From Candidatus Marinacidobacterales bacterium (GTDB lineage: Bacteria; Acidobacteriota; Vicinamibacteria; Marinacidobacterales; DATDRI01): DNA of 64,000 bases. How positions within the stretch are numbered: the first letter of the stretch is position 1; the number at the start of each line of letters is the position of its first letter. The position numbers and the translations under genes were made by a program. A model generated the notes under the pieces. It was not told the DNA's origin. It made no database searches and saw only the letters and a list, made by a program, of their open reading frames with translations. Location of the stretch: contig OZ245365.1 of assembly GCA_965226495.1 (NCBI GenBank), positions 2,976,001-3,040,000 of the forward strand. The letters are read 5' to 3'. Below are positions 1 through 64,000 of the stretch, piece after piece.

Positions 1-1144
1 CTGCTTCGCTCACGCGCCGAAACCCGGACCGCGGAACCTGCTCATCGCGTTCGGTGATCACTCGATAGCTCCCGAAAAAGCCGTTGAAGCCGAGGCGCGT
101 GAAACCAGCCAACGGATCCATATCGTATGAGACGGTGAGCCGGTGGGAATTCTCCTCGGGGTGCGACACACGAGCCTCGTTGGGATCTTCTCTAGGGCGA
201 CCGATGTCTCGGCCTAGATCGCTTTGCAACCCCACCGAAAAGAGACCGGCTCCAACCTCCTGGGTCACTCGTGCGAGGAATCCTCCATCGCGAGCCGAAG
301 AGTTCGGAACCGTTCCCTCGGGACTTCGGTAGTCGGCAAAATTGCGGTAGCGAGCTTGAAACAGCAAGCCGCCCTCGCCGAAACCCTTCGAGATCTCCGC
401 ACCCGTACTCCGCTCCGGAATTCCGGCCCCCAGACTCCCGCGCAGGCGAACTTGCAACGGCGCGCCCGATTGGGGACGTCGGGTGCGGGCGTCGATGACT
501 CCCCCGAACGCGTCCGACCCATACGCCACCGAACCAGGGCCGCGCGATACCTCGGTGCCCTCGAGAAAAAAGGGATCTAAATACGTGGCGCTGGGACCGG
601 CACGGCGCTCCGTCGACACGCGGGCCCCGTCGATGAGGATGAGCGTTCGACCGCGGGCGAGACCCCGGATAGCAGGAACCGCGGCGTGGAGGTCCGACAC
701 TTGCCCCACACCCGGGATGTTCTCCAACACTTCGGTCAACCGCACCGGATGGCGCTGAGCGATGTCCTCTTTCCGCACGACGCTCATACCGCTCGCTGGG
801 GGCGCCTCGATATGGGGGGCGGAGCCGCTGGTAACGAGCACCGTCTCCGCGACCAAAGCTGAGACCGTAACGATGACCGGCCCGGTTTCGGGGATCTCCT
901 CGACCACGACGGGAGCCATGTACTGCCCTCCCGGCATGACCACGAGAATCTCGAAGGGAAGCGGCGGGTCGGGGCTGCGAGAGAACCAACCTTCGTGATC
1001 GGTTCGGGTCGAACCCGGAAGCCCGAGCACGGAGACCGTTGCGTCCCCGACCGGTGTTCCGTCCTGCAGAACGACCTGCCCCTTGAAAGCGAAAACCGGC
1101 GGCGCACAAACAACGACCCCCGCGACCAACCACAACAACTTCAT
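1..1144 (-). CDS. TonB-dependent receptor, N-terminal part (runs off window start)
   Basis: Not in the ORF track because no stop lies in the window. Manual translation from ATG 1144 gives MKLLWLVAGVVVCAPPVFA (signal peptide), then a plug-domain signature: EVLENIPGV...PAIRG...LILIDGARV...EVSRGPGSVAYGSDAFGGVI. Confidence 0.88.
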   Translation of the reverse strand, partial: MKLLWLVAGVVVCAPPVFAFKGQVVLQDGTPVGDATVSVLGLPGSTRTDHEGWFSRSPDPPLPFEILVVMPGGQYMAPVVVEEIPETGPVIVTVSALVAETVLVTSGSAPHIEAPPASGMSVVRKEDIAQRHPVRLTEVLENIPGVGQVSDLHAAVPAIRGLARGRTLILIDGARVSTERRAGPSATYLDPFFLEGTEVSRGPGSVAYGSDAFGGVIDARTRRPQSGAPLQVRLRGSLGAGIPERSTGAEISKGFGEGGLLFQARYRNFADYRSPEGTVPNSSARDGGFLARVTQEVGAGLFSVGLQSDLGRDIGRPREDPNEARVSHPEENSHRLTVSYDMDPLAGFTRLGFNGFFGSYRVITERDEQVPRSGFRRVSEA

Positions 1145-1151
1145 TTCAGAC

Positions 1152-1157
1152 AGTATA
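1152..1157 (-). promoter_or_regulatory. Putative -10 box (TATACT) 7 nt before the TonB receptor ATG; possible leaderless mRNA
   Basis: Minus strand reads TATACT-gtctgaa-ATG with no Shine-Dalgarno in between. Confidence 0.4.
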
Positions 1158-1305
1158 GCTCGTCGTAGCACCTTGACATCACAGGCGATATGGCGTTTCA
1201 TTAGGTCTGGGTAGAAATTTCTCAAACACCGAGGATGGAATGAAGGGCTGCCGCGGGTCTGGCGCAGCCGGTCGACGAGGGCCAACCAGGCGAGAGGGGG
1301 TATCG

Positions 1306-1863
1306 ATGGCAAGTTACGTCTCCGTGAAGTCTTTCGTGGATCGGCTGGAGACCATGGCTGCCGCCGGTTTCGATACCAACGAAGTGCATGCGTACCTCAC
1401 CGACACGCTGATCGAACCTTCCTCGCTCGACACCTACGTGAGATTCAATTCGGCTCGGTACTGCCGCAACCTAGTCCACAAGAGTGAGAAGTTCGAGATT
1501 CTCGTCGTTTGCTGGAAAGTCAGCCAGGGGGCGCCCGTCCACGGACATGAGGGAGAGCGCTGTTGGGCGCGCGTGGAACGAGGTAGGCTCCGTTTCGTAA
1601 ACTATCGAGAGGTATCGGAGAAACCCTTGGTGGTGGAGCAGTTGGGAGAGCCAGTGGACGGGGGCCGGGGGCACCTGGACGGTCCCGCCGATATCCACAC
1701 CGTGGAGAACCCGGACGACTCAGGGGAGGACGCCGCCAGCCTCCACGTGTACTCCTTCCCTTTCGACGAATGCGACATCTACGATCTGACGCTAGGTGAG
1801 AAAAAGCGTGTTCGCATGGAGTACGACACAATGTTCGGCAAACCCACGAGCGCGGCTTCCTGA
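1306..1863 (+). CDS. Cysteine dioxygenase family protein (cupin)
   Basis: YCRNLV, FEILVVCW, HGHEGERC, IHTVEN and SLHVYS motifs match CDO type I. ATG 1306 follows a GAGAGGGGG RBS; the ORF track starts at 1240. Confidence 0.85.
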   Translation: MASYVSVKSFVDRLETMAAAGFDTNEVHAYLTDTLIEPSSLDTYVRFNSARYCRNLVHKSEKFEILVVCWKVSQGAPVHGHEGERCWARVERGRLRFVNYREVSEKPLVVEQLGEPVDGGRGHLDGPADIHTVENPDDSGEDAASLHVYSFPFDECDIYDLTLGEKKRVRMEYDTMFGKPTSAAS

Positions 1864-1876
1864 GAGGTTCGAGTAA

Positions 1877-4051
1877 TTGGTCGAGCTCAATCACCACGAA
1901 CACTACGTAAGGGCCAAGATCCTCTACTACGGTCCTGCTGCTGGCGGGAAGACCACCAGTCTTCAAGTGCTCCACCGCCGCGCGCATCGAAACCAGAAGA
2001 TGGAGCTGATCTCGGTCAACACCGCGCAGGATCGCACCATTCTCTTTGACCTCCTCCCGCTGCGGACAATCGCCTTTCGCAGCTACGAGCTTCGGTTCCA
2101 AGTGATCGCCGTTCCGGGACAGCGTCTCTACGCCGCAACGCGCAAAATGCTTCTCAAGGGAGCCGACACCATCGTCTTTGTCGCAAACTCTGCCGCCGAC
2201 CGCTTTCAGGAAAATCTACACAGCTTGAAGGAAATGACCGAGAACCTCCTGAGCCATGGCATCGATCCATCTGGCATGCCGGTTGTCTTTCAATACAACA
2301 AAAGGGATCTTCCGGATACGACGGAGATCAAAACCTTGGATCGTGCCCTCAACGCGCGTAGCTCGGAGAGTTTCCCTTCCATTGCTATCGAAGAAGAGGG
2401 GGTATTGGAAACGTTCGCCGCCGCACTTCGTCTCACGATGACCGAGCTCTCGACTCGATACAAGATTGGCGAGGACGTCCGCGGCCCGCGCGCCGCGCGC
2501 GAATGGGCCGAACGCGCCATGAAAGAGACCTTCGACGTGGCGAAGAAAGCCCCGCCGACTCCAAAAGAAGAGGCCCCGCCGAGCCCCGAACCTCCGCCCG
2601 CGACCGTGCTCCGCGTGCGAACGCCATCCGCGCCCCGGACGAAACTCGGGTCGCCCCCGGCGGCACCAGCATCCGCAGACTCACCGGCGCCGGCGCCCTC
2701 CGCGTCAGCCGAAGTGCAGGATCCCTTGGGAGCCCAGGCACTCGTCGAGAGCTATGCCGAGGCGACGGCCGGACTCACCGACCACTTGAGTCGACTGACA
2801 GAGGAGAAGGACGAGGCGAACCGAAGGCTCGAGGAGCTGTACGCCGTGTCTGACATAGGGCGCAGCCTGCTTCATGCCTCGCGCGACCGAGCCAAAGCGC
2901 TGTTGGAAGGCGTGGTGAAGAAGATGTCGAACATCTTCCGCACTTCGCAGGCTTCGCTCTCCCTGTTGCGACCGGACGGTGAGTTGGAGGTCATCGTTCA
3001 CCAAGGCATCGAAGATGATCCAGTTGTCTACGGAACGTCGTCCGAAGGTAACTCACTCGGACCGTCGCTGCTGGAAGCGGGAAAGCTTCGCCTCGAGCTG
3101 CGCGGAGCGGCCGGGCCTCTGGGGGAAGCGATCGAGCGAGTCGGCAAGCAATGCGCTGCGGTCTTGGTGCTTCCGCTCCAAACGCCTGCGCGCCCCATCG
3201 GGTTGCTGGTTTTCTATCTCCCCGAGGAAGCGTCCATCCCTAGCGAGTTCGAAATGGAGCACCTCGAACGCCTGGCACTCGCATTGACCTTGACGCTCGA
3301 AGTCGCCTCCGAGGCGGTTTCCACGGAGCGCCTGGAAGGAATGACCAAAGCGGCGCTCGCCGGACAGCTTGCGCAGCGCGTTTTCCGTTCCGCAGACGGC
3401 CCCATCGATCGAATCGTTTCCTCTCTTTATCGACTTCGTTCGCGCGCCGGCTCGCCGGCATGGCTCACCGACGGCCTGAGCCAGATGGAGGACACGATCT
3501 TCCAGCTCCAATTCGTGAACTCTCTTTATCGACTTCGTTTGAGTCGGGGCCGATGGAGACACGATCTTCCAGCATTCGGAGACGACGAGTTTCCTCCCGC
3601 CGACCGCGTTTCCTTGGAGGAGCTTCTCGGCGAAATCGAGGCGGACTTTCGGGTGCCGTTGGCAGAGGCTGGAGTCACCCTTCAAATCGAGAACAAGGCC
3701 AGTGGTGCTTTCCTGAGGGCAGAACCCGTCCTACTCCGTGCCCTCATCGGGGGCTTGATAGAAAACGCTCGCTGGAGCCTCGCCGGGATTACATCGGGAT
3801 GCGTGATACGCGTGATCGTGCAACCGACCGAACAAGGCATCCGGCTCGCCATTTTCCATAACGCCGGCGCGTTGGTTTCTCGAAGAGCTCCCGCCCAAGC
3901 CCTGTCGTGGCCGTTCGAACGGCGTCTCTCCGAGGTAAACCTGAAGCTCGTCGAGACCCTGGTCTCCTACTTTCAAGGCGAGTTGACGACGGAGAACCGG
4001 GAGAAGGTCGGTTCGATGACGACGCTGATCTTACAAACCGATCCGAGCTAG
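1877..4051 (+). CDS. MglA-like small GTPase fused to a Pro-rich linker, GAF domain and degenerate histidine-kinase-like C-terminus
   Basis: KILYYGPAAGGKTT (G1), DRTILFDLL, VPGQ and QYNKRD (G4) match MglA. GAF-like segment LVLPLQTPARPIGLL; HATPase N-box-like LIENA. Confidence 0.8.
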   Translation: MVELNHHEHYVRAKILYYGPAAGGKTTSLQVLHRRAHRNQKMELISVNTAQDRTILFDLLPLRTIAFRSYELRFQVIAVPGQRLYAATRKMLLKGADTIVFVANSAADRFQENLHSLKEMTENLLSHGIDPSGMPVVFQYNKRDLPDTTEIKTLDRALNARSSESFPSIAIEEEGVLETFAAALRLTMTELSTRYKIGEDVRGPRAAREWAERAMKETFDVAKKAPPTPKEEAPPSPEPPPATVLRVRTPSAPRTKLGSPPAAPASADSPAPAPSASAEVQDPLGAQALVESYAEATAGLTDHLSRLTEEKDEANRRLEELYAVSDIGRSLLHASRDRAKALLEGVVKKMSNIFRTSQASLSLLRPDGELEVIVHQGIEDDPVVYGTSSEGNSLGPSLLEAGKLRLELRGAAGPLGEAIERVGKQCAAVLVLPLQTPARPIGLLVFYLPEEASIPSEFEMEHLERLALALTLTLEVASEAVSTERLEGMTKAALAGQLAQRVFRSADGPIDRIVSSLYRLRSRAGSPAWLTDGLSQMEDTIFQLQFVNSLYRLRLSRGRWRHDLPAFGDDEFPPADRVSLEELLGEIEADFRVPLAEAGVTLQIENKASGAFLRAEPVLLRALIGGLIENARWSLAGITSGCVIRVIVQPTEQGIRLAIFHNAGALVSRRAPAQALSWPFERRLSEVNLKLVETLVSYFQGELTTENREKVGSMTTLILQTDPS

Positions 4052-4052
4052 G

Positions 4053-5222
4053 CTAGCCGTCCGTGGAGGAAGTCGCGCGCGCCACCGCGTTTCGGCCCCG
4101 ATTCCACCGCAATGCCTGTACCAAGTGATTCCATCCCCACGCTATGACCTGGTGCAACCGCCGGAGATAGAACCAGCGAGTGGCGCCGCCCGGAAACACT
4201 TCACGCATGACGTTGTGACGAGGAAAAGTGAACTCGTAGAGGTAGCCTAGCTTTCCAAGAAAAGACGGGATCGAAAAAGCCACCAAGAGCTCTCCGGTTG
4301 CCTCTGCGGCCCGCCTAGCTACGACCGCATCCACGAACTTGCATTCCATTCGGTTCAAGCGCGGTAGAGAAACCCACACTCCCGGAGGAATCTTCACCGC
4401 GAGAAGTCGCTCCATAGCAGAGACTGCATAGGCGACGGGGCGCTGCGTCCGGGTTTTTTCGGCTTGGAGCAAGAGCTCTTCCCAGTCGAGTCGCCGCGAT
4501 ACCAGCGCTAGATCAATCAACCAGATGAGTCGGGAGAACGAGTGCTTCTGCGCGTGTACCGCGAGATGCAAAAATTGATGAGCGGGTGACAGAGTCAGTA
4601 GGCTGTTGTCGCCTGGATCCAAGGCCACCGCCTTCGCCCAGACTGCCTCGGCATCGAACTGGAACGCTAACGCTCGCCTGCGGATCCGAGACGCGTTGAG
4701 GAGGTCGGTATGGAGGTCGAACATCACCGGCCCCTTCGTGAAAAGCGTCCCCGATGAGCCCGGGGAACGGAAGCCCCGCTCAAAGAGCATATCCCGCACT
4801 CGGGGAAGGTCTGTCTCGTCCACCAGGAGATCCAGGTCGCTCAAAGGGCGTAACCCCAATTGGCCTCCGTAGGCGGTCGTGGTCAGCGCGCCACCTTTGA
4901 GAAGAACGACCCGAAGCCCCTCCCTCTGGAGAGCGGTACGAAGGGTAAGCAATTCTGCGAAAAGGCTTCCGTTGGAGACAAAAATGCCGTGGAGTGCCTT
5001 CGAGAAGGGCTCCAAGGGAAGCTTCAAATGGTGGGTTCTTGAGAGCTGCTCGAGCTGAAGCGCCAGCACGCCGCCCATACCTTCTTGCCCCGCCAACTCG
5101 AGCAGACCCGCCCAGTCCAAGGAGGGACCGATACATTCGAGGGCCTCGTCCTTCTCGGCATTGCCGAGGAAGAGTCGCCCCGCGGCGAGGAGCACGTCTC
5201 GTTCTGGGCTTCTAGCAACCAC
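4053..5222 (-). CDS. Nucleotidyltransferase family protein (NTP_transf_5-like)
   Basis: LLKGGAL...RPLSDLDLLV...DLHTDL...HLAVHAQKH...WLIDL. GTG 5222 overlaps the stop of the upstream gene; the ORF track extends to 5324. Confidence 0.85.
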   Translation of the reverse strand: MVARSPERDVLLAAGRLFLGNAEKDEALECIGPSLDWAGLLELAGQEGMGGVLALQLEQLSRTHHLKLPLEPFSKALHGIFVSNGSLFAELLTLRTALQREGLRVVLLKGGALTTTAYGGQLGLRPLSDLDLLVDETDLPRVRDMLFERGFRSPGSSGTLFTKGPVMFDLHTDLLNASRIRRRALAFQFDAEAVWAKAVALDPGDNSLLTLSPAHQFLHLAVHAQKHSFSRLIWLIDLALVSRRLDWEELLLQAEKTRTQRPVAYAVSAMERLLAVKIPPGVWVSLPRLNRMECKFVDAVVARRAAEATGELLVAFSIPSFLGKLGYLYEFTFPRHNVMREVFPGGATRWFYLRRLHQVIAWGWNHLVQALRWNRGRNAVARATSSTDG

Positions 5223-5751
5223 AATTATTCTGGGCCGAGGCCGTCCCCACGCACACCCCATTGCAGCACAGCTTGGAGCCGCATTGGCTTCCGGGATTAC
5301 CGTTGTGGCAAGGGGCACAGTCACCCGCGGCGTTGCAGTCTCCCGTAGGCACGCAGCTCATCCCGTGCGCCGGAGTCGGTGCAACGATGGAGCTCACGAC
5401 CGGCAGCATCACGGAGGCGGCGAGGCCGACTTTCTTCAACCGACGAATGAAGTCGCGCCGGGAGTACCCCTCGATGGGCGCTTTCCCTTCCAGCAAACCG
5501 ACGCGCGCGAGGCGGCCCAAGGCATAGTTCACGACCTCTCGGTCGGCAGGTTCGTCGAGCTTATCGGCGAGGATGCGCGCCAACTGAGAGATAGTCGCCT
5601 TCCCATTACTGTGGCGCCATACGATCGCGGCGGCACGGTTGAGGCGATGAGCTCGATGATTCCTCAAGTCATAGACCAGAACTTCGTCGAGGAGGTTTTG
5701 CACCGCCAAATCCTTTTTCCTCCGACGAGGTTTATCGTGTTCCCTGCTCAT
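5212..5751 (-). CDS. PqqD/RRE domain fused to a twin-arginine-like leader and Cys-rich C-terminal peptide (putative RiPP precursor)
   Basis: DEVLVYD...AHRLNRAAAIVW...LARVGLL is PqqD-like. It is followed by SRRDFI, LPVVSSIVAPTPAHG, and a 49-aa tail with 10 Cys. Confidence 0.8.
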   Translation of the reverse strand: MSREHDKPRRRKKDLAVQNLLDEVLVYDLRNHRAHRLNRAAAIVWRHSNGKATISQLARILADKLDEPADREVVNYALGRLARVGLLEGKAPIEGYSRRDFIRRLKKVGLAASVMLPVVSSIVAPTPAHGMSCVPTGDCNAAGDCAPCHNGNPGSQCGSKLCCNGVCVGTASAQNNCGC

Positions 5752-5776
5752 GCTCGCTCCTTGCTGGACTAGTGCC

Positions 5777-6613
5777 CTACGCAGCGTTATCGAGCTCGGC
5801 CAGCATTTTCTCTAGCACTTCATCCACTTCACCCCGAGCTCCGATCAAGACCGGCGCGCGACCCACCGCGCGTTTCAACGTCTCCAGCGCGCGTTGGGGT
5901 TCTAAGCGGGCCGAGGCCGTGTTGGCCAACAACGCGAGAGCCGCTTGACCGGGAGAAAGCGTATGCGGACTCCAATTTGCCCCCGGCTTGTACTCGCTCA
6001 GAATGACTAACCCGACCGGTAGCGGTGGCCCCCCTGGGGTCACGCCCAGTTCCTCGACTAGCTCAGAGATGGAACGCCTCTCTCCTTCGAGTGTCTCGGG
6101 AGGGTGGGGAAAAGCATGGACACGGCCGCGTGAATCGAAGACCGCGTACTCGTCGGAGTAATACGTTCCCCCCGCCCTTACCAATCCGGCGACCAAAGTG
6201 CTCTTGCCGCTAAAGGTCTTGCCCGGCAAAACGATAGCCCGGCCGCGCCATCCGACCACCCCCGCGTGGATGAACACTCGCGTCTCGGAGGTTTCCGCGA
6301 CGAAGAGCCGCATGTCCGAGACGAGAACCTGAAGTAAATCGTCGAGGTCCATCGTTCTCGAGATTCGTTGCGTATTGGCATAGAGAAGGTTGTACCAGCG
6401 GATCCGACTGCTGGAGCCGGTTGGTTGGTTCGGTCCAACCCGGAGCGAATACAATCGATCCACGACGCGGGACTTCGCCGGTTTCCAACCGGGGGGGAAC
6501 AACGACTCGAGACGATCAAGTACTTCCACTTGGTTGACGCGAACTCCTACGCGAGTGCCGTAGGCTCGAAACGCAATCCCCGCTTCCCAACCGAGCCGAT
6601 CGAGCTCTTTCAT
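5777..6613 (-). CDS. HPr kinase-related P-loop kinase
   Basis: FIHAGVV...GKTFSGKSTL (Walker A)...YYSDE. Likely start is ATG 6613 (MKELDRLGW); the ORF track starts at 6739. Confidence 0.8.
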   Translation of the reverse strand: MKELDRLGWEAGIAFRAYGTRVGVRVNQVEVLDRLESLFPPGWKPAKSRVVDRLYSLRVGPNQPTGSSSRIRWYNLLYANTQRISRTMDLDDLLQVLVSDMRLFVAETSETRVFIHAGVVGWRGRAIVLPGKTFSGKSTLVAGLVRAGGTYYSDEYAVFDSRGRVHAFPHPPETLEGERRSISELVEELGVTPGGPPLPVGLVILSEYKPGANWSPHTLSPGQAALALLANTASARLEPQRALETLKRAVGRAPVLIGARGEVDEVLEKMLAELDNAA

Positions 6614-6903
6614 CGACGTCGAGCCTCCGTCGAGCCGTGGCAGGATCGAACGTGACAAGCGATTCTCCCTCTCTCTGCGAGTCAGACCTCGGTGTTTGGA
6701 AGACAGACGCCTCCGCCGAGATCCGACTAAAAAAGCCATCGCGATAACTACGGGTGTTTATCTGTTATTGTATCAATAGGTTACCAAAAGTACTCGATTG
6801 AGGCAAGCCACTGCCCAACCCACCTGATCTCGTTTGCGCTCGCGACCGCCGGTATATAGCCTGGGCCGCACAACAGCGGGCGTTTTAGGCGCGTTAGGGG
6901 CAG

Positions 6904-7671
6904 ATGGGGATTCTCGAGGGAAAACGGGCGCTCATCACCGGTGGAGCTTCCGGCATCGGGAAGGCCAGCGCGCTTCTCTTCGCCAAGGAGGGCGCCGCGG
7001 TCTCGGTTGCCGACCGCGATACCGTCGGAGGCGAGGAGACGGTGCGGGAGATAGAGGAACGAGAGGGCCAGGCTCTCTTCGTCGCCACCGATGTAACCCG
7101 CGCGGAAGACTGCAAGATCGCAGTCCAGCGAACCGTGACCAGGTTCGGAGGCCTGGACCTGCTCTTCAACAACGCCGGGATAATTATTCGCCGCTCGGTC
7201 GAGGAGCTCGACGAGGCCGACTGGGATCGAGTCATGGCCGTCAACGCGAAATCCGTCTTCCTGATGTCCAAATTCGCCATTCCGGCAATGCGATCCTCCG
7301 GAGGCGGCACCATTATTAATACCTCCTCCGGGTGGGGGCTGGTGGGAGGTGCCAAGGCGGCGGCCTATTGTGCAAGCAAAGGAGCCGTCGTTGTTTTGAC
7401 GAAGGCAATGGCCGTCGATTGTGGTCCGGACGGTATCAGGGTCAACTGCCTTTGCCCCGGCGATACCGATACCCCTTTGCTTCGAGACGAAGCGCGCCAA
7501 CTCGCAGCACCTGAGTCCAGCTTCCTGGCCGATGCCGCGCGACGGCCGCTCGGGCGTGTCGGTTCCCCGGAAGATATCGCACGCGCGGCACTGTTCCTGG
7601 CCAGCGATGCCTCGAGCTACATCACAGGAACCACCCTAGTCGTCGATGGCGGAGGTCTGGCCGCCGGTTAG
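6904..7671 (+). CDS. Short-chain dehydrogenase/reductase (SDR)
   Basis: TGGASGIG, NNAG, YCASK. Confidence 0.93.
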   Translation: MGILEGKRALITGGASGIGKASALLFAKEGAAVSVADRDTVGGEETVREIEEREGQALFVATDVTRAEDCKIAVQRTVTRFGGLDLLFNNAGIIIRRSVEELDEADWDRVMAVNAKSVFLMSKFAIPAMRSSGGGTIINTSSGWGLVGGAKAAAYCASKGAVVVLTKAMAVDCGPDGIRVNCLCPGDTDTPLLRDEARQLAAPESSFLADAARRPLGRVGSPEDIARAALFLASDASSYITGTTLVVDGGGLAAG

Positions 7672-7675
7672 ATGA

Positions 7676-7707
7676 ACCACCCTCACCCCGGCCCTCTCCC
7701 TGAGGGA
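7676..7707 (-). repeat. Truncated REP-like palindromic element, same family as 35473-35570
   Basis: ACCACCCTCACCCCGGCCCTCTCCCTGAGGGA is the exact reverse complement of 35477-35508. Confidence 0.85.
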
Positions 7708-8333
7708 TCGGTGTCCCGCTGACCACCAAGTTCGAGATCAAGGTCACCGAAGAGCCTTTCTACGTTGCCGATGCCCTCATCACTTTGTTCAATCACGCAG
7801 GACCGCATCACGATCCTCCCAGTCACCTTATAAAAGGAGGAAAGTCGACCGATCAAATCCCACTCGAGCGATTCTACGGCCCGGCGAAGTTTTTCGATTT
7901 CCGCTCCAAGACGAACGACGAGCCTCTTCTTCCCTCGGACTTCGAGAACAGGGGCGTCGAGCCCGGCGACATCGTAATCGTGTTGGTCGACTAAGAGGCC
8001 CCCACCGTCGCCGGCGACCTTCCTTCCTATGCGTACTTGTCGGGAGAGGCGGCCGAGTACCTGGCCGGCATTCCCATCAAAGCCTTCGCCTCGAACATAC
8101 CGAGCCTCGGGAGCGTGAAGCGATACTTCCAGTTGATCGAAGAGGGACTCACCGGCTCGGAGAACATCTTTCCAGAGCATTACGCTTTCTTGTCCCGGGA
8201 CATCCCGAATATCGAAGGCCTGGCCAATTTGGAGAGCCTAATCGGCGAGGAAGAAATTGTCTTCGTCGGCTTTCCGTTGAAGATCAAAAACGGCAACGGC
8301 GCGCCCCTGCGCGCAGCTGCCCTCGTTTATTGA
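7707..8333 (+). pseudogene. Cyclase family (kynurenine formamidase-like) pseudogene, 5'-truncated with an internal stop
   Basis: HAGPHHDPPSH motif and C-terminal IEGLANL...FPLKIKNGNGAPLRAAA. ORFs 7785-7994 and 8037-8333 are in the same frame, separated by TAA 7992-7994. The frame is closed upstream by TGA 7701 inside the REP. Confidence 0.85.
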
Positions 8334-8357
8334 CGCTCGGCAACGAATTGAAGGAAT

Positions 8358-9563
8358 CTATCGGCGGCGGTTGCGGGCTTCGAATTTTTGGAACTTCTGA
8401 ACTGAAGCGATTTCGCTCAAGCCCTCGCGGATCAGCGATTCGACGTCTGGGCTCGGCTTCAAATCGAGCGCATCCATGAGATGCTGGTAGGCGGCGGTCG
8501 GCTCCCGGAAGGCGTGAAGCTGCAGGAGACCAGCATAGGCGTGCGCCTCGGCGGCACCTTGGCCCGCCGGATAGTCTCGGAGATGGCGCTGATAGACGGT
8601 GAGCGCCGCCCTGGCGTGCCCGTTCTGCGCCAGCCAATTGCCCAATGCGATCGAGTCATCTGGCTCGAGGAGTCCACGCGTTACGTTGGACGATAGCTCG
8701 AAGTAGAGTTTCGCCGCCTCATCGAACTGCTGTCCCTCAATCGCGGCGGCGACTTTTTTCCGAATGGGCGGTGCCTCCGTCTTCGGTACGCGTCGAGCGC
8801 GAAACTCTTCCGGACGCGAGCTGACCTTGCGAAGACCGGCGACCCAAGCAACCAAAACCCCCGCGAGAAAGCCGCCGATGTGCGCGCCGTGCGCCACGCC
8901 CCCGCCACCTCCTCGCGAGATCAGAAAAGGGAAAATATTGTCGAGGATGAGGTAGACCCCCAGCACCAGGCGCGAGCGCAACAGCATCGTCTGCATGATG
9001 AAAGGAAAAAAGAAAATGAAGACCCGCACTTTGTTGTGAGGAAACCATAGGAAGTAGAATCCGAGCACTCCGGAAATCGCCCCCGATGCACCCACCAAGG
9101 GAAGCGGCGACCGACCGGCGAACATCCCGTAGAACACGGTGGCAGCGACGCCGGTCGCCAAGTACCAAAATAGGTACTTGAAGGATCCCAGCCGGTGCTC
9201 CACGTTGTCTCCGTAGATCCACAGAAACAACATGTTTCCGAAGAGATGCATGAAGCCGCCGTGGAGGAACATCGCAGTGAAAAGCGTGATCAGAGAAGGG
9301 TCTACGCTTCGAAAGCCCCACGAGAAGACAACCAAGTCGTAGGCCGATATCTGTTGAATGACTTGGGTCGGCGATACGCCGGGCGGGAGGCTTTCACTCA
9401 CCGCGTTCACGTACTCCTGGACCCTCGGGTCCTGCGGGTCGGCGGCATTGAAACTGAGGGGTAGCGAGATGAGAACGTAGACAACAACGTTAACGGCGAT
9501 GAGAGCGTAGTTTACGTACGGAACGCCTTGGGGATTGGGCTCGTCTCCTAGCGGCAAAAACAT
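8358..9563 (-). CDS. Rhomboid family intramembrane serine protease with C-terminal TPR-like domain
   Basis: MFLHGGFMHLFGNM, GASG (catalytic Ser), AHIGG (catalytic His), helical C-terminal repeats. Confidence 0.92.
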   Translation of the reverse strand: MFLPLGDEPNPQGVPYVNYALIAVNVVVYVLISLPLSFNAADPQDPRVQEYVNAVSESLPPGVSPTQVIQQISAYDLVVFSWGFRSVDPSLITLFTAMFLHGGFMHLFGNMLFLWIYGDNVEHRLGSFKYLFWYLATGVAATVFYGMFAGRSPLPLVGASGAISGVLGFYFLWFPHNKVRVFIFFFPFIMQTMLLRSRLVLGVYLILDNIFPFLISRGGGGGVAHGAHIGGFLAGVLVAWVAGLRKVSSRPEEFRARRVPKTEAPPIRKKVAAAIEGQQFDEAAKLYFELSSNVTRGLLEPDDSIALGNWLAQNGHARAALTVYQRHLRDYPAGQGAAEAHAYAGLLQLHAFREPTAAYQHLMDALDLKPSPDVESLIREGLSEIASVQKFQKFEARNRRR

Positions 9564-9580
9564 GGCGTGCTCTCGGCCCC

Positions 9581-11083
9581 CTACCGGTAGTAGCGTCCAA
9601 GAACGGCGCGGCCCGACTTGGCACCGGCTACCGTTTCGCTGTCTCGCACGACGAACGTGCCATTCACTAACACGTGCTCGATCCCCTTCGAAAAGCTCAA
9701 GCCCTTTTCGAAGGTGGCGGTGTCCAGTATCTTATACGGATCGAAGACGGTGATGTCGGCGTCGCCGCCCACCTTGACACGCCCTTTATTCAACATGGAA
9801 GGAGCGATCCCCTCCAACCGCCGAGCCGGCATCAGCGTCATCTTGCGGAGGCCTTCCATCAACGTCAGGACTCCTTGTTCGCGGACGTATCGGCCGAGGA
9901 CCCGAGAGAAAGTACCGGCGCCGCGCGGGTGGGCGCCGGGCGCATAGGGCATGCCATCCGAGCCCACCATCACGAAGGGAGTACTCATCGCGAGCTCGAT
10001 CCATTCCGGCTTCATCATGTGGATGATGACCACGCCCCCCTTCTCTCGGTACGTTTCGAAGGCTTCCTTGTTGAGTCGCTCTCCCGTATCTTGCCACTGA
10101 AGATCCTCGTAGGAGATCTGCAGGCGCTCTCGCCATCCCTCGTCGAAAATCGCCGATTGCAAGAAGGTGGACGCGGCGGTGTAAGGATAGGCTTCCGTGG
10201 TCACGTCCAAACCCCTCTGCTGCGCCCCCGCAATTAACTCGAGAACAGTCGGCAGCTCCCAGAGACTCATGCTGTTGACGTGGACGATGTGGAGAGACGC
10301 GCCGGTCGCAGCCGCGTTGGCAATCACCTCTTGCATCGCATCGATCCTCATGGCCCGGACGTGAGTGAAGATCGGAACCTCCCAGTCTCCGGCCATTTCA
10401 AAGACCCGATAGACCTCCTCACGCGTTGCCCCCGGGAAGTATTGATGCTCCATGCCAATTCCGAGGGCACCTTCGCGGAGCCCTAACTCCAGTTTTTCCT
10501 TCAAGCGAGAGAGCCCCTCGAGACCCAGGGGCTCATAGGCACCTTTCATGAGCGCCAAGTAGTCAGCGTCCTCGAAGAGTCGATTCCCCAACTCCCTTCG
10601 AACCTTGTTCGCCAACGCTTCGAATTCCGGCATCACGGTGGTCCGCACCATGCCGTGGCCGACGCTGGCACCAAAGTTGATGAGCGCCTTCCCCTCCCGC
10701 GAGCGGATGAAGGCGCCGACGAACGGCATCCCCCCTTCGAGCTCGAGCGCCGTGGTGACGCCGTCGTGAACCTGAAACTCATTGGCTTCGTTGGTTTGGC
10801 CGTGGGCGTGCAGGTCGATGAAACCCGGGGCGACGACCAAACCCCGGACATCGAGGACGGTTACACCCTCGAGAGGTTGGGCGGAAATCTCAGAAATCCG
10901 ATCGCCGCGGATGCCGACGTAGCGGACGGCATCCAGACCGCTCTCCGGATCCATCACCCGACCACCGGCCAGGACGATATCGAACTGTGTTGGCGGAGAT
11001 TGTGAGCAGAGGCCACGCGCGGGAAACACGCATAAGCCGACCAGAGACAAAGTGAAAAAGTAACGGCGGGTGAGTCTTCGCAT
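9581..11083 (-). CDS. Amidohydrolase, N-acyl-D-amino-acid/D-glutamate deacylase-like, exported
   Basis: PGFIDLHAH, GSDG, HPRGAGTFSRVLG; N-terminal signal peptide. Confidence 0.88.
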   Translation of the reverse strand: MRRLTRRYFFTLSLVGLCVFPARGLCSQSPPTQFDIVLAGGRVMDPESGLDAVRYVGIRGDRISEISAQPLEGVTVLDVRGLVVAPGFIDLHAHGQTNEANEFQVHDGVTTALELEGGMPFVGAFIRSREGKALINFGASVGHGMVRTTVMPEFEALANKVRRELGNRLFEDADYLALMKGAYEPLGLEGLSRLKEKLELGLREGALGIGMEHQYFPGATREEVYRVFEMAGDWEVPIFTHVRAMRIDAMQEVIANAAATGASLHIVHVNSMSLWELPTVLELIAGAQQRGLDVTTEAYPYTAASTFLQSAIFDEGWRERLQISYEDLQWQDTGERLNKEAFETYREKGGVVIIHMMKPEWIELAMSTPFVMVGSDGMPYAPGAHPRGAGTFSRVLGRYVREQGVLTLMEGLRKMTLMPARRLEGIAPSMLNKGRVKVGGDADITVFDPYKILDTATFEKGLSFSKGIEHVLVNGTFVVRDSETVAGAKSGRAVLGRYYR

Positions 11084-11090
11084 CTTCTTG

Positions 11091-12659
11091 CTAGTTCAAA
11101 TCAGAGAACGTGGTCTCTGCCTTTTCGATGAAGGGACCTCGCCAATTCGGGAACCGGTCCCGAAAAATATGGTCCCGTCCGTAATGCTCCTCGAGAAGCC
11201 GTCCCTTGGCCGTCCCTCCCTTCCAGAGGTCATACTCGGGGACCGCGTACGTCTCGAAGAAGGCGGTCAATCTCTTGTCGAGCGCTTCGACGATCTCTCG
11301 GTAGGCGGGATCGCCTACTAGATTGACGGTTTCACCGGGATCGGCCTCCATGTCAAAGAGGGTATCGGGCTCCTCTCGATCGAAACGCTTCATGTACTTC
11401 CACTTGGGCGTTCGGACCACCCGCAAGGTGACGAACTCGAAAAAGACGGCATCCCCAAGGTCTAGATCCTCTCCACGTAGGAGTGGCACGTAGCTCTTCC
11501 CCGGTGTGTTCTCGACCGTCATTTCACTCATCCCGAGATAATCGAGGACGGTCGGGAAAAAGTCGTATTGCCCGACGAGTCGATCCGTCTCAGCGCCTGC
11601 AGGAATACGCCCCCGGTGTCGAAAGACCAAAGGAACCTGCATATGGACGTTCGAGACCGTAAATGGAAACGACCAGGAAGTGTTACCCCAGAAGCCATGC
11701 TGCCCGTAAGAGGCCGCCTGGTCAGACGTATAGATGACCAGCGTATTGTCATCGAAGCCGTGCTGGCCGAGCGCCTCCATCACTCTCCCCACTCCATCGT
11801 CGACCATGGTCGTCTCGGACGCAGTGTTGATGACTGCGGCTCGGTTGGTAAGCGCATCGATCGCCTTCGCCGCCGTCGTTCCTTCGTCGATCATCACGTC
11901 CGACGGTCCTCTGCCTCGCGCCCATCTCATCACATAAGGATGGGGTGTGGACTCCCGGGCGAAGTCGGGCGTGTGCGCCTCGTAATAAGCCGCGTGACGG
12001 GTTCGCGGCTCCATGTTCACGGTGGGAGGCAGCATGTACGGGCCGTTGTAAGAGAGGTACAAGAAGAAGGGCCTGTCGTCGGTCTGGCGCGAAATGAAGT
12101 CGACCGCCTTGTCGGTCCAGAAATCGGTGAGATGCTTCGCGACCGTGTACGTTTCGCCGTTGTCGATGACCGACTGGTCGTAGAAGGTCGTGGTGTGCCC
12201 GGAGGGAAACGTGACCCCATACTGGAAGCCAAGCTGCGGCTTGGCAGCCTCCCCTAGATGATACTTGCCGACGAGACCGGTGCTGTAACCGGCCTCGGAC
12301 AGGGTCTGGGGCAAGGAGCGGAATTCCTCGATGCCCGACCACCCGGAAACGTCGGTGGCGCCTGGAAGAGCTACGTGGATACCGGTCTGAGACGGGATGA
12401 GCCCGGTTAGCAGTGTCGCCCGTGTCGGAGAACACACGCCATTCACCGCGAAGGCGTAATTGAATCGGATCCCTTCCTCGGCCAAACGATCGATGTTCGG
12501 TGTCTTGATCTCGTTGTTGCCATAGGTACCGAGCAACGAATGACTCTGGTTGTCCGAGAGGATCAGAACTAGATTGGGAGGACTGGACGAGTCTTCTGTG
12601 GCGCAGCCGAACGTCCCGACCACGGCTAGAAGAGAGAGGAAGTCGCGTATTCGAGGCAA
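11091..12659 (-). CDS. Sulfatase (formylglycine-dependent), probable lipoprotein
   Basis: PNLVLILSD, CSPTR formylglycine motif, GKYHL. Start is uncertain: TTG 12659 precedes a lipobox-like VGTFGC, and the ORF track starts at 12815. Confidence 0.88.
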   Translation of the reverse strand: MPRIRDFLSLLAVVGTFGCATEDSSSPPNLVLILSDNQSHSLLGTYGNNEIKTPNIDRLAEEGIRFNYAFAVNGVCSPTRATLLTGLIPSQTGIHVALPGATDVSGWSGIEEFRSLPQTLSEAGYSTGLVGKYHLGEAAKPQLGFQYGVTFPSGHTTTFYDQSVIDNGETYTVAKHLTDFWTDKAVDFISRQTDDRPFFLYLSYNGPYMLPPTVNMEPRTRHAAYYEAHTPDFARESTPHPYVMRWARGRGPSDVMIDEGTTAAKAIDALTNRAAVINTASETTMVDDGVGRVMEALGQHGFDDNTLVIYTSDQAASYGQHGFWGNTSWSFPFTVSNVHMQVPLVFRHRGRIPAGAETDRLVGQYDFFPTVLDYLGMSEMTVENTPGKSYVPLLRGEDLDLGDAVFFEFVTLRVVRTPKWKYMKRFDREEPDTLFDMEADPGETVNLVGDPAYREIVEALDKRLTAFFETYAVPEYDLWKGGTAKGRLLEEHYGRDHIFRDRFPNWRGPFIEKAETTFSDLN

Positions 12660-12774
12660 TGGATTGCTTCCTTGGCATTCGTGCGCGATTATCGTAATGG
12701 CCGCGCCGAAGCGCGCAGAATACCCGTGAGCCTTCTTAGTAGCAAGAGCGTTCCCTCGACGGGGATCGAAGTGT

Positions 12775-13227
12775 CTAGCTGAGGAAATCGGCTGGATCGA
12801 CACGCTGCACTTCATTCACGGTGTCGAAATCGCTATCGGTGGACAGGAGCCGGCGCAGTCCTCCCTCCTCCATCGCGGCGATATGGATGGCATCCCGGGC
12901 GGTGATGCTGCCGTATTGGAGCAAGAGCTCGCGGGCCCGCGCGGTGGTTCGCTCCGACACCGAGAGTACCTCGTCGCACAATTGTGTCGCCGCGCTGTAG
13001 ACCTCGCGAGCGACCTCGGGCTTCTGAAGGGTGAAATAGCGGTGCAGAATCTCCTGCAGGACCTCCGAGTCCGTTACCAGGCTCACCCGTTGATCGACCG
13101 CTGCTTGTAGCGCGGCCCGACAAGACTCACGGAGAGAGTGAGGCCCACCCGCAGCGTACATCAGAACATTGGCGTCGAGGAAGTAGGCGTCAGGCTTTGT
13201 TTTTCCCGATGTCCGTCTTGAGACCAC
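12775..13227 (-). CDS. vapC: PIN-domain toxin (VapC family)
   Basis: FLDANVLMY...EVLQEIL...RDAIHIA...STDSDFD acidic PIN residues. Start uncertain (GTG 13227). Confidence 0.9.
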   Translation of the reverse strand: MVSRRTSGKTKPDAYFLDANVLMYAAGGPHSLRESCRAALQAAVDQRVSLVTDSEVLQEILHRYFTLQKPEVAREVYSAATQLCDEVLSVSERTTARARELLLQYGSITARDAIHIAAMEEGGLRRLLSTDSDFDTVNEVQRVDPADFLS

Positions 13228-13459
13228 CGTACTGCTGCTTCCAGTCGCCGTAGATTTCAGGAGCCGCCGTCGGTGCAAGCGAAAGGAGCTTCTGCAGCGC
13301 CCTCCGCTTGACCCGCTCCGCCTCAGGCGTGAGGCAATACTTCTGGATTGACTCGCGGACCAAACCCGCGAGCTTCTTGCCGTCCCTGCGCGCGATGCGT
13401 AACAACTCCTGATACTGCGCTTCGTCGAGTGTCACTTGGATCTTCTTGGTTTTGGACAC
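13190..13459 (-). CDS. Ribbon-helix-helix (CopG-like) antitoxin
   Basis: KKIQVTLDEAQYQELLRIA...LAGLVRESI; small gene immediately upstream of and overlapping the PIN gene; AGGAG RBS. Confidence 0.85.
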   Translation of the reverse strand: MSKTKKIQVTLDEAQYQELLRIARRDGKKLAGLVRESIQKYCLTPEAERVKRRALQKLLSLAPTAAPEIYGDWKQQYGGLKTDIGKNKA

Positions 13460-13476
13460 TTTACTCTCCTGCTAAA

Positions 13477-13518
13477 AGGGTATAAATATTTGACACATGT
13501 GTCAAGTCTTTTGTGTCA
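13477..13518 (-). promoter_or_regulatory. Toxin-antitoxin promoter with palindromic operator
   Basis: Minus strand TTGACA (13505-13500), 17 nt, TACCCT (13482-13477). Perfect 16-bp palindrome TTGACACATGTGTCAA at 13490-13505 and an extra TGACACA half-site at 13518-13512. Confidence 0.8.
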
Positions 13519-13784
13519 CTTAATTTATTGAAACCCCAGGCCAATCGGGCTCGTGAACGAGAGAGAGGCCCAGGACGACCGCGCGAACTCGTGTTTTATG
13601 AAGGAATTAGGCGTATCGACGCCTGGAGCCGGCGGTGATGGAGCCAAACTAGGAAATTGCCGCCAGATACAGGTGGCCAGGCGCCGGTGTTTTGCTGGGC
13701 CTTGTGGTACGATTTAGGGTGGAAGGCCCGCCCCTAGGCCTGCGTGCCGCGAGGCTAACAAGCCGCTGAAAGCAGCTTTCGAAA

Positions 13785-14528
13785 ATGGCAGCCATACCTA
13801 GGCGGATCGATCTGCCCGTCCCCTACCCGGTACTCTTGAAATCGGCCCTCACTTCCGGCCGCGGGCAGCTCGTCAACGTCTCTTCGGATGGTGTCTACGT
13901 CGCCACGCGGATGCTTCTCCTCCCCCAGGCGCAGGTGAGCATGCTCATCATCCTGCCGGAGATGAAACATTCCATGAAGGCTGAGGCGCTCGTTACGTGG
14001 GAGAACCGAGGGGCCGTGCGTCGCGGAGGTTTACCTCCGGGCTACGGGCTGCGCTTTATCAAGCTCCCCGAGGAGACCGCGCACAAGATCCGGGAGCTTC
14101 TGGACACGGCAACGGATCCGTCGCCCACGATGCCCGTAGGACAGAAATACAGCGACTACTTTCAAGCCGAGGAAGAGCAACCCGAGGGGCCTCCCTATCC
14201 ACTCCAGGAGGAATCGCTTCTCCACCACGCTACCGACCAACCCGGAATATTCTCGCTTTCATACGACCGGACCCAGGAGGCATGGGTTGGCAGGGCGGAC
14301 CACAGTCTTCGAGGTACTCTCGCGAGCTTCGTCGGCGAGTATGCCTACTTCTACTGTGAGGTCATCGAGGACGCGACGGAGCGCTTCCATAGCGAGTGCA
14401 AGAGCTATCACCGCCTGGGAGGCGAGCGGGGGCAGCTAGACAACCTAGACCATCCCACACCACCTTCAGGTTCCGGCCTCGAGTGTCCCGTCTGTGTGCA
14501 AACCGCGCCGGCGCCGCCACGCGCTTAG
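13785..14528 (+). CDS. PilZ-domain protein with C-terminal GIY-YIG-like/Cys-His domain
   Basis: PRRID...NVSSDGVYV...VTW...GYGLRF is PilZ-like. The C-terminus reads PGIFSL...WVGRAD..LRGTL...EC..YH...DN..HP...CPVC. Confidence 0.7.
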   Translation: MAAIPRRIDLPVPYPVLLKSALTSGRGQLVNVSSDGVYVATRMLLLPQAQVSMLIILPEMKHSMKAEALVTWENRGAVRRGGLPPGYGLRFIKLPEETAHKIRELLDTATDPSPTMPVGQKYSDYFQAEEEQPEGPPYPLQEESLLHHATDQPGIFSLSYDRTQEAWVGRADHSLRGTLASFVGEYAYFYCEVIEDATERFHSECKSYHRLGGERGQLDNLDHPTPPSGSGLECPVCVQTAPAPPRA

Positions 14529-15685
14529 CCACTCCTTCTCATCACGAACTCCGGTTTGATCTCTCGGAGGGATGGCGTGCCTGCAAGCTGCATCGCGCGG
14601 ACGAGCTCGGCACGCAGAAGATCGAGCACTTGTTCAACGCCAGACTGACCAAAGGCGGAAAGCCCCCACACGTAGGGTCGGCCGATGCAGATGGCGGCGG
14701 CGCCAAGAGCCAATGCCTTGAAGATGTCGGTTCCTCGGCGGAAGCCACCATCGATGAGAACCGGGAGCCGACCTTGAACGGCCTCCAAGACTTCCGGCAA
14801 GCATTCCATGGTCCCCCGGTTGCTCTCTTCCTGTCGGCCACCATGGTTGGAAACGATGAGCCCGTCCGCACCGTGCTCCACAGAAAGCTTGGCATCTTCG
14901 CGCGTCACGATTCCCTTGAGAAGAACCTTCATTCGAGTATTCGCCTTCAACCAGGCGACGAAGTCCCAGCTCAGACTCGGATCGCCAATGGAACTCGGGA
15001 GCGGTTTGCCCCTGAAGTTCCCCACCGGATCGGGATCAGATGACAGCAGCGCAGGAATGTAGCCGATTGCCCGCTCCCGGCTAGCGATGACCGGCAGGTC
15101 TACGGTGAGAGCAACGACCGGACAGCCCGCTGCCTCCGCTTGACGCAGCAGGTCCCGAGTCGCATCCCGATCCGTGGTTGGATAAAGCTGAAACCAGACC
15201 GGCCGGCCACTCGCTTCCGCGATCTCGCCGATCGAATAACTGGAGGCGGTGGAGGCGATCATCAAATGTTTCTTCGCGGCTGCGCCTCGAGCGGAAGCCA
15301 ACTCCCCTTCCGGATGCATGGGCCGTTGCAACCCCACCGGCGCCAGGATAATCGGCGTCTCATGAGTTTCCCCAAACAACCGCATACTCGTGTCGACCTT
15401 GCTCACATCCACGAGTCGTCGAACGCGTAGTTGCAACCGATCAAAGGCCTCGCGATTGGCACGCATCGTTTTCTCATCGTCGGCCCCACCCGCAATGAAG
15501 TTGTAGACCGGCTTGGGCAGCCTGCCTCGTGCCACGGGCTCGAACTGGAAGACATTTATGGCTTCCGCAGCGGTACCGGGAAGCTCTTCCTGGAGCGCGT
15601 TCGCGAGGCCGGTCGCGAAGTAGCCGATAAGTGGTGAGTAGGCCAAGAACCGCAAGAACTCTCTGCGAGGGTTTGCCTCCATCAC
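14525..15685 (-). CDS. FMN-dependent alpha-hydroxy acid oxidase/dehydrogenase, Tat-exported
   Basis: SNHGGRQ, DGGFRRGTD, GRPY; PRREFL Tat motif. Confidence 0.92.
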   Translation of the reverse strand: MMEANPRREFLRFLAYSPLIGYFATGLANALQEELPGTAAEAINVFQFEPVARGRLPKPVYNFIAGGADDEKTMRANREAFDRLQLRVRRLVDVSKVDTSMRLFGETHETPIILAPVGLQRPMHPEGELASARGAAAKKHLMIASTASSYSIGEIAEASGRPVWFQLYPTTDRDATRDLLRQAEAAGCPVVALTVDLPVIASRERAIGYIPALLSSDPDPVGNFRGKPLPSSIGDPSLSWDFVAWLKANTRMKVLLKGIVTREDAKLSVEHGADGLIVSNHGGRQEESNRGTMECLPEVLEAVQGRLPVLIDGGFRRGTDIFKALALGAAAICIGRPYVWGLSAFGQSGVEQVLDLLRAELVRAMQLAGTPSLREIKPEFVMRRSG

Positions 15686-15810
15686 TCCTCCCTACCGTTG
15701 TAACTGGGATTCGACACTCGCCTCGGAAAAACCCCAGATGCTTACGTGCGGCTCGACAGCCAACCCGACTCCCACGAGAAGTACGCCCACCACGGGGAGA
15801 ATGAGTTTCA

Positions 15811-16572
15811 TTATCGGCTGGCGAGTCCGCCAGCGGTTTCTCCGCCGTCCATCGTATAAACATGTCCGGTAATAAAGGCCGCATCGTCGGAGGCGAGGAA
15901 GGCGAAGAGAGCGGCGATTTCCTCAGGCTTGGCATGGCGGCCCAGCGGTATCTTTTGATTCACCGCGCGCAGCTCCTCTTCGGAGTATTCGGCTTGCTGC
16001 ATCGGCGTCAGGACGTAGCCGGGGGCGACCGCGTTGACTCGCACCTTCGGCGCAAGCTCGAGCGCCATCGATCTCGTGAGCGCGATGACACCGGCTTTGC
16101 TCGCGTTGTAGTCGGCGTAGTACGGATAACCGAAGCGACCGTTGGTCGATGCGGTGTTCAGGATAACGCCACCTTCTCCCTCAACCCCCTCAATCATGCT
16201 GCGCGCTGCGGCCTGCGCCACGTAGAAGACTCCGGTGAGATTGACCGCAAGGACACGATCCCATTCCTCGGCGGTGATATCCAAGAAAGAGTGGCGGATA
16301 CTAATCCCCGCGTTATTGATCACGACGTCGACGCCGCCCATGACATCTTTCGCCTCGCCGAAGGCGCCCCGAACCTGGTCTAGGTTCGAAACGTCGCAAA
16401 CGATTGAGCCAGCGAGCTCCGGAACCCCGTCAGCGAACTTCCTTCCCGCCTCTTCGTCGCGATCCAGAATCACCGTCCGTGCCCCTTCCTCAAGGAAGCG
16501 ATGGGCAGTTGCCGCGCCGATGCCGCTCGCACCGCCGGTGATCAGGACCCTCTTTCCCGTCAGACCTCGCAT
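15811..16572 (-). CDS. Short-chain dehydrogenase/reductase (SDR)
   Basis: TGGASGIG, NNAG, YNASK. Confidence 0.93.
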   Translation of the reverse strand: MRGLTGKRVLITGGASGIGAATAHRFLEEGARTVILDRDEEAGRKFADGVPELAGSIVCDVSNLDQVRGAFGEAKDVMGGVDVVINNAGISIRHSFLDITAEEWDRVLAVNLTGVFYVAQAAARSMIEGVEGEGGVILNTASTNGRFGYPYYADYNASKAGVIALTRSMALELAPKVRVNAVAPGYVLTPMQQAEYSEEELRAVNQKIPLGRHAKPEEIAALFAFLASDDAAFITGHVYTMDGGETAGGLASR

Positions 16573-16598
16573 GTCACCCCCGCCCGCTCACTGCTCCC

Positions 16599-17930
16599 TC
16601 ACTCGCTGCGGGCTAGATCGTCCAACGACTCGCCGATTGCAACCACGGCGGCGTCGATGTCGGCGTCCTGGTGGGCCAGACAGGTTACCGAGTGGAGGGC
16701 GGCGGAGGGGCTGATGTAAACGCCTCGCCGAATCAGGCTGTGGGCGAAGCGCTTGAACTTGGCCGCATCTACATGTGCACAGTAATCGCGATAGTTTCGA
16801 ATGACAGGTTGTTCCGTGAACATCACCTGAAGCATCGGGCCGACTCCCTGAACGATCGCCTTCACCCCGCTAGCCTCGATGGCATCAGCGATTCCCTTCT
16901 GTAGCCTCACCCCCAATTCGTGAAGACGTCGAAAGCCACGATTATCGTCTCGCGTCAGCTCGTCGAGACTCGCCTGCACGATGTGCAGCCCGAGCCGAGG
17001 GGCGTTCTGCGTGCCGTAGTGAAGCACGCCGCCCCATCGAAAACCATCCATGATCTCGGCAGAGCCGCTGATCGCAGCCACCGGGTAGCCGCAACCGAGT
17101 GCTTTACCGAAGGTCGTAATGTCGGGTCGAACGTCATAGATCTCGGCGCAACCGCCCGCGGCGACGCGAAAGCCGGTCACCGTTTCGTCCATGATCATGA
17201 GGATCTTGCGATCCCGCGTCAGTTCCCGAACGTGTTTCAAGAAGCCTGGTTCCGGAGGAATGACTCCGATGTTCGCCATGATCCCTTCGGTGATCACCGC
17301 AGCAAGCTGCCCCGAGTGAGAATCGATCGCGCGCTCGAGGGCGTCGGGGTCGTTCCAAGGAACGACGATGGTGTTGGCGAACGCTTCCGAAGGCACGCCC
17401 GAGCTGTCTGGAATCGTCACCGGATCATGAGGATGCCCGAGGGAACTGATGGCATGAGGGTGAGAGCTGAGCAGAAAATCATCGTACCAACCATGGTAGT
17501 GCCCCTCGAATTTGATGAATTTGCTCCGTCCGGTGATGCCGCGCGCCAGACGAATGGCTGCCATGGCGGCTTCGGTGCCGGTGTTCGCGAATCGGATCCT
17601 CTCTGCACCGGGGACCATGCCCACGAGTTTTTCTGCAACTTCCACTTCGACCGCCGACGCAGTGGCGAAGAGGCTTCCCCCGGAGATCGTGTCGCGGACC
17701 GTCTCGACGATTCGCGGATGGGCATGCCCTAAGGGCAAGGCCCCATAAGCGAGCATGAGATCGATATACTCGTTGCCATCGACGTCATAGAGTCGGCATC
17801 CTTCGCCCCGATCCATAAAGATTGGATGGGGTTCGTAATTGATGCGTCCCCGCGATGGTGAGCTTACGCCTTCGACCAAGACATCGAGAGCTCGCGTATA
17901 CCACTCGGCCGATTTGTCCGTTGGAACCAT
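16599..17930 (-). CDS. Class III PLP aminotransferase (glutamate-1-semialdehyde aminomutase-like)
   Basis: DVDGNEYID, NTGTEA, FEGHYHG, DETVTGFR, FGKALG. Start at ATG 17930. Confidence 0.9.
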   Translation of the reverse strand: MVPTDKSAEWYTRALDVLVEGVSSPSRGRINYEPHPIFMDRGEGCRLYDVDGNEYIDLMLAYGALPLGHAHPRIVETVRDTISGGSLFATASAVEVEVAEKLVGMVPGAERIRFANTGTEAAMAAIRLARGITGRSKFIKFEGHYHGWYDDFLLSSHPHAISSLGHPHDPVTIPDSSGVPSEAFANTIVVPWNDPDALERAIDSHSGQLAAVITEGIMANIGVIPPEPGFLKHVRELTRDRKILMIMDETVTGFRVAAGGCAEIYDVRPDITTFGKALGCGYPVAAISGSAEIMDGFRWGGVLHYGTQNAPRLGLHIVQASLDELTRDDNRGFRRLHELGVRLQKGIADAIEASGVKAIVQGVGPMLQVMFTEQPVIRNYRDYCAHVDAAKFKRFAHSLIRRGVYISPSAALHSVTCLAHQDADIDAAVVAIGESLDDLARSE

Positions 17931-17947
17931 TGCACTCCCCTCGACGT

Positions 17948-19087
17948 CTACCTCGTTTGATTCACATAGGTATCGAAGCAACGATGCAAGTCGCTCGCCG
18001 CCGCCTCGACCTCCTCGAACCGCATCCGTGGCCAATCGTATCGCAAAAACTCGCGCAGTATACCCGCCGTTTTGTCGGTGAAGACAACCGTTCCATCCTC
18101 TTCAATCGATTCGATGCCGTCCCATCGATGAGACGCGCGATTCACCTCTACCGCATCCTCCTTTTGCCAGGTAGGCGGGAGATCCAAGCGCACCGTTCGG
18201 TCCTGTACAACCACCGGGTAGCCACCCGGCAAGCCCGCAGGGGCGGGAAGGTGCATGCTGGTCGTTTTCTCGGACGGCTCCAGAAAAGCGCGAATGGCGG
18301 AGATGAAGGTGCCAACGGTCAGAAACTGGAACTCCAATCCGGCCGGCAATCGGTACTCCCCCAGCAAGATCGACCGCAGATCCGAATCAGACATGACACT
18401 CCCACCATTCACTTCCGCCGCCACGAGGAACGGTGGGGGCTCGCCACCGTTCTGCGATCGAGTAAACACGTAGGGCTGGAGGGCGTGATGCGCGGCTAGC
18501 CATACCCGCACGTTGGTTGCTTCCACCGACAAACGATCGGCAATCAAACACTGGAGCTTAGGAACAAGCTCGCATACGTTCCCGACACCGCCCGTCGGCG
18601 CCAGTCCTTGCGTCGCCAGGATCGGATTGACGACGTCCGGGTAGGGAGCCGAGAGGATCGGCGTGCCCAACTCCGATTGTTTCCAGGCTTTCATGAACCG
18701 GATCATCGGTAGCAACTGGAACGGAAGCCACGCACCGAACCCCGCCGGTCGAAGTGGGTCGGCCAAGCGTGCCTCGACCTCATCCAGGACCCACCAGGAT
18801 TGAATGCTGGGGGCCGCCAGCGTCACGTCGGGTCGAAGCGTGGCGAGGGTTTCCGCGGACGCCGCGACATCGTTCAGATCGAACTCAACCACTCGAAGAG
18901 TCGGGAAGAAGCCTTCGGCGGCGGCTCCCATGCGGGCAAGGTGGACGCCGGGCATGGCGCGCTCGGGATTGCGCGTGGCGACGATGATCTCTGCGATTCG
19001 CCGCCGGCGAGCCAGGATCTGAAGGACTAGGCTGTTCAGCTTTCCGAGACTGACCAATAGGATACGGCTTGTCCGAGCGCTGGGCAC
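17948..19087 (-). CDS. Uncharacterised Rossmann-fold-like protein (saccharopine dehydrogenase-like N-terminus)
   Basis: ILLVSLGKL...IIVATRN N-terminus, PYPDVVNPIL, PAGLPGGYPV; sits tightly between ampG and the aminotransferase. Confidence 0.55.
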   Translation of the reverse strand: MPSARTSRILLVSLGKLNSLVLQILARRRRIAEIIVATRNPERAMPGVHLARMGAAAEGFFPTLRVVEFDLNDVAASAETLATLRPDVTLAAPSIQSWWVLDEVEARLADPLRPAGFGAWLPFQLLPMIRFMKAWKQSELGTPILSAPYPDVVNPILATQGLAPTGGVGNVCELVPKLQCLIADRLSVEATNVRVWLAAHHALQPYVFTRSQNGGEPPPFLVAAEVNGGSVMSDSDLRSILLGEYRLPAGLEFQFLTVGTFISAIRAFLEPSEKTTSMHLPAPAGLPGGYPVVVQDRTVRLDLPPTWQKEDAVEVNRASHRWDGIESIEEDGTVVFTDKTAGILREFLRYDWPRMRFEEVEAAASDLHRCFDTYVNQTR

Positions 19088-19089
19088 GT

Positions 19090-20676
19090 CTAGCTCAAGT
19101 TGACTTTAGCCTCGGCAAAAAGCGCACCTGCACCGCGCCGCGCCGCGAACACCGCCGCGGTAAGGAGCGCGCAGGCCAGACCGAAGAGCGCGATGCCCAA
19201 CAGTTGGAGCCAACCGGCCATGCCCGACGGCTGCAATAGTGCTGCAAGCGGCGTCATAATGTCGAAAGACAACGCCTCTGCCCTCATAGTCTTGAGCGCA
19301 GCGAGGGCCACCACCACTAGGCTGGCACTTACCGCTCCGGCGATACCCCCTAGCATCCCTCTGAACGAGAGCTGTTTGGCAGATAGGGGCTCGAGCTTGG
19401 AAGGCGGTCTCACCTCGAACTTAGGCTCGCGGACGCCGAGAGGGACGAAGCGCGACAGCAACACCAGTCCGGGGATCGAGCAGGGGATCGTAAACAAGAA
19501 GAACATCCTCCAACCCATCGCATCGACGAGAAAACCGCTGATTGGGCCGGCGAGAATGCGCGGAAGGCCGAACAGACTCGTAAAGAGCGCGTATTGGGTC
19601 GCGGAGAAACGCTTCTGCGTCATGCGCAGTAGCAGAACCGAGTAGGCCCCAGTCCCCATGCCGGATGTCAGCAGCTCGAAACCGGTCGCTCCGTACATGA
19701 GTGGGCGACTGAACTCGCTCCCCGCCAGGATGAAATAGCCGATGTTCGAGAACGCCTGAAGAAGTCCGAAGGCCCACAGCGAAGGGCCCAGACCGATCAC
19801 CGTGGTCACCGCACCACCGAAGAATGCGCCCACTATCGTAGCGACGGCTCCCACTGAAGCGAGCGCCACGCCGCGATCGAAAGCGTTGTACCCCATATCG
19901 ATCAAAAACGGTCGGGTCAGAGACTGAGCCAACTGGTCGGCGAATTTGTAAAAGAAAACGAATGCGAGGATCTCGAGCGCGCGGTGGCGGCTCAGAAATC
20001 CCAGGAAGGGTAACCAGACTGCGTCGCGGAGCGTTCGCGGGGCAACCAATTTCTCCTCGGGCTCCGGGGCTTTCCACGTGATGACGAGCATCGGCAGGTA
20101 GGCCAACGCCAGACCGATGTTGACGAGCGACCAGGAGTAGGCCGCCGCCAGCGTGATGCTCAGACCGCCGGCAAAGAACATGGCGGCCCGGTAGACAGCG
20201 ATGCGGGCGCCCACCGCCACACCCTGCTCGGCCGGACGGAGGACATCCACCGCGTAGGCATCGATGGCGATGTCTTGGCTCGCTGACGCGAAAGCGATGG
20301 CCAATGCCAGAGCACCCACCACCCAAACCGAGTTCGGGTGATCGCCCACCCCGGCGAGCATCAATGTCGACACGAACAGGGCGACCTGGGCGATAGCCGT
20401 CCATCCGCGACGGCGACCGAGGAACGGGGGGACGTACCGATCCATGAAGGGCGACCAGAGAAACTTGAAGGTCCAGGGTGCTTGCGCCAGGGTGATGATG
20501 CCCACGACACGGATGTCGACGCCGATATCTCGCATCCAATCGGGGATGGCGTACCATACGAGGCCAAGGGGCATCCCGGAAGAGAAAGAGAGAAGGGAAA
20601 CGAAAAGCGTGCGTCGCGACTTTGCGGCCGCGATCAGACTGTCCCAGGTTTTAAGTCGGCGCCGGTTTTCGCTCAC
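19090..20676 (-). CDS. ampG: AmpG family muropeptide MFS transporter
   Basis: FSSGMP, KFLWSPFMDR, GRRRGW, SASQDIAIDAY, SATQYAL. Start at GTG 20676. Confidence 0.88.
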   Translation of the reverse strand: MSENRRRLKTWDSLIAAAKSRRTLFVSLLSFSSGMPLGLVWYAIPDWMRDIGVDIRVVGIITLAQAPWTFKFLWSPFMDRYVPPFLGRRRGWTAIAQVALFVSTLMLAGVGDHPNSVWVVGALALAIAFASASQDIAIDAYAVDVLRPAEQGVAVGARIAVYRAAMFFAGGLSITLAAAYSWSLVNIGLALAYLPMLVITWKAPEPEEKLVAPRTLRDAVWLPFLGFLSRHRALEILAFVFFYKFADQLAQSLTRPFLIDMGYNAFDRGVALASVGAVATIVGAFFGGAVTTVIGLGPSLWAFGLLQAFSNIGYFILAGSEFSRPLMYGATGFELLTSGMGTGAYSVLLLRMTQKRFSATQYALFTSLFGLPRILAGPISGFLVDAMGWRMFFLFTIPCSIPGLVLLSRFVPLGVREPKFEVRPPSKLEPLSAKQLSFRGMLGGIAGAVSASLVVVALAALKTMRAEALSFDIMTPLAALLQPSGMAGWLQLLGIALFGLACALLTAAVFAARRGAGALFAEAKVNLS

Positions 20677-20683
20677 TAGGGAT

Positions 20684-22354
20684 TCAACTCCGGGACCGGT
20701 AGATTTCTTCAACTTGGTCGAGCTCGGACAACTTCCTGGAGTCATCCCAATTCAACTCGCCGGCCATGATGGTGGCACACGATTTCAAACACTCGTCCCC
20801 CGGGTGCCCGGCCGAGCCAAGCTCCGTGCGCCGGAGTACGACGCTCGCGAGGTCCATAGCCTGCTCCTCCCGGATCGCATGAATCACTTCCGCTCTCAAC
20901 ACGGTCGCGCCTTCCTTCACGGGCTGGGCGCATGCGGGATCTTCATCGATGTACGCCAGAATTCGTCGGCATTCTGAGCCATAGGTGTAAACGAGGTGAC
21001 GCACGATGTCATCGTTTAGACCATGAGGTTTTCGCTTCGTCTCATGAGCCAGGAAATCCGAGAAACTCTCAACCGCCCCTCCGTAAACGGGAGTGCTGGA
21101 GGTGCGGGATGAGGGAGCCTTCCTTCCAAGCATGTGGAAGACATGTGTGACCGCCTTTTCCGCCACGTCACGCGCCGTGGTGTACTTGACGCCCACCATA
21201 CTAACGAGTCCTTCCAAACCCTCTCGGCGGTGATCGTGAATCCGATATTGTTTGACCAGATTGACTGGCGCGACGCCGTTGCTGTTGTCTTTGTTGTTCT
21301 TGTTGTCTTTGTTGTCCGGGGGCACCATCGGGAGGAGCCCGCGGTGCACGAGACGCACGTCCTCGCGACGAAGTTGGGCGGCTGGATAGCCACTATTGAC
21401 TTCGTCCAAGAGCTCTTGGACGTCCTCTTCCTTTGCCTCGAAGTCGTCGGGATCCCCGTCATAGACGGCGTGCCTCGTGCCGACCATCGAAAAGCCGCGC
21501 CAAGGAATGACGAATAGAATCTGTTTGCGCTTGCTGGTCACCCCCACCGCGACATCTTTTACGATGGGTCGGGTGACGAGGTTCATCGCCTTCGAGAAAT
21601 AGAAAAAGCGGGGTCGACTCGTGCCCTCCAAACCATCGAGCATGCGATCCACCCAGGGACCCGCGGCGTTCAGGACGACGCGTCCTTGGATCTCGAGCTC
21701 CGTTTGCCCGATACGATCTTTTGCCGTGATTCCGCGCACTCGGTTTCCATCGCGAAGGAAGCCCGTCGCTTCGACGTAATTAGCAACGCGTGCGCCGGCC
21801 TCGTCGGCCGAAAGGACAAACGATAGTGTCAAACGGTCGGAGTTATGAATCTGCGCGTCATACCAGAGTGCCGCTCCGGTCAAGCCCCGTTCCTCGACAC
21901 CGGGCACCAATCGACGGCACTCGGCGCGTGAAACGGTCCTGCCCGGAGGAAGGAATTTCCCGGGATCGAGATTCCGGTTCCGATCGAAGCTCACCACGTC
22001 ATTCAAGAAGAGGGCGGCTGACAGAATGGAACGACGACGAATCCCCTTGCGGTAGGTCGGCAGAAGAAACGGGAGCGGATGGACGAGGTGTGGGGCTATC
22101 CGCATGAGGGTGCGCCGCTCCCGGACCGACTCGCGCATGCGGGGCAGATCGGCGTGTTGAAGATAGCGGAGGCCGCCGTGAACCGTCTTTAGGTTGTTGA
22201 AGGAAGTGGCCCCGCCGAAATCCCCTTTATCCACCAGGGCAACCGAGAGCCCCCGGAGAGCAGCATCCCATGCCGCGGCCGCTCCGTAGACACCGGCCCC
22301 GACGATGACTAGATCGAACTCCTGGTTTTCGAGAGAGGAGAGGTCTCGCTGCAT
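20684..22354 (-). CDS. FAD-dependent glycerol-3-phosphate dehydrogenase/oxidase family protein
   Basis: GAGVYG FAD motif, DFGGATS, HGGLRYL, NAAGPW, KYTTAR. Confidence 0.88.
   Translation of the reverse strand: MQRDLSSLENQEFDLVIVGAGVYGAAAAWDAALRGLSVALVDKGDFGGATSFNNLKTVHGGLRYLQHADLPRMRESVRERRTLMRIAPHLVHPLPFLLPTYRKGIRRRSILSAALFLNDVVSFDRNRNLDPGKFLPPGRTVSRAECRRLVPGVEERGLTGAALWYDAQIHNSDRLTLSFVLSADEAGARVANYVEATGFLRDGNRVRGITAKDRIGQTELEIQGRVVLNAAGPWVDRMLDGLEGTSRPRFFYFSKAMNLVTRPIVKDVAVGVTSKRKQILFVIPWRGFSMVGTRHAVYDGDPDDFEAKEEDVQELLDEVNSGYPAAQLRREDVRLVHRGLLPMVPPDNKDNKNNKDNSNGVAPVNLVKQYRIHDHRREGLEGLVSMVGVKYTTARDVAEKAVTHVFHMLGRKAPSSRTSSTPVYGGAVESFSDFLAHETKRKPHGLNDDIVRHLVYTYGSECRRILAYIDEDPACAQPVKEGATVLRAEVIHAIREEQAMDLASVVLRRTELGSAGHPGDECLKSCATIMAGELNWDDSRKLSELDQVEEIYRSRS
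21284..21316 (-). repeat. In-frame 9-bp tandem repeat encoding DNKDNKNNKDN
   Basis: Minus strand gacaacaaa-gacaacaag-aacaacaaa-gacaac. Confidence 0.75.
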
Positions 22355-22398
22355 TCTGCTAAACAGATACTATAATAAAGTCCACGCTTGGAGGTTGA

Positions 22399-23190
22399 AT
22401 GCCGTCGGAGACCGCCACAACGATCGATCCCGCTTCGCAGCTGGGACGAGTCCAGGAATACTGGAACGAGCGGATCCACGACCTTGAGATGACGTCCCAC
22501 GAGCCCGGGACCCGAGAATTCTTCGCAGATCTCGACGAATATCGATTCGACAAACTACGGTATCTCCCCAAGCTGGTCGATTTTTCCGGCTATAAAGGGA
22601 GGCGTCTACTCGAGGTCGGTTGCGGAATCGGAACGGATTTGGTTCGCTTCGCCAAAGGAGGAGCGCAGGCCGTTGGAGTCGATTTCTCCAGTACTGCCCT
22701 CGATCTTGCCCAGAAGAACGCCGATTGCTCGGAGGCCTCGGTCGAGCTTCATCTTGCCAATGGAGAAGACCTCCCCTTCGATGACGGCTCCTTCGATGTC
22801 GTCTATGGCCACGGTGTCTTGCAGTACACCGCCGATCCCGAAAAGATGGTCGCAGAGTGCCGCAGAGTCTTGGTGCCCGGCGGTCAAGCCATCTTCATGG
22901 TCTACAATCGCATCTCTTGGTTGAACGCGCTCTCCAAGCTGATGAAGGTTCCGCTCGAGCACGAGGACGCGCCGGTACTACGAAAGTTCTCAATTGGGGA
23001 GTTCAAGCAGTTGTTGAGCGGATTCGCCAGCGCCCGCATCGTACCCGAGCGGTTTCCGGTCCGCTCGCGCCTTCATGGAGGATGGAAGGGCTTCGTCTAC
23101 AACAACCTCTTCGTTGGCCCCTTCCAACTCCTGCCACGGCCCTGGGTGCGGCCGCTAGGCTGGCACCTGATGGGTTTTTGTCAACGCTAG
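22399..23190 (+). CDS. Class I SAM-dependent methyltransferase
   Basis: LLEVGCGIG, LPFDDGSFDVV, RVLVPGG. TATAAT at 22371-22376 upstream. Confidence 0.9.
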   Translation: MPSETATTIDPASQLGRVQEYWNERIHDLEMTSHEPGTREFFADLDEYRFDKLRYLPKLVDFSGYKGRRLLEVGCGIGTDLVRFAKGGAQAVGVDFSSTALDLAQKNADCSEASVELHLANGEDLPFDDGSFDVVYGHGVLQYTADPEKMVAECRRVLVPGGQAIFMVYNRISWLNALSKLMKVPLEHEDAPVLRKFSIGEFKQLLSGFASARIVPERFPVRSRLHGGWKGFVYNNLFVGPFQLLPRPWVRPLGWHLMGFCQR

Positions 23191-23201
23191 TCTGTCCGTC
23201 G

Positions 23202-23906
23202 CTATTCCTTCACCTTGAATGACGGTCCGCTCTTGATGGCGAAGGTTTGCCCGTCGAAACTCGCCTCGACCGAGTGATCCTGCTTGTAGGTTACGTCGTC
23301 ACCCCTGACCGAGAACCAGCGGCCGGCAGTGAGACGAACCGAGTCCCCATCTCGAACGAACGTACCCGATCCGGCGATCGCCTCGCCTTCCGGTGTGGCG
23401 ACAAAGATGAAATGGCCGTCGGTCAGAGCCAGATATCCACGGTCGAGATTCACGATTTGAGCGGACCCATCATCTACCCTCTTGAACTTCTGGATGGTGC
23501 TCGTGCCGAACGTGACGGTAAGCTCGTCGCCGGCTCGCTCAACAACCAAATCGTGCTGCCCCTCCCGATTTTCGGCCAGCGGCTTCTCCGCATTGGGGAA
23601 CACTACCAGACCCAAGTCGGCAAAAAGCTTGAGAGCATCCCCGTCTACCTGATAGGAGCCGGCGTGCGCTTGCCCCACTTGCTCCTCGAGTGGCCCCGCT
23701 CCACCGATCGCCTGTTGGACGAAATAGCCGTCCTGAAAAAGGAAGAAACCTACGATGGGCGTTTGATCCTGCCCCCCGGATTGAATCGTCGTATAAGCCC
23801 AAAGACCTTGTACCATCTCTTCGACCGACTCCTCTGATTCATGTGCCACCGTACTCGCCGAGGCCAGCAGCGCCGCGAGCACTACCGTGAGACGCAATCG
23901 TTTCAT
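23202..23906 (-). CDS. Secreted protein with lipocalin-like beta-barrel repeat(s)
   Basis: Signal peptide; VQGLWAY, GFFLFQDGYF, AHAGSYQVDG. Confidence 0.6.
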   Translation of the reverse strand: MKRLRLTVVLAALLASASTVAHESEESVEEMVQGLWAYTTIQSGGQDQTPIVGFFLFQDGYFVQQAIGGAGPLEEQVGQAHAGSYQVDGDALKLFADLGLVVFPNAEKPLAENREGQHDLVVERAGDELTVTFGTSTIQKFKRVDDGSAQIVNLDRGYLALTDGHFIFVATPEGEAIAGSGTFVRDGDSVRLTAGRWFSVRGDDVTYKQDHSVEASFDGQTFAIKSGPSFKVKE

Positions 23907-24022
23907 TAGGCCTCTCCTTTCGCTGCTTTCAGCGCGGACCTTAACAGCGACGCTCGGTCGGTGTCAATCCCCTTTTAAATTGCTCGGTTCGGCTATAATA
24001 TGCCCCTCGAAGAGGAGGTGTC

Positions 24023-24436
24023 ATGAAGAAGTTGGTGCTCATCGCTGTTCTCGTTTTATTCTCCCCAGCCTTGGAAGCCTCGGAAAATAGGCTCGTCGGC
24101 GCCTGGGACACGCATTCCTATGTCATCGAAGGCAAGAGCCATGCGCTGGACGGCATTATCATTTTTACAGAGAACTACTTCGCAGGCACCGCCTACTCCA
24201 GCTTCTCGGGCGGAGAAATGGACGACTCCAACGCTAACGCTGGAACCTACACCATCGAGGGAAACAACGTCACTTTCCAGCAACAGGTGCAGATCCACAT
24301 CCGCCCCGGCGACGAGAAGGAACCTATCTTCTACGGGAAGGATGTTCCGGAGGCGGCGACCTTCGAAATCGACGGAGACGACCTAACCATCTATTTCCCG
24401 TCAGGCACTAAATACCTCGCCAAACGCCTGGAATAG
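24023..24436 (+). CDS. Secreted lipocalin-like domain protein
   Basis: Signal peptide; LVGAW, GIIIFTENYF, ANAGTYTIEG; GAGGAGG RBS and upstream TATAAT. Confidence 0.65.
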   Translation: MKKLVLIAVLVLFSPALEASENRLVGAWDTHSYVIEGKSHALDGIIIFTENYFAGTAYSSFSGGEMDDSNANAGTYTIEGNNVTFQQQVQIHIRPGDEKEPIFYGKDVPEAATFEIDGDDLTIYFPSGTKYLAKRLE

Positions 24437-24498
24437 CGCCGTCTGGCGAGCTTGTTGATGGCACCGTCCTATTTTGACGGCCGAACACCCTGATCTGC

Positions 24499-26324
24499 CT
24501 AATCACTGCCTTCCCTTCCACCTAGCCCGGCTAACGCTTCCCGCGCTTCGTCAATCTCCGCCACGGGTGTATCGGCGTCTCCCCAGAAGGTGAGGAATTG
24601 CTCGTACATCGCCTTGGCCTCGCTATCCCGCCCCATCTGCTCGTACAGTTTTCCGAGCTGGTAGTGGGCCTTGACGTAATGGATGGGTATATCGAGTCGG
24701 GCATCGGTGAGCTCGATGAGGCGGACCAGCTCCTTCTCGGCTTCTTCGTGTCTGCCCGATGCTGCGTAGGCGCGAGCCAGCGTCTCCCTATAGAGGGGAT
24801 GGTCGTAGGATTGAATCGCCAAGGGGAAATTGACGAGCGCGTCGTCCGCCCGCCGGCGCGCCAATAGGATTTCCCCATTGAGATGATAGAAGCGACGGAT
24901 GTGGGGCGCGAACTCTTCCTGCAGCGTGGCATCTCCGATGATCCTCAGCTGGTTCCCGGCCTTGTGCAGTCGGCCTTGCTTGATCTGCAACAGCCCCATC
25001 AAGTGTTGCAGATCGAGATTGAGGTCGCTCACCGAAGGCGCAAGCAGCAACGCCTCCCCGTAGGCTTCCGCCGCGCCGTCCAACTCCCCGATTTCGCTCA
25101 GGAAGTAGCCCACGTACAGGAGTCGGTGCGCTTCGGCCTTTGAATCTCCCCTCTTGGACGCGAGCTCCCGCCCAGCTTTCTTGCTGGCCGTAGCCTCCTT
25201 GAAGCGTCCCTGGTACAAATCGATGAGCGCCAGCTCGTCGTAGGCTTTTTCGCGAGTCTCGGACGCTTGTCGTCGGAGGAGCGGCTCCACCGTACGGCGC
25301 GCTTCGTCGAACTCGCCTTGCAACACCGCAGTTCGCGCCAGCTCGATTCGAACCTCGACACTTTGCTCCTCCAGCCTCGCATTGAAGAAGGCGCGAGCAC
25401 CGTCGAAATCCGCTTTGCGTCTCGATAGAATTCCATCCGCCAGAGCACCACGTGGCTCCGGCAGCCCACCATACGGCACATCGGTCGGGGGCGAGACTCT
25501 CCACCGCTCGCGGCCCTCCTGGACGAAGTCTGCGAGTACTGTGGCGAGGGCGTTCAGATATTCACCACCCGCCTCGGCGGTCGCGGCCCGCGGATCCCCA
25601 AAGACCCCGTTCGGCGTTACGCTCTGAGTCCCCTCTGCGCGTTTGTTCTTGCACCGACACCGTACGCGTCACCCATGAACCCAATCTCAGCCTCGCCCAT
25701 CCGTACAAGATCCGGTCTTGCCGCGAGCACGATGGAAGTCTCCGACCCTCCGGCATGAGAACCGGCAACTTCCAGATCGATGCCCAATCGCTCGCTCGTC
25801 GATGTCAATGCGCCGATGTAGCTGGCCGCATCGGAGAAAGCCATGATGTTGAGGTAAGGATAGAAATTCGAAAGCTCGTGAGCCGCACGTTCGACCGTGC
25901 TGAAGTTTCCACCATGCGTGGGAATGAGGGCAATGTGACGGAACCCGTGCCATGCCAAGCTGTGAACATATTCTCGCAGGAGTGCGACGAGAACCTCGCT
26001 GCGCGCACTGAGAGTGCCGGGGAAATAGAGATGATGCGAAGACGCCCCGATACGGATATTAGGTGCCACCACGGCTCGCCCGATCCGCTTAGCGATCCCA
26101 GGACCGAGAAAGTCGCCGGTAACCGAGTCACTCGCTAAGGCGATCTGAGGGCCATGCTGTTCTGTGGCGCCCACAGTGACGATCACAGTGTCCACACCGC
26201 TATCGATCGCGTCACGAACCTCCACCCAGGTCATTTCCTCGAGCGCGACACCCGCTGTTTGGCCGTACGCAATCGGTGATGACACCGTCAGGATCCCTAT
26301 GGCCAACGCGATAACAAATCTCAT
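24499..26324 (-). pseudogene. Secreted creatininase-family amidohydrolase fused to TPR repeats, frameshifted at ~25637-25641
   Basis: EQHG, HGGN and HAGGSET in ORF 25617-26378. The family C-terminal motif PNGVFGDPRAATAEAG lies in the frame of TPR ORF 24499-25479. Removing one GC from aacGCgcagag joins the two frames. Confidence 0.8.
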
Positions 26325-27194
26325 TTCAAGCCCTCCTCTCCAAGGTTGCCGATGCCGGCGGTTAGAAACGGAATCCACCCGAAATAGCCGATCTGTACCA
26401 GGCTATAACCGCGCGCCCGCCCCAGGTACTCCGGAAGCCAAAACACGAAGAACCACCACGTCGGATCGGCACCCATTCGGGCGAGTATGGCTCCCCATAC
26501 CTTTCTCTGACGTAGGAGCAAACGCCAGGGCGGACGCTCCTGCGAAACGGGCTCGACTTCCTGAAGGATCGTCCCCTTGTCCGCCGTTGTGAGGCGAGGA
26601 TGTTCCCCAGGCGGCCAGTAGATGCTCAGCCAGGCCAAAAGCCAAACGAACCCGAGCGATCCAGTAATTAAGAATGCGGCCCGCCATCCCCATTGCAGGG
26701 TGATGAAGATCACGATCGGCGGAGCGACCATCGCGCCCACGCTGGTGCCCGATCCCCATATGCCGATCGCCGATGCTCGGTCCCGGGCCGGGAACCACTC
26801 CGTAACGGCTCGCGTCATGCAGGCCAACTGCCGGCCTCCCCCATCCCCAAGAGAAACCGGAAGACGGCGAACCCCACCGCACCACGTGCCGTGGCGTGGA
26901 GCATGCCGGCTATGGACCACCAAATAATAGAAAGCGTAAAACCGCGCCGAGTTCCCCACCGATCCATGATCCAACCGGAACCGGCCAGCATGAAGGTGTG
27001 TAGGCAAGCAAGAAGGAAAAAACGATGCGAGAGTAATCGACGTTCGAGAGCCCTAGCTCGTCACGAATGATGGGTGCGTTGACGGAAAGGACCTGCCGAT
27101 CGATGTAGCTGATGACGGTGGCCAGGAACAAGAGCCCCACGGTCACCACCCGGTTGTTGCGGATCTGGGCTCTCGTCCCGCTCATCCCCCCCAT
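26321..27194 (-). pseudogene. ExuT-like MFS transporter pseudogene (two frameshifts, C-terminal half deleted)
   Basis: ISYIDRQ; after a shift GWIMDRWGTRRGF; after a second shift EWFPARDRA...DPTWWF. Paralogous to the intact 47829-49073 but breaks off after GIGNL. Confidence 0.85.
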
Positions 27195-27337
27195 CAGTGA
27201 CCGGCCAACGTATCACCGACTAGCGAGCGATTCCAGCACCTTGCATCCTATGTAGGGAATTCCGCCTCCGATCCTACCGAAGGGAGGTATCCTCCTCCAA
27301 CAACGATGAACGCGCATTGGCTGCTATAGGAGGGGAT

Positions 27338-28399
27338 ATGACCGAGGAATCAGACAAGCGAGAGGCAAACGGACTGAGTCGGCGGGACCTTTTTCGTACA
27401 CTCATCGGAGGAGCGGCAATGGCCGCCATCGAGCCGAGCCCAGCGAAGGCGAGCACACAGCTCGATCAAGGAATGCAGGTTGTGATCACGGGGTCTGGAT
27501 CCGCTCTCGCCGATCCGGAGCGCGGCAACGCCAGCGCCGCCGTCGTTGTCGATGGGACGGTCGTCCAGTTCGACTGCGGCCGCCGGACGATGGACAACTT
27601 GATGCGCGTAGGCATCAACCCGATGGACGTCGACTATCTCTTCTTCACCCATCTGCATTTCGATCACATCGCGACCTACGATTACTTCGTCGTTTCTTCA
27701 TGGATCTCGGGACGGCGTGCTCCTTTCAAGGTCTACGGCCCTCAAGGGACGACCAAAATGTCGAACGGTGCTATCTACAACATGCACGAGATGGATGTGC
27801 GATACGTCAAAGCGCTGGTGAGCAACTGGCCGGAAGCATCCATCGAACCTCCTGTCTCGGAGGCTCCGGTGGAGGTGTTGGACTGCGAGCCCGGCGTGAT
27901 CGTGGAGACCGATCTCTTCAAGGTCACCGCCACCGCCACACCCCACATCGCCTACCCCAACATGAAGAGTCTGGGATATCGGGTGGACTCCCGGCACGGC
28001 TCCGTCGTCATTTCCGGCGACACCGCGCCCTCTCCCAACATGGTGGAGTTGGCTCGGGGAGCCGATGTCCTCGTGCACGAGTGCGTGGTCCCCGATTTCG
28101 GAATGACCGAAGGCGGCAAGTTCAGCGCCGGAGAGTTCCATGATGAGGCGACCATGAATCAGAGAACCGGCCATACCTCCCCGACGGCTCTCGGCAAACT
28201 AGCCCAGGAAGCGCGTGTCAAAAAGCTCATCGCCACTCACCTGCCGCCCTACACCAGTGTCCCAGCCGCGGTGGCGATGTCGGAAAAATACTACGGCCGG
28301 ACGGGACCCGAGATTTGGGCGAAGTTCACCCGCGCTATGAAGACGCACTATTCGGGGCCCGTCATCTTGGCCGAAGACGCGATGGTGATCGAGATCTAG
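27338..28399 (+). CDS. MBL-fold metallohydrolase (RNase Z/AtsA-like), Tat-exported
   Basis: SRRDLF Tat motif; FDCG, THLHFDH, SGDT, HEC, GHT, THL. Confidence 0.88.
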   Translation: MTEESDKREANGLSRRDLFRTLIGGAAMAAIEPSPAKASTQLDQGMQVVITGSGSALADPERGNASAAVVVDGTVVQFDCGRRTMDNLMRVGINPMDVDYLFFTHLHFDHIATYDYFVVSSWISGRRAPFKVYGPQGTTKMSNGAIYNMHEMDVRYVKALVSNWPEASIEPPVSEAPVEVLDCEPGVIVETDLFKVTATATPHIAYPNMKSLGYRVDSRHGSVVISGDTAPSPNMVELARGADVLVHECVVPDFGMTEGGKFSAGEFHDEATMNQRTGHTSPTALGKLAQEARVKKLIATHLPPYTSVPAAVAMSEKYYGRTGPEIWAKFTRAMKTHYSGPVILAEDAMVIEI

Positions 28400-28616
28400 T
28401 GTCCTGTATCAGTAGATCGTTGCCTAAAGCTCGAGGCCATTTTGTGTGCTGGCGAGGCGTGGCGACGACGTCATATCTGGATATTTCCCGCCTTCCGCAG
28501 CGAGCCTGCCGAGCGGAGGGCTAGGCCGAAGGGCCGAACTGCACCGATGCCACAACGAAGCCAGCACGCAAAAGGGGCCGAGATTTATGTGACGAATTAC
28601 TGATACAGGGCACTAG
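28396..28616. mobile_element. MITE-like non-autonomous element bounded by CTAG
   Basis: Ends CTAGTGTCCTGTATCAGTA / TACTGATACAGGGCACTAG form an 18/19 inverted repeat that extends imperfectly inward (TGTGCTGGC / GCCAGCACG). No transposase. Confidence 0.8.
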
Positions 28617-28689
28617 CAGGGACGCAGAAAAAGGAAATGCGGTTTGTACCCGGACGAATCGCCGCATATCATACCGTTCGCACCGCCCG

Positions 28690-28719
28690 TCAGGCTTTCA
28701 GGCTTTCAGGCTGTCAGGC
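28690..28719 (+). repeat. 8-bp direct repeats (CAGGCTTT x2, CAGGCTGT, CAGGC) upstream of the heme-oxygenase-like gene
   Basis: tcaggctttcaggctttcaggctgtcaggc. Confidence 0.7.
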
Positions 28720-28754
28720 GTGACAAGACGACAAGAACGAAGGAGGCAAGCGAG

Positions 28755-29480
28755 ATGGCCACTCCTCAGACGTACCTGAGGTCGACCGGAGCCACTTGGC
28801 TCGACACAATACGGGAGGAGCTCCTAGAGCCACGACTGGACGCGGTGCGCCACCACTCCGTCGTCGTGGATTCCCATTCCGGGAAGCTACCGCGTGAGGC
28901 TTTGATGCGATTGTTGGCCGACGTGCTGTGGCTGTTAGTATCGACGCCGAACCACGTAGCCGCTCTCGCCGCTCGCTGCCCTATCTACCGTCACGATCTC
29001 AAGACCGAGCTTCTACAAAACGCCTACAGCGAGCACAACCACCCCGCAGCATTATCCCGCGCCGTGACCTCTCTCGGAGGCCCCGGTGAACGCATTCTCT
29101 CGGGTCCGGAATGGGCTTGGGAGCCGTACTGGGCCACCTGGCATGTTCGTAATTGGCAAGAGCTCTGTTGCCTCTCTCGCCCCTTCGTCGACGGCGTGGC
29201 CTGTTTCAACGTAGGTGTCGAGGCGGTGGTACCCTCCATTTTCCATCCCATCGGTGAAGGGCTAGAGAAACACTACGGAGTAACCGGAGCGGCGTTCGAC
29301 TGGTTTCGATGGCACGGAGGCGAGGTCGAGGAAGAACATGGAAACGAGGGACTAAAGGTACTGGCGGAGATCGTGGATCCGAACGATGAAGAGATTCAGT
29401 CTCGTTGCCGGTACATCATCGACCGCACCAGCTCGTTCATCGCCGGCCCTTGGCTCGACGCCTATCAGCTGGCCTCTTAA
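28755..29480 (+). CDS. Heme-oxygenase-like (TenA/PqqC/CADD) iron-containing redox enzyme
   Basis: All-helical pattern with NAYSEHNH, GVEA and WFRWHGGEVEEEH candidate metal ligands. ATG 28755 follows AGGAGG. Confidence 0.75.
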   Translation: MATPQTYLRSTGATWLDTIREELLEPRLDAVRHHSVVVDSHSGKLPREALMRLLADVLWLLVSTPNHVAALAARCPIYRHDLKTELLQNAYSEHNHPAALSRAVTSLGGPGERILSGPEWAWEPYWATWHVRNWQELCCLSRPFVDGVACFNVGVEAVVPSIFHPIGEGLEKHYGVTGAAFDWFRWHGGEVEEEHGNEGLKVLAEIVDPNDEEIQSRCRYIIDRTSSFIAGPWLDAYQLAS

Positions 29481-29486
29481 ACTCCG

Positions 29487-29690
29487 GTGTTCGAATTTCT
29501 CGAGTGGTACTTCCCTTGGTCGCGGGTCGATCCGATCCTGAAGATCGAGCTCATGATCTGGTTTGGCTCCGTAGTGACGGCCTTCCTGATTCCGACCTGG
29601 GCACTAGTTCTCAAGAGAACGTGGCTGCCCATGTCGCACCTCCCTCTTCCAGTGGACGAAGACAAGGCACCCGAACCAGATGCGCATTGA
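29487..29690 (+). CDS. Small single-pass membrane protein, probable symporter accessory subunit
   Basis: 67 aa with one hydrophobic segment, overlapping the symporter start. Confidence 0.6.
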   Translation: MFEFLEWYFPWSRVDPILKIELMIWFGSVVTAFLIPTWALVLKRTWLPMSHLPLPVDEDKAPEPDAH

Positions 29691-31161
29691 TGCGATCCTC
29701 TACATCTGTTTCCTAGCACTCAGCTTTGGAATCGGCGCCTTCGCCGTCCGTCGCGTCAAGACTCTCGCCGATTACTATGTCGCCGGCGGATCGATGCCAT
29801 GGTACCTTCTCGCGGGAAGTTTCATCGCCGCCAACGCCAGCGCCGCCCTCTTCCTCGGTGCGACCAACGTTGCGGGTGGCGTCGGCTACACGTTCTGGTG
29901 CGGCTATTTCACGACCGCGACCGGCATCCTGTTCGCGATTGGCGTGGTCGGTGTCCTGGTCCGTCGGCTCTCCGGCCACTACGAGATCTACAATTTCGCC
30001 GACATCCTTGCCCTTAGGTACCAGAGCCGGGAAAAAGCGGTGCGCATCATTACGGCGGTTGTAGTTCCCGTCGTGTATATCCCATACATCGCCGCTCAAT
30101 TCATCGGACTTGCTTCGATCACTGCGGCCGCGTTCGACTTCAACTACTCCGTGGTCCTCATCGGGATCATCGTGCTGATCGTCGGATACACGTTCCTAGG
30201 AGGTATGGTCGCGGTCGTCTGGACCGACGCCTTCCAATTCCTAGTGCTTTTCTTGGGAATGATCCTCGCCGTCCCCATCGGCATGAAGGTCGCCGGGAAC
30301 GGTTCGGCCGCAGCCGGTTGGGAGCGGATCGTCGCGTTGGGCCCCGAGATCTTTCAGTGGACCGGTGAGGCGTGGCCCTGGTACTTGGTCCTGGGGCAGT
30401 TTGTATGGCTCTTCGCGTTCTCCGCCGAGCCCCACCTGGTCACACGCTTTCTGACCGCCCGCGACGAGGCGACGATCCTAAAAGCACTTCCCGTCTGCCT
30501 CTTTGCGGTACTGGTACTCTATTCCTCATCGGTTCCGGTGGGGCTCCTGGGCCGGCTCGTTACCCCCGAGCTCGCGTCTGGCGAGTACTACTACATCGAG
30601 CTGGCACGTGCCGCGCTAGGAACCTGGCTCGGTGCGTTCGCCTTGGCCGGCGTTGGGGCCGCCGCACTCTCCACGTGCTCGACGGAGCTCATCGTGAGCT
30701 CGCAATCCCTGTCCCGAGATCTCTACCAAAGGTTCTTGGCACCGAACGCCCCCGAGCAGCGCGTGCTCTTGGTCGCGCGCTTTAGCGTCGTCATCATGGG
30801 CGCGTTGACGTTCGTCCTTGCCTACTTCCGCATATTGAGCATTTTCTGGTTAGTGATTCTCTCCGTCTCCTTGCTCACCAGCGCGTTCTTCGTTCCGGTG
30901 GTAGGGGGGTTCTTCTGGCCTCGCGCCACTTCGGCTGGCGCCATCGCCGCTATGATCGCGGGCCTCACCGCCGGCGTATCGGTTTACATCGTCAATCAAA
31001 TCGGCGGAACCCATTACTTCATTAGTGAGCTCTATGCGGGCCTGGGCGCGAGCCTGCTGGCCTTCTGGGGCGTCAGTCGTTTAGGAAAACCGACCGACGC
31101 CGAGTTACGGGTACTGTCGTCGCTGCGGGTCCCGTCTGGGCAGTCGGAGAAGTCGACCTAA
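29680..31161 (+). CDS. Sodium:solute symporter family protein
   Basis: DYYVAGGSMPW, YTFLGGMVAVVWTDAFQ, AAALST, many transmembrane segments. Confidence 0.92.
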   Translation: MRIDAILYICFLALSFGIGAFAVRRVKTLADYYVAGGSMPWYLLAGSFIAANASAALFLGATNVAGGVGYTFWCGYFTTATGILFAIGVVGVLVRRLSGHYEIYNFADILALRYQSREKAVRIITAVVVPVVYIPYIAAQFIGLASITAAAFDFNYSVVLIGIIVLIVGYTFLGGMVAVVWTDAFQFLVLFLGMILAVPIGMKVAGNGSAAAGWERIVALGPEIFQWTGEAWPWYLVLGQFVWLFAFSAEPHLVTRFLTARDEATILKALPVCLFAVLVLYSSSVPVGLLGRLVTPELASGEYYYIELARAALGTWLGAFALAGVGAAALSTCSTELIVSSQSLSRDLYQRFLAPNAPEQRVLLVARFSVVIMGALTFVLAYFRILSIFWLVILSVSLLTSAFFVPVVGGFFWPRATSAGAIAAMIAGLTAGVSVYIVNQIGGTHYFISELYAGLGASLLAFWGVSRLGKPTDAELRVLSSLRVPSGQSEKST

Positions 31162-31162
31162 G

Positions 31163-32074
31163 ATGGCCGAAAGAACCCTTCGAGTTGGCATCGTTGGCTA
31201 CGGCGAAGCGGGCGCCTTTCATGCTCGACATCTCGTTGCCGCCGGCGCCGAGGTCGTTGGGGCGGTGACGACTCGCGAGCTCGAGTCCGGACTTCGACGT
31301 TTCGGCTCGCTCGCCGAGATGCTAGCCCACGTTGACGCGGTCACCATCGCGGTGCCCAATCATCTTCATGCCGGTCTTTGCATCGAAGTACTCGAGTCGG
31401 AGAAACCGGTTTTCGTGGAAAAACCATTACTCCAAACAGCCGGTGAGCTCGAGGACCTGGAACGGGTGGTTAGAAGTACGCCACTCACGGCGGTGCACGT
31501 CGGCTTCCGTCTACATTGGAATCCCAGCCTTCGCGCCCTGCAAGAGCGGATCCAGGGAGTTCGTCGCATCCGATGCGAATATCGATTGGGCATCGATCGA
31601 TTGGCGAAGGACAAGCCCTGGACACGTCAAAAGAATACCAGTGGCGGCGCCTTCTTCACGCTCGGCGTGCACGCCTACGACCTCGTACGCTGGCTCGCCG
31701 GGGCGTGCGGCGAGCCCCTGACCGATTTGCGTGCCCAAGCGGAACACTACGAGGACGGAAACGACTTCCCTCTGGTGACATCGATGTCCGGTCGCCTTCC
31801 AAATGGGATCGAGCTAGTGTCGGCTGTGGATCTTCGCGGCAACGAGCCCTTTCGTTTGGAGCTCGAAGTGGACGCGGAGTCGGGAACGTATCCCGATCCG
31901 TCCCTACCCGGCCCGGCACCCGAAGAGGAGGGTTCTGCGGATGCTGAGTACGGCGGCTTGATGTTCGACTTCGTACGTGCCGCCACGAATAAAAAAGAAC
32001 AAACTGGAGCCATTGAAGAGATCTTGCAAACGCATCGCGATCTTCTCTCGGCTCGTTCGATCGCCGAGTCCTAA
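31163..32074 (+). CDS. Gfo/Idh/MocA family oxidoreductase
   Basis: VGIVGYG, AVPNHLH, VEKP, GGAFFTLGVHAYD. Confidence 0.9.
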   Translation: MAERTLRVGIVGYGEAGAFHARHLVAAGAEVVGAVTTRELESGLRRFGSLAEMLAHVDAVTIAVPNHLHAGLCIEVLESEKPVFVEKPLLQTAGELEDLERVVRSTPLTAVHVGFRLHWNPSLRALQERIQGVRRIRCEYRLGIDRLAKDKPWTRQKNTSGGAFFTLGVHAYDLVRWLAGACGEPLTDLRAQAEHYEDGNDFPLVTSMSGRLPNGIELVSAVDLRGNEPFRLELEVDAESGTYPDPSLPGPAPEEEGSADAEYGGLMFDFVRAATNKKEQTGAIEEILQTHRDLLSARSIAES

Positions 32075-32571
32075 CACTTCCCTCCTTACTTTATTAGGCA
32101 TCACCGCTATCTCATGCTAGGTTGGCGACAAGTGAGTCGACGGATGTTTCTTCTACTTCAAACAATTGAATCTGATGTGCAACAAATTGAATTCCGCCGA
32201 TTCGACCGAGCGACCTACGATGGGAGGGAACGGACCAACGGAGGTTTCGATGATAAAGGTTGGTGTTCCTAAGATCGCTCTGGTGCTCACAATCGGCGCC
32301 CTTTCCCTTCTGCAGTGTTCTTTGCCTGCAGACAAGGCGGAAAAAATTCCCATCACGACTTCATCCTCGGAAGCGTTGGATCTTTTCCTCCAGGGTCGTG
32401 ATCTCGCAGAGAAGATTCGCTTCCAGGAGGCACTGCGGTACTTTCAAGAGGCCGTAGAGGAAGATCCCAATTTCGCGATGGCCCATCTGAACCTGGCGTT
32501 CCCCTCCGTGCCAACATGCTTGAGACACTCCGCCCCTTGAAATTAGTGTGGAAGGCGGAGGAGGATCATGA

Positions 32572-33039
32572 ATGAGTCTGTTGACTGAGAAGACGAACTT
32601 GGCGGGGTCGGAAGGAGCCGGAAGGGCGACTGTAGAGCCCGCCCGCCGCGAAGCAGTGGTGGCCCCGGATCCCGAAGTGAGTGAACAAGCGAAGCGTCGA
32701 CGCTTTACCGCGGAGTACAAGCTGCGGATACTGCGTGAAGCGGATGCCTGCAAGGGCGATGGCGATGTGGGAGCGCTTCTGCGTCGAGAAGGACTGTACT
32801 CGTCGCTCCTGTCGAGTTGGCGTCGCCAGCGGGATGAGATTGCGGGGGTCGGGCTCGCCGCAATCAAGCGGGGACGAAAGGGCAAGGTCGAGGATCCTCG
32901 AGTCAAGGAACTCGCGCGCGAGAACACGCGACTGAAGCGTCGCCTCGCTCGGGTGGAGACGATGCTCGAGATCCAAAAAAAAGCCTCCGAGCTCCTGGGG
33001 ATCCCCCTGAATCCGCCCGACAGCGACGAGAACGATTGA
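32572..33039 (+). CDS. IS transposase OrfA (HTH)
   Basis: RRRFTAEYKLRIL...GALLRREGLYSS...coiled coil...IQKK. Confidence 0.9.
   Translation: MSLLTEKTNLAGSEGAGRATVEPARREAVVAPDPEVSEQAKRRRFTAEYKLRILREADACKGDGDVGALLRREGLYSSLLSSWRRQRDEIAGVGLAAIKRGRKGKVEDPRVKELARENTRLKRRLARVETMLEIQKKASELLGIPLNPPDSDEND
32975..32983 (+). promoter_or_regulatory. Programmed -1 frameshift motif (A8G) linking orfA and orfB
   Basis: AAAAAAAAG contains A-AAA-AAG. The -1 frame is open from here into orfB, and a GGGGATCCCC palindrome follows. Confidence 0.75.
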
Positions 33040-34175
33040 TGGCGGCGGCCGAGGAGCTGGCGGGACGGATTGGACAGACAGCGGAAGCGTGTGAGGCCCT
33101 GGGAGTCGTTCGTTCTACGCTGTATCGTCGTCGTCGGCCGGTGACGTCCAGACCGAAGCGTCGCCCTCGGCCCCACCGAGCCCTTGGCGAAACCGAGCGA
33201 GAGCAGGTGCTCGGCGCCTTGCACTCCGAGCAGTTTGTCGACAAGGCGCCCGCCGAAATGTGGGCCACGCTTCTGGACGAGGGAACCTACTACTGCTCGA
33301 TCCGCACGATGTATCGGATATTGTCGGAGCACGGAGAAGTCCGAGAACGCCGGAACCAGCTGCGCCATCCGAACTACCGCAAGCCGGAGCTGTTGGCCGA
33401 AACCCCGAACCAGGTTTGGTCGTGGGACATCACGAAACTTCGTGGTCCGGTCAAGTGGACCTACTACTACCTCTACGTCATCCTGGACATCTTCTCCCGC
33501 TACGTGACGGGCTGGATGCTGGCTCACCGAGAAAGCGCCGAGCTCGCTCGTCGTCTCATCGGCGAGAGCTGTCGCAAGCAAGGCATTGAACCAGGCCAGC
33601 TCACCATCCACGCGGATCGGGGCAGCTCGATGCGAAGCAAGTCCGTCGCCTTGCTCCTGGCCGATCTCGGCGTGACCAAGACTCACTCCCGACCTCACGT
33701 CTCGAACGACAATCCCTACTCCGAGTCTCAGTTCAAGACGCTGAAGTATTGCCCCCAGTTCCCGCGTCGTTTCGGCTCCATCGAAGATGCTCGCCTGTTC
33801 TCCCGCAACTTCTTCGACTACTACAACTACGAACACCGGCACTCGGGAATCGGTCTCATGACACCGGCCGTCGTTCATCAGGGTCGCGCCGAACAACTCA
33901 ACGCGGCTCGCCGACACACGCTCCTCGCCGCTCATCGGGCTCATCCCGAACGCTTCGTCCGTGGAAGACCTCAACCCCCTGTTTTGCCGTCTCAGGCTTG
34001 GATCAACCCTCCACCTGAGAAAAAGACGCGCGAGGATCGCCTAGGAACCACTTTCTCCGGGTGGTCCATACCTGGGGTCCCCCCTTTTTCCGCTCCACGT
34101 AACGAGATCTCGATCCAGGCAGACGTGGACAAAAACCACGTCACGAGCCTCCTGACACCAATCGAGGCTCACTAA
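33036..34175 (+). CDS. IS transposase OrfB (DDE integrase core)
   Basis: WSWDIT, IHADRG, NPYSES catalytic triad. Confidence 0.93.
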   Translation: MMAAAEELAGRIGQTAEACEALGVVRSTLYRRRRPVTSRPKRRPRPHRALGETEREQVLGALHSEQFVDKAPAEMWATLLDEGTYYCSIRTMYRILSEHGEVRERRNQLRHPNYRKPELLAETPNQVWSWDITKLRGPVKWTYYYLYVILDIFSRYVTGWMLAHRESAELARRLIGESCRKQGIEPGQLTIHADRGSSMRSKSVALLLADLGVTKTHSRPHVSNDNPYSESQFKTLKYCPQFPRRFGSIEDARLFSRNFFDYYNYEHRHSGIGLMTPAVVHQGRAEQLNAARRHTLLAAHRAHPERFVRGRPQPPVLPSQAWINPPPEKKTREDRLGTTFSGWSIPGVPPFSAPRNEISIQADVDKNHVTSLLTPIEAH

Positions 34176-35472
34176 ATGCAGCTCCCGGGTGTCTCAATGT
34201 TGTTGACACGCTCCGTTCTCCCAAAACACGGCGGACGGATTTTTCGAGAGCATAAAGAAGGCCGCCGCGTTGGCGGACGGGGCGTCCCAGGGTGAACAGC
34301 TTTGGATCCTCGGCACCGAGGCAGGCATCAATGGCCGGCCGATGGAGCAGAGGGAGTACTACAAGAAACTCGTCGCCGCCTACCCGAACGACGAGCGCGC
34401 CCATAACTTATTGGGTAATCAGTACTTTGGGCAACAAGAATATGGGCCAGCGATCGCCGCCTACGAGAAATCCATCGACATCAATCCAGAATTCTCTCAA
34501 CCCTATAACCAACTCGGCTACTCTTACCGTTTCTCCGGGAAGTACGAGAAGGCGCGCGAAGCCTTCGAGCAATATATCGAAGTGCTGCCCGACGATCCTA
34601 ATCCACATGACTCCTACGCCGAGCTCTTGATGAAGATGGGAGAGTTCGAGTCTTCCGTCGAGCACTACCAGAAAGCCCTCTCCATCAATCCCAAGTTCAT
34701 CCCGTCTTACATCGGCATCGCCACTGACTACAATTACATGGGCAAGCATGAGAAGGCTCGTGAAACACTCGAGACGATGTACGAAAAGGCGGACAACAAC
34801 GGCCAACGCCGCCAAGCGCTTTTTGCCACCGCCGTCTCTTATGTAGACGAGGGAGAAACCGATAGGGCATTAGAAATCTTGTCCAAACGATACGACCTCG
34901 CCGAAGAGGGGAATGACGAGGCTGCGCTCGCCGCGGACCTGAACCAGATCGGCAACATTCTTTTGGAAGCCGACCAGCCGGAGAAAGCGCTCTCGAAGTT
35001 CGAGAAATCCACTACCCTGATTCGGGAATCGAACCGCTCCAGTGATCAGAAGGAAAATGCGGAACGCCAATACCTCATAAACGGCGCCCGCGTTGCCCTG
35101 CGGCAGAATGACCTCGCCACCGCGAAGTCCAAACTTCAGGAGCACCGCGAGCAGATAGCGGCGATCGAGAACCACCCGCAGGCCGGGATCTCCCACCGAG
35201 TCGCTGCGATGATCGCCCTCGAAGAAGGCGACTACGAGACCGCACTCGCCGAGATCGAGCAGACGAGCCAACTGAACCCTTACAATGTGTACCGGAAGGC
35301 CATGGTCTATGAGGCCGAGGGCGACACCGAAAAAGCGGCTGCGCTCTACCGTAAGGCGGCGGAATTCAACGCACTGAACAATCTCAACTACGCGTTCATC
35401 CGAGCCAAGGCGGCCGAAAGAGCCAAAGCCACTTAAGAGGCTGTACCAACGACGTTGGTGCCACCTTTATTA

Positions 35473-35570
35473 CCTCTCCCTCAGGGAGAGGGCCGGGGTG
35501 AGGGTGGTAATCGAGGTCGGCTTCTTTCCCTTACTCCCTCTCCCCCAGGGAGAGGGCCGGGGTGAGGGTG
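35473..35570 (+). repeat. Two tandem REP-like palindromic elements between convergent genes
   Basis: CCTCTCCC-tca/cca-GGGAGAGG-GCCGGGGTGAGGGTG at 35473-35508 and 35536-35570. Confidence 0.85.
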
Positions 35571-35665
35571 TTGTGGACAGACGCGATGATGTCCCCGTAT
35601 CGATTTCATTGTTGCAGTCCACTAGCCCGCAGTTTGGCCTGGGGCGGCCGCCGGTCCGCTCCAGG

Positions 35666-36352
35666 CTATTTCTTTAGTCGAACTTTCTGCAACACCTTTT
35701 TGCCAACTCCTCTGCGGTCGCAGAGCTCGTAGATCCGGCACTCATCGCATAGGGGGCCGATCGGCCTGCAGACCAGCTGACCGTGTGCGACGAGCATCAC
35801 GTTCACTCGCCGTCGCCAACGCACTGGCACCAAAGGGGTGAGGGCAGACTCGGTTTTCTCAGGTGTCGCGGTTCGAACCCAGCCCAACCGGTTCGAGATC
35901 CGGTGCACGTGCGTGTCGACCGCGATTTGGGGAGCGCCGAAACAGGTTGCGAGAACGAGGTTGGCGCACTTAGGACCGATACCCGGGAGCGAGAGCAACC
36001 CCTCCTTCGTGCGCGGTACGTCTCCCTCTTCGATCAGGCGGCCGGCAATGATACGGAGCTGTTTGGCTTTCTGGCGGTAGAACCCGGCACCGTAGAGAAT
36101 TCGACGTAGGCGAGCTTCTGAGAGCTCCACCAGGGTTTCCGGTGAGGACGCGATTTTGAAGAGGTCGGTGGCAATTCGTAACGTCTGCTCGTCGCGAGTG
36201 CGGGTGCTGATAAGGCACGCCACTAAAGTTTGAAAGGGGGTGCGTTCAACCCAGATGCCTTGATACACGGGAGCGCTTGCGTACCGCCCGCGCCGCGTGT
36301 CCCGCGATAGAATTCTCAGCACTTGTGGCAGGCGCTGTTCTCGTGCGCTCAA
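35666..36352 (-). CDS. nth: Endonuclease III (HhH-GPD, 4Fe-4S)
   Basis: LPGIGPKCA (HhH), VDTHVHR, CRPIGPLCDECRIYELC. Confidence 0.9.
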   Translation of the reverse strand: MSAREQRLPQVLRILSRDTRRGRYASAPVYQGIWVERTPFQTLVACLISTRTRDEQTLRIATDLFKIASSPETLVELSEARLRRILYGAGFYRQKAKQLRIIAGRLIEEGDVPRTKEGLLSLPGIGPKCANLVLATCFGAPQIAVDTHVHRISNRLGWVRTATPEKTESALTPLVPVRWRRRVNVMLVAHGQLVCRPIGPLCDECRIYELCDRRGVGKKVLQKVRLKK

Positions 36353-36476
36353 GCTTTCAGTCCTTGACTCTGCATAGAGCGGTGACTAGTATACCGGTCT
36401 TGAGCGGCCCGAACGGGCCGCCGGCCGGGAGGAATTGTCCACGAATCGCAGGGCAAGGGAACCGGCCGTGTTTTTA

Positions 36477-36532
36477 GGCCCGAGCGAAGAGCGAGGGCCG
36501 CGAGTGAGCCGAGGAGGCGAGCGAGCACTAAG
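36477..36532 (+). repeat. GAGC-rich structured repeat ending GCACTAAG (copy 1, partial)
   Basis: Shares the GAGCGAGCACTAA end with the copies at 41172 and 52157. Confidence 0.6.
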
Positions 36533-36534
36533 TC

Positions 36535-37662
36535 ATGCCTTATACGCGTAGGTCGTTCCTAAGAAGCCTTGGCGCCACGGCCGCATTCGCCCACTCGGCC
36601 CGCGCGCATGCGACCGTGAGTAGTGAGCTCGAAGAGCTCCTCTCGAAAAGCATTGTCATCGACGCCCTATCTTACTTGCACCGCAACCCGGATGTTCGGG
36701 GGGCGGACCATTCGACGCTGGATCTGCCGATGCTCGAGGAGTCTGGGATCACGATGGTCAGCCCGACCACCGACCGTCGGACGGCTAGCCCCGACGGCGC
36801 CTATCATGACGCGCTGAAGCGTCTGGCCGAGATTCAGAGCATCGCAGCCCGTTATCCGGACCGCATGATGCTGATACGCACCGGCTCCGACATCGAGGCC
36901 GCTAAGAGAGAGAACAAGGTCAGCGCCCTCCCCAACTTTCAAGACACCACCGCCATCGGGACCGACCTCTCGAACCTCGACGTCCTCTTCGATCTCGGCG
37001 TCCGCCAAATTCAGCTCACCTACAACTGGCGGAACCTGGTGGGCGATGGTTGCTTGGAGAGAACCGGCGCCGGCTTGAGCTACTTCGGAGTCGAGCTCGT
37101 CGAGCGAATGAACGAACTGGGGATCGCAGTCGACGTCTCCCATAGCGGGCACCAAACGAGCATGGACGCTATCGAGGCCTCGACCAAGCCGATCTTGTTC
37201 ACGCATACCAACTGCAAGGCCATCTACGACCATCCTCGCAACAAGTCCGACGAGGCGATTAAAGCTCTCGCGAAAAAGGGCGGCGTGGTGGGCATGACGC
37301 TCCTAAGCTGGTTCATCAGTGAAAACTCGCCGTCGACGCTCGATGACCTGCTCGACCATTTTGATCACGTCATTCGTCTGGTAGGACCGGACCATGTTGG
37401 TATCGGCTCGGACATGGGATTGCCCGGCTGGCGCGTGACCGAGCCTGATCAGATCTGGGAAGCCGTGAAAAGCGGCTACTCCGCCCGTTCCTGGGACCTG
37501 GTGCGTCCCAAGTACCCTCCGTTTATCGCGGCCATCAACGACGCGCGTCGCTACCTCACCATCGCCGAGGGCCTACAAAGACGCGGACACTCGCTCACCG
37601 ACATTCAAAAGGTTCTGGGGCTCAACTTCCTTCGAGTCTACAAGGAAGTTCTTCCCAGCTAG
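36535..37662 (+). CDS. Membrane dipeptidase (peptidase M19), Tat-exported
   Basis: TRRSFL; QLTYN, DVSH, FTHTN, HPRNKSD, HVGIGSD. Confidence 0.9.
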   Translation: MPYTRRSFLRSLGATAAFAHSARAHATVSSELEELLSKSIVIDALSYLHRNPDVRGADHSTLDLPMLEESGITMVSPTTDRRTASPDGAYHDALKRLAEIQSIAARYPDRMMLIRTGSDIEAAKRENKVSALPNFQDTTAIGTDLSNLDVLFDLGVRQIQLTYNWRNLVGDGCLERTGAGLSYFGVELVERMNELGIAVDVSHSGHQTSMDAIEASTKPILFTHTNCKAIYDHPRNKSDEAIKALAKKGGVVGMTLLSWFISENSPSTLDDLLDHFDHVIRLVGPDHVGIGSDMGLPGWRVTEPDQIWEAVKSGYSARSWDLVRPKYPPFIAAINDARRYLTIAEGLQRRGHSLTDIQKVLGLNFLRVYKEVLPS

Positions 37663-37757
37663 CCCACTTTCCTACGCGATCCTCTTCAGGACGAGCTGCG
37701 CCGTCGAGCGCTAGTCTAGGTTGACTTCGGCAGTGGTGCCAAGGACAATAAGGCGCC

Positions 37758-38195
37758 ATGCGTTGCCGACTGTTTCCGATCGTGATTGCCAGTCTCCAAA
37801 TCGCCGCGCTCATCCTCTTCTCCGTCCTCACTCCTCTTGCCCATCTCCACCAGAGCGGCACGGCACCGTCGCATTTTCGCCAGGTCGGCGCGGGCCACGA
37901 AGCCCATCCCGCAGCCACTTTCCACTCGCACTTTGAAGATCACCACGCAAGTGAGGACCACGGTCGGGACTCCGATGGTGACGACGCGGAAGACGCGCTC
38001 AGCCTTTCGCACGGCAAGATCGACGCGCCGCGCGTCAAGCAGTCCGACGAGCAGCCGCTGGTCGTCGCATCGAGTATCGAGGCCGCTCGCCCCTCGACCC
38101 AGGCGTCTTGGGCCCTATCCGTTCCGAGCCAAGACGCCCACGGGCCGCCCCATCCCTTTCTAATACCAGCCCGCGCTCCCCCCTCCTTCTCCTAA
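37758..38195 (+). CDS. His-rich exported leader protein with C-terminal RAPP motif (DUF2946-like)
   Basis: N-terminal hydrophobic helix, AHLH, FHSHFEDHH...DH, and ending PARAPPSFS; directly upstream of the metal efflux operon. Confidence 0.75.
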   Translation: MRCRLFPIVIASLQIAALILFSVLTPLAHLHQSGTAPSHFRQVGAGHEAHPAATFHSHFEDHHASEDHGRDSDGDDAEDALSLSHGKIDAPRVKQSDEQPLVVASSIEAARPSTQASWALSVPSQDAHGPPHPFLIPARAPPSFS

Positions 38196-38205
38196 CGAGC
38201 TGCAA

Positions 38206-38242
38206 GTCTGCCTTCGTCAAGGCAGGCATTCTTCTTGTTTCC
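38206..38242 (+). terminator. Hairpin plus U-rich tract (terminator/attenuator-like) between leader ORF and efflux operon
   Basis: GTCTGCCTT-cgtc-AAGGCAGGC followed by ATTCTTCTTGTTTCC. Confidence 0.55.
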
Positions 38243-38283
38243 ACGCCCATCCCGGGCTCGCCGCCCGGATCGGAAGGAGGCGC

Positions 38284-39624
38284 ATGTCCACAAAGTTAAC
38301 GTTCGAACGAGGTTTTGGAGCAGCCCCTCGTAGAAGACTGGGTTCGCTGCGGCCGGGCCCTCTCATCCTCGGGATCCTGTTCACTGGAACCGTCATCCCA
38401 TCGGCCCGGTCGCAAGAGCCATTCCGACGGGTAACACTCGAACAAGCGCTCCAGATGTTTGAGGAGAACAATCTCGAGCTCCGTTTGGTCATGGCCGAGC
38501 GGGACGCGGCGGCCGGCCTCGCCCGGCAAGCCAGGGCGCACCCGAACCCAGTGGCCACGGTCACGCATGAAGGCCTGTCGGAAAGTGGCGCGGACTACTC
38601 AGAAAGTTATTTTCTGGCCAGCCAGCGCTTGGAATGGCCTGGCCACCGAGACGGGCGGATCGCGAGCTCGGACGGGGAAGCTGCCGTTGCCAGAATCCGC
38701 GCGGACGCCGAACGCCTGCGACTGACATTCGAAGTCAAGCGGAGCTTCTTTCAGGCAGCGGCTGCCGAAGAGCAGCTCGTCGTTATCGAAGGAGTCCGCG
38801 ACGTTTTTCGCACCGCGGAGGAAAGCGGTGGCCAGCGGTTTCGAGAAGGCGACCTCTCGGGCTACGACGCTCGCCGAATTCGAATCGAGCGAGCACGTTA
38901 CGAGATCCTCGCGGCGTCCCAAACGATCGCCCTCCGCAACGCCCGACTCTTGTTCGCCTCCCTCGTTCTCTCCGACTCTTCCGACGAAGGGCCTCCCAAC
39001 GTTGCGCCCTCCGCAGTGCCGGAGGGCTCTCCGCCTTCCATCACGGATCTCGACGAAGAAGTGGCCATCGAGCACGCTTTCGAACGGCGGGGCGAGATGC
39101 GAAGCGCCAAGGCGCAGATAGCCGCTGCCGAAGGCTCCGTGCGTCATCGTTCCTCCTTGCGTTACCCCGACGTGACCCTGACGGGGGGCTACAAAAGGCA
39201 ATCCGACGGTTTCGACGGTTTTTTCGTGGGAGCAAGCCTCCCTGTTCCCGTTTTTGATCAAAGGCAGGGCGATGTCGAAGCCGCCGAGGCCCGACTTCGC
39301 ACCGCAAACGCGCATTTCGCTCTGACGCAACGTACCGTCGCGAACGATGTCCGAAGAACCTTCTCCACGTATCTATCCCTCTCCGAACGCGCCGCATTGA
39401 TCCGTGACCAGCTTCTGAGCGGCGTCGACGATTTGCTGCTTATCGCGAGAGTGAGCTATGGCGAGGGTGAGATGTCGCTCTTGGAGCTCCTCGACGCCGC
39501 GAAGGCATATCGCGAGTCTCAGATCGCTTTCTCGGAGCTGACGTCGGAGCTCTGGATTCGTTACTACGACCTGGAACGGGCAATGGGAGGATTTTCATCC
39601 GTTTCATTGGAGGACCAACCATGA
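38284..39624 (+). CDS. TolC/CzcC family outer membrane efflux protein
   Basis: TLEQAL, HPNP, SLPVPVFDQRQG, SYGEGEMSLLELLDA. Confidence 0.9.
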   Translation: MSTKLTFERGFGAAPRRRLGSLRPGPLILGILFTGTVIPSARSQEPFRRVTLEQALQMFEENNLELRLVMAERDAAAGLARQARAHPNPVATVTHEGLSESGADYSESYFLASQRLEWPGHRDGRIASSDGEAAVARIRADAERLRLTFEVKRSFFQAAAAEEQLVVIEGVRDVFRTAEESGGQRFREGDLSGYDARRIRIERARYEILAASQTIALRNARLLFASLVLSDSSDEGPPNVAPSAVPEGSPPSITDLDEEVAIEHAFERRGEMRSAKAQIAAAEGSVRHRSSLRYPDVTLTGGYKRQSDGFDGFFVGASLPVPVFDQRQGDVEAAEARLRTANAHFALTQRTVANDVRRTFSTYLSLSERAALIRDQLLSGVDDLLLIARVSYGEGEMSLLELLDAAKAYRESQIAFSELTSELWIRYYDLERAMGGFSSVSLEDQP

Positions 39625-41141
39625 AGGCCATAACGGCAATGAAGGCGATTGGGCCCCGACTGCTGGCCCTTACCATGTTGGTCCTCGCGACGAGCATGGT
39701 AGCGTGCCGGGACCAAGCGTCGTCCAGCGAAGCAACGGAAGACCACGAGCACGGTGGCGGGGCGGCGATCACACTTTGGACCGAGAGCGTCGAGCTCTTC
39801 TTCGAGCATCCGCCACTGATCGCCGGAGAGCCCGGGGAGCCCTGGGGCATCCACCTAACCTTTCTCGATGATTTTCAGCCAGTGCGAGAGGGCAAATTGA
39901 CGCTCCGTTTCGTCGGAGCGAATCGAAGCGAGCACGCGGCTGTCGCGGAAGCTCCGGCACGAGAGGGCATCTTCACACCGGCTCCCTCGCTAGCCGATGC
40001 CGGCGTATACCGTCTATCGATGACGCTCGAAAGCCCGAGAGGTGTTAACGAGATTCCCGTCGGTGACATCACCGTTTTCGCATCGAACGCCGAGCTTCCC
40101 CACCTGGAAGAAGCCTCCAACGCGGGCATCTCGTTTCTCAAAGAGCAGCAGTGGACGATCCCCTTCGCCACCGCTCGAGCCACCGAGCGAAACATCGCGC
40201 ACTCGATCGCCGCCAACGGTGAAATCCTCCCCGTGCCGACCGCCATGGCGCGCGTGAGCGCGCCGGTCGAGGGTCTTGTTGGGGAAGAGCGCGACCTGCG
40301 GACGCCCATCCCCGGTACCTGGGTGGAAGCGGGTGCGCCTCTGGTCGTTTTATCTCCGGTGCCTCAGGAAAACGCCTTTGCCGCCCAGCGCGCGCGAGTC
40401 CAACGGTTGGAACGCGAAGTAGCGCGTGCGGAACGGCTGCACGCCGCAGAGGCCATCCCTGAGAAGCGGCTGGTCGAGGCGCGCCATGATCTGGCCGTCA
40501 GCCGCGCCGCGCTCAACGCCGTGGGAGGGAGCAGCGAGGATGGATATGCGCTGACGCTGCGGGCCCCCATCAGCGGTCTCGTCATCGAACGAAATGTGAC
40601 CCTTGGCGAGCGGGTGTCGGCCGGTGAAGTGCTCTACACCATCGTGGATCCCAGCACCATGTGGGTCCGCCTTCAAGTGCCCGCCCGCGAGGCATCTCGC
40701 GCCTCGGAGGCCACCACAGCATCATTCACCGTGGAAGGAAACGCGCGACTTTACCAGTCCGAGCGGATCGTCTCGGTGGGAGCTGTCATCGATCCGACAC
40801 GGCGAACGCTTCCGGTGATCGCCGAAGCGCGGAATCGAGACGGAAGTTTGAAGGTGGGCATGCTAGTCGAGGGGCGGCTCTTCCTTGCCGAGACGGCCCC
40901 TGGTATTGCGATCCCAAGCCGCGCCGTCCGCAACGAGGACGGCCTGAACGTCGCCTACGTGCAACTCGGCGGCGAGAGTTTCGAGCGCCGAGTGCTCACG
41001 CTCGGGCCCTCGGATGGTGAGTGGACTCAGGTAATGAACGGCCTCCGCCCCGCGGAACGCGTGGTCACCCAAGGTGCCTACCAGGTTCGCCTGGCGTCGC
41101 TCAACGCCGCGGAGATCGCGGATCACGGACATCCTCACTAG
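39621..41141 (+). CDS. RND efflux periplasmic adaptor (CzcB/CusB-like) with extra N-terminal domain
   Basis: Lipobox MVAC, DHEH, LRAPISG, LKVGMLV, C-terminal DHGHPH. Confidence 0.9.
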   Translation: MKAITAMKAIGPRLLALTMLVLATSMVACRDQASSSEATEDHEHGGGAAITLWTESVELFFEHPPLIAGEPGEPWGIHLTFLDDFQPVREGKLTLRFVGANRSEHAAVAEAPAREGIFTPAPSLADAGVYRLSMTLESPRGVNEIPVGDITVFASNAELPHLEEASNAGISFLKEQQWTIPFATARATERNIAHSIAANGEILPVPTAMARVSAPVEGLVGEERDLRTPIPGTWVEAGAPLVVLSPVPQENAFAAQRARVQRLEREVARAERLHAAEAIPEKRLVEARHDLAVSRAALNAVGGSSEDGYALTLRAPISGLVIERNVTLGERVSAGEVLYTIVDPSTMWVRLQVPAREASRASEATTASFTVEGNARLYQSERIVSVGAVIDPTRRTLPVIAEARNRDGSLKVGMLVEGRLFLAETAPGIAIPSRAVRNEDGLNVAYVQLGGESFERRVLTLGPSDGEWTQVMNGLRPAERVVTQGAYQVRLASLNAAEIADHGHPH

Positions 41142-41171
41142 CAGCAGGCTGGTGAAAAAGAGGACCCAGCC

Positions 41172-41262
41172 TGCGCGAGCGGAGCGAGCCCGGCCCGAGT
41201 GGGCCGTTGAGGCCGCGCGAGGAGCGCGGCCAGCGAGCGAACGAGGAGTGAGCGAGCACTAA
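41172..41262 (+). repeat. GAGC-rich structured repeat (copy 2)
   Basis: TGCGCGAGCGGAGCGAGCCCGGCC ... GCGAACGAGGAGTGAGCGAGCACTAA. Confidence 0.8.
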
Positions 41263-41264
41263 AG

Positions 41265-44200
41265 ATGGAACCCAACATGTTGGATAGGATCATTCGGTGG
41301 TCTCTGCAGAACCGGCTGGTGACGCTCTTTGGAGCAGGGGCGGTGCTGGCCGGCGGTATCTATGCCGCGGCGACGATTCCCATCGATGTGTTTCCCGACC
41401 TGACCGCGCCTACGGTCACCGTTCTGACCGAGGCCCACGGCATGGCCGCCGAGGAGGTCGAGCTCTTGGTCACATTCCCTATCGAGACGGCAGTGAATGG
41501 CGCCGCCGGTGTCAGGAGAGTGCGCTCGTCGTCCGCTCAGGGTATCAGCATCGTCTGGGTCGAGTTCGACTGGGGGGAGGAGATCTATCGGGCGCGTCAG
41601 ATCGTGGGTGAGAAACTTCAGACGCTGACCGCCCAGCTTCCCAGCGGGATTGGTCCACCGGTTCTCTCCCCCATTACTTCCATCATGGGCGAGATCTTGC
41701 TGGTAGGCATCACGAGTCGCCTGCACTCTCCCATGGAAGTCCGAACCGTTGCCGACTGGACCGTTCGCAAGAGGCTACTCGCTGTCCCCGGCGTGGCGCA
41801 GGTCGTTCCGATCGGAGGGGCCGTCAAGCAGTACCAAGTGCTGGTTCACCCCGCACGACTTGGGCTCTACAAGGTCGGGCTCGATGAGGTACTTTCTGCG
41901 GCCGAGCGTTCCAACGCCACCGCGTCGGGAGGTGTCTATCTAGACAGCGGACAGGAGATCCTGATCCGGGGCCTGGGCAGGGTGCGGACGCTTGAAGATA
42001 TCGAAAAGACCGTGGTGGGCCTCGCGGACGGCGTGCCGGTTCGTATCGGTGATGTCGCTGACGTGAAAATAGGCCCCAAGCCTCGCTTCGGCACCGCTTC
42101 GGTGAACGCCGAACCGGCGGTCGTCCTCTCCATCCAGAAACAGCCCAGTGCGAACACATTGGATCTCACCGAGCGGATCGACGAGGAGCTCGTCCGCCTG
42201 CAGAAAACCCTTCCCGAGGGAATGGAGATCGACCGTGGGATCTTCCGGCAGGCCGACTTCATTTCCCTCGCGATCGACAACGTCGTCGCCGCGCTCCGCG
42301 ACGGTGCTCTTATGGTGGTCGTCATCTTGTTCCTCTTCCTCTGGAACTTTCGCACCACTGCCATTTCCGTTCTCGCCATTCCGCTCTCGCTCGCTATCGC
42401 CGTCATCACCATGTTGCTGCTCGGAATCACCATCAACACTATGACCCTCGGCGGCATGGCAATCGCCATCGGGGCGCTGGTAGATGACGGGATCATTTTC
42501 GTCGAGAATGCGTTTCGACGCCTTCGGGAAAACTGGCACCTTCCCGAGAGCGAGCGGAAGGCGGCGCTTTCAGTTGTTTATGATGCGGCGAGAGAGATCC
42601 GCGCACCAATCCTCAAAGCAACCGTCATCATCTCCATTGTGTTCGTTCCCCTCTTCTTCCTCTCCGGAGTGGAAGGCCGTATGCTCCAGCCTCTGGGCTT
42701 CGCTTACATCGTCAGCATTCTGGCATCCCTGGTGGTAGCGGTTACCGTGACTCCGGTGCTCAGCTTGTTCCTCCTCACCGATGCCCGCTTTCTGGGTAAG
42801 CAGCGAACGAGCTGGCTGGAGGAACACTCGAAGCGGGCGTATTCGCGGGCGCTAAAGGTCGTCATGAGACATCCCAACGCGGTGACGTTTGCTGCGGCCC
42901 CGCTGGTGGTGGCGACCCTCGCCGTCTTCCCTTTCTTGGGACGGGGCTTCTTGCCGGAGTTCCAAGAGGGAACGCTCACTGTCTCCGCGGTGACCACGCC
43001 TGGAACGGGAATCGATGAGTCGGACGAGCTCGGTCGTCTGGTCGAACGAAAGATGCTCCAACACCCCGCTGTCGTTTCCACGGCGCGACGCACCGGTCGC
43101 GCCGAGCTCGACGAGCACGCCCAAGGAGTGAACGCCGCGGAGATCGACGTGCTTCTCGATCCGTCCAAAGGAGAGCTCGCCGAGATCATGGACGAGCTTC
43201 GAACTCGTCTCGCCGCCGTTCCCGGAACCAACATCACCATCGGTCAACCCATAGGCCACCGCATCGATCACATGCTCTCCGGCACACGCGCCGCGATTGC
43301 GGTCAAGATCTTTGGACCGGATCTCCATGAGCTCCGCCGCGTCGCGGAATCTGTGCGGGAAGCAATCCAGGATGTACCGGGGGTGGTCGACTTAGCGGTC
43401 GAGCAACAGGCCGACGTGCCGCAGCTTCGCATCGTGGCGAACCGTGACGCCATGAGCAAATACGGGGTCACACCCGGAAGCCTCGCCGATACGATCGACG
43501 TCGCCTTCTACGGTGAGCCAGTGAGTCAAGTGCTGGAGGGACAAAGTGCCTTCGATCTGGTGGTCCGCTTCGATGAAGCACACCGTGGAAGTGCGGAGAA
43601 AATCAGGAACGTCGTTTTGGGTACGCCGCTCGGCGTACAAGTCGAGCTGGGCTGGCTTGCCGAGATCTCGGAAGGTCGAGGGCCGAACAACATCAGCCGT
43701 GAGAACGTTCAGAGAAAAATCGTCGTGCAATCGAACGTGAGCGGCAGAGACGTGGCGAGCGTCGTCGAAGATTTCCGTCGCAACATTGAAGCGAGTGTCG
43801 TTATTCCGGACGGCTACTATGTAGAGTACGGTGGCCAGTTCGAAAGCGGTGAGGCCGCCGCGCGCGCGATCACCATCCTTTCTGCAGTGTCCATTCTCGC
43901 TATCTTCCTTGTTCTCTATCAGGAGTTCCACAGTGCCCGGACGGCCGCCCTCATCATGGTCAACCTACCTCTAGCACTCATTGGCGGGGTGGGGGCATTG
44001 GTCGCCTCGGGAGGCATGCTGAACGTGGCGTCCCTGGTCGGCTTCATCACGCTTTTCGGCATCGCGGTGCGAAACGGGATCCTGCTGGTGAGCCACTACA
44101 ACCGCTTGATCTCCGAAGGCGAACCTCTCCGAGAGGCGGTCTTCCGCGGTTCGCTCGAACGGCTAAACCCGATCCTGATGACGGCCCTCACCACCGCACT

Positions 44201-44381
44201 CGCGGTGATTCCCCTCGCTATCGGCGGTGGCGAGGCAGGCAAAGAAATCCAGGCCCCGATGGCCGTCGTCGTTCTGGGCGGACTTCTGAGCTCGACCGCG
44301 CTGAACATGGTGGTCGTGCCGGCCCTCTTCCTACGTTACGGACGACCTGCCCGAGCGGCAGACGTGCTCGGCGATGCGTAA
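41265..44381 (+). CDS. CusA/CzcA family heavy-metal RND efflux permease
   Basis: IDVFPDL, MTLGGMAIAIGALVDDG, RLNPILMTA; 1038 aa. Confidence 0.95.
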   Translation: MEPNMLDRIIRWSLQNRLVTLFGAGAVLAGGIYAAATIPIDVFPDLTAPTVTVLTEAHGMAAEEVELLVTFPIETAVNGAAGVRRVRSSSAQGISIVWVEFDWGEEIYRARQIVGEKLQTLTAQLPSGIGPPVLSPITSIMGEILLVGITSRLHSPMEVRTVADWTVRKRLLAVPGVAQVVPIGGAVKQYQVLVHPARLGLYKVGLDEVLSAAERSNATASGGVYLDSGQEILIRGLGRVRTLEDIEKTVVGLADGVPVRIGDVADVKIGPKPRFGTASVNAEPAVVLSIQKQPSANTLDLTERIDEELVRLQKTLPEGMEIDRGIFRQADFISLAIDNVVAALRDGALMVVVILFLFLWNFRTTAISVLAIPLSLAIAVITMLLLGITINTMTLGGMAIAIGALVDDGIIFVENAFRRLRENWHLPESERKAALSVVYDAAREIRAPILKATVIISIVFVPLFFLSGVEGRMLQPLGFAYIVSILASLVVAVTVTPVLSLFLLTDARFLGKQRTSWLEEHSKRAYSRALKVVMRHPNAVTFAAAPLVVATLAVFPFLGRGFLPEFQEGTLTVSAVTTPGTGIDESDELGRLVERKMLQHPAVVSTARRTGRAELDEHAQGVNAAEIDVLLDPSKGELAEIMDELRTRLAAVPGTNITIGQPIGHRIDHMLSGTRAAIAVKIFGPDLHELRRVAESVREAIQDVPGVVDLAVEQQADVPQLRIVANRDAMSKYGVTPGSLADTIDVAFYGEPVSQVLEGQSAFDLVVRFDEAHRGSAEKIRNVVLGTPLGVQVELGWLAEISEGRGPNNISRENVQRKIVVQSNVSGRDVASVVEDFRRNIEASVVIPDGYYVEYGGQFESGEAAARAITILSAVSILAIFLVLYQEFHSARTAALIMVNLPLALIGGVGALVASGGMLNVASLVGFITLFGIAVRNGILLVSHYNRLISEGEPLREAVFRGSLERLNPILMTALTTALAVIPLAIGGGEAGKEIQAPMAVVVLGGLLSSTALNMVVVPALFLRYGRPARAADVLGDA

Positions 44382-44417
44382 GCGGGCCGGGCAAACATTC
44401 TGCGCTAGCCCACTTCC

Positions 44418-44894
44418 CTACTCGACCCGCGTCATCACCAGCTGCGCCGTCGACGGCAGGTCGATGGTGACTTTGTCGCCTTCGACTCGATACTTAGCCC
44501 CGTCGAGGCTCGCCTCCGGCCCGTACCAAACCTCCGTCTCTTGAAACTCTTTCTTCGGATCCATGTGGAGCTCCATCTCCACCACCATGCTGATGGTATC
44601 CGGACCGGTGATTTCGTAGGTGCCGTGGTGCGCCTCCGCGAAGTCTTGGTTCCGTGGGTCACGGTTGAAGAACATGACGTGGAGCCAATGTTTCTTACCG
44701 AACATCATATAGCCGCTGGTTTTGTAACGGACTTGGCTGTCGGCTTTGACGTAGGATTCCATCGACCAAGTCCCTTCCAAATCCAGATTCCCACTCTCTC
44801 CGACCCCTACTCCGATACCAATCGCTACGAAGGCGAGAACCACCGCGAGCGTTACTATTCTCTTCACTTCATCCTCCTCGAAGTTTAGTTGCAA
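44418..44894 (-). CDS. Secreted lipocalin-like domain protein
   Basis: Signal-like helix; LEGTWSMESY, GYMMFG, EAHHGTYEI; resembles 24023-24436. Confidence 0.62.
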   Translation of the reverse strand: MQLNFEEDEVKRIVTLAVVLAFVAIGIGVGVGESGNLDLEGTWSMESYVKADSQVRYKTSGYMMFGKKHWLHVMFFNRDPRNQDFAEAHHGTYEITGPDTISMVVEMELHMDPKKEFQETEVWYGPEASLDGAKYRVEGDKVTIDLPSTAQLVMTRVE

Positions 44895-44897
44895 CTC

Positions 44898-46316
44898 TCA
44901 TTCGGATGTTGGAGCGGGAGCTCCTTGAAAAGCCAACTCACTCCGCTCGAACAGCCGACCGTTAAGAATGACGACTTCGATATCTCGAAGATTCCTGATG
45001 TCATCCAAAGGATTCCTATTTAGAACGACGATGTCCGCTAGCTTTCCCGCTTCGATCGTACCTAGCCGATCCTCGGCTCCGACCATCATCGCGCCGTTTC
45101 GGGTGCCGGCGACGATGGCATCCATTGGGCTAAGTCCGGACTCGACCAGCAGCTCGAACTCGCGAGGTACGTTGTAACCCTGCAAAGAATGAATGACCGC
45201 GCCTCCTGCATCGGTACCGACGGTAAGTCTGATGCCCGCATCGAAGAACCGCTTGGTGTTCTCCTTCATCGTCGCCAGCGTGTCTCTTGCCCACTGGACC
45301 GAATCCATCTTGAGGATTCCGTCCATCCCGGCCACCGCCTTCTCGAGGTTCTCTTCGTTTTGCAGAGTCTCGGTGACGAAGTCTGGAACGGAGGCCTTCA
45401 AGATAGCACTGTCCCAGAGCTCGGGCTCATCTAGGTATCGGTAGAAGGACTCGAAGAGAACGAGAGTCGGGGTGACGAAGATATCCGCCGCCGCGATTTC
45501 CTCAGGTAGCGGATCGTCGCTCGGCAGAGGGTCCTCTAGCATGTGAACGATGGCACGAGGTGATACCGCTACCGCGTCTCGATACTCTTTGGTGTCCATG
45601 GCGTGGATCATCAACGGCACCCCACCTTCGCGGCAACGCTCGGCAACGAGGGTCATCAACTCCGGGTCCAAGCGAGGAAAAACGTTCGATGCTCCTAAGC
45701 CATTCTCGTATATGACTTTGACCAGATCGATATCCGCTGCGAAGTGGCGGTTCAGACGCTCTTCTACTTCCTCGGGCGTGGCCACTCCGCCCCCATGCCG
45801 CCCGCCCCATCCGCCGGGCGCCGTGAAATGCTCTCCACCGGCGAAGATCCTCGGGGAAACGATCTCCCCGGCACGCTCTTGGTTCCGATGGTTCACGATC
45901 CAATCGGTATCTGGCGACGACAGGTTGATGAGGGTGGTGACGCCGTTGTAGAGGAAGGCCCTCGGATTATTGGCCAGCGCGACCTTCTTCTGATCGTCCG
46001 AGAGCCCGAATCCGTTAGTCGACATGAGATGGCCGTGAGCTTCGATGAGACCGGGAACCAGATACTTCCCGCTAGCGTCCACGATCTCGGCGTTCGCTGG
46101 GACCGACATGTCAGCGGCTCCCACTCTCTCGATGCGGTTTCCCCTAATAACTACAACGGAGTCCGCTTGCGGACCGGCTCCCGTGCCGTCGATGAGCGTC
46201 GCTCCCTTGATAACGAGGGCGGGTTCTCCGCTTTCCGGCTCGACCGGTGGGGCGGCACATGCAGCAGCAAGCGTCGCGGCACCTACGATGAGAGCCCATT
46301 GTGTTCTGCGAAGCAT
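44898..46316 (-). CDS. Amidohydrolase family lipoprotein
   Basis: PGLIEAHGH, VKV, IHA, VH, GTDAG, GKLAD. Confidence 0.9.
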   Translation of the reverse strand: MLRRTQWALIVGAATLAAACAAPPVEPESGEPALVIKGATLIDGTGAGPQADSVVVIRGNRIERVGAADMSVPANAEIVDASGKYLVPGLIEAHGHLMSTNGFGLSDDQKKVALANNPRAFLYNGVTTLINLSSPDTDWIVNHRNQERAGEIVSPRIFAGGEHFTAPGGWGGRHGGGVATPEEVEERLNRHFAADIDLVKVIYENGLGASNVFPRLDPELMTLVAERCREGGVPLMIHAMDTKEYRDAVAVSPRAIVHMLEDPLPSDDPLPEEIAAADIFVTPTLVLFESFYRYLDEPELWDSAILKASVPDFVTETLQNEENLEKAVAGMDGILKMDSVQWARDTLATMKENTKRFFDAGIRLTVGTDAGGAVIHSLQGYNVPREFELLVESGLSPMDAIVAGTRNGAMMVGAEDRLGTIEAGKLADIVVLNRNPLDDIRNLRDIEVVILNGRLFERSELAFQGAPAPTSE

Positions 46317-46326
46317 ATCTGCCTCC

Positions 46327-47724
46327 TCAGCTCGTCTTGTACGCGAAATCGGCCCGAGGATGTACCTGGCCGTCGCGAACGATGAGCTCGATTCGCCGTA
46401 CGTTTTCGATGTCTTCGAGAGGATTGGCTTCGAGAATCAGAAGATCCGCCAATTTTCCCGCCTCGATGGTCCCCAGGGTGTCCTGGACACCGATGATCTC
46501 CGCTCCGACCCGAGTGGCGGCCACCAGCGTCTCCATCGGGCTGAACCCACACTCGACGAAAAGCTTCATCTCCCAAGGCGTGTTGTAACCCTGAAAGTTC
46601 CAACCGACGCGTCCCCCGGCGTCAGTTCCTATCCCTTGCTTGATGCCCGCCTCGTGCATCTTGGTAATGTTTTCCTTGAAAATCGGAATCTTCTCCGCCA
46701 CCCAGTCATAAATGGCGTCGCCGGCAATCTTTTGGAAGCGTGCATGCTCTTCCTCCATGAAGTCGGGGCGCCGCATTCGATCCAGCAGAAAGGTCGGCAC
46801 TGTTCCCACCAGAACCGGATCGTCGAATCCCCCCGGCCGCTCGTCATAGTGGAGAAACGCTTCGAAGAGACTAACGGTCGGGATGACGGCGACATTGTTG
46901 TCTGCCATGTCTTGAAAAAGCGGGTCACCTTCCGGCAGGCGCTCCTCCAAACCGTGGACGATGGCGCGGGGTCGAATGGAAACCGCCTTTCGATACTCTC
47001 TGAGATTGATGGCGTGTACGTAAACCGGTACATCGTCCGCCGCGGCAGCTTCCGCGACGGCCTCGAGCATATCGTCGGGTATCAATGGAACGAGGCCAGA
47101 CTTGTCGGCGAGTCCATCTTCGATCACGATCTTGAAACCGTCAGTACCCCTAGCGATGTAGTCTGCGGCTCGCTGGCGAGCTGCTTCTGCATCTTTGACC
47201 GCGCCTCCGTGCTGGCTTCCCCACCCGCCTTCTGGTGCGAAAGAGCGTCCCATCGCGAAGATCCTAGGCGAGACGATGCTACCTTCTCTCTGCGCGGCGC
47301 GGCGTGCCCAAATCCACTCCTCCGTCGAGGATAAATTGAGAACCGTGGTAACGCCGTTGTAAAGCAGCGAGGTGCCATTGTGCTCGACGATCTGTTCTCG
47401 TTCTTCAGGTGAAATCTGATACGCGATGGGTGCGTCCAGATGGATGTGGGTGTCGATGAGTCCGGGGACGACGAATTTCCCCGTGGCGTCGACGACCGTA
47501 GCCCCGCGGGGCGCCTCGAGATCCGCCCCTATCGCCTCGATTCGGTTGCCGCGAATCCAGATGTTCGCGCCCACCTGTGGGGCGCCACCGGTTCCGTCAA
47601 TGAGAGTTGCATTCTGTATGAATACGCCTTCTTGCAGCGGCTCCGGCTCGCTGCTGCAGGCCCCAAGAGCCCCTACCAAGACGAGCAAACCCCCTAAAGA
47701 ACTACTTTTTACTCTTTTCATCAC
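46327..47724 (-). CDS. Amidohydrolase family lipoprotein
   Basis: LGAC lipobox; PGLIDTHIH, FKI, VHA, GTDAG; tandem paralog of 44898-46316. Confidence 0.9.
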   Translation of the reverse strand: MMKRVKSSSLGGLLVLVGALGACSSEPEPLQEGVFIQNATLIDGTGGAPQVGANIWIRGNRIEAIGADLEAPRGATVVDATGKFVVPGLIDTHIHLDAPIAYQISPEEREQIVEHNGTSLLYNGVTTVLNLSSTEEWIWARRAAQREGSIVSPRIFAMGRSFAPEGGWGSQHGGAVKDAEAARQRAADYIARGTDGFKIVIEDGLADKSGLVPLIPDDMLEAVAEAAAADDVPVYVHAINLREYRKAVSIRPRAIVHGLEERLPEGDPLFQDMADNNVAVIPTVSLFEAFLHYDERPGGFDDPVLVGTVPTFLLDRMRRPDFMEEEHARFQKIAGDAIYDWVAEKIPIFKENITKMHEAGIKQGIGTDAGGRVGWNFQGYNTPWEMKLFVECGFSPMETLVAATRVGAEIIGVQDTLGTIEAGKLADLLILEANPLEDIENVRRIELIVRDGQVHPRADFAYKTS

Positions 47725-47828
47725 CGACTTCCTCCTGTCCCCCCACCGCCCTCAGCAGCGGGAACCTGCAGATAGTAGCGGCCGCCAATATGCCTCGCTG
47801 CCAGTATCCATTTCGCCAGGCGGCGGCG

Positions 47829-49073
47829 TCAGACTTCAACCTTCCTCTCCAAGAGCGTGTATAGCACAACGATGGCGACGAGCGGCATGGTTCCCACCAA
47901 GATGAAAACGGGTGAATAGCCAACGTGGTCTACCAGCCATCCAGTGCCGAGTGTGAGGGCCAGGCCCCCCAGACCGGCCCCCATTCCGCTGAGGCCGGTC
48001 ACCGAGCCGACCGCCTCGCGGGGAAAGGCTTCGCCACAGAGCGACATCATGTTGGGTGCCCATAGCCCGAAGCCGAAGGTCGCCACACTGATCCCCGTGA
48101 AGGTGACCAGGATCGGAAACGGGAAAGCAGCGACGGCGCCCGCGGTCATCATGATCATTCCAGCCGCCATAACGATCAATCGTGCGTTGACGACGCGAAA
48201 ATCCCTTCGGATCAACCGATCGGAAAACCATCCACCGAGCAAAATCCCTACTCCTTGGGTGGCAAACGGAATCCACGCGTAGCGACCTATCTCGGCGAGA
48301 CTGAACCCGGCGCCGCGTTTCAAGTATTCCGGCAACCAATAGTGGTAGAACCATGAATTGGGATCGGCAAACATGCGCGCAAGTATGACGGCCCAAACAC
48401 TCCGCGAGCGCAGCAGCGAGAGATACGGTATACGAGAGCTGGACGGGACCACGGGCTCGTTCTCTTTGATCAGCTCGAGCTCGGAATCGGTAATACGCGG
48501 ATGCTGTTCGGGTAGTCGGTAAGATGTCCACCAGACGAATACCCAAACGATGCCCACCAATCCCGTCAAAACAAAGGCCGCCCGCCAACCGAGCCAGAGT
48601 GTGATCCAGGCCACCAGCGGCACCGAGACAACCAACCCTACACTGGTTCCCACGCCCCAGATACCGTTGGCCAGGCCGCGCTCCTGCTTGGGAAACCACT
48701 CCGAGACCCCGCGCACACATGCCGCCCAACTTCCCGCCTCTCCGACCCCCAGGAGAAAACGGAGGATCGAAAAGGACATCACGCCTCTCCCGAAACCATG
48801 GAGCATGGCCGCCGCCGACCACCAGAGCATGATGATCGCGAAGCCCTTGCGAGTCCCGATGCGGTCGATCACCCAGCCGGTTACCGGCTGCATGACGGTG
48901 TAGGCGATGAGGAAGCTAGAAAGGATGCGGGCGTAGCCGAAGTTGGAGATGCCTAAATCGTCCCGGAGCGTCGGCGCGACGACCGCGAGCGTTTGCCGAT
49001 CGACATAACTGATAGCGGTGGCGAGGAACAGAAGCGCCACAACCCACCAGCGGAGATTGGGAATCTTTCGCAC
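47829..49073 (-). CDS. MFS transporter (ExuT/hexuronate-like)
   Basis: ISYVDRQ, GWVIDRIG, EWFPKQERG, WLPEYL. Confidence 0.9.
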   Translation of the reverse strand: MRKIPNLRWWVVALLFLATAISYVDRQTLAVVAPTLRDDLGISNFGYARILSSFLIAYTVMQPVTGWVIDRIGTRKGFAIIMLWWSAAAMLHGFGRGVMSFSILRFLLGVGEAGSWAACVRGVSEWFPKQERGLANGIWGVGTSVGLVVSVPLVAWITLWLGWRAAFVLTGLVGIVWVFVWWTSYRLPEQHPRITDSELELIKENEPVVPSSSRIPYLSLLRSRSVWAVILARMFADPNSWFYHYWLPEYLKRGAGFSLAEIGRYAWIPFATQGVGILLGGWFSDRLIRRDFRVVNARLIVMAAGMIMMTAGAVAAFPFPILVTFTGISVATFGFGLWAPNMMSLCGEAFPREAVGSVTGLSGMGAGLGGLALTLGTGWLVDHVGYSPVFILVGTMPLVAIVVLYTLLERKVEV

Positions 49074-49116
49074 CGGCCTCCTTGCGACCGAGCCTAGGTT
49101 CTCGACCCTGCGGTAC

Positions 49117-50016
49117 TTAACGGGCGCGTATCATTTCTAGAATCGCTGCAAACAGCTCGCTATCCGCATCACCCAGTGATCGAGCGGTCTCCGCATGGTC
49201 CATGCCTTCGAGCACGAGGAGCTTCGCGTCGACTCCGCTGCGCTTCAGTTTTTCGGTGAACTCCCGAGATGACTCTCCGTACGGCTCGTCCGTGCCGACG
49301 GCGATCACGAAACGTGGCGAAGGGTGGTTGATATTGAAGAACGGCGCCGCCATCTCGCGATCCGCCTCGTCGATGAATCCGGGCAGCCCGCTGATGTCTT
49401 TCAGGTGATAGGGGCCGCTAATCGGCGCCGCACCCTTGATGAGCCCCAAGGGAACGCCGTGCTTTTCCCCCCACACGCCATTTGCACCCGCGAAACCCGA
49501 CAGAGTGGCTCCTACGGAATGTCCGCCGACATAGACAAGCTCGGGGTCGCCACCGAAAGACGCGATGTTCTCGTGAATCCAAGCTACCGCCGCGGCTACG
49601 TCCTCGGACTGGGCGGGGAAACCGAAACCGTCCACGGTCAGTCGGTAGCTCGCCACCGCAGTGATGATCCCGTGCTCGGCAAAAGGAAGAGCCACTCCCC
49701 CGTAATGCGCACGGTCGCCCTCACGGAACCCGCCACCGTGTAGAAACAAGAAGGTTGCGGCCCCGTCCGGTTTTTCCTTGGGTAGATAAAGATCCAGCTT
49801 TTGCTTGGGATCTTTGCCGAACGCCAGGTCCAAGTGGTGAGGCAGCTCCTTACGCGCCTTCGCGGTGTCAGCATCGTTCGCATCGTAGAACGCAACCCAA
49901 TCGATGCTGAACTCGCCCGCTTTCTGTTGCGTGTAGTACTTCGATCGATCCTGCGCCGACGTCGAAGCGGTCGCGAGTAGGTAAACCAACACGACCCAGA
50001 TTGCCGCCTTGCTCAT
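49117..50016 (-). CDS. Alpha/beta hydrolase (HSL/arylformamidase-like), secreted
   Basis: HGGG, GHSVG, MDH. Start at ATG 50016. Confidence 0.88.
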   Translation of the reverse strand: MSKAAIWVVLVYLLATASTSAQDRSKYYTQQKAGEFSIDWVAFYDANDADTAKARKELPHHLDLAFGKDPKQKLDLYLPKEKPDGAATFLFLHGGGFREGDRAHYGGVALPFAEHGIITAVASYRLTVDGFGFPAQSEDVAAAVAWIHENIASFGGDPELVYVGGHSVGATLSGFAGANGVWGEKHGVPLGLIKGAAPISGPYHLKDISGLPGFIDEADREMAAPFFNINHPSPRFVIAVGTDEPYGESSREFTEKLKRSGVDAKLLVLEGMDHAETARSLGDADSELFAAILEMIRAR

Positions 50017-50033
50017 GAACGAACTCCTTCCTG

Positions 50034-50930
50034 CTAGGACTTCGGCGGTACGTCGATCACCATGGCGTCCTCCGCCAGGATGACTTCGCCTGAGAAGATC
50101 TTCTTCGCATCTTGAACGATCTTGTCCCAAATTTCGGGCGAGCGACGCTTACCGTAGTACATCGAAGCCATCTCGATCGCCGCATCGCTCGAGGTGTAGG
50201 GACCGAGGTGAGTCAGGATCAGCGTCTTGACCCCTGCCTCCTGGGCAACTCTCGCGGCGCCCGAGGGGCCGGAGTGGCTCCACATCTTGCGTTCCTCGAT
50301 GATCTCATCCAGAAACGCCGTATCGTGAATGAGGTAGTCCGCCCCGCGCGCGAGATCGATCATTCCTTGGCAGGGGCTGGTGTCGCCGCTGATCGCGACG
50401 ACTCCATAGGGACTCTCGACCCGATAGCCCACAGAAGGCAAGCCAACCCTCTGATGGTGCTCGACATCTCCCGCAATGACTTTGAAGTTGCTCCCTTCGT
50501 ACACGAACCCGGGCTCGATGTCTTCGACCTCTACGGCCGGCGTGTCGATCGGCTTGTGCTTGATGTGAGGAGGCAAGGCCTTGATGTATCCCCTCACGAA
50601 ACCGACATCCGCCTTATGGGCCTCGAAGATCGTAGAGTGTGACATGTGACGCGTCCCAGTTGGACCGTAGACTTTCAATACTTTGCTGCGACCACAGTTC
50701 CAGGTGGTCATGATCAAGTAGCCGTAGTCACACATGTGATCCCAGTGCAGGTGGGTGAAAAACAAGTGGTCGACGTCCATCGGGTTTATCCCAGTTTTCA
50801 CCAGGTTGACAGTCGTTCGCTCTCCGCAGTCAAACACGAGGATGGTATCGTCGATGATCACCGCCTGACTCGGATTTCCTCGGTCTGGGTCGGGAACGGC
50901 CGATCCCGAACCGAGAATCGCGACCTTCAT
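50034..50930 (-). CDS. MBL-fold metallohydrolase (RNase Z/AtsA-like)
   Basis: FDCG, THLHWDH, SGDT; close paralog of 27338-28399. Confidence 0.9.
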   Translation of the reverse strand: MKVAILGSGSAVPDPDRGNPSQAVIIDDTILVFDCGERTTVNLVKTGINPMDVDHLFFTHLHWDHMCDYGYLIMTTWNCGRSKVLKVYGPTGTRHMSHSTIFEAHKADVGFVRGYIKALPPHIKHKPIDTPAVEVEDIEPGFVYEGSNFKVIAGDVEHHQRVGLPSVGYRVESPYGVVAISGDTSPCQGMIDLARGADYLIHDTAFLDEIIEERKMWSHSGPSGAARVAQEAGVKTLILTHLGPYTSSDAAIEMASMYYGKRRSPEIWDKIVQDAKKIFSGEVILAEDAMVIDVPPKS

Positions 50931-50931
50931 C

Positions 50932-50971
50932 CCTTTTAGGCCTTTAGGCCTTTCAGGCCTTTCAGGTCTTT
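50932..50971 (-). repeat. 9-bp tandem repeat (CTGAAAGGC-like) with one 8-bp unit
   Basis: Minus strand aaagac-ctgaaaggc-ctgaaaggc-ctaaaggc-ctaaaaggg. Confidence 0.8.
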
Positions 50972-50990
50972 CGCCATGCTGCCTCCGTCC

Positions 50991-51638
50991 TTATCGCCCG
51001 TCCACTCGCGCTAGATAGTCTAAGGCTTCCTTGAGAGTGACAACGTCACCATACCGTTGATCGATATCGATGAGATTCGCCTCATTCGCCAGCGGCGATC
51101 GATCACCCACCGCCTCTCGAACAACCAGGGGACGAAAACCGTGTTGGGCCGCATCGACGGCCGAGGCCCTCACGCAACCGCTGGTCACGCACCCGCAAAT
51201 CAGCAGCGTGTCGATCCCGCGTTCCGAAAGCCGCGGGGCGAGGTCGGTACCGAAAAAAGCCGATCCCTGCTGCTTCGAGACGACGAGATCCGTATCCCGG
51301 CGCGGCAATCGAGGGTCGACGCGAGTCCAACGAGAGCCCTTCTCGAGGACGGCGACCCGCGGCGACTTCACGCCTAGCAAGAGCCTCTTCCCTTCATCGC
51401 CAACGTATTCGACGGTCGTGAAAACGGTGGAGATCCCACATCGCTCCGCCGCTTTCAAGATCTGGATCGTCGCGTCGATCTCCCCATCCCAATCGCCTCC
51501 GAGGGGAGACTCCTTGCTGGTGAAACCCTCGATGAAATCAACAACCAGCACGGCGGGGGCTTTACCAGCACCCATGCGAGGCGCGCAGGTGTACGGGTAA
51601 TGAGTCCGAATCCCCGCTAGCAGGTCTTCTGTTGTCAT
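50991..51638 (-). CDS. Isochorismatase family cysteine hydrolase (N-carbamoylsarcosine/maleamate amidase-like)
   Basis: VVDF, K..GSAFFGT, GCVTSGCVRASAVDA. ATG 51638 overlaps the DinB stop. Confidence 0.9.
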   Translation of the reverse strand: MTTEDLLAGIRTHYPYTCAPRMGAGKAPAVLVVDFIEGFTSKESPLGGDWDGEIDATIQILKAAERCGISTVFTTVEYVGDEGKRLLLGVKSPRVAVLEKGSRWTRVDPRLPRRDTDLVVSKQQGSAFFGTDLAPRLSERGIDTLLICGCVTSGCVRASAVDAAQHGFRPLVVREAVGDRSPLANEANLIDIDQRYGDVVTLKEALDYLARVDGR

Positions 51639-52138
51639 CAATCGCTGCGTTCGGGAGGGTCGATCCCCTGTATGCGCAGAAGGATGTAAACCTGGCCGCG
51701 ATGATGTGCTTCCTCTTGGACGATGCTCCACAGTAAGCGTTCGATGGAAAGTTCATGCCGGAACGCGGGGATCTCTTTTTCCATGTCTGCCGGCATGAGA
51801 TCGGCGTAGGCTTTGATGGTGGCTTCGTGAACCTTGTGCAAGAGCTTGATGCAGTCGTCGAAAGTGGGAGCATCCTCGGGCGGAAAGACACTTCCAGTCA
51901 GTATGTCCTTGGGCTCGTTGTCCAAAATGAGTTTATCGATGATGTAGTGCTCGACGTAGGCGAAGTGGCGAAGTGTGTCATTGATGCTCCGTCGCCCGTT
52001 CTCCGGGATCCAATTGAATACCGCCTCGACTTCCTCGGGAGTCTTTTCCGCTTTCAATTTCTCCACGACTTGTTCCAGACCATCGAACAGCTGCTGTCGC
52101 TCGCGCTCCCAGTACGGGTAGAGATCGTCTATCTTCAT
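51638..52138 (-). CDS. DinB family protein
   Basis: SINDTLRHFAYVE...EEAHHRGQ. Confidence 0.88.
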   Translation of the reverse strand: MKIDDLYPYWERERQQLFDGLEQVVEKLKAEKTPEEVEAVFNWIPENGRRSINDTLRHFAYVEHYIIDKLILDNEPKDILTGSVFPPEDAPTFDDCIKLLHKVHEATIKAYADLMPADMEKEIPAFRHELSIERLLWSIVQEEAHHRGQVYILLRIQGIDPPERSD

Positions 52139-52156
52139 GAGTGCTCCTTTTCTGTC

Positions 52157-52257
52157 CTTAGTGCGCGCTCACTCCTCGTTCGCGCGCTTGGCTCCTCGCT
52201 GCTCGCTCGGCGCACCTTTCGTCGGCCGACTCCGGCCGGGCTCGCTCCGCTCGCGCA
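52157..52257 (-). repeat. GAGC-rich structured repeat (copy 3)
   Basis: Reverse complement has a 24-nt block identical to copy 2 and a 26-nt block with one mismatch. Confidence 0.8.
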
Positions 52258-52265
52258 CGGTGCAT

Positions 52266-52895
52266 TCAATTCTTGCGCACCTTGCGAGTGCCATAGTGGT
52301 TGTGGAAGGTCTTTTCGTGAATAGGGATGCGAAGGCTTTCCGTGAACCGAACCTCGTTGGCGGCGATGCCCAACGCAACAAACGATACGATGCGGAGCCC
52401 TCCCGGGATGTGAAGTATTTCCCGCACCCGGGGAACACGGGCCAGCCTGGCGATCCAGGTACTTCCTAAACCGATGCTGGTGGCAGTGAGCAAGAGGTTC
52501 TGGATGGCGGCGCCCATGGACATCAGGAAGAGGTCCTCCTGGCCTTGGGTCGGAATCTCGGAGGCGTCGACGTAGGATTCCTTGCTCCCGACGTTACCGC
52601 AGACGGCGATGAGGAGCGGCACGGTGATGAGATCGGCCTGTTTCCCGGACACGGTCTGATAGTGAGCATCGTGGAGCAACGACTCCTCCAGGTAAGCATC
52701 CCGGAGCTCGCGCTGGATTTTGTCATCGTCGATGAGAACCAGCTCCCACGGTTGCGTGTTAGCCGCCGACGGGGCCCACCGTACCGCTTCGAGAAGCGCA
52801 TTAGTGGCTTCCGAGGACACCTTACCCCGACGGTACTCCCTGCTTGTCCGCCTCTTCTTGATGATATCCAGAAGGGACGCCGGTCCGTCGTCCAT
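52266..52895 (-). CDS. Nitroreductase family protein
   Basis: RRTSREY, APSAANTQPW, AAIQNLLLTATSIGLGSTW. Start at ATG 52895. Confidence 0.9.
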   Translation of the reverse strand: MDDGPASLLDIIKKRRTSREYRRGKVSSEATNALLEAVRWAPSAANTQPWELVLIDDDKIQRELRDAYLEESLLHDAHYQTVSGKQADLITVPLLIAVCGNVGSKESYVDASEIPTQGQEDLFLMSMGAAIQNLLLTATSIGLGSTWIARLARVPRVREILHIPGGLRIVSFVALGIAANEVRFTESLRIPIHEKTFHNHYGTRKVRKN

Positions 52896-52897
52896 AG

Positions 52898-54337
52898 TCA
52901 GTTCGTCGCTCGGGCGCTGGTCGCCTGCCCCGACGAGCCGCGATCGACGAGCTTGCCGTCGGATACGAAGACGACGCCGCCCTTGATGACGTGTGATACA
53001 CGATGCTGCAGAATGGCCACATCGAACAGCGGGTCTCCGTCGACTACGATGACGTCGGCTAACTTTCCCACCGAAATCGTACCCAGCTCGTCGTCGACCC
53101 CTTGCATCTGAGCGGGCCGAAACGTTGCGGCCTGGATCGCCTCCATGTTGGTCAGGCCCGCGTCGGCCAGGTTCTCGATCTCGCGCGCGAGAGGACTGTG
53201 GAAGTTGAGCGGCGCTCCCGTGTCGCACCCCGCCACGACTTGCTCACGTCCACCCGCCTCGATGTAACGCTTCAGCTTTCGCTTGGCGACCTTGATGCGC
53301 TCCGGGGCCCCGATCCCCCACGGGATTGCGGAGGGGTTGCGCCATGTCTCGACCAGCGCCGCGTAAATATCGGGGGCGAATTGCTTCTTCAAACGCGGGT
53401 GCTCAGCGACTTCCGGAAAGCTGATGGCACGGGCGTAGGCGTTTCGCATCTCGATGGTGGGCACGATGTACGGGCCGCGCAAAATGTTGGCGGACGGCCC
53501 CAGGGCGACCGGCTTGGCGCCTCGCACCAAAAGGCGCAAGTCCTCGTCGCTATAGTCGGAAAGGGCGTCGGCGGTAAACACATGATGCATCCGATCCACA
53601 CCGGCATAAACCGCGGTGCGATAGGCCTCGATGTGCCGCACATCCGCGTCGACGCCGATGCCGGCTTGGTGCGCGGCATCGGTCACCGCCTCGAGCACCG
53701 GTCGATCCCAGAACCCGTAGACCTTGATCTGATCCACCCCCATCGCGATGATGCGCTCCGCGGTGGCGCGGGCTTCCTCGGGATTGCTCACCGAATACTC
53801 ACCCGGGGTTCTCCCCACGCTTCTGGTGCTTTGATTCATGATGGGGCCGGCGAAATACATTCGCGGACCGACCTTCTCGCCTGCCTCGATTTGAGCTCGC
53901 AGCTCCTGTTGTTGCTTCAACGGCCCGCCGGTATCGCGGAAGCTCGTGATCCCTGCCAGCAAATTCGTTTGAGCGGTCGAGGTCATGACCTCGATCTCGC
54001 GTCCGGAGAAGTCTCTCGGGAGCATCGCCGGATCGCCCTCCCCGACATGCCACAAATGACCATGCGATTCCCACAGACCAGGCATGACGGTCATGCCGTT
54101 GGCATCTACGACCTGGGCTCCGCTCGGAACCTCCAGAGCGCCAACTCGTCCCACCGCGACGATCCGGTCACCTTGTACGAGAACGACGGAGTTCCGCAGT
54201 GGCTCGCCGCCAAAACCATCGATGAGACTACCTCCTACGATCGCCAGGGTAGCTGATCCCTGACTCTCTGCGGTAGGCGTTCCCACTAGCAAGAGAAGAA
54301 CTAAGGCTAAACCGGCTAGATCAAACTTTCTCTTCAT
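52898..54337 (-). CDS. Amidohydrolase family protein, secreted
   Basis: PGLWESHGH, IKV, HH, GCDT, GKLAD. Confidence 0.88.
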   Translation of the reverse strand: MKRKFDLAGLALVLLLLVGTPTAESQGSATLAIVGGSLIDGFGGEPLRNSVVLVQGDRIVAVGRVGALEVPSGAQVVDANGMTVMPGLWESHGHLWHVGEGDPAMLPRDFSGREIEVMTSTAQTNLLAGITSFRDTGGPLKQQQELRAQIEAGEKVGPRMYFAGPIMNQSTRSVGRTPGEYSVSNPEEARATAERIIAMGVDQIKVYGFWDRPVLEAVTDAAHQAGIGVDADVRHIEAYRTAVYAGVDRMHHVFTADALSDYSDEDLRLLVRGAKPVALGPSANILRGPYIVPTIEMRNAYARAISFPEVAEHPRLKKQFAPDIYAALVETWRNPSAIPWGIGAPERIKVAKRKLKRYIEAGGREQVVAGCDTGAPLNFHSPLAREIENLADAGLTNMEAIQAATFRPAQMQGVDDELGTISVGKLADVIVVDGDPLFDVAILQHRVSHVIKGGVVFVSDGKLVDRGSSGQATSARATN

Positions 54338-54361
54338 GTCATTCTCCTAATATCCAAATCG

Positions 54362-55744
54362 TCAGTTCCATGACAAACCGTCGTAACGTACGCCATCCCT
54401 CATCACGAAATGGATGCGATTCCATGCCCAGCGCTCGGTCAACGGGTCGGCCCGGAGTGAGATCATATCCGCCCGTTTTCCAACCTCCAGCGTTCCCAAG
54501 CGATCCCCGTAACCCACATTCTGAGCGGCAACCGCCGTCGCCGCGCGGATCGCGTCCATGGGCGGAAAACCTCCTTCGATCAGGAACTCGATCGAATTGC
54601 CAATCCCACCGTAGTACAGCGTGTCCAAGCCCAGGCTGAGCGGGACGCCGGCACGATGGGCAGCGAGCGCCTGACTCTGCTGCGTCCGGATGGAAGGAAA
54701 GAAGTCCCGGCCGGCGCGATTGGCCTCATTGTCCTGATAGTCACGGTCCACCGTCTCGACGTCTGGGTTTTCTTTTCGATAGTCGAAGTAGTGCTGGCGG
54801 CCGTAGTCGATCCAATCACCGGGTGCCTTGGCGCCAGTGTCCATGAACTTCCAGGTGCTCTTGTCGGGACGGAGTCCCACGTAAACCAGTGGCGTAAAGC
54901 TGACCGTGGTTCCGTGCTCCACCATCATTTGAATGATCTCGTCCGTCATAGGGCGGGCGTGCTCGATGTTGTCGGCCCCGGCGAGAATGGCAGTCTTCAT
55001 CGATGAGCCCCAACGACCGGTGGCGTGGACAGTCACTTTGATTCCCAGGCGATGCGCCTCATCGACCAACGCTTTAAGCTCCTCGAGGGTAAACATCGTG
55101 GCTTCCGGCGAGCGATCGATCAATGTGACCTTTACCCATTCCGCCCCGTGGTGAAAGTTCTCCCTTACTTGTCGCCTGGCTTCCCAAGGACTATCAACCC
55201 AATATTTGGGATCGACGAAGTGGCCGCCCGTCGGAGTGATGATCGGCCCTCCCAGGATCAAACGCGGACCGGGCACCATACCTTCACGGATCGCATCACG
55301 CAAATGGAGGTCGTTCCAATGGGCTTCCCCGGTCATGCGCGAGGTCGTGATACCACAAAGTAGCTGCACGCGAGCGTTGCGGACCATACGAAGCATCTGG
55401 ATCGCGTCGGGCTGCATGAGCTGACCGACGAGTCCTTCCACACCCACTCCGACATCGATGCCATATCGCAAACTGAGATGGGTGTGGGTGTCGATCAACC
55501 CAGGGAGCAGCGTTTCCCCTTTCAAATCAATAACTTCCGCGCCTGACGGAATCGCGACACGGGAAGCAGGACCGACCGCTTCGATCGTGTCGCCCCGCAC
55601 GACGACCACGCCGTCCTCAATGGGCGCTCCACCGGTTCCATCGATAATCTGACCCGCCTTGACGACGATGATTTCTTCCTGAGCGGCGACGCAAATGGAG
55701 AGCGAGAGAAGGAAAACAATGAATGTGAAGTTCCTGATTTTCAT
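54362..55744 (-). CDS. Amidohydrolase family protein, secreted
   Basis: PGLIDTHTH, VKV, VHA, EHA, GLDT. Confidence 0.9.
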   Translation of the reverse strand: MKIRNFTFIVFLLSLSICVAAQEEIIVVKAGQIIDGTGGAPIEDGVVVVRGDTIEAVGPASRVAIPSGAEVIDLKGETLLPGLIDTHTHLSLRYGIDVGVGVEGLVGQLMQPDAIQMLRMVRNARVQLLCGITTSRMTGEAHWNDLHLRDAIREGMVPGPRLILGGPIITPTGGHFVDPKYWVDSPWEARRQVRENFHHGAEWVKVTLIDRSPEATMFTLEELKALVDEAHRLGIKVTVHATGRWGSSMKTAILAGADNIEHARPMTDEIIQMMVEHGTTVSFTPLVYVGLRPDKSTWKFMDTGAKAPGDWIDYGRQHYFDYRKENPDVETVDRDYQDNEANRAGRDFFPSIRTQQSQALAAHRAGVPLSLGLDTLYYGGIGNSIEFLIEGGFPPMDAIRAATAVAAQNVGYGDRLGTLEVGKRADMISLRADPLTERWAWNRIHFVMRDGVRYDGLSWN

Positions 55745-55755
55745 TCTATTTTTCC

Positions 55756-56820
55756 TTATCGGGAGTCGTCGGAGACGAGGATTTCTGAGAAAAAGGGCAA
55801 TACCTTCTTTTCGAGTCGCTCGCCAATGCGGCTGGTGTGATCGCCCTGATACTGCTCAAAGGAGTGCTCGATGTCTCGCGCAGCGAGTGCTTGGGACAAC
55901 GTGCGGCTACCCAGAGGGATGTGCGTGATCGGATCGGTATCGCCGACGTCGAAGCCGATGCCCCGTAAACGGGCGAATCCTCCTGCGAAAGCATCCATGG
56001 ACTCCGCCGGGAAGCGCGTTATCCACTCCTCGTGACCATCTGCATCCGGGACGACCGATCCGCCCGCCAGCTTGAACGGAAAGTCTACGAGGAACGGTTC
56101 GTTCTCCAGATTCGGCGACATCGCCGCGGCTACGGAGACGAAGGCGTTTGGATACATTCCAGCCCTCACGAGCTCCTTTCGTTTCGTGAGCCGCAGCGTC
56201 GGGACCCACTCGGGGTTCCCGGCCGTCACGTCTCCCTCCATAGAGAGACAGCAGGCGCTCAACCCGTAGACCGCCGAGTAGACATCGGGATGGCGAGCGG
56301 CCAAGTAAATCGCCCCGTAGCCTCCCATCGAATGGCCCGCGATGCCACGGCTCTCGCTCTTGGGTAATGTGCGATAGGTCTCGTCGATAAACTCCAGCAG
56401 GTCCTTGGTGATGAAATCGCCCCAGTTGCCCGTAACGGACGAGTTGATGTAGTAGCTTCCCCCGTACGCGTTGCGCCCATCCGGCATCACCAGGATCATC
56501 TCCTGGATCTTTTCTTCCCCAATCAGTCGGTCCACTACGGCCTGAACGCTAAACCCCTGGAAGAATCCATCTCGCCAGATAGTGTTCGTGTCGTCGTAGC
56601 CATGGAGGAGATAGACCGTCGGATACCGCTTGTCGCTCTCGTGATAAGCGGGCGGGAGATACACGATGACACTCCGGTAGGCGGGGTCACCCAAGAGGTT
56701 ATTCTTCAGCGCCTCACTGTAGACACTCTGGTAGACGAGCTCGCCCTCGCCGGCCGCGACGAAGGTGCCCCCTGCCGACGCCGAGAAACAAAGCGCGATC
56801 CAGAAGGTCCGAAGTTTCAT
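55756..56820 (-). CDS. Putative esterase (alpha/beta hydrolase), secreted
   Basis: VYLPPAY, YLLHG, GHSMGG, GDH. Start at ATG 56820. Confidence 0.88.
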   Translation of the reverse strand: MKLRTFWIALCFSASAGGTFVAAGEGELVYQSVYSEALKNNLLGDPAYRSVIVYLPPAYHESDKRYPTVYLLHGYDDTNTIWRDGFFQGFSVQAVVDRLIGEEKIQEMILVMPDGRNAYGGSYYINSSVTGNWGDFITKDLLEFIDETYRTLPKSESRGIAGHSMGGYGAIYLAARHPDVYSAVYGLSACCLSMEGDVTAGNPEWVPTLRLTKRKELVRAGMYPNAFVSVAAAMSPNLENEPFLVDFPFKLAGGSVVPDADGHEEWITRFPAESMDAFAGGFARLRGIGFDVGDTDPITHIPLGSRTLSQALAARDIEHSFEQYQGDHTSRIGERLEKKVLPFFSEILVSDDSR

Positions 56821-57530
56821 AGACGTCTTGCCATCTCTTTCCTGGGCGTCGGAAAGGCCCGTTTGCTCTGCGCCAAATCCATCTTTACCAGCATCTCGCA
56901 CATTCGTATTCCAGCGACGCCCGCATCGATTACCGGGATGCCCAGGGCCTCCTGCGCGTCGCTCGCGAGCCCGATCATTCCTGTGCAACCCAAGATCAGC
57001 GAGTCTGCGCCGTCTTCTTCGATCGCCCTTCGCCCCTCGGCGATGGTCTTGTCCAGGACCGCATCGTCTTTCTCCAGATCCACGACGGGGACTTCGATCG
57101 ATCGGATCGAGGCCATGCGATCGTCGAGCCCGGTCAGCCGGATCTTGTCCACCATGAAGCCGTTGCCCCGACTGAGTGGAGACAACCAAGTGAATCTCCG
57201 ACCAACGAGGCAGGCGAGCGCCACCGACGTTTCCATGATCCCAACCACCGGGATGTCCAAATGCTCCTTGGCCGCCGCGACGCCCGGATCGGCTGCGCAG
57301 AAGACAATCAAACCGTCGTAGCGCATCTGATCGGTGCTCTCGATTTCCTGGATCAAGTAGGTCATTTGGATGTCTTCCCAGAAATGCTGTTCTGGAGATT
57401 CGATCCCCTGCTTAAGAAAGACCCAGTCGAGCTCGGTCTCGGGATCGTAGGCATTCGCGTATCCGGCCTTCATGCGCGGAAGCCAGTCGACGCTGGTGAC
57501 GATTACTGGATTGATGACTTTTATTTTCAT
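56817..57530 (-). CDS. Asp/Glu/hydantoin racemase family protein
   Basis: KVINP, FCAADPG, IPVVG, LGCTG, PVID. Confidence 0.9.
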   Translation of the reverse strand: MKIKVINPVIVTSVDWLPRMKAGYANAYDPETELDWVFLKQGIESPEQHFWEDIQMTYLIQEIESTDQMRYDGLIVFCAADPGVAAAKEHLDIPVVGIMETSVALACLVGRRFTWLSPLSRGNGFMVDKIRLTGLDDRMASIRSIEVPVVDLEKDDAVLDKTIAEGRRAIEEDGADSLILGCTGMIGLASDAQEALGIPVIDAGVAGIRMCEMLVKMDLAQSKRAFPTPRKEMARRL

Positions 57531-57545
57531 ACTGCCCTCCCACGC

Positions 57546-58949
57546 TCAATTCCAGCTAAGCGTGTCGTAGCGTTCTCCGTTCTTCATTATTAGTCGAATC
57601 TTGTGTAGGGCCCGAACATCGGCCCGGGGGTCGCCGTCGACGGAGATGATATCTGCCGCCCGACCCGGTCGAAGCGTGCCGACGATATCATCAAAACCGC
57701 TGATCTCGGCGGCGGAGCCGGTGGCGATGTGAATAACGTCCTTTAGGGGAATGCCGGCTTCCACGAGCCACTCCATGCTGAGCGTGATGCCTCCATAAAT
57801 CGTGTCCAACCCCAGGCTCATCGGGATACCAGCCCGAAACGCCTTCAGAACCTCGGCCTGTCGTTTCTTGACCGCCGGGAAGTGATCCCGGCTGGCCCGG
57901 TTGGACTCGTTGTCAGCGTAAGGTCGATTCTCCGTCTCCCAGTCAGGATGCTCACGCCGCCACGTCACCATAACCTCGCGCATGAAGTTGATCCACTGCT
58001 CCCCCGTCTCCACATCATGATCCAGGTAGCGCCACCACTCGGGAGTGGGACGAAAACCGATGTACACGAGCGGTGTCAGACTCACAGCGGTTCCGTTATC
58101 CTTCAAGAGCTGAATGATCTCGTCGCTCAGCGGACGAGCATGCTCGATGCTATCCGCACCCGCTTCCACCGCGACACGAATCGCGGAACCCCAATTACCC
58201 GTGCAGTGGGCAGTTACAGGGATGCCCGAGGCGTGGGCGACGTCGACCGCGGCCTTGGCCTCTTCGTGCGTGAGCTGACTCTTGGTGGGAGAAAGGTCCA
58301 TCATCGACAGCTTGATCACCCGGGCCCCGTGCTCGAAGTTCGTACGCACGATCTTCACCGCTTCCCAGGGGCCGTCGATTTCGAGAGTGAATGGCGCTCC
58401 ATGGCCACCGGTACCGGTGATGCCTTCTCCCGAAGGGATGATCCGGGGACCGGCGACCATGCCAGAGTCAATCGCATCCTTGATGGCGAAGTCCAGACCC
58501 TGCACTTCTCCCGTCATTCGCATGGTTGTGATTCCGCAGAGAAGCTGGGTCCTTGCGTTCTTGGTGAAACGCATTCCTAGTGCACCCGCGTTCCCGCTGG
58601 CTTGCGCACGACGCCCCAGCGCCCCTCCCCCCGCGTAGCGGTACCGGAGATGGCCATGCGTATCCCAAAGCCCGGGCATGACGGTGTGGTCCCCGAGATC
58701 CAGCGTCTCAGCGTTCGCCGGTATCCTCACATCCGAAGCACGACCAACCGACTCGATGACGCCGTCTCGAACGACCACCACTGCATCGGCGATGGGCTCG
58801 GCGCCGGTGCCGTCGTAGAGCAGTGCGGCCTTGACCGCGAGGGGGCGGTCGGCTTGCGCCGCTTCACCGGCCAGCGGAAAGTGGCTGAAGCAGAAGGAAA
58901 GGATCGCTAACAAGATGGTGCGCTGACCTCGCGGCATCATGTCCTCCAA
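57546..58949 (-). CDS. Amidohydrolase family protein, secreted
   Basis: PGLWDTHGH, IKL, AHC, EHA, GLDT; close paralog of 54362-55744. Confidence 0.9.
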   Translation of the reverse strand: MEDMMPRGQRTILLAILSFCFSHFPLAGEAAQADRPLAVKAALLYDGTGAEPIADAVVVVRDGVIESVGRASDVRIPANAETLDLGDHTVMPGLWDTHGHLRYRYAGGGALGRRAQASGNAGALGMRFTKNARTQLLCGITTMRMTGEVQGLDFAIKDAIDSGMVAGPRIIPSGEGITGTGGHGAPFTLEIDGPWEAVKIVRTNFEHGARVIKLSMMDLSPTKSQLTHEEAKAAVDVAHASGIPVTAHCTGNWGSAIRVAVEAGADSIEHARPLSDEIIQLLKDNGTAVSLTPLVYIGFRPTPEWWRYLDHDVETGEQWINFMREVMVTWRREHPDWETENRPYADNESNRASRDHFPAVKKRQAEVLKAFRAGIPMSLGLDTIYGGITLSMEWLVEAGIPLKDVIHIATGSAAEISGFDDIVGTLRPGRAADIISVDGDPRADVRALHKIRLIMKNGERYDTLSWN

Positions 58950-59004
58950 TGTCCTATTTCCAGATCGGACGTTTGTCCCATTCAGAGATCTGGCCCGTGC
59001 CCCC

Positions 59005-60966
59005 TCAGGGTAAGCTCAGGGCGACTAACTCCGCAGGCTCCGACGCGCCGCCGATCGCCACCACGATGTACTGCTTGCCGTCGATCATGTAAGACATCGG
59101 CGCACCGGTGGCGTTCCCAGGGAGCGGAACTTCTGCGATCAAACTACCGTCACTCGGGTCGAACGCCATGAGAGAGGCGTCCACGTTCGTCAACTTCAAA
59201 CCACCGACGTCCCCTCGCGGGGTGCGCTGCGAGCTCCGGTCACCTTCTTGCGCGACAAAGAGCAATGTTTTGGTCGCCAACGGGAAGCTGCGCCGCGGCC
59301 ACCCCACTCGAGGCAAGTCCAAACCCTCGAGCGCCGGATGGTCGACGGGTCCCTTGCCCAGTGTCGCCACCCACTTGTGCTCCCCAGTGCTCAGATCGAT
59401 GGCGGTCAACCGAGCGTACGGTGGTTTGAAAAGCGGAAGTCCCTGTGGCGCCCCCGGCATCGACACATTACCCATGAGTCTCATGTCGGAGCGCTCTGGA
59501 TCGGGCGCCATCAGCTTGACCGCCGTCGGTGACAAGATGGAGGGAACGTAGAGGGTCTCGGTTTCGGGGTCGAAGGCGGCGCCCGCCCAGCTCGCACCGC
59601 CCGCCCAACCGGGCAAGACGATGGTCACCCGCGTGGTCGGCGGCGTGTACAGGGGACCGTATTCGTATTGCTCCAGGATGGCCTCGCCCTCCGAGCGAAG
59701 CTCGGGCGTGAAATCGATCAGCCGATCAACCGCGACACCCTGCGGCTCGAACGGCGGCGGTTTCGTCGGAAACGGCTGCGTTGGAGAAGACTTCTCACCG
59801 GAAACGGTCGACTGCGGAACGGGACGCTCCTCGATGGGCCAGACGGGCTCTCCCGTCACACGATCGAAAACGAACGTGAAGCCCTGCTTGGTAACTTGTG
59901 CGACGGCCTTGACCTCCTTCCCATCCACAGTAATGTCGACCAAGTTGGGGGCGGCGGGCAGATCATAATCCCAGAGGCCGTGGTGAACGATCTGGAAGTG
60001 CCACACTCGCTGCCCACTCGCAGCGTCGAGCGCCACTAACGCCTCGCCGAACAAGTTGTCGCCGCCGCGGTGCCCTCCATAGAAGTCGTTGGTCGGAGTG
60101 CCAAAGGGAAGGTAAACGTAACCGAGCTCCTCATCGCAGCTCATCAATGTCCAAACGTTAGTATTGCCAGTCGAGCTCCAAGCCCCGTCCTCCCACGTCT
60201 CGACTCCAGTCTCTCCCCGTTGAGGCACAGAGTGGAAAGTCCAGAGCTCTTCGCCGCTCACCGCATCGAATCCCCGCACGTCACCGACCGGCATCTTGGT
60301 GCTGGGCTCGAAGTCACTCATCGAAGACCCCACCACCACAACGTTGCCGCAGACGATCGGTGGCGACGTCATCGTATAAACATCGCGTCGATCGGAGCCG
60401 CGAAGCCCCTCCACCAAATCGATCCGCCCGTTCTCACCAAACCCCTCGATCGGCGCGCCCGTCTCCGCGTCGAGCGCTACCAGATGCGCGTCTCCGGTGG
60501 CGATGAATACTCTCCCCTCCCAAAACTCAACGCCGCGATGGATGAACCACTTCGAGGGCGTATCATTCTTCCAAGATTCCGGGTCGAAAGACCAGAGCGT
60601 CTCACCCGTCCGCGCATCGATAGCGGCGACTTGACTCAGCGAAGTGCTGGTATAGAGAACGCCATCGATCGTGACGGGTGTCACTTCGTAGGCCCATGAC
60701 CAAAGCTCCGGATTCCGATCGAGCACTTCCTTTTCGACCGAAACCCACCGCCACGCGATTTGCAGATCGCCAACGTTCTCGGCGCGAATCTGGTCGAGAG
60801 CCACGTACTTGGAGCTCGCCTTGTCCGATCCATAGGACCGCCAGTCGATATTGTCGAGTGGGTCCGGGGCGTTCACCTTCTCCGGGCTCGCACAGGAAAC
60901 GAGTATCCCTGCCACGCCAACCGTAATGAAGAGAACAAAGACAGCAGCAGTTTGTCTCATTTTCAA
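59005..60966 (-). CDS. PQQ-dependent dehydrogenase (glucose/quinate/shikimate-like), lipoprotein
   Basis: WHFQIVHHGLWDYD, KQGFTFVFDRVTGEP, PMSYMIDGKQY; beta-propeller Trp repeats. Confidence 0.92.
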   Translation of the reverse strand: MKMRQTAAVFVLFITVGVAGILVSCASPEKVNAPDPLDNIDWRSYGSDKASSKYVALDQIRAENVGDLQIAWRWVSVEKEVLDRNPELWSWAYEVTPVTIDGVLYTSTSLSQVAAIDARTGETLWSFDPESWKNDTPSKWFIHRGVEFWEGRVFIATGDAHLVALDAETGAPIEGFGENGRIDLVEGLRGSDRRDVYTMTSPPIVCGNVVVVGSSMSDFEPSTKMPVGDVRGFDAVSGEELWTFHSVPQRGETGVETWEDGAWSSTGNTNVWTLMSCDEELGYVYLPFGTPTNDFYGGHRGGDNLFGEALVALDAASGQRVWHFQIVHHGLWDYDLPAAPNLVDITVDGKEVKAVAQVTKQGFTFVFDRVTGEPVWPIEERPVPQSTVSGEKSSPTQPFPTKPPPFEPQGVAVDRLIDFTPELRSEGEAILEQYEYGPLYTPPTTRVTIVLPGWAGGASWAGAAFDPETETLYVPSILSPTAVKLMAPDPERSDMRLMGNVSMPGAPQGLPLFKPPYARLTAIDLSTGEHKWVATLGKGPVDHPALEGLDLPRVGWPRRSFPLATKTLLFVAQEGDRSSQRTPRGDVGGLKLTNVDASLMAFDPSDGSLIAEVPLPGNATGAPMSYMIDGKQYIVVAIGGASEPAELVALSLP

Positions 60967-61940
60967 AAGATATCCTGGTCTTTCGACGACACGAGCGGAC
61001 CTTGATAACCGAATCCGCGGATTTCCTTGACGTTCGCTTCCGGGTCGTCGCTATAGTTCTGCTCGTGATACAAAACAAGTAAGCCTGGTCGTACCTTGTC
61101 CGCCAACCGAGCGAGCTCTTCGGTGGAGGTGTGATAGAGACCCATTGATTTTTTCTTGCTCTCGATGTCGTTTCCGCCCCACGGGGCATTCGCCAACCCC
61201 TCCAACCCAAACACTTCGTGAACCAAGATATCGGCACCCCGACTCGCGGCTTCGATACCTGCACAAGGAACGGTATCGCCGGAGATGGTAACGACTCGAT
61301 CCGGTGTCGTGAATCGGTAGGCTAGAGTCAACGGGAAGCCGGCATGTTTGGTTTCGAATGCCTCCACCTTGACGTCATCGTCCTCGTAGACCAGGCCCGG
61401 ACCGGGGACGATGTGCCCCACGGATCTCCAAGCCGTATCACTCTTTTGGGCGGGACCGTGAACGAACTCATCGATCGCCGGTCGATAGGCCTTGAGGATA
61501 TACGCCACCAAATCGTCGGTCCCGGGTGGTCCGTACACGTGAGCCGGTTCAAGTCGTACCTGCTTACCCATCGACCAAGGATGGAGAAGTATCGCCGGCA
61601 AGCCAATGATGTGATCGACATGGAGGTGGGTCAGGAAGAAGTGATTCAGGTTGGGGGCCGCGAGTGCCTCTATTTCTCCACCGAAGAGCGGCGTCGCCGC
61701 ACCGGTGGCCCTCCAGATGCCTTCGCCGGCATCCACGATGTAGGGCCGCCCGTTCACAACCACGGCGACAGCCGGGCCACGGCGGTGAGGATCGGGGAGC
61801 GGCGTCCCCGAACCGAGGATCACAACCTTGGTGGTGTCCGACGGTGAGTATTCTCCTCCCAATACGGGAGGCACAATGCAGATCCCCGTTGCGACGATGA
61901 ACGCCGTCACTGAAGTAGCCTGACAAGCCGGGTTTCTCAT
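60963..61940 (-). CDS. MBL-fold metallohydrolase (RNase Z/AtsA-like), secreted
   Basis: LGSGTP, VDAG, THLHVDH, SGDT, HEV, YHT. Confidence 0.9.
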   Translation of the reverse strand: MRNPACQATSVTAFIVATGICIVPPVLGGEYSPSDTTKVVILGSGTPLPDPHRRGPAVAVVVNGRPYIVDAGEGIWRATGAATPLFGGEIEALAAPNLNHFFLTHLHVDHIIGLPAILLHPWSMGKQVRLEPAHVYGPPGTDDLVAYILKAYRPAIDEFVHGPAQKSDTAWRSVGHIVPGPGLVYEDDDVKVEAFETKHAGFPLTLAYRFTTPDRVVTISGDTVPCAGIEAASRGADILVHEVFGLEGLANAPWGGNDIESKKKSMGLYHTSTEELARLADKVRPGLLVLYHEQNYSDDPEANVKEIRGFGYQGPLVSSKDQDIF

Positions 61941-63316
61941 GATTCTATAAGTATCGAGCGTGCACGTTGGAGCTCGTCGAGCGCCTCTTGGGTCAAAGTT
62001 GCTCTTGAGAAAAACGCGTCACCGGCCTCACGGATGAGACGATCCGCCTTTCGCAACCATCCCACGGCTATCGGATGGAGATTCACTCCGTCCAGAACGA
62101 TGATGGCGTCCTCTGTCTCGTACCCTGCACGTCGGACCAACTCTCGCGCTCGCTCGTTCTCGAAGAGACCTTTTTCTAGGCTCGTCTCCAACAGTTGGGT
62201 GGTTTCCCGAATGTTTTCGAGTGCGTTGATTACCCTCAAAAAACCACCGATCGCCAGGACTTCGCTGGCGGACAAATTGGTGTCGGTTCCAAATCGCTTG
62301 CGGAGCGCGACCCCTACCGGCCCGTTCTTGAACGTGTCGAGATTGTAGATGTCTACCGCTTCTTCGACCGACTTCACGAACCCGCTATGGAAGAGCGGCC
62401 CCGCGTCAGCCGCCTCGACCACCGGCGGGGTATTGAATTGGTGCGTGTCGCCGTAGCCGTTGTCCAGCGGAATGAGCTCGGTCGGCTTTCCCGGTGCGAA
62501 TTCCTCGCCGGTGGCATGGACGATGCTGCCGAGATTCACGATGTGACCCTCGGGGAGTACGGATACTTGGAGCGAAGACGCTCCTCCATTGATATGACAG
62601 GCATTGCACCGACCGTTCTTCTGATCTTTGTCGATGAAGAGCTCTTGTCCGCGCAGCGCGAGATCTCCCTTCAACGCCAGTGGCAGAGAGAGCTCCTCCT
62701 GGCGTCCGAGTGTCAGCATGAACGCCTCGAGCGCGTCCAATTCCTCGTCGGTGGGGCGGCGAAAATCAACTCCCGGATCGCGATTCAAGGTCTTGGGCAT
62801 ATGCTGCGCAATGGCGCCAATAGCGAAAGACCGGAGGCTTCCGTCCCCGGGGGCACCGTCGCCGGCCCATCCGGTAAGTGGCCCCATGAAGTCGAGTCGG
62901 TTCTCGGCACCTTCGAACTCCATGCCATCAATCGACGTGCGAACCGAACGAAGCGATTGGACGGTGTGAAGAATGAAGTCGTTCTCGAGATCACCATAGC
63001 CATTCGGGTTGCCTATGATCAAGCCGTACTCTCGCAATAGTTCGGGGTCTTCGAAATTCTCCTTCAACTCCGGGACGAACTCGTGGACAAAGAGCGGATC
63101 GTCATCCGGCAAGGTGGCAATGAAGGCCGGTGTGATCCGCCAGTTGTCTTCGGGGCGATGGCAGGTCGAGCACGTTCTACCGTTGCCATCGAAGGTCTCG
63201 TTGAAGAAAATTTCCTCCCCCTTAGCAACAAGGTCGACTTCCAGACTCGAAGGCGGAGACGAAAAGACTGAAAGCAAAAGCGCAAGCAATGCGCCACTGG
63301 CCAAGGCTACCTTCAC
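61937..63316 (-). CDS. Di-heme cytochrome c (cytochrome c peroxidase/MauG superfamily-like)
   Basis: CSTCH and CNACH; FNTPPVVEAADAGPLFHSG; signal peptide. Confidence 0.8.
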   Translation of the reverse strand: MKVALASGALLALLLSVFSSPPSSLEVDLVAKGEEIFFNETFDGNGRTCSTCHRPEDNWRITPAFIATLPDDDPLFVHEFVPELKENFEDPELLREYGLIIGNPNGYGDLENDFILHTVQSLRSVRTSIDGMEFEGAENRLDFMGPLTGWAGDGAPGDGSLRSFAIGAIAQHMPKTLNRDPGVDFRRPTDEELDALEAFMLTLGRQEELSLPLALKGDLALRGQELFIDKDQKNGRCNACHINGGASSLQVSVLPEGHIVNLGSIVHATGEEFAPGKPTELIPLDNGYGDTHQFNTPPVVEAADAGPLFHSGFVKSVEEAVDIYNLDTFKNGPVGVALRKRFGTDTNLSASEVLAIGGFLRVINALENIRETTQLLETSLEKGLFENERARELVRRAGYETEDAIIVLDGVNLHPIAVGWLRKADRLIREAGDAFFSRATLTQEALDELQRARSILIES

Positions 63317-64000
63317 GATTTCTCTCCCTGTGGCAAAAGTAAAAGCTTCCCCACGCTCTCTCGACTTTCCATGAGCCGATGGGCTTCGGACGCACGGTCG
63401 AGAGGTAGTCGTTGCGTAATCATCGGTCGGATTTTCCCTGCTTCATAGAGTCCCAGCAGCGCGTTCCACGAGGGATCGATGAGCTCGTGCCGCTCCGCGA
63501 AGAACACACTCAAGTTGAGCGCTGCGAATGTCGAGCTCGTACGCAGCAGGTCGTAAGGGTGCACCGCTAGGCCTTCGCCACTCGCGATCCCGAAGAGAAC
63601 GAGACGTCCGAGAGGGGCAAGACACGCGAGAGCCTCCTTGAAGACGCCGCCGCCCACCGACTCGAGAAGGAGATCCGCACCTCGGCCTTCCGTTCGGTCT
63701 CGCACGTATGCTGCCAGGCTCTCCGAACGATAGTCGACCGAGTACTCGACCCCCAGCCCTTTTAAGACCTTGAGCTTGCCTTCGGAACCCACGCCCCCGA
63801 TGACGCGAAGCTTCTGGGCCAAGGCCAATTGAACCAAGGCGGTCCCCACTCCACCCGCGGCCGCCGTAATCACTACCCACTCGCCCTCACGCGCTCCGCC
63901 GAGCGTGTTGAGTGCGTGGTACGCGGTGAGAAAAACATGGGTAAAAGCGGCCCCGTGTCCGAAGCTCATCGAGGGAGCCAGGGGCAGCGCGTAGTTTTCC
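63313..64000 (-). CDS. NADPH:quinone oxidoreductase (MDR family), C-terminal part; start lies outside the window
   Basis: TAYHAL, AAAGGVG, GRLVLFG, GKLLL. Confidence 0.88.
   Translation of the reverse strand, partial: ENYALPLAPSMSFGHGAAFTHVFLTAYHALNTLGGAREGEWVVITAAAGGVGTALVQLALAQKLRVIGGVGSEGKLKVLKGLGVEYSVDYRSESLAAYVRDRTEGRGADLLLESVGGGVFKEALACLAPLGRLVLFGIASGEGLAVHPYDLLRTSSTFAALNLSVFFAERHELIDPSWNALLGLYEAGKIRPMITQRLPLDRASEAHRLMESRESVGKLLLLPQGEKS

Follow-up and report, generated by a model that had tools for sequence, protein, structure and literature searches.

Three genes, all on the minus strand, real and conserved, lie between positions 4053 and 6613 of the window, as we call the whole 64,000-nucleotide stretch analyzed here, from a Candidatus Marinacidobacterales bacterium. 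An HprK-related kinase of 278 aa (5777..6613, minus strand) is followed, after a spacer of 25 nt with AAGGAG inside, by a 179-aa precursor composed of an RRE domain, a putative twin-arginine (Tat) signal and a Cys-rich core (5212..5751, minus strand); the stop of the precursor overlaps by 11 nt the start of an NTP_transf_5 nucleotidyltransferase-fold enzyme (NTase; 4053..5222, minus strand; 389 aa, DxD at residues 129/131). We placed the NTase start at the GTG at 5222, the same start as in the relative L012; an alternative GTG at 5324 would give 423 aa. The initial annotation of this DNA had described three co-oriented, tightly packed genes with no lasso cyclase, B2 protease or radical SAM gene adjacent, and both points hold. 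A domain scan of the flanking genes identified a GTPase/GAF protein, a cysteine dioxygenase and an SDR, but nothing of the cyclase, B2 protease or radical SAM kind. Genome-wide, the nearest Asn_synthase match is ~850 kb from the cassette, and the single, marginal Transglut_core3 match is not near it. No promoter-like site above chance was detected at the cassette. Contigs from four public runs contain the cassette DNA unchanged; the source of this DNA may be among those runs. The neighboring GTPase/GAF gene (window 1877-4051, plus strand) fuses a small-GTPase-like domain, a Pro-rich linker, a GAF domain and a histidine-kinase-like end; it is convergent to the cassette, with synteny preserved in L012 and L013.

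The three genes also occur together in other genomes, as the initial annotation had anticipated. Precursor and kinase are found in the identical 8 of 41 related genomes, and kinase and NTase are adjacent in all eight relative loci fetched (the NTase is in two pieces in two of them, and the precursor divergent in one). In a phylum sample of 301 genomes, setting aside 26 with RRE-only matches, we found a leader-bearing precursor in 24 genomes, the kinase in 26, and both in 23. Metagenome neighborhoods were anchored on the kinase: among 80 such loci, 28 have enough flank, and these contain the precursor in 17 cases, the NTase in 26 and both in 15, the precursor thus not being adjacent in 11. Several genomes have dispersed precursor copies and a single kinase, which could serve them all. 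Only 5 of 60 neighboring NTases exceed 40% identity to that of the cassette.

Precursor architecture and a probable internal twin-arginine signal

The N-terminal part of the precursor (about aa 8-90; 5482..5730, minus strand) is an RRE/PqqD domain. It matches Pfam PF05402 above the cut-off (24.8 versus 23.4 bits), as do all 150 aligned homologs at E<=0.05, and its model has the winged-helix RRE fold, with lasso B1 RREs as nearest structures (6jx3, the best match: Z 9.3, rmsd 2.3, 83 aligned; 5v1u: Z 8.9). Foldseek returned zero matches at E<=0.001. After the residues PTPAHG comes a 49-aa tail containing 10 Cys and 6 Ser/Thr, the predicted mature core (5215..5361, minus strand; five possible disulfides), so that the fusion of a PqqD/RRE domain to a Cys-rich tail stands as originally described. 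This core has a calculated reduced monoisotopic mass of 4677.75 Da, which five disulfides would lower by about 10 Da. The HMM checks proposed at that time succeeded for PqqD and for NTP_transf_5 (147.8 bits, DxD intact) and failed for the kinase, which matches no Pfam family.

A profile built from 30 precursor homologs identified 1,781 representatives (50% identity clusters) at E<=1e-30, and 5,888 at E<=1e-10, RRE-only proteins probably among them. Source names are mainly Acidobacteriota, and also Armatimonadota and Deltaproteobacteria. We aligned 150 sequences (the window protein, 146 of the best 150 matches and three earlier homologs), all of which share one layout: RRE, RR near residue 100, hydrophobic stretch, P-x-V-x-S-I-x-A-P, AxA-type end and variable tail; motif counts in this set are partly circular, because the profile that selected it already contained the RR and leader motifs. 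Mean identity is 0.47 for the RRE, 0.49 for the leader and 0.33 for the tail, the last propped up by the cysteines. Tail length ranges from 26 to 102 aa, and the Cys number is even in 142 of the 150. In eight close homologs the leader is 82-97% identical, versus 47-67% for the tail. The expected pattern, a conserved RRE and leader with a hypervariable Cys-rich tail, is therefore seen, and the idea of a cyclase-free precursor carrying its RRE in cis is supported. Three homologs have atypical tails (P0131, a 190-aa domain; P0160, a Cys-free Lys/Gly/Asp tail; P0065, a 2-Cys tail), and the RRE-signal module therefore also carries other cargo. Weak conotoxin-type Pfam matches of a few tails were treated as cysteine-spacing effects. 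Short stand-alone precursor forms gave four matches, possibly contig fragments; a leader-plus-tail match at L085:7532-7693, a short open frame without RRE, is a possible stand-alone precursor. A precursor query of genome contigs gave one chance match.

Between RRE and tail lies a segment (aa 97-130; 5362..5463, minus strand) with S-R-R-D-F-I, a hydrophobic region and an AxA-type end. The Tat consensus is Z-R-R-X-hydrophobic-hydrophobic (PMC13673990), and the precursor has this motif followed by a hydrophobic region. The RR pair is present in 150/150 aligned homologs and a preceding S/T in 129/150, and the two hydrophobic consensus positions are filled in 148/150 and 149/150; the canonical Tat Phe occurs in just 10/150, and TIGR01409 is matched by 25/150 members at E<=0.05. 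At the AxA-type end, position -1 is Ala in 137/150 and position -3 is Ala or Val in 121/150; the window precursor reads AHG here, i.e., Gly at -1. A leader-only profile has N-terminal RR signals among its weak next-best matches in the genome, which contains a TatC gene. We infer from these sequences that the leader is a Tat-type export signal with a putative signal-peptidase site. The segment had been correctly singled out as a conserved leader, but the Tat signal and AxA site within it had been missed. Such a signal would explain why no dedicated protease or exporter accompanies the cassette, and none recurs among the neighbors scanned: the housekeeping Tat system and signal peptidase I could stand in for both.

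Among the five Tat substrate classes that a review of the pathway sets out, none is presented with a cleaved internal signal; its only described case of a folded domain ahead of a Tat signal, FecR (class V), is uncleaved (PMC13673990). The precursor resembles FecR in having a folded cytoplasmic domain before an internal twin-arginine signal, and resembles the REMP chaperone systems, where the signal serves a private chaperone as a maturation platform (PMC13673990). It differs from both in the conserved AxA site of its signal and in that its chaperone, the RRE, is fused in cis. By analogy to FecR, the precursor might depend on Tat yet stay uncleaved in the membrane, its RRE on the cytoplasmic side and its Cys-rich domain anchored on the outer face. 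Although the class V precedent and the Gly at -1 of the window copy speak for this reading, the conservation of -1 and -3 across the family and the hydrophobic stretch, which is short and interrupted by two near-invariant prolines, make it unlikely. We thus favor a cleaved signal.

Predicted kinase docking, candidate phosphosite and chemistry

The P-x-V-x-S-I-x-A-P motif (aa 117-125; 5377..5403, minus strand) is predicted to bind the RRE in cis as a strand and to contribute to the kinase interface. Its residues P117, S121 and P125 are conserved in 148, 135 and 148 of the 150 homologs. A model of the precursor without its tail (pLDDT 84.7) has a strand at 119-122, which in this model can only pair with RRE strands. 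Compared with the NisB-leader complex 4wd9 (Z 7.7, rmsd 3.8, 97 aligned), the match reaches model residue 126 and chain residue 1020. We take the NisB protein to end near residue 993; if that end holds, the precursor segment therefore lies at the leader-binding place. Mean-field DCA on 252 sequences was noisy and gave no single register; the pairs Y76-L116 and L20-A124 are in the top 10 of 7,750.

The kinase has an invariant His116, Walker A (130-137) and YYSDE (D154/E155) in 30 aligned homologs. The best NCBIfam matches of kinase and precursor are the two uncharacterised HPr-rel-A families, TIGR04352 (kinase) and TIGR04353 (PqqD family chaperone), although both miss the cut-offs (kinase, E 5e-14 but 52 versus 200 bits; precursor, 17.1 versus 35 bits), and the 74 positions of TIGR04353 cover only the RRE. 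The kinase has no sequence relative in the PDB (best E 0.42). For the kinase-precursor pair the predicted complex reached a score of 0.77, whereas none of three controls exceeded 0.00; the score mark was reached by 116/157 solved pairs versus 2/215 mismatched pairs, a calibration only roughly valid for the alignments used. Prediction runs have at least 64% of contacts in common, with a partner pLDDT of at least 78. The interface involves RRE residues E23, Y27, A34 and N38, leader residues 120 and 122-129, and kinase P-loop residue 132, with kinase helices 220-251 lying over the RRE sheet and these leader residues; the RR arginines are outside it. The model supports binding of the precursor through RRE sheet and leader, and together with the co-occurrence it strengthens the earlier proposal that this kinase is the likely enzyme of the precursor. 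A second, intact-looking kinase of the family, without adjoining precursor or NTase, is encoded elsewhere (G000:C1:3168367-3169191, minus strand); the genome holding the window yielded only one leader-bearing precursor.

The same predictions bear on whether the RR segment is a recognition leader and nothing more, the product staying internal or leaving by another route and its cysteines binding metal or being otherwise modified. The segment is more conserved than ordinary signals, and its P-x-V-x-S-I-x-x-P motif occurs in 0/30 of a rough set of ordinary RR-signal proteins from the same genome; RRE and kinase are both predicted to occupy it, and a binding role for the arginines is conceivable. 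The arginines are however not part of the predicted kinase interface, the even Cys counts fit disulfides, and the scanned neighbors include no conserved exporter or leader protease, so we give this reading a small chance of being right and keep to a leader that is also an export signal.

The likely phosphorylation site is Ser132, at +2 of the predicted core (5356..5358, minus strand), by analogy with the LPP pathway. The LPP precursor motif is YxxPxVLxHQxIxFETxxS, whose final Ser is polyphosphorylated by LppK and whose residues right after the Pro extend the RRE sheet (PMC13381572). In the window precursor, P117 and S132 are likewise 15 residues apart. Across the 248 sequences scored out of 260, Pro+15 is S/T in 225, versus 3-28 at offsets 11-14 and 16, and S/T is found at +2 in 7/30 of the ordinary RR-signal proteins. 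At this position 80/248 precursors have Thr, which LppK did not accept (PMC13381572). S132 is absent from the confident interface residues, and the conserved Ser121 is a rival site.

The initial annotation expected the phosphate to be nucleotidylated, with a +NMP shift, which is probably wrong. PsmN, the sole lasso-type NTase with a reported product, is required for the addition of one or two hexoses to the phosphate (+162/+324 Da; PMC6993621, PMC8498205), and LppN gave no activity and no mass shift in a heterologous host (PMC13381572). A sugar is therefore a likelier addition than NMP, though this is the weakest step of our scheme; no PDB sequence relative of the NTase was found. Stable nucleotidylation after phosphorylation would suit the NTase fold with its intact DxD, and the authors of PsmN allow that their enzyme may merely make a donor for another enzyme (PMC6993621). 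Set against a sole reported product that is mono- or di-hexosylated, and against the silence of LppN, such an end product appears very improbable.

Relation to known systems and a proposed mechanism

The closest known system to the cassette is LPP (LppA/K/B/S/D/N), a cyclase-free kinase/RRE/NTase pathway (Popov et al. 2026; PMC13381572). The initial annotation, which knew of no characterised example, is thus out of date on this point, although LPP has neither RRE fusion nor Tat signal. Both systems have an HprK-like kinase, an RRE and an NTP transferase without cyclase, a conserved leader with a variable core, and a PxV motif whose Pro precedes by 15 residues a Ser close to the start of the core; both are frequent in polysaccharide or capsule loci, and the signal-peptidase-type cleavage of LPP has a putative counterpart here. 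The cassette would work like LPP yet falls outside it on three tested features. The RRE is discrete in LPP, whereas RRE, leader and core form one ORF here; LPP has an SpI-like leader peptidase and an MsbA-like exporter, whereas the cassette has neither; and while PxV and Ser of the LPP motif match, Tyr, HQ and FET do not. The cassette also differs in its internal Tat signal, its even-Cys core and the frequent Thr in place of Ser, and it occurs in Acidobacteriota and other phyla, LPP in Bacillota. Phosphorylated and phosphoglycosylated lasso peptides (paeninodin, pseudomycoidin) share with it the pair of kinase and NTP transferase (PMC8498205, PMC6993621) and the RRE type noted above, but those systems have a macrolactam synthetase and a B2 protease, both absent from the cassette, and a C-terminal phospho-Ser, whereas the candidate Ser is near the core N-terminus. 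Searches of a literature that covered few subscription papers returned no account of an RRE joined to a Tat-signal precursor, though the LPP supplements could list such genes.

We propose that the cassette is probably an LPP-like modification pathway with a self-chaperoning precursor that uses the general Tat pathway. Its genes, motifs, conservation and co-occurrence are observed; chemistry and transport are predicted or inferred. In a first step, the N-terminal RRE would bind its own P-x-V-x-S-I-x-A-P as an extra beta strand. The kinase would then dock on the RRE sheet and strand, as in the model, and would phosphorylate Ser132, possibly several times, if LPP is a valid guide to the site. The NTase-fold enzyme may next add a sugar or sugar-phosphate to the phosphate, rather than a stable NMP, as PsmN suggests. 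Finally, Tat would export the core by means of the twin-arginine signal, leaving the RRE in the cytoplasm; signal peptidase I would cut after residue 130, and five disulfides would form. What results would be a phospho(glyco)peptide of the cell envelope, rich in disulfides and variable, that is probably connected with surface polysaccharide biology. A difficulty in this model is that the signal, held in its own RRE, must be released. If the mechanism is true, it describes a RiPP pathway without dedicated protease or exporter, in which one segment is both RRE-bound leader and Tat signal. A large uncharacterised kinase family would also gain a substrate with a defined residue, Ser132; the cassette would provide a compact three-gene test of the NTP_transf_5 function left open for PsmN and LppN, and make the precursor family, with its 1,781 clusters, a pool of diverse bacterial disulfide-rich mini-proteins.

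Polysaccharide genes, C25 peptidases and other neighbors

Among 45 precursor loci of at least 10 kb, a polysaccharide gene (WecA-like, Wzc, O-antigen ligase, GT1 or Polysacc_synt_2) is present in 23, a PorU-like Peptidase_C25 in 15 and either in 34, versus 26/396 tiles of the window's genome; many of these loci are kin, and those of related genomes are not independent. Seven loci with RRE-only, leader-only or partial matches were left out of this count. The window cassette itself has neither type of neighbor. We rejected the C25 peptidase as a dedicated part of the cassette: it is a frequent neighbor only, because it is spread far beyond (124/301 genomes, and 18/24 precursor genomes). The neighbor scan, covering cluster representatives and 106/145 remaining candidates, returned one Asn_synthase fragment, one MauE-thioredoxin fusion and two radical SAM genes, both adjoining RRE-only matches.

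An exported protein of ~220 aa occurs at L111:5818-6465, L114:5836-6564, L149:4817-5560 and 10 more loci. It has a Gly-rich linker, a C-terminal hydrophobic segment and a short Ser/Pro-rich end, and the members scanned match no Pfam or NCBIfam family. This protein is found in 9/9 of the loci of at least 10 kb that have kinase and NTase without the precursor, which raises the question of whether the two enzymes act mainly on another envelope substrate, such as a polysaccharide linker or surface proteins, the RRE fusion being an adaptor or one client. Other NTP_transf_5 genes of the window's genome, lying in polysaccharide loci, would agree with this. The nine loci are however probably kin, because one gene order is common to them. 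Moreover, kinase and precursor are almost always together at the genome level, and the dispersed precursor copies of several genomes could be served by one kinase. We accordingly give another main substrate a slim chance, and take the precursor to be the likelier main substrate.

A wider reading, possible but in our judgment doubtful, is that the family forms an undescribed and very large group of self-chaperoned RiPP precursors and a sixth type of Tat substrate, with a cytoplasmic RRE and a cleaved internal signal. The RRE would hide the signal until kinase and NTase have built a phospho-sugar, coupling modification to export, and the peptides would then be linked to the surface by polysaccharide, O-antigen-ligase or PorU-like C25 machinery.

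In the window's genome, PorU-like Peptidase_C25 proteins are found at nine loci (G000:C1:597863-667781, 222763-247406 and 5490400-5498253), with open frames of up to 6,188 aa and six of them within 70 kb. The region G000:C1:5486063-5506034 is a second RRE system in a polysaccharide locus: it contains NTP_transf_5, Wzc, a 254-aa exported protein and a giant C25 protein, along with a stand-alone PqqD, a probable radical SAM gene and an O-antigen ligase. At one locus only, a MauE-AhpC/TSA fusion (L095:7678-9264) lies within a doubled kinase cassette and fits disulfide formation. A protein of 400-480 aa with His-x-His, which we take to be cupin-like, adjoins the cassette in five loci (L051:5014-6294, L067:6978-8417, L095:11424-12833, L105:3003-4214 and L146:5325-6191) and is possibly a further tailoring enzyme.

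Follow-up and report, generated by a model that had tools for sequence, protein, structure and literature searches.

Leader gene and heavy-metal efflux operon

The window analyzed here, i.e., the whole stretch of 64,000 nucleotides, contains a small leader gene in front of three genes for a TolC-family outer membrane efflux protein (OEP), a periplasmic adaptor, and a permease (Table 1). Judged by their profile matches, the three genes are a predicted heavy-metal RND efflux operon of the CusCBA/CzcCBA type. The start of the adaptor gene overlaps the OEP stop codon, and the translated adaptor is His-rich in both its N- and C-terminal segments. The solved structures closest to the permease were CusA (485.8 bits) and ZneA (482.7 bits), which are equally close; an assignment of metal specificity from the pump was dropped because the two score alike. 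Two-component systems or MerR/ArsR-type regulators are the textbook means by which heavy-metal RND pumps are controlled. Among the six locus proteins and 15 ORFs of at least 150 aa between 27 and 55 kb, none was recognized as a transcription factor or as part of a two-component system, which agrees with the preliminary description of this locus, where an adjacent regulator gene was said to be missing. The 15 ORFs were drawn from 44 listed ORFs of at least 150 aa, the remainder of which were mostly overlapping or on the opposite strand.

Table 1. Coordinates of the features of the leader gene, the intergenic RNA, and the efflux operon within the window.
Feature	Position	Strand	Remarks
Sigma-70-type promoter, TTGACT-17 nt-GACAAT	37721..37749	+	9/12 matches; ends 8 nt before the leader ATG
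Leader gene	37758..38195	+	Helix (anchor or signal) at the N-terminus; His motifs; RAPP; stop after 3 further residues
Hydrophobic N-terminal helix, residues 5-27	37770..37838	+	Predicted by AlphaFold2; preceded by Arg2 and Arg4
Invariant His29-x-His31 (PLAHLHQ)	37842..37850	+	Directly after the helix; 17/17 aligned proteins
Invariant His56-x-His58-x3-His62 (TFHSHFEDH)	37923..37943	+	17/17 aligned proteins
Alternative candidate anti-SD, CCTTTC	38155..38160	+	Pro133, Phe134, and Leu135 codons; complementary to GGAAGG 38272-38277
RAPP codons (Arg139-Pro142)	38172..38183	+	28/28 loci: 26 RAPP, 2 RGPP
Candidate anti-SD of the preliminary description, CCTCCTTC	38182..38189	+	Nucleotides 2-3 of the Pro142 codon, Ser143 and Phe144 codons
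Hairpin 1 with pyrimidine/T-rich tail ATTCTTCTTGTTT, terminator-like	38206..38240	+	Begins 10 nt past the stop codon
Hairpin 2 (CCGGGC-UCGCC-GCCCGG)	38252..38268	+	Just 5' of the SD; register kept in relatives
Shine-Dalgarno (SD) GGAAGGAGG of the OEP gene	38272..38280	+	GGA(A/G)GG kept in 25/25 close loci
TolC-family OEP gene	38284..39624	+	PF02321, E = 2e-37; ATG at 38284
Periplasmic adaptor gene (HlyD/CzcB/CusB-like)	39621..41141	+	PF16576, TIGR01730
Heavy-metal-efflux RND permease gene, CusA/CzcA family	41265..44381	+	TIGR00914, 823.9 bits (cut-off 701.45)

The leader gene encodes a protein of 145 aa with 13 His and a single Cys (Cys3), and its C-terminus reads PARAPPSFS followed by the stop codon. 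The hydrophobic N-terminal stretch, the His content, and this C-terminal end had all been described before and were recovered in the sequence. In the AlphaFold2 model, helix 5-27 was the sole confident part (block pLDDT 73-92). No fold was found past this helix, the rest of the chain having a pLDDT of about 50-65 and no secondary structure, so the leader protein outside the helix is predicted to be disordered, which fits a nascent-chain sensor and not a folded domain. The Pro at position -3 of a possible site between PLA and H argues for an uncleaved anchor. By analogy with the ApdA/ApdP structures (PMC10951233), the presumed stall would hold peptidyl-RAP-tRNA on the P-site codon 38178-38180 and Pro-tRNA on the A-site codon 38181-38183.

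Conservation and limits of the leader family

Related loci were gathered with a 9-row leader alignment, and invariant residues were scored on a 17-row alignment. Residues H29, H31, H56, H58, H62, P131, R139, P141, and P142 were invariant in all 17 aligned proteins. The homologues are 29-75% identical with indels that are all in-frame, and together with the invariant residues this led us to reject a chance ORF; by these sequence criteria the leader ORF is a real conserved gene. The R(A/G)PP motif lies near the C-terminus in every one of the 28 related loci, with exactly three residues after it in 26, and all eight database homologues have it too, at identities as low as about 30%. The RAPP leader of the preliminary description thus stands as a conserved gene. 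RAPP is about 3-fold depleted in long ORFs of this genome (10 observed vs 30 expected) and RGPP about 4-fold.

A search of the leader protein against Pfam and NCBIfam gave no match. The nearest ESM Atlas clusters comprised unnamed proteins of 135-156 aa (Nitrospirota) and a Bacteroidota cluster, 35% with DUF6769. A crude genome-wide scan for small ORFs with a hydrophobic N-terminus and an R(A/G)PP end revealed no second such leader; its five matches were the leader itself, a 141-aa ORF in three identical copies, and an ORF of 65 aa. So far, the family appears restricted to marine Acidobacteria and metagenomes.

Sequence constraint spans the whole leader, including the motifs PLAHLHQ, TFHAHLDGH, and ISHGxLDxPR of the 17-protein alignment, and not the C-terminus alone. 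This would suit a mature accessory protein acting in trans, for example a membrane-anchored, His-rich periplasmic metal binder, a chaperone, or a regulator like CzcI of Cupriavidus metallidurans. In that case, RAPP and the hairpins of the downstream RNA would only tune expression, and hairpin 1 would be a partial terminator setting the leader-to-pump stoichiometry. CzcI is described as a small His-containing protein directly upstream of czcCBA, i.e., in the same position, and as a suggested metal-sensing regulator grouped with the CutF-like proteins (PMC9973294); the His-rich ends of the adaptor point in the same direction. However, CzcI, which we compared with the window protein by description only, has no C-terminal proline motif in that account (PMC9973294), and CutF and CopL are reported there to be inactive in trans. 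Furthermore, RAPP impedes translation and is avoided by proteomes (PMC12992588), that of this genome included, and yet the avoided motif is invariant here and fixed three residues from the stop codon in nearly all loci. The predicted disorder of everything except the anchor also speaks against a mature protein, and we consider a trans-acting role decidedly unlikely.

The N-terminal targeting helix combined with a C-terminal RAPP is also the architecture of ApdA and ApdP (PMC7897499, PMC10951233). If the leader were a monitor of secretion or insertion, as SecM, ApdP, and MifM are, its arrest would report Sec/SRP/YidC capacity, and not metal, and would couple pump synthesis to membrane-insertion capacity. 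We regard this as very improbable, as the downstream genes encode a metal pump and not Sec/YidC components, and the five invariant His would have no role in such a monitor.

Comparison with known metal-sensing leaders

The window leader resembles CruR (Bp2923), the Bordetella pertussis prototype of Pfam DUF2946, in length (145 aa), in RAPP at positions 139-142 three residues from the end, and in an export signal, which in the window leader is putative. CruR likewise heads a metal operon and is described as a post-transcriptional, RAPP-dependent regulator (PMC9426467). According to the same account (PMC9426467), CruR carries CxxC and senses copper, whereas the window protein has no conserved Cys and five invariant His. 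CruR also heads an uptake operon (TonB-dependent transporter) with a 162-nt intergenic region, Rho-dependent termination, and an arrest relieved by copper, whereas the window leader heads an efflux operon across 88 nt with a masked SD.

CxxC is absent from the window leader, and none of the alignment columns of the 17 proteins is a conserved Cys, HxH and HxHxxxH being invariant instead. The DUF2946 profile (PF11162) gave no match at E up to 10 to the window protein or in a six-frame search of the genome, and only one of 17 family members matched it, at E = 0.011, below significance. The invariant His nearest to RAPP (H62) lies 76 residues before R139, compared with about 45 residues from metal motif to RAPP in DUF2946. 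The semi-conserved ISHGxLDxPR ends 46 residues before R139; its His is Tyr or Arg in four of 17 proteins and unaligned in three more. An hhalign comparison of the family with seven acidobacterial DUF2946-like leaders gave a weak match (probability 29.5%, E = 5.7e-4) that covered 34 N-terminal columns only, namely the helix and HxH.

CutF of Rhodobacter capsulatus is an exported protein shorter than 150 aa whose C-terminus holds a proline stalling motif (PMC9973294). Metal on its exported nascent chain is reported to prolong the stall, which melts the RNA that shields the next ribosome-binding site (PMC9973294; bioRxiv 10.1101/2025.02.05.636593). With its 145 aa, Pro-Pro at 141-142, and an OEP gene that follows on the same strand after 88 nt, the window leader in these respects fits the description of the CutF-like proteins, whose commonest downstream neighbour is the OEP gene of an RND metal pump (PMC9973294). 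Unlike the window leader, CutF has a Cys motif and an EF-P-sensitive PPP-type motif and controls a multicopper oxidase, and the His-only CutF-like clusters reported in that survey (14 and 17) adjoin HupE/UreJ genes, not RND pumps (PMC9973294). The main text of that survey does not mention Acidobacteria (PMC9973294).

ApdA, ApdP, and the Streptomyces lividans set resemble the window leader: each small protein is secreted or membrane-bound, carries RAPP/RGPP at its C-terminus, and is encoded upstream of the gene that it regulates (PMC7897499, PMC10951233, PMC12992588). RAPP/RGPP ORFs located upstream of genes for metal homeostasis are described in a 2025 survey, which suggests that conserved Cys/His sense the metal; efflux, RND, and TolC are each absent from its main text (PMC12992588). 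The peptides of this class that have been tested regulate Sec/YidC or actinobacterial copper genes (PMC7897499, PMC10951233, PMC12992588), whereas in the window an OEP, an adaptor, and an HME-RND pump follow.

Conserved promoter and predicted leaderless mRNA

The promoter scan returned two sites against 0.1 expected. The arrangement TTGAC(T/A)-17-xAxxAT followed after 6-9 nt by GTG/ATG is kept in all 28 loci, 27 of which were found by regular expression and L045 by eye; upstream of the -35 element, the related loci showed no conservation. Because the promoter ends 6-9 nt before the start codon, the mRNA is predicted to be leaderless or nearly leaderless. Two metatranscriptomic RNA runs contained small parts of the locus, including a 198-nt contig within the leader (37782-37979). 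The second contig falls in the upstream dipeptidase gene, and the zero coverage of the pump genes carries no weight.

Predicted shielding of the OEP ribosome-binding site

In the preliminary description, CCTCCTTC at the leader end was paired with GAAGGAGG (38273-38280), and the complementarity is indeed exact. The minimum free energy (MFE) fold of 38160-38300 predicts the same helix, formed around both hairpins, with -46 kcal/mol vs -36.3 +/- 3.7 for shuffled sequences (z = -2.59; 2 of 200 shuffles at least as stable). In the window, this helix is also more stable than in 98% of synonymous recodings (-16.5 vs a mean of -10.7 kcal/mol); family-wide, its mean percentile in the same test is only 0.32. 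Across 23 sequences, CCTCCTTC:GAAGGAGG pairs in 81% of the cells, compared with 79.9% in shuffles, 115 of 500 of which reach that value, and slid registers are about as good (77% at -1, 75% at +3). It has been lost from L004 and L005 and dominates as SD partner in only 11 of the 23, and no covariation was seen among them. Thus, this specific helix, for which covariation had been proposed as a check, did no better than shuffles or shifted registers.

On the other hand, the SD itself is predicted to be paired in all 23 distinct relatives (unpaired probability 0.02-0.32), and in 19 of them its main partner lies within the last 22 leader codons. The alternative anti-SD, located 18-23 nt to the 5' side of the presumed P-site codon, forms the RNAalifold consensus helix and pairs in 93.5% of the cells vs 44-72% in slid registers (23 sequences). 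A third candidate is intergenic and flanks hairpin 2, whose base can be extended by a TTTCC-type sequence pairing with the 5' half of the SD. Covariation was absent from all of the anti-SD helices; the SD is invariant, and its partners, pyrimidine tracts of low complexity, pair with it in several registers. Taken together, RNA structure is predicted to shield the OEP ribosome-binding site with a partner that is not unique.

The preliminary description further held that a ribosome stalled at RAPP frees this site. Such a release is not predicted by equilibrium folding: with the footprint of the stalled ribosome blocked, the median SD unpaired probability changes from 0.11 to 0.12 (0.02 to 0.22 in the window). 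The intergenic region alone already masks the SD (median unpaired 0.25), and folding with a stalled, a terminating, or a collided ribosome did not discriminate between the models.

Intergenic hairpins and possible transcription termination

The intergenic region between the leader and the OEP gene measures 86-103 nt in relatives. The two hairpins placed earlier between anti-SD and SD were both present, each kept in a specific register. Hairpin 1 (38206-38227) has nine pairs and a 4-nt loop and is followed by ATTCTTCTTGTTT; its core recurs in each of the 23 distinct intergenic regions, and its register specificity is accompanied by some covariation. The U-rich tail was noted in the preliminary description and is confirmed here, although the mechanism offered there made no use of it. 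Simple terminator criteria are passed by 14 of the 23 distinct intergenic regions (L029 and L030 are among the 23), and several other relatives have a longer imperfect stem with a T run directly after it. A search of 37600-38400 against Rfam gave nothing beyond one lncRNA match without meaning (E = 0.62; 18.8 bits, gathering score 80).

A hairpin of this terminator-like kind points to a read-out that may instead be transcriptional. With the same sensor, the arrest would then govern transcription termination and not SD masking, as hairpin 1 together with the T-rich tail, or else Rho in the manner of CruR, would end most transcripts after the leader. A ribosome that reaches the stop codon would meet the foot of the terminator stem and favour read-through. 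Arrest at RAPP would hold it 12 nt further back and leave the terminator free to form; relief of the arrest by metal, parallel to that by copper in CruR, would then switch the pump on. The position of the hairpin 10 nt past the stop codon, the conservation of the element with its specific register, and the leaderless promoter, which would keep the first ribosome near RNA polymerase, all favour such a scheme, as does the reported action of the CruR arrest on termination (PMC9426467). The small shift of SD accessibility with a stalled ribosome in the folding models also agrees with it. However, hairpin 1 is the only terminator-like site in 37400-38600, and one match per 1.2 kb is the level of shuffled sequence (mean 0.9), so it is not above chance. 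Moreover, the ATTCTTCTTGTTT tail of the window is only moderately U-rich, the ribosome geometry is one that we infer, and the sole RNA evidence, the 198-nt contig within the leader, is blind to 3' ends. Termination would also leave the heavy masking of the SD unexplained, and we consider it unlikely as the governing step.

Proposed mechanism

Our hypothesis is that the leader, at the head of the three-gene heavy-metal RND operon, probably senses metal and regulates in cis in the manner of CutF and CruR. Transcription would proceed from the constitutive-looking consensus promoter and start at about the start codon, so the first ribosome would follow close behind RNA polymerase. The N-terminal helix would send the nascent chain to the membrane with its N-terminus inside. 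At arrest, the five invariant His (residues 29-62) would already be periplasmic, as they stand 79-112 residues before the stall site and thus should be outside the ribosome and the translocon. The presence or absence of a divalent metal held by these His would set the duration of the arrest; metal binding would lower the export pull and so lengthen it, as proposed for CutF. The arrested ribosome would cover the last five leader codons and abut the structured 88-nt intergenic RNA. It would thereby keep the pyrimidine-rich end of the leader from masking the SD of the first pump gene, and the operon would be on. The direction of control, i.e., whether metal prolongs or relieves the arrest, is a guess, because copper enhances stalling in CutF and relieves it in CruR. 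The sequences show the anatomy, its conservation, and the predicted pairing; the arrest itself, its dependence on metal, the direction of that dependence, and the RNA element that would read it out are what we infer from them.

A more specific form of this hypothesis appears possible but rather doubtful. It would mean that the leader is a His-only nascent-chain sensor for Zn, Co, Ni, or Cd and not Cu(I), which serves an HME-RND pump with no protein regulator, is translated from a leaderless mRNA with ribosome-RNA polymerase coupling, and is read out by an intrinsic terminator 10 nt past the stop codon together with a multiply masked SD.

Significance

The novelty of the locus was rated too high in the preliminary description, since the class of mechanism had already been published for CruR and CutF, as was partly said there. 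In surveys from 2023 and 2025, CutF-like or RAPP proteins are encoded upstream of metal genes, those for OEP/RND among them (PMC9973294, PMC12992588). Literature searches on RAPP stalling with czc and on DUF2946 with efflux gave no paper on the present family, members of which may stand in the supplementary lists of the two surveys (PMC9973294, PMC12992588). Most likely, the leader is a CutF/CruR-type built-in metal sensor in a His-only form from marine Acidobacteria, and the family leaves the known concept unchanged. It also offers an annotation rule for such leader ORFs, which are labelled 'hypothetical protein' or left uncalled.

The family would extend the CutF/CruR principle from Cys and copper to an all-His ligand set beside a czc/cus-type pump, with promoter, leader, and intergenic RNA in a compact module of 530 nt. 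If the more specific reading is true, it would describe a circuit without precedent among czc-type pumps and in Acidobacteriota, in a lineage distinct from DUF2946. The locus and the family appear to dispense with a protein regulator, the sensor being placed inside the first translated peptide.

The leader gene and its promoter

In this analysis, the His-rich leader ORF reported in the preliminary description was confirmed, with 13 His and 1 Cys (see the table). By sequence comparison it is a real, conserved gene, and an origin as a chance ORF was excluded. Twenty-nine loci were inspected, and since L055 is cut off and unreadable, the motif counts refer to 28; locus L009/L028 (genome G007, flagged unpublished) is included, although no result hinges on it alone. 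R(A/G)PP stands near the C-terminus in 28/28 loci (RAPP in 26, RGPP in L005 and L029), and the gap from motif to stop is exactly three residues in 26 of them (4 in L029, 1 in L030). All eight database homologues carry RAPP; five have three residues after it, and the other three have 4, 7, and 11. In a 17-protein alignment, H29, H31, H56, H58, H62, P131, R139, P141, and P142 are invariant. Proteomes are reported to avoid RAPP and RGPP (PMC12992588), and ORFs of at least 300 aa in the window's genome are in line with this, with 10 RAPP observed vs 30 expected and 6 RGPP vs 27, while AAPP is not depleted (47 vs 39). In an AlphaFold2 model from the family alignment, helix 5-27 is the sole confident part and the remainder is unstructured (mean pLDDT 58, pTM 0.22).

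Locations of the leader, RNA elements, and pump genes in the window
Feature	Position	Strand	Remarks
Near-consensus promoter	37721-37757 region	+	TTGACT-17-GAnAAT; upstream of leader start
Leader ORF	37758-38195	+	145 residues; N-terminus MRCRLFPIVIASLQIAALILFSVLTPLAHLHQ, C-terminus PARAPPSFS*
Upstream anti-SD segment	38155-38160	+	CCTTTC; 18-23 nt 5' of presumed P site
Anti-SD of the preliminary description, CCTCCTTC	38182-38189	+	Exact complement of GAAGGAGG (38273-38280)
Hairpin 1	38206-38227	+	9 pairs, then ATTCTTCTTGTTT; terminator-like by scan
Hairpin 2	core 38252-38268	+	
Outer-membrane efflux protein (OEP) gene	start ATG 38284	+	PF02321
CzcB/CusB-type adaptor	39621-41141	+	Start overlaps OEP stop
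CusA/CzcA-family RND permease	downstream of adaptor	+	TIGR00914 823.9 bits, cut-off 701

The promoter, which the preliminary description did not include, is kept as TTGAC(T/A)-17 nt-xAxxAT in 28/28 loci (window, L002-L010, L029, L030, L039-L054). Sequences 5' of the -35 element do not resemble each other between loci, and therefore the operon has its own near-consensus promoter. Its end lies 6-9 nt upstream of the in-frame start codon (GTG in 26/29 loci, ATG in 3, the window among these). From this spacing, the leader mRNA should begin at the start codon or 1-2 nt from it and thus be leaderless. In metatranscriptome run X19, one 198-nt contig matches the leader interior (37782-37979) with zero differences and none falls on the pump genes, which is too little to bear on expression.

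Against 5.8 billion proteins, a word-indexed search returned only the leader itself and one relative (74% identity). HMMER, run exhaustively against 1.84 billion representatives, returned 8 proteins (E up to 0.001), all unnamed or annotated as hypothetical. Six-frame searches of whole genomes placed the leader in 10 of the 55 genomes from the same order (4/7 others searched within the family of the window, 5/19 and 0/28 in the two other families) and in 3 of 401 sampled from the phylum, the window's genome included; a metagenome scan added 17 loci. No description of the family was found in the literature searched. The only long 'fused' homologue, P0006 (265 aa, metagenome), has a 118-residue N-terminal extension and unrelated residues in place of the HxH region; an artefact of gene calling or a frameshift seems likelier than a true fusion. 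A 141-aa ORF with RAPP 11 residues from its end is present in three identical copies in the window's genome (G000:C1 2312802-2313227 (-), 2713920-2714345 (+), 4062316-4062741 (-)); it probably belongs to a repeated mobile element and has no relation to the leader.

The pump operon

The downstream genes form the CzcCBA-like operon proposed earlier. The permease scores almost equally against the solved structures of CusA (485.8 bits) and ZneA (482.7 bits) and therefore does not name the metal. The adaptor is His-rich at both ends (TEDHEHGGG near the N-terminus, ADHGHPH at the C-terminus), which fits a divalent-metal pump. As had been noted, no transcription factor or two-component system is adjacent: none was found among 15 ORFs of 150 aa or more between 27 and 55 kb (15 of 44 listed, the others being mostly overlapping or on the opposite strand) or the 6 locus proteins.

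Relation to known metal-sensing leaders

Among the described systems of similar design is CruR (Bp2923) of Bordetella pertussis, an exported DUF2946 protein of 145 residues that carries CxxC and ends three residues after its RAPP (139-142). Its arrest at RAPP prevents Rho from terminating transcription ahead of a TonB-dependent transporter gene that is repressed by copper, and copper relieves the arrest (PMC9426467). The window leader matches CruR in length, in where RAPP lies, in having a putative targeting helix, and in its place in the operon, but it lacks CxxC and fails the DUF2946 model. Leaders of a Cys type (helix, HxH, CxxC, R(A/G)PP, 1-4 residues, stop) were found in other genomes of the class (L056, L057, L060, L061, L062, L067, L069); in L057, a pair of such ORFs is separated by about 1.1 kb. 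The Pfam DUF2946 cut-off was exceeded in only 3/151 genomes, so most Cys-type leaders go unannotated by that model. A profile-profile comparison of the leader family with these seven aligned the N-terminal helix and HxH alone (probability 29.5%). For these reasons, the leader was not filed as a DUF2946 member.

CutF of Rhodobacter capsulatus is exported co-translationally, and among 5,334 CutF-like proteins the commonest downstream neighbour is the OEP gene of an RND pump, whereas the His-only clusters adjoin HupE/UreJ genes (PMC9973294); the all-His window leader adjoins a heavy-metal-efflux RND (HME-RND) pump. A 2025 survey describes RAPP/RGPP small secreted proteins upstream of metal-homeostasis genes and proposes metal sensing (PMC12992588). 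By analogy, the leader is most likely a His-only variant working like CutF or CruR. CzcI is ranked as a CutF-like relative without a proline motif (PMC9973294), and a trans-acting, CzcI-like role for the leader, in which R(A/G)PP is universal, is considered improbable. A secretion monitor could use the helix and the arrest motif as well, and with five invariant His it seems highly unlikely.

We moderately favour a metal sensor that acts in cis through its nascent chain. The intergenic RNA would serve as the read-out of the arrest at RAPP, with an unmasked Shine-Dalgarno site (SD) of the OEP gene as the likeliest outcome. During the arrest, roughly the first 80 residues would lie beyond the ribosome tunnel and the translocon, so that the five His would be in the periplasm, and metal would prolong the arrest as in CutF-like logic.

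Intergenic RNA and predicted masking of the SD

The intergenic region is 86-103 nt long in 25 close loci and has a constant order of stop codon, hairpin 1, pyrimidine/T-rich tract, GC-rich hairpin 2, SD GGA(A/G)GG, and ATG. The two hairpins of the preliminary description are present, and across 23 distinct sequences 78.6% of their cells are paired, vs 74.4% in shuffles (0/500 as high) and 25-54% in slid registers, with both sides changed in 14 cells vs 7.6 expected; because kinship of the sequences inflates these figures, they support the hairpins rather than prove them. The distant L029 and L030 (same class) share the promoter-start spacing and the hairpin/pyrimidine tract/SD order in a shorter region of 65 nt, and their SD (GAGG) stands opposite an intergenic CCTC, not leader codons.

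The main alternative, which we regard as rather unlikely, is that the same sensor is read out by a terminator or Rho, possibly with reversed sign, metal relieving the arrest as it does in CruR. This reading fits the leaderless design and the placement of hairpin 1 only 10 nt past the stop codon. Of the 23 distinct intergenic regions (L029 and L030 included), 14 satisfy simple terminator criteria, several of the others having a longer imperfect stem with a T run directly after. The single terminator-like call in 1.2 kb equals the shuffle expectation.

The complementarity of anti-SD and SD described earlier is exact, and in the minimum-energy fold of 38160-38300 the two pair and enclose both hairpins (-46 kcal/mol, z = -2.59, 2/200 shuffles as good). 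The SD is predicted to be paired in 23/23 sequences (mean unpaired probability 0.02-0.32); thus masking, as predicted pairing, is conserved across the family. The partner of the SD varies, however: the RAPP-to-stop segment, which forms the helix of the preliminary description, is the main partner in 11/23, the upstream segment in 8/23, and 4/23 are mixed. The former helix has 81% of cells paired vs 79.9% in shuffles (115/500 reach it), nearly equal to registers slid by -1 and +3 (77% and 75%). The upstream helix has 93.5% vs 44-72% slid, and covariation is impossible there because the SD is invariant. A third masking element lies within the intergenic RNA; by itself, this RNA holds the SD in a largely paired state (median unpaired 0.25). 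In synonymous-recoding tests, the window anti-SD beats 98% of recodings (-16.5 vs -10.7 kcal/mol), the family's mean percentile is 0.32, and where one anti-SD segment is weak the other is often strong. This may reflect selection for a degree of masking by the leader end, although the sequences compared are related.

In equilibrium folding, a blocked ribosome footprint hardly frees the SD: the median accessibilities are 0.11 free, 0.12 with a footprint at RAPP or at the stop codon, and 0.13 with a stalled and a collided second ribosome. In the window, the value rises from 0.02 to 0.22. The earlier observation is confirmed and its interpretation partly supported: the specific switch is a plausible one in the window and its closest relatives, but it is not established for the family. 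The principle of such a metal-sensing leader is already published. What is new here is the all-His ligand set beside an HME-RND pump, the lineage of marine Acidobacteriota, the universally conserved promoter that would give a leaderless mRNA, judging from its spacing, and the terminator-like element.
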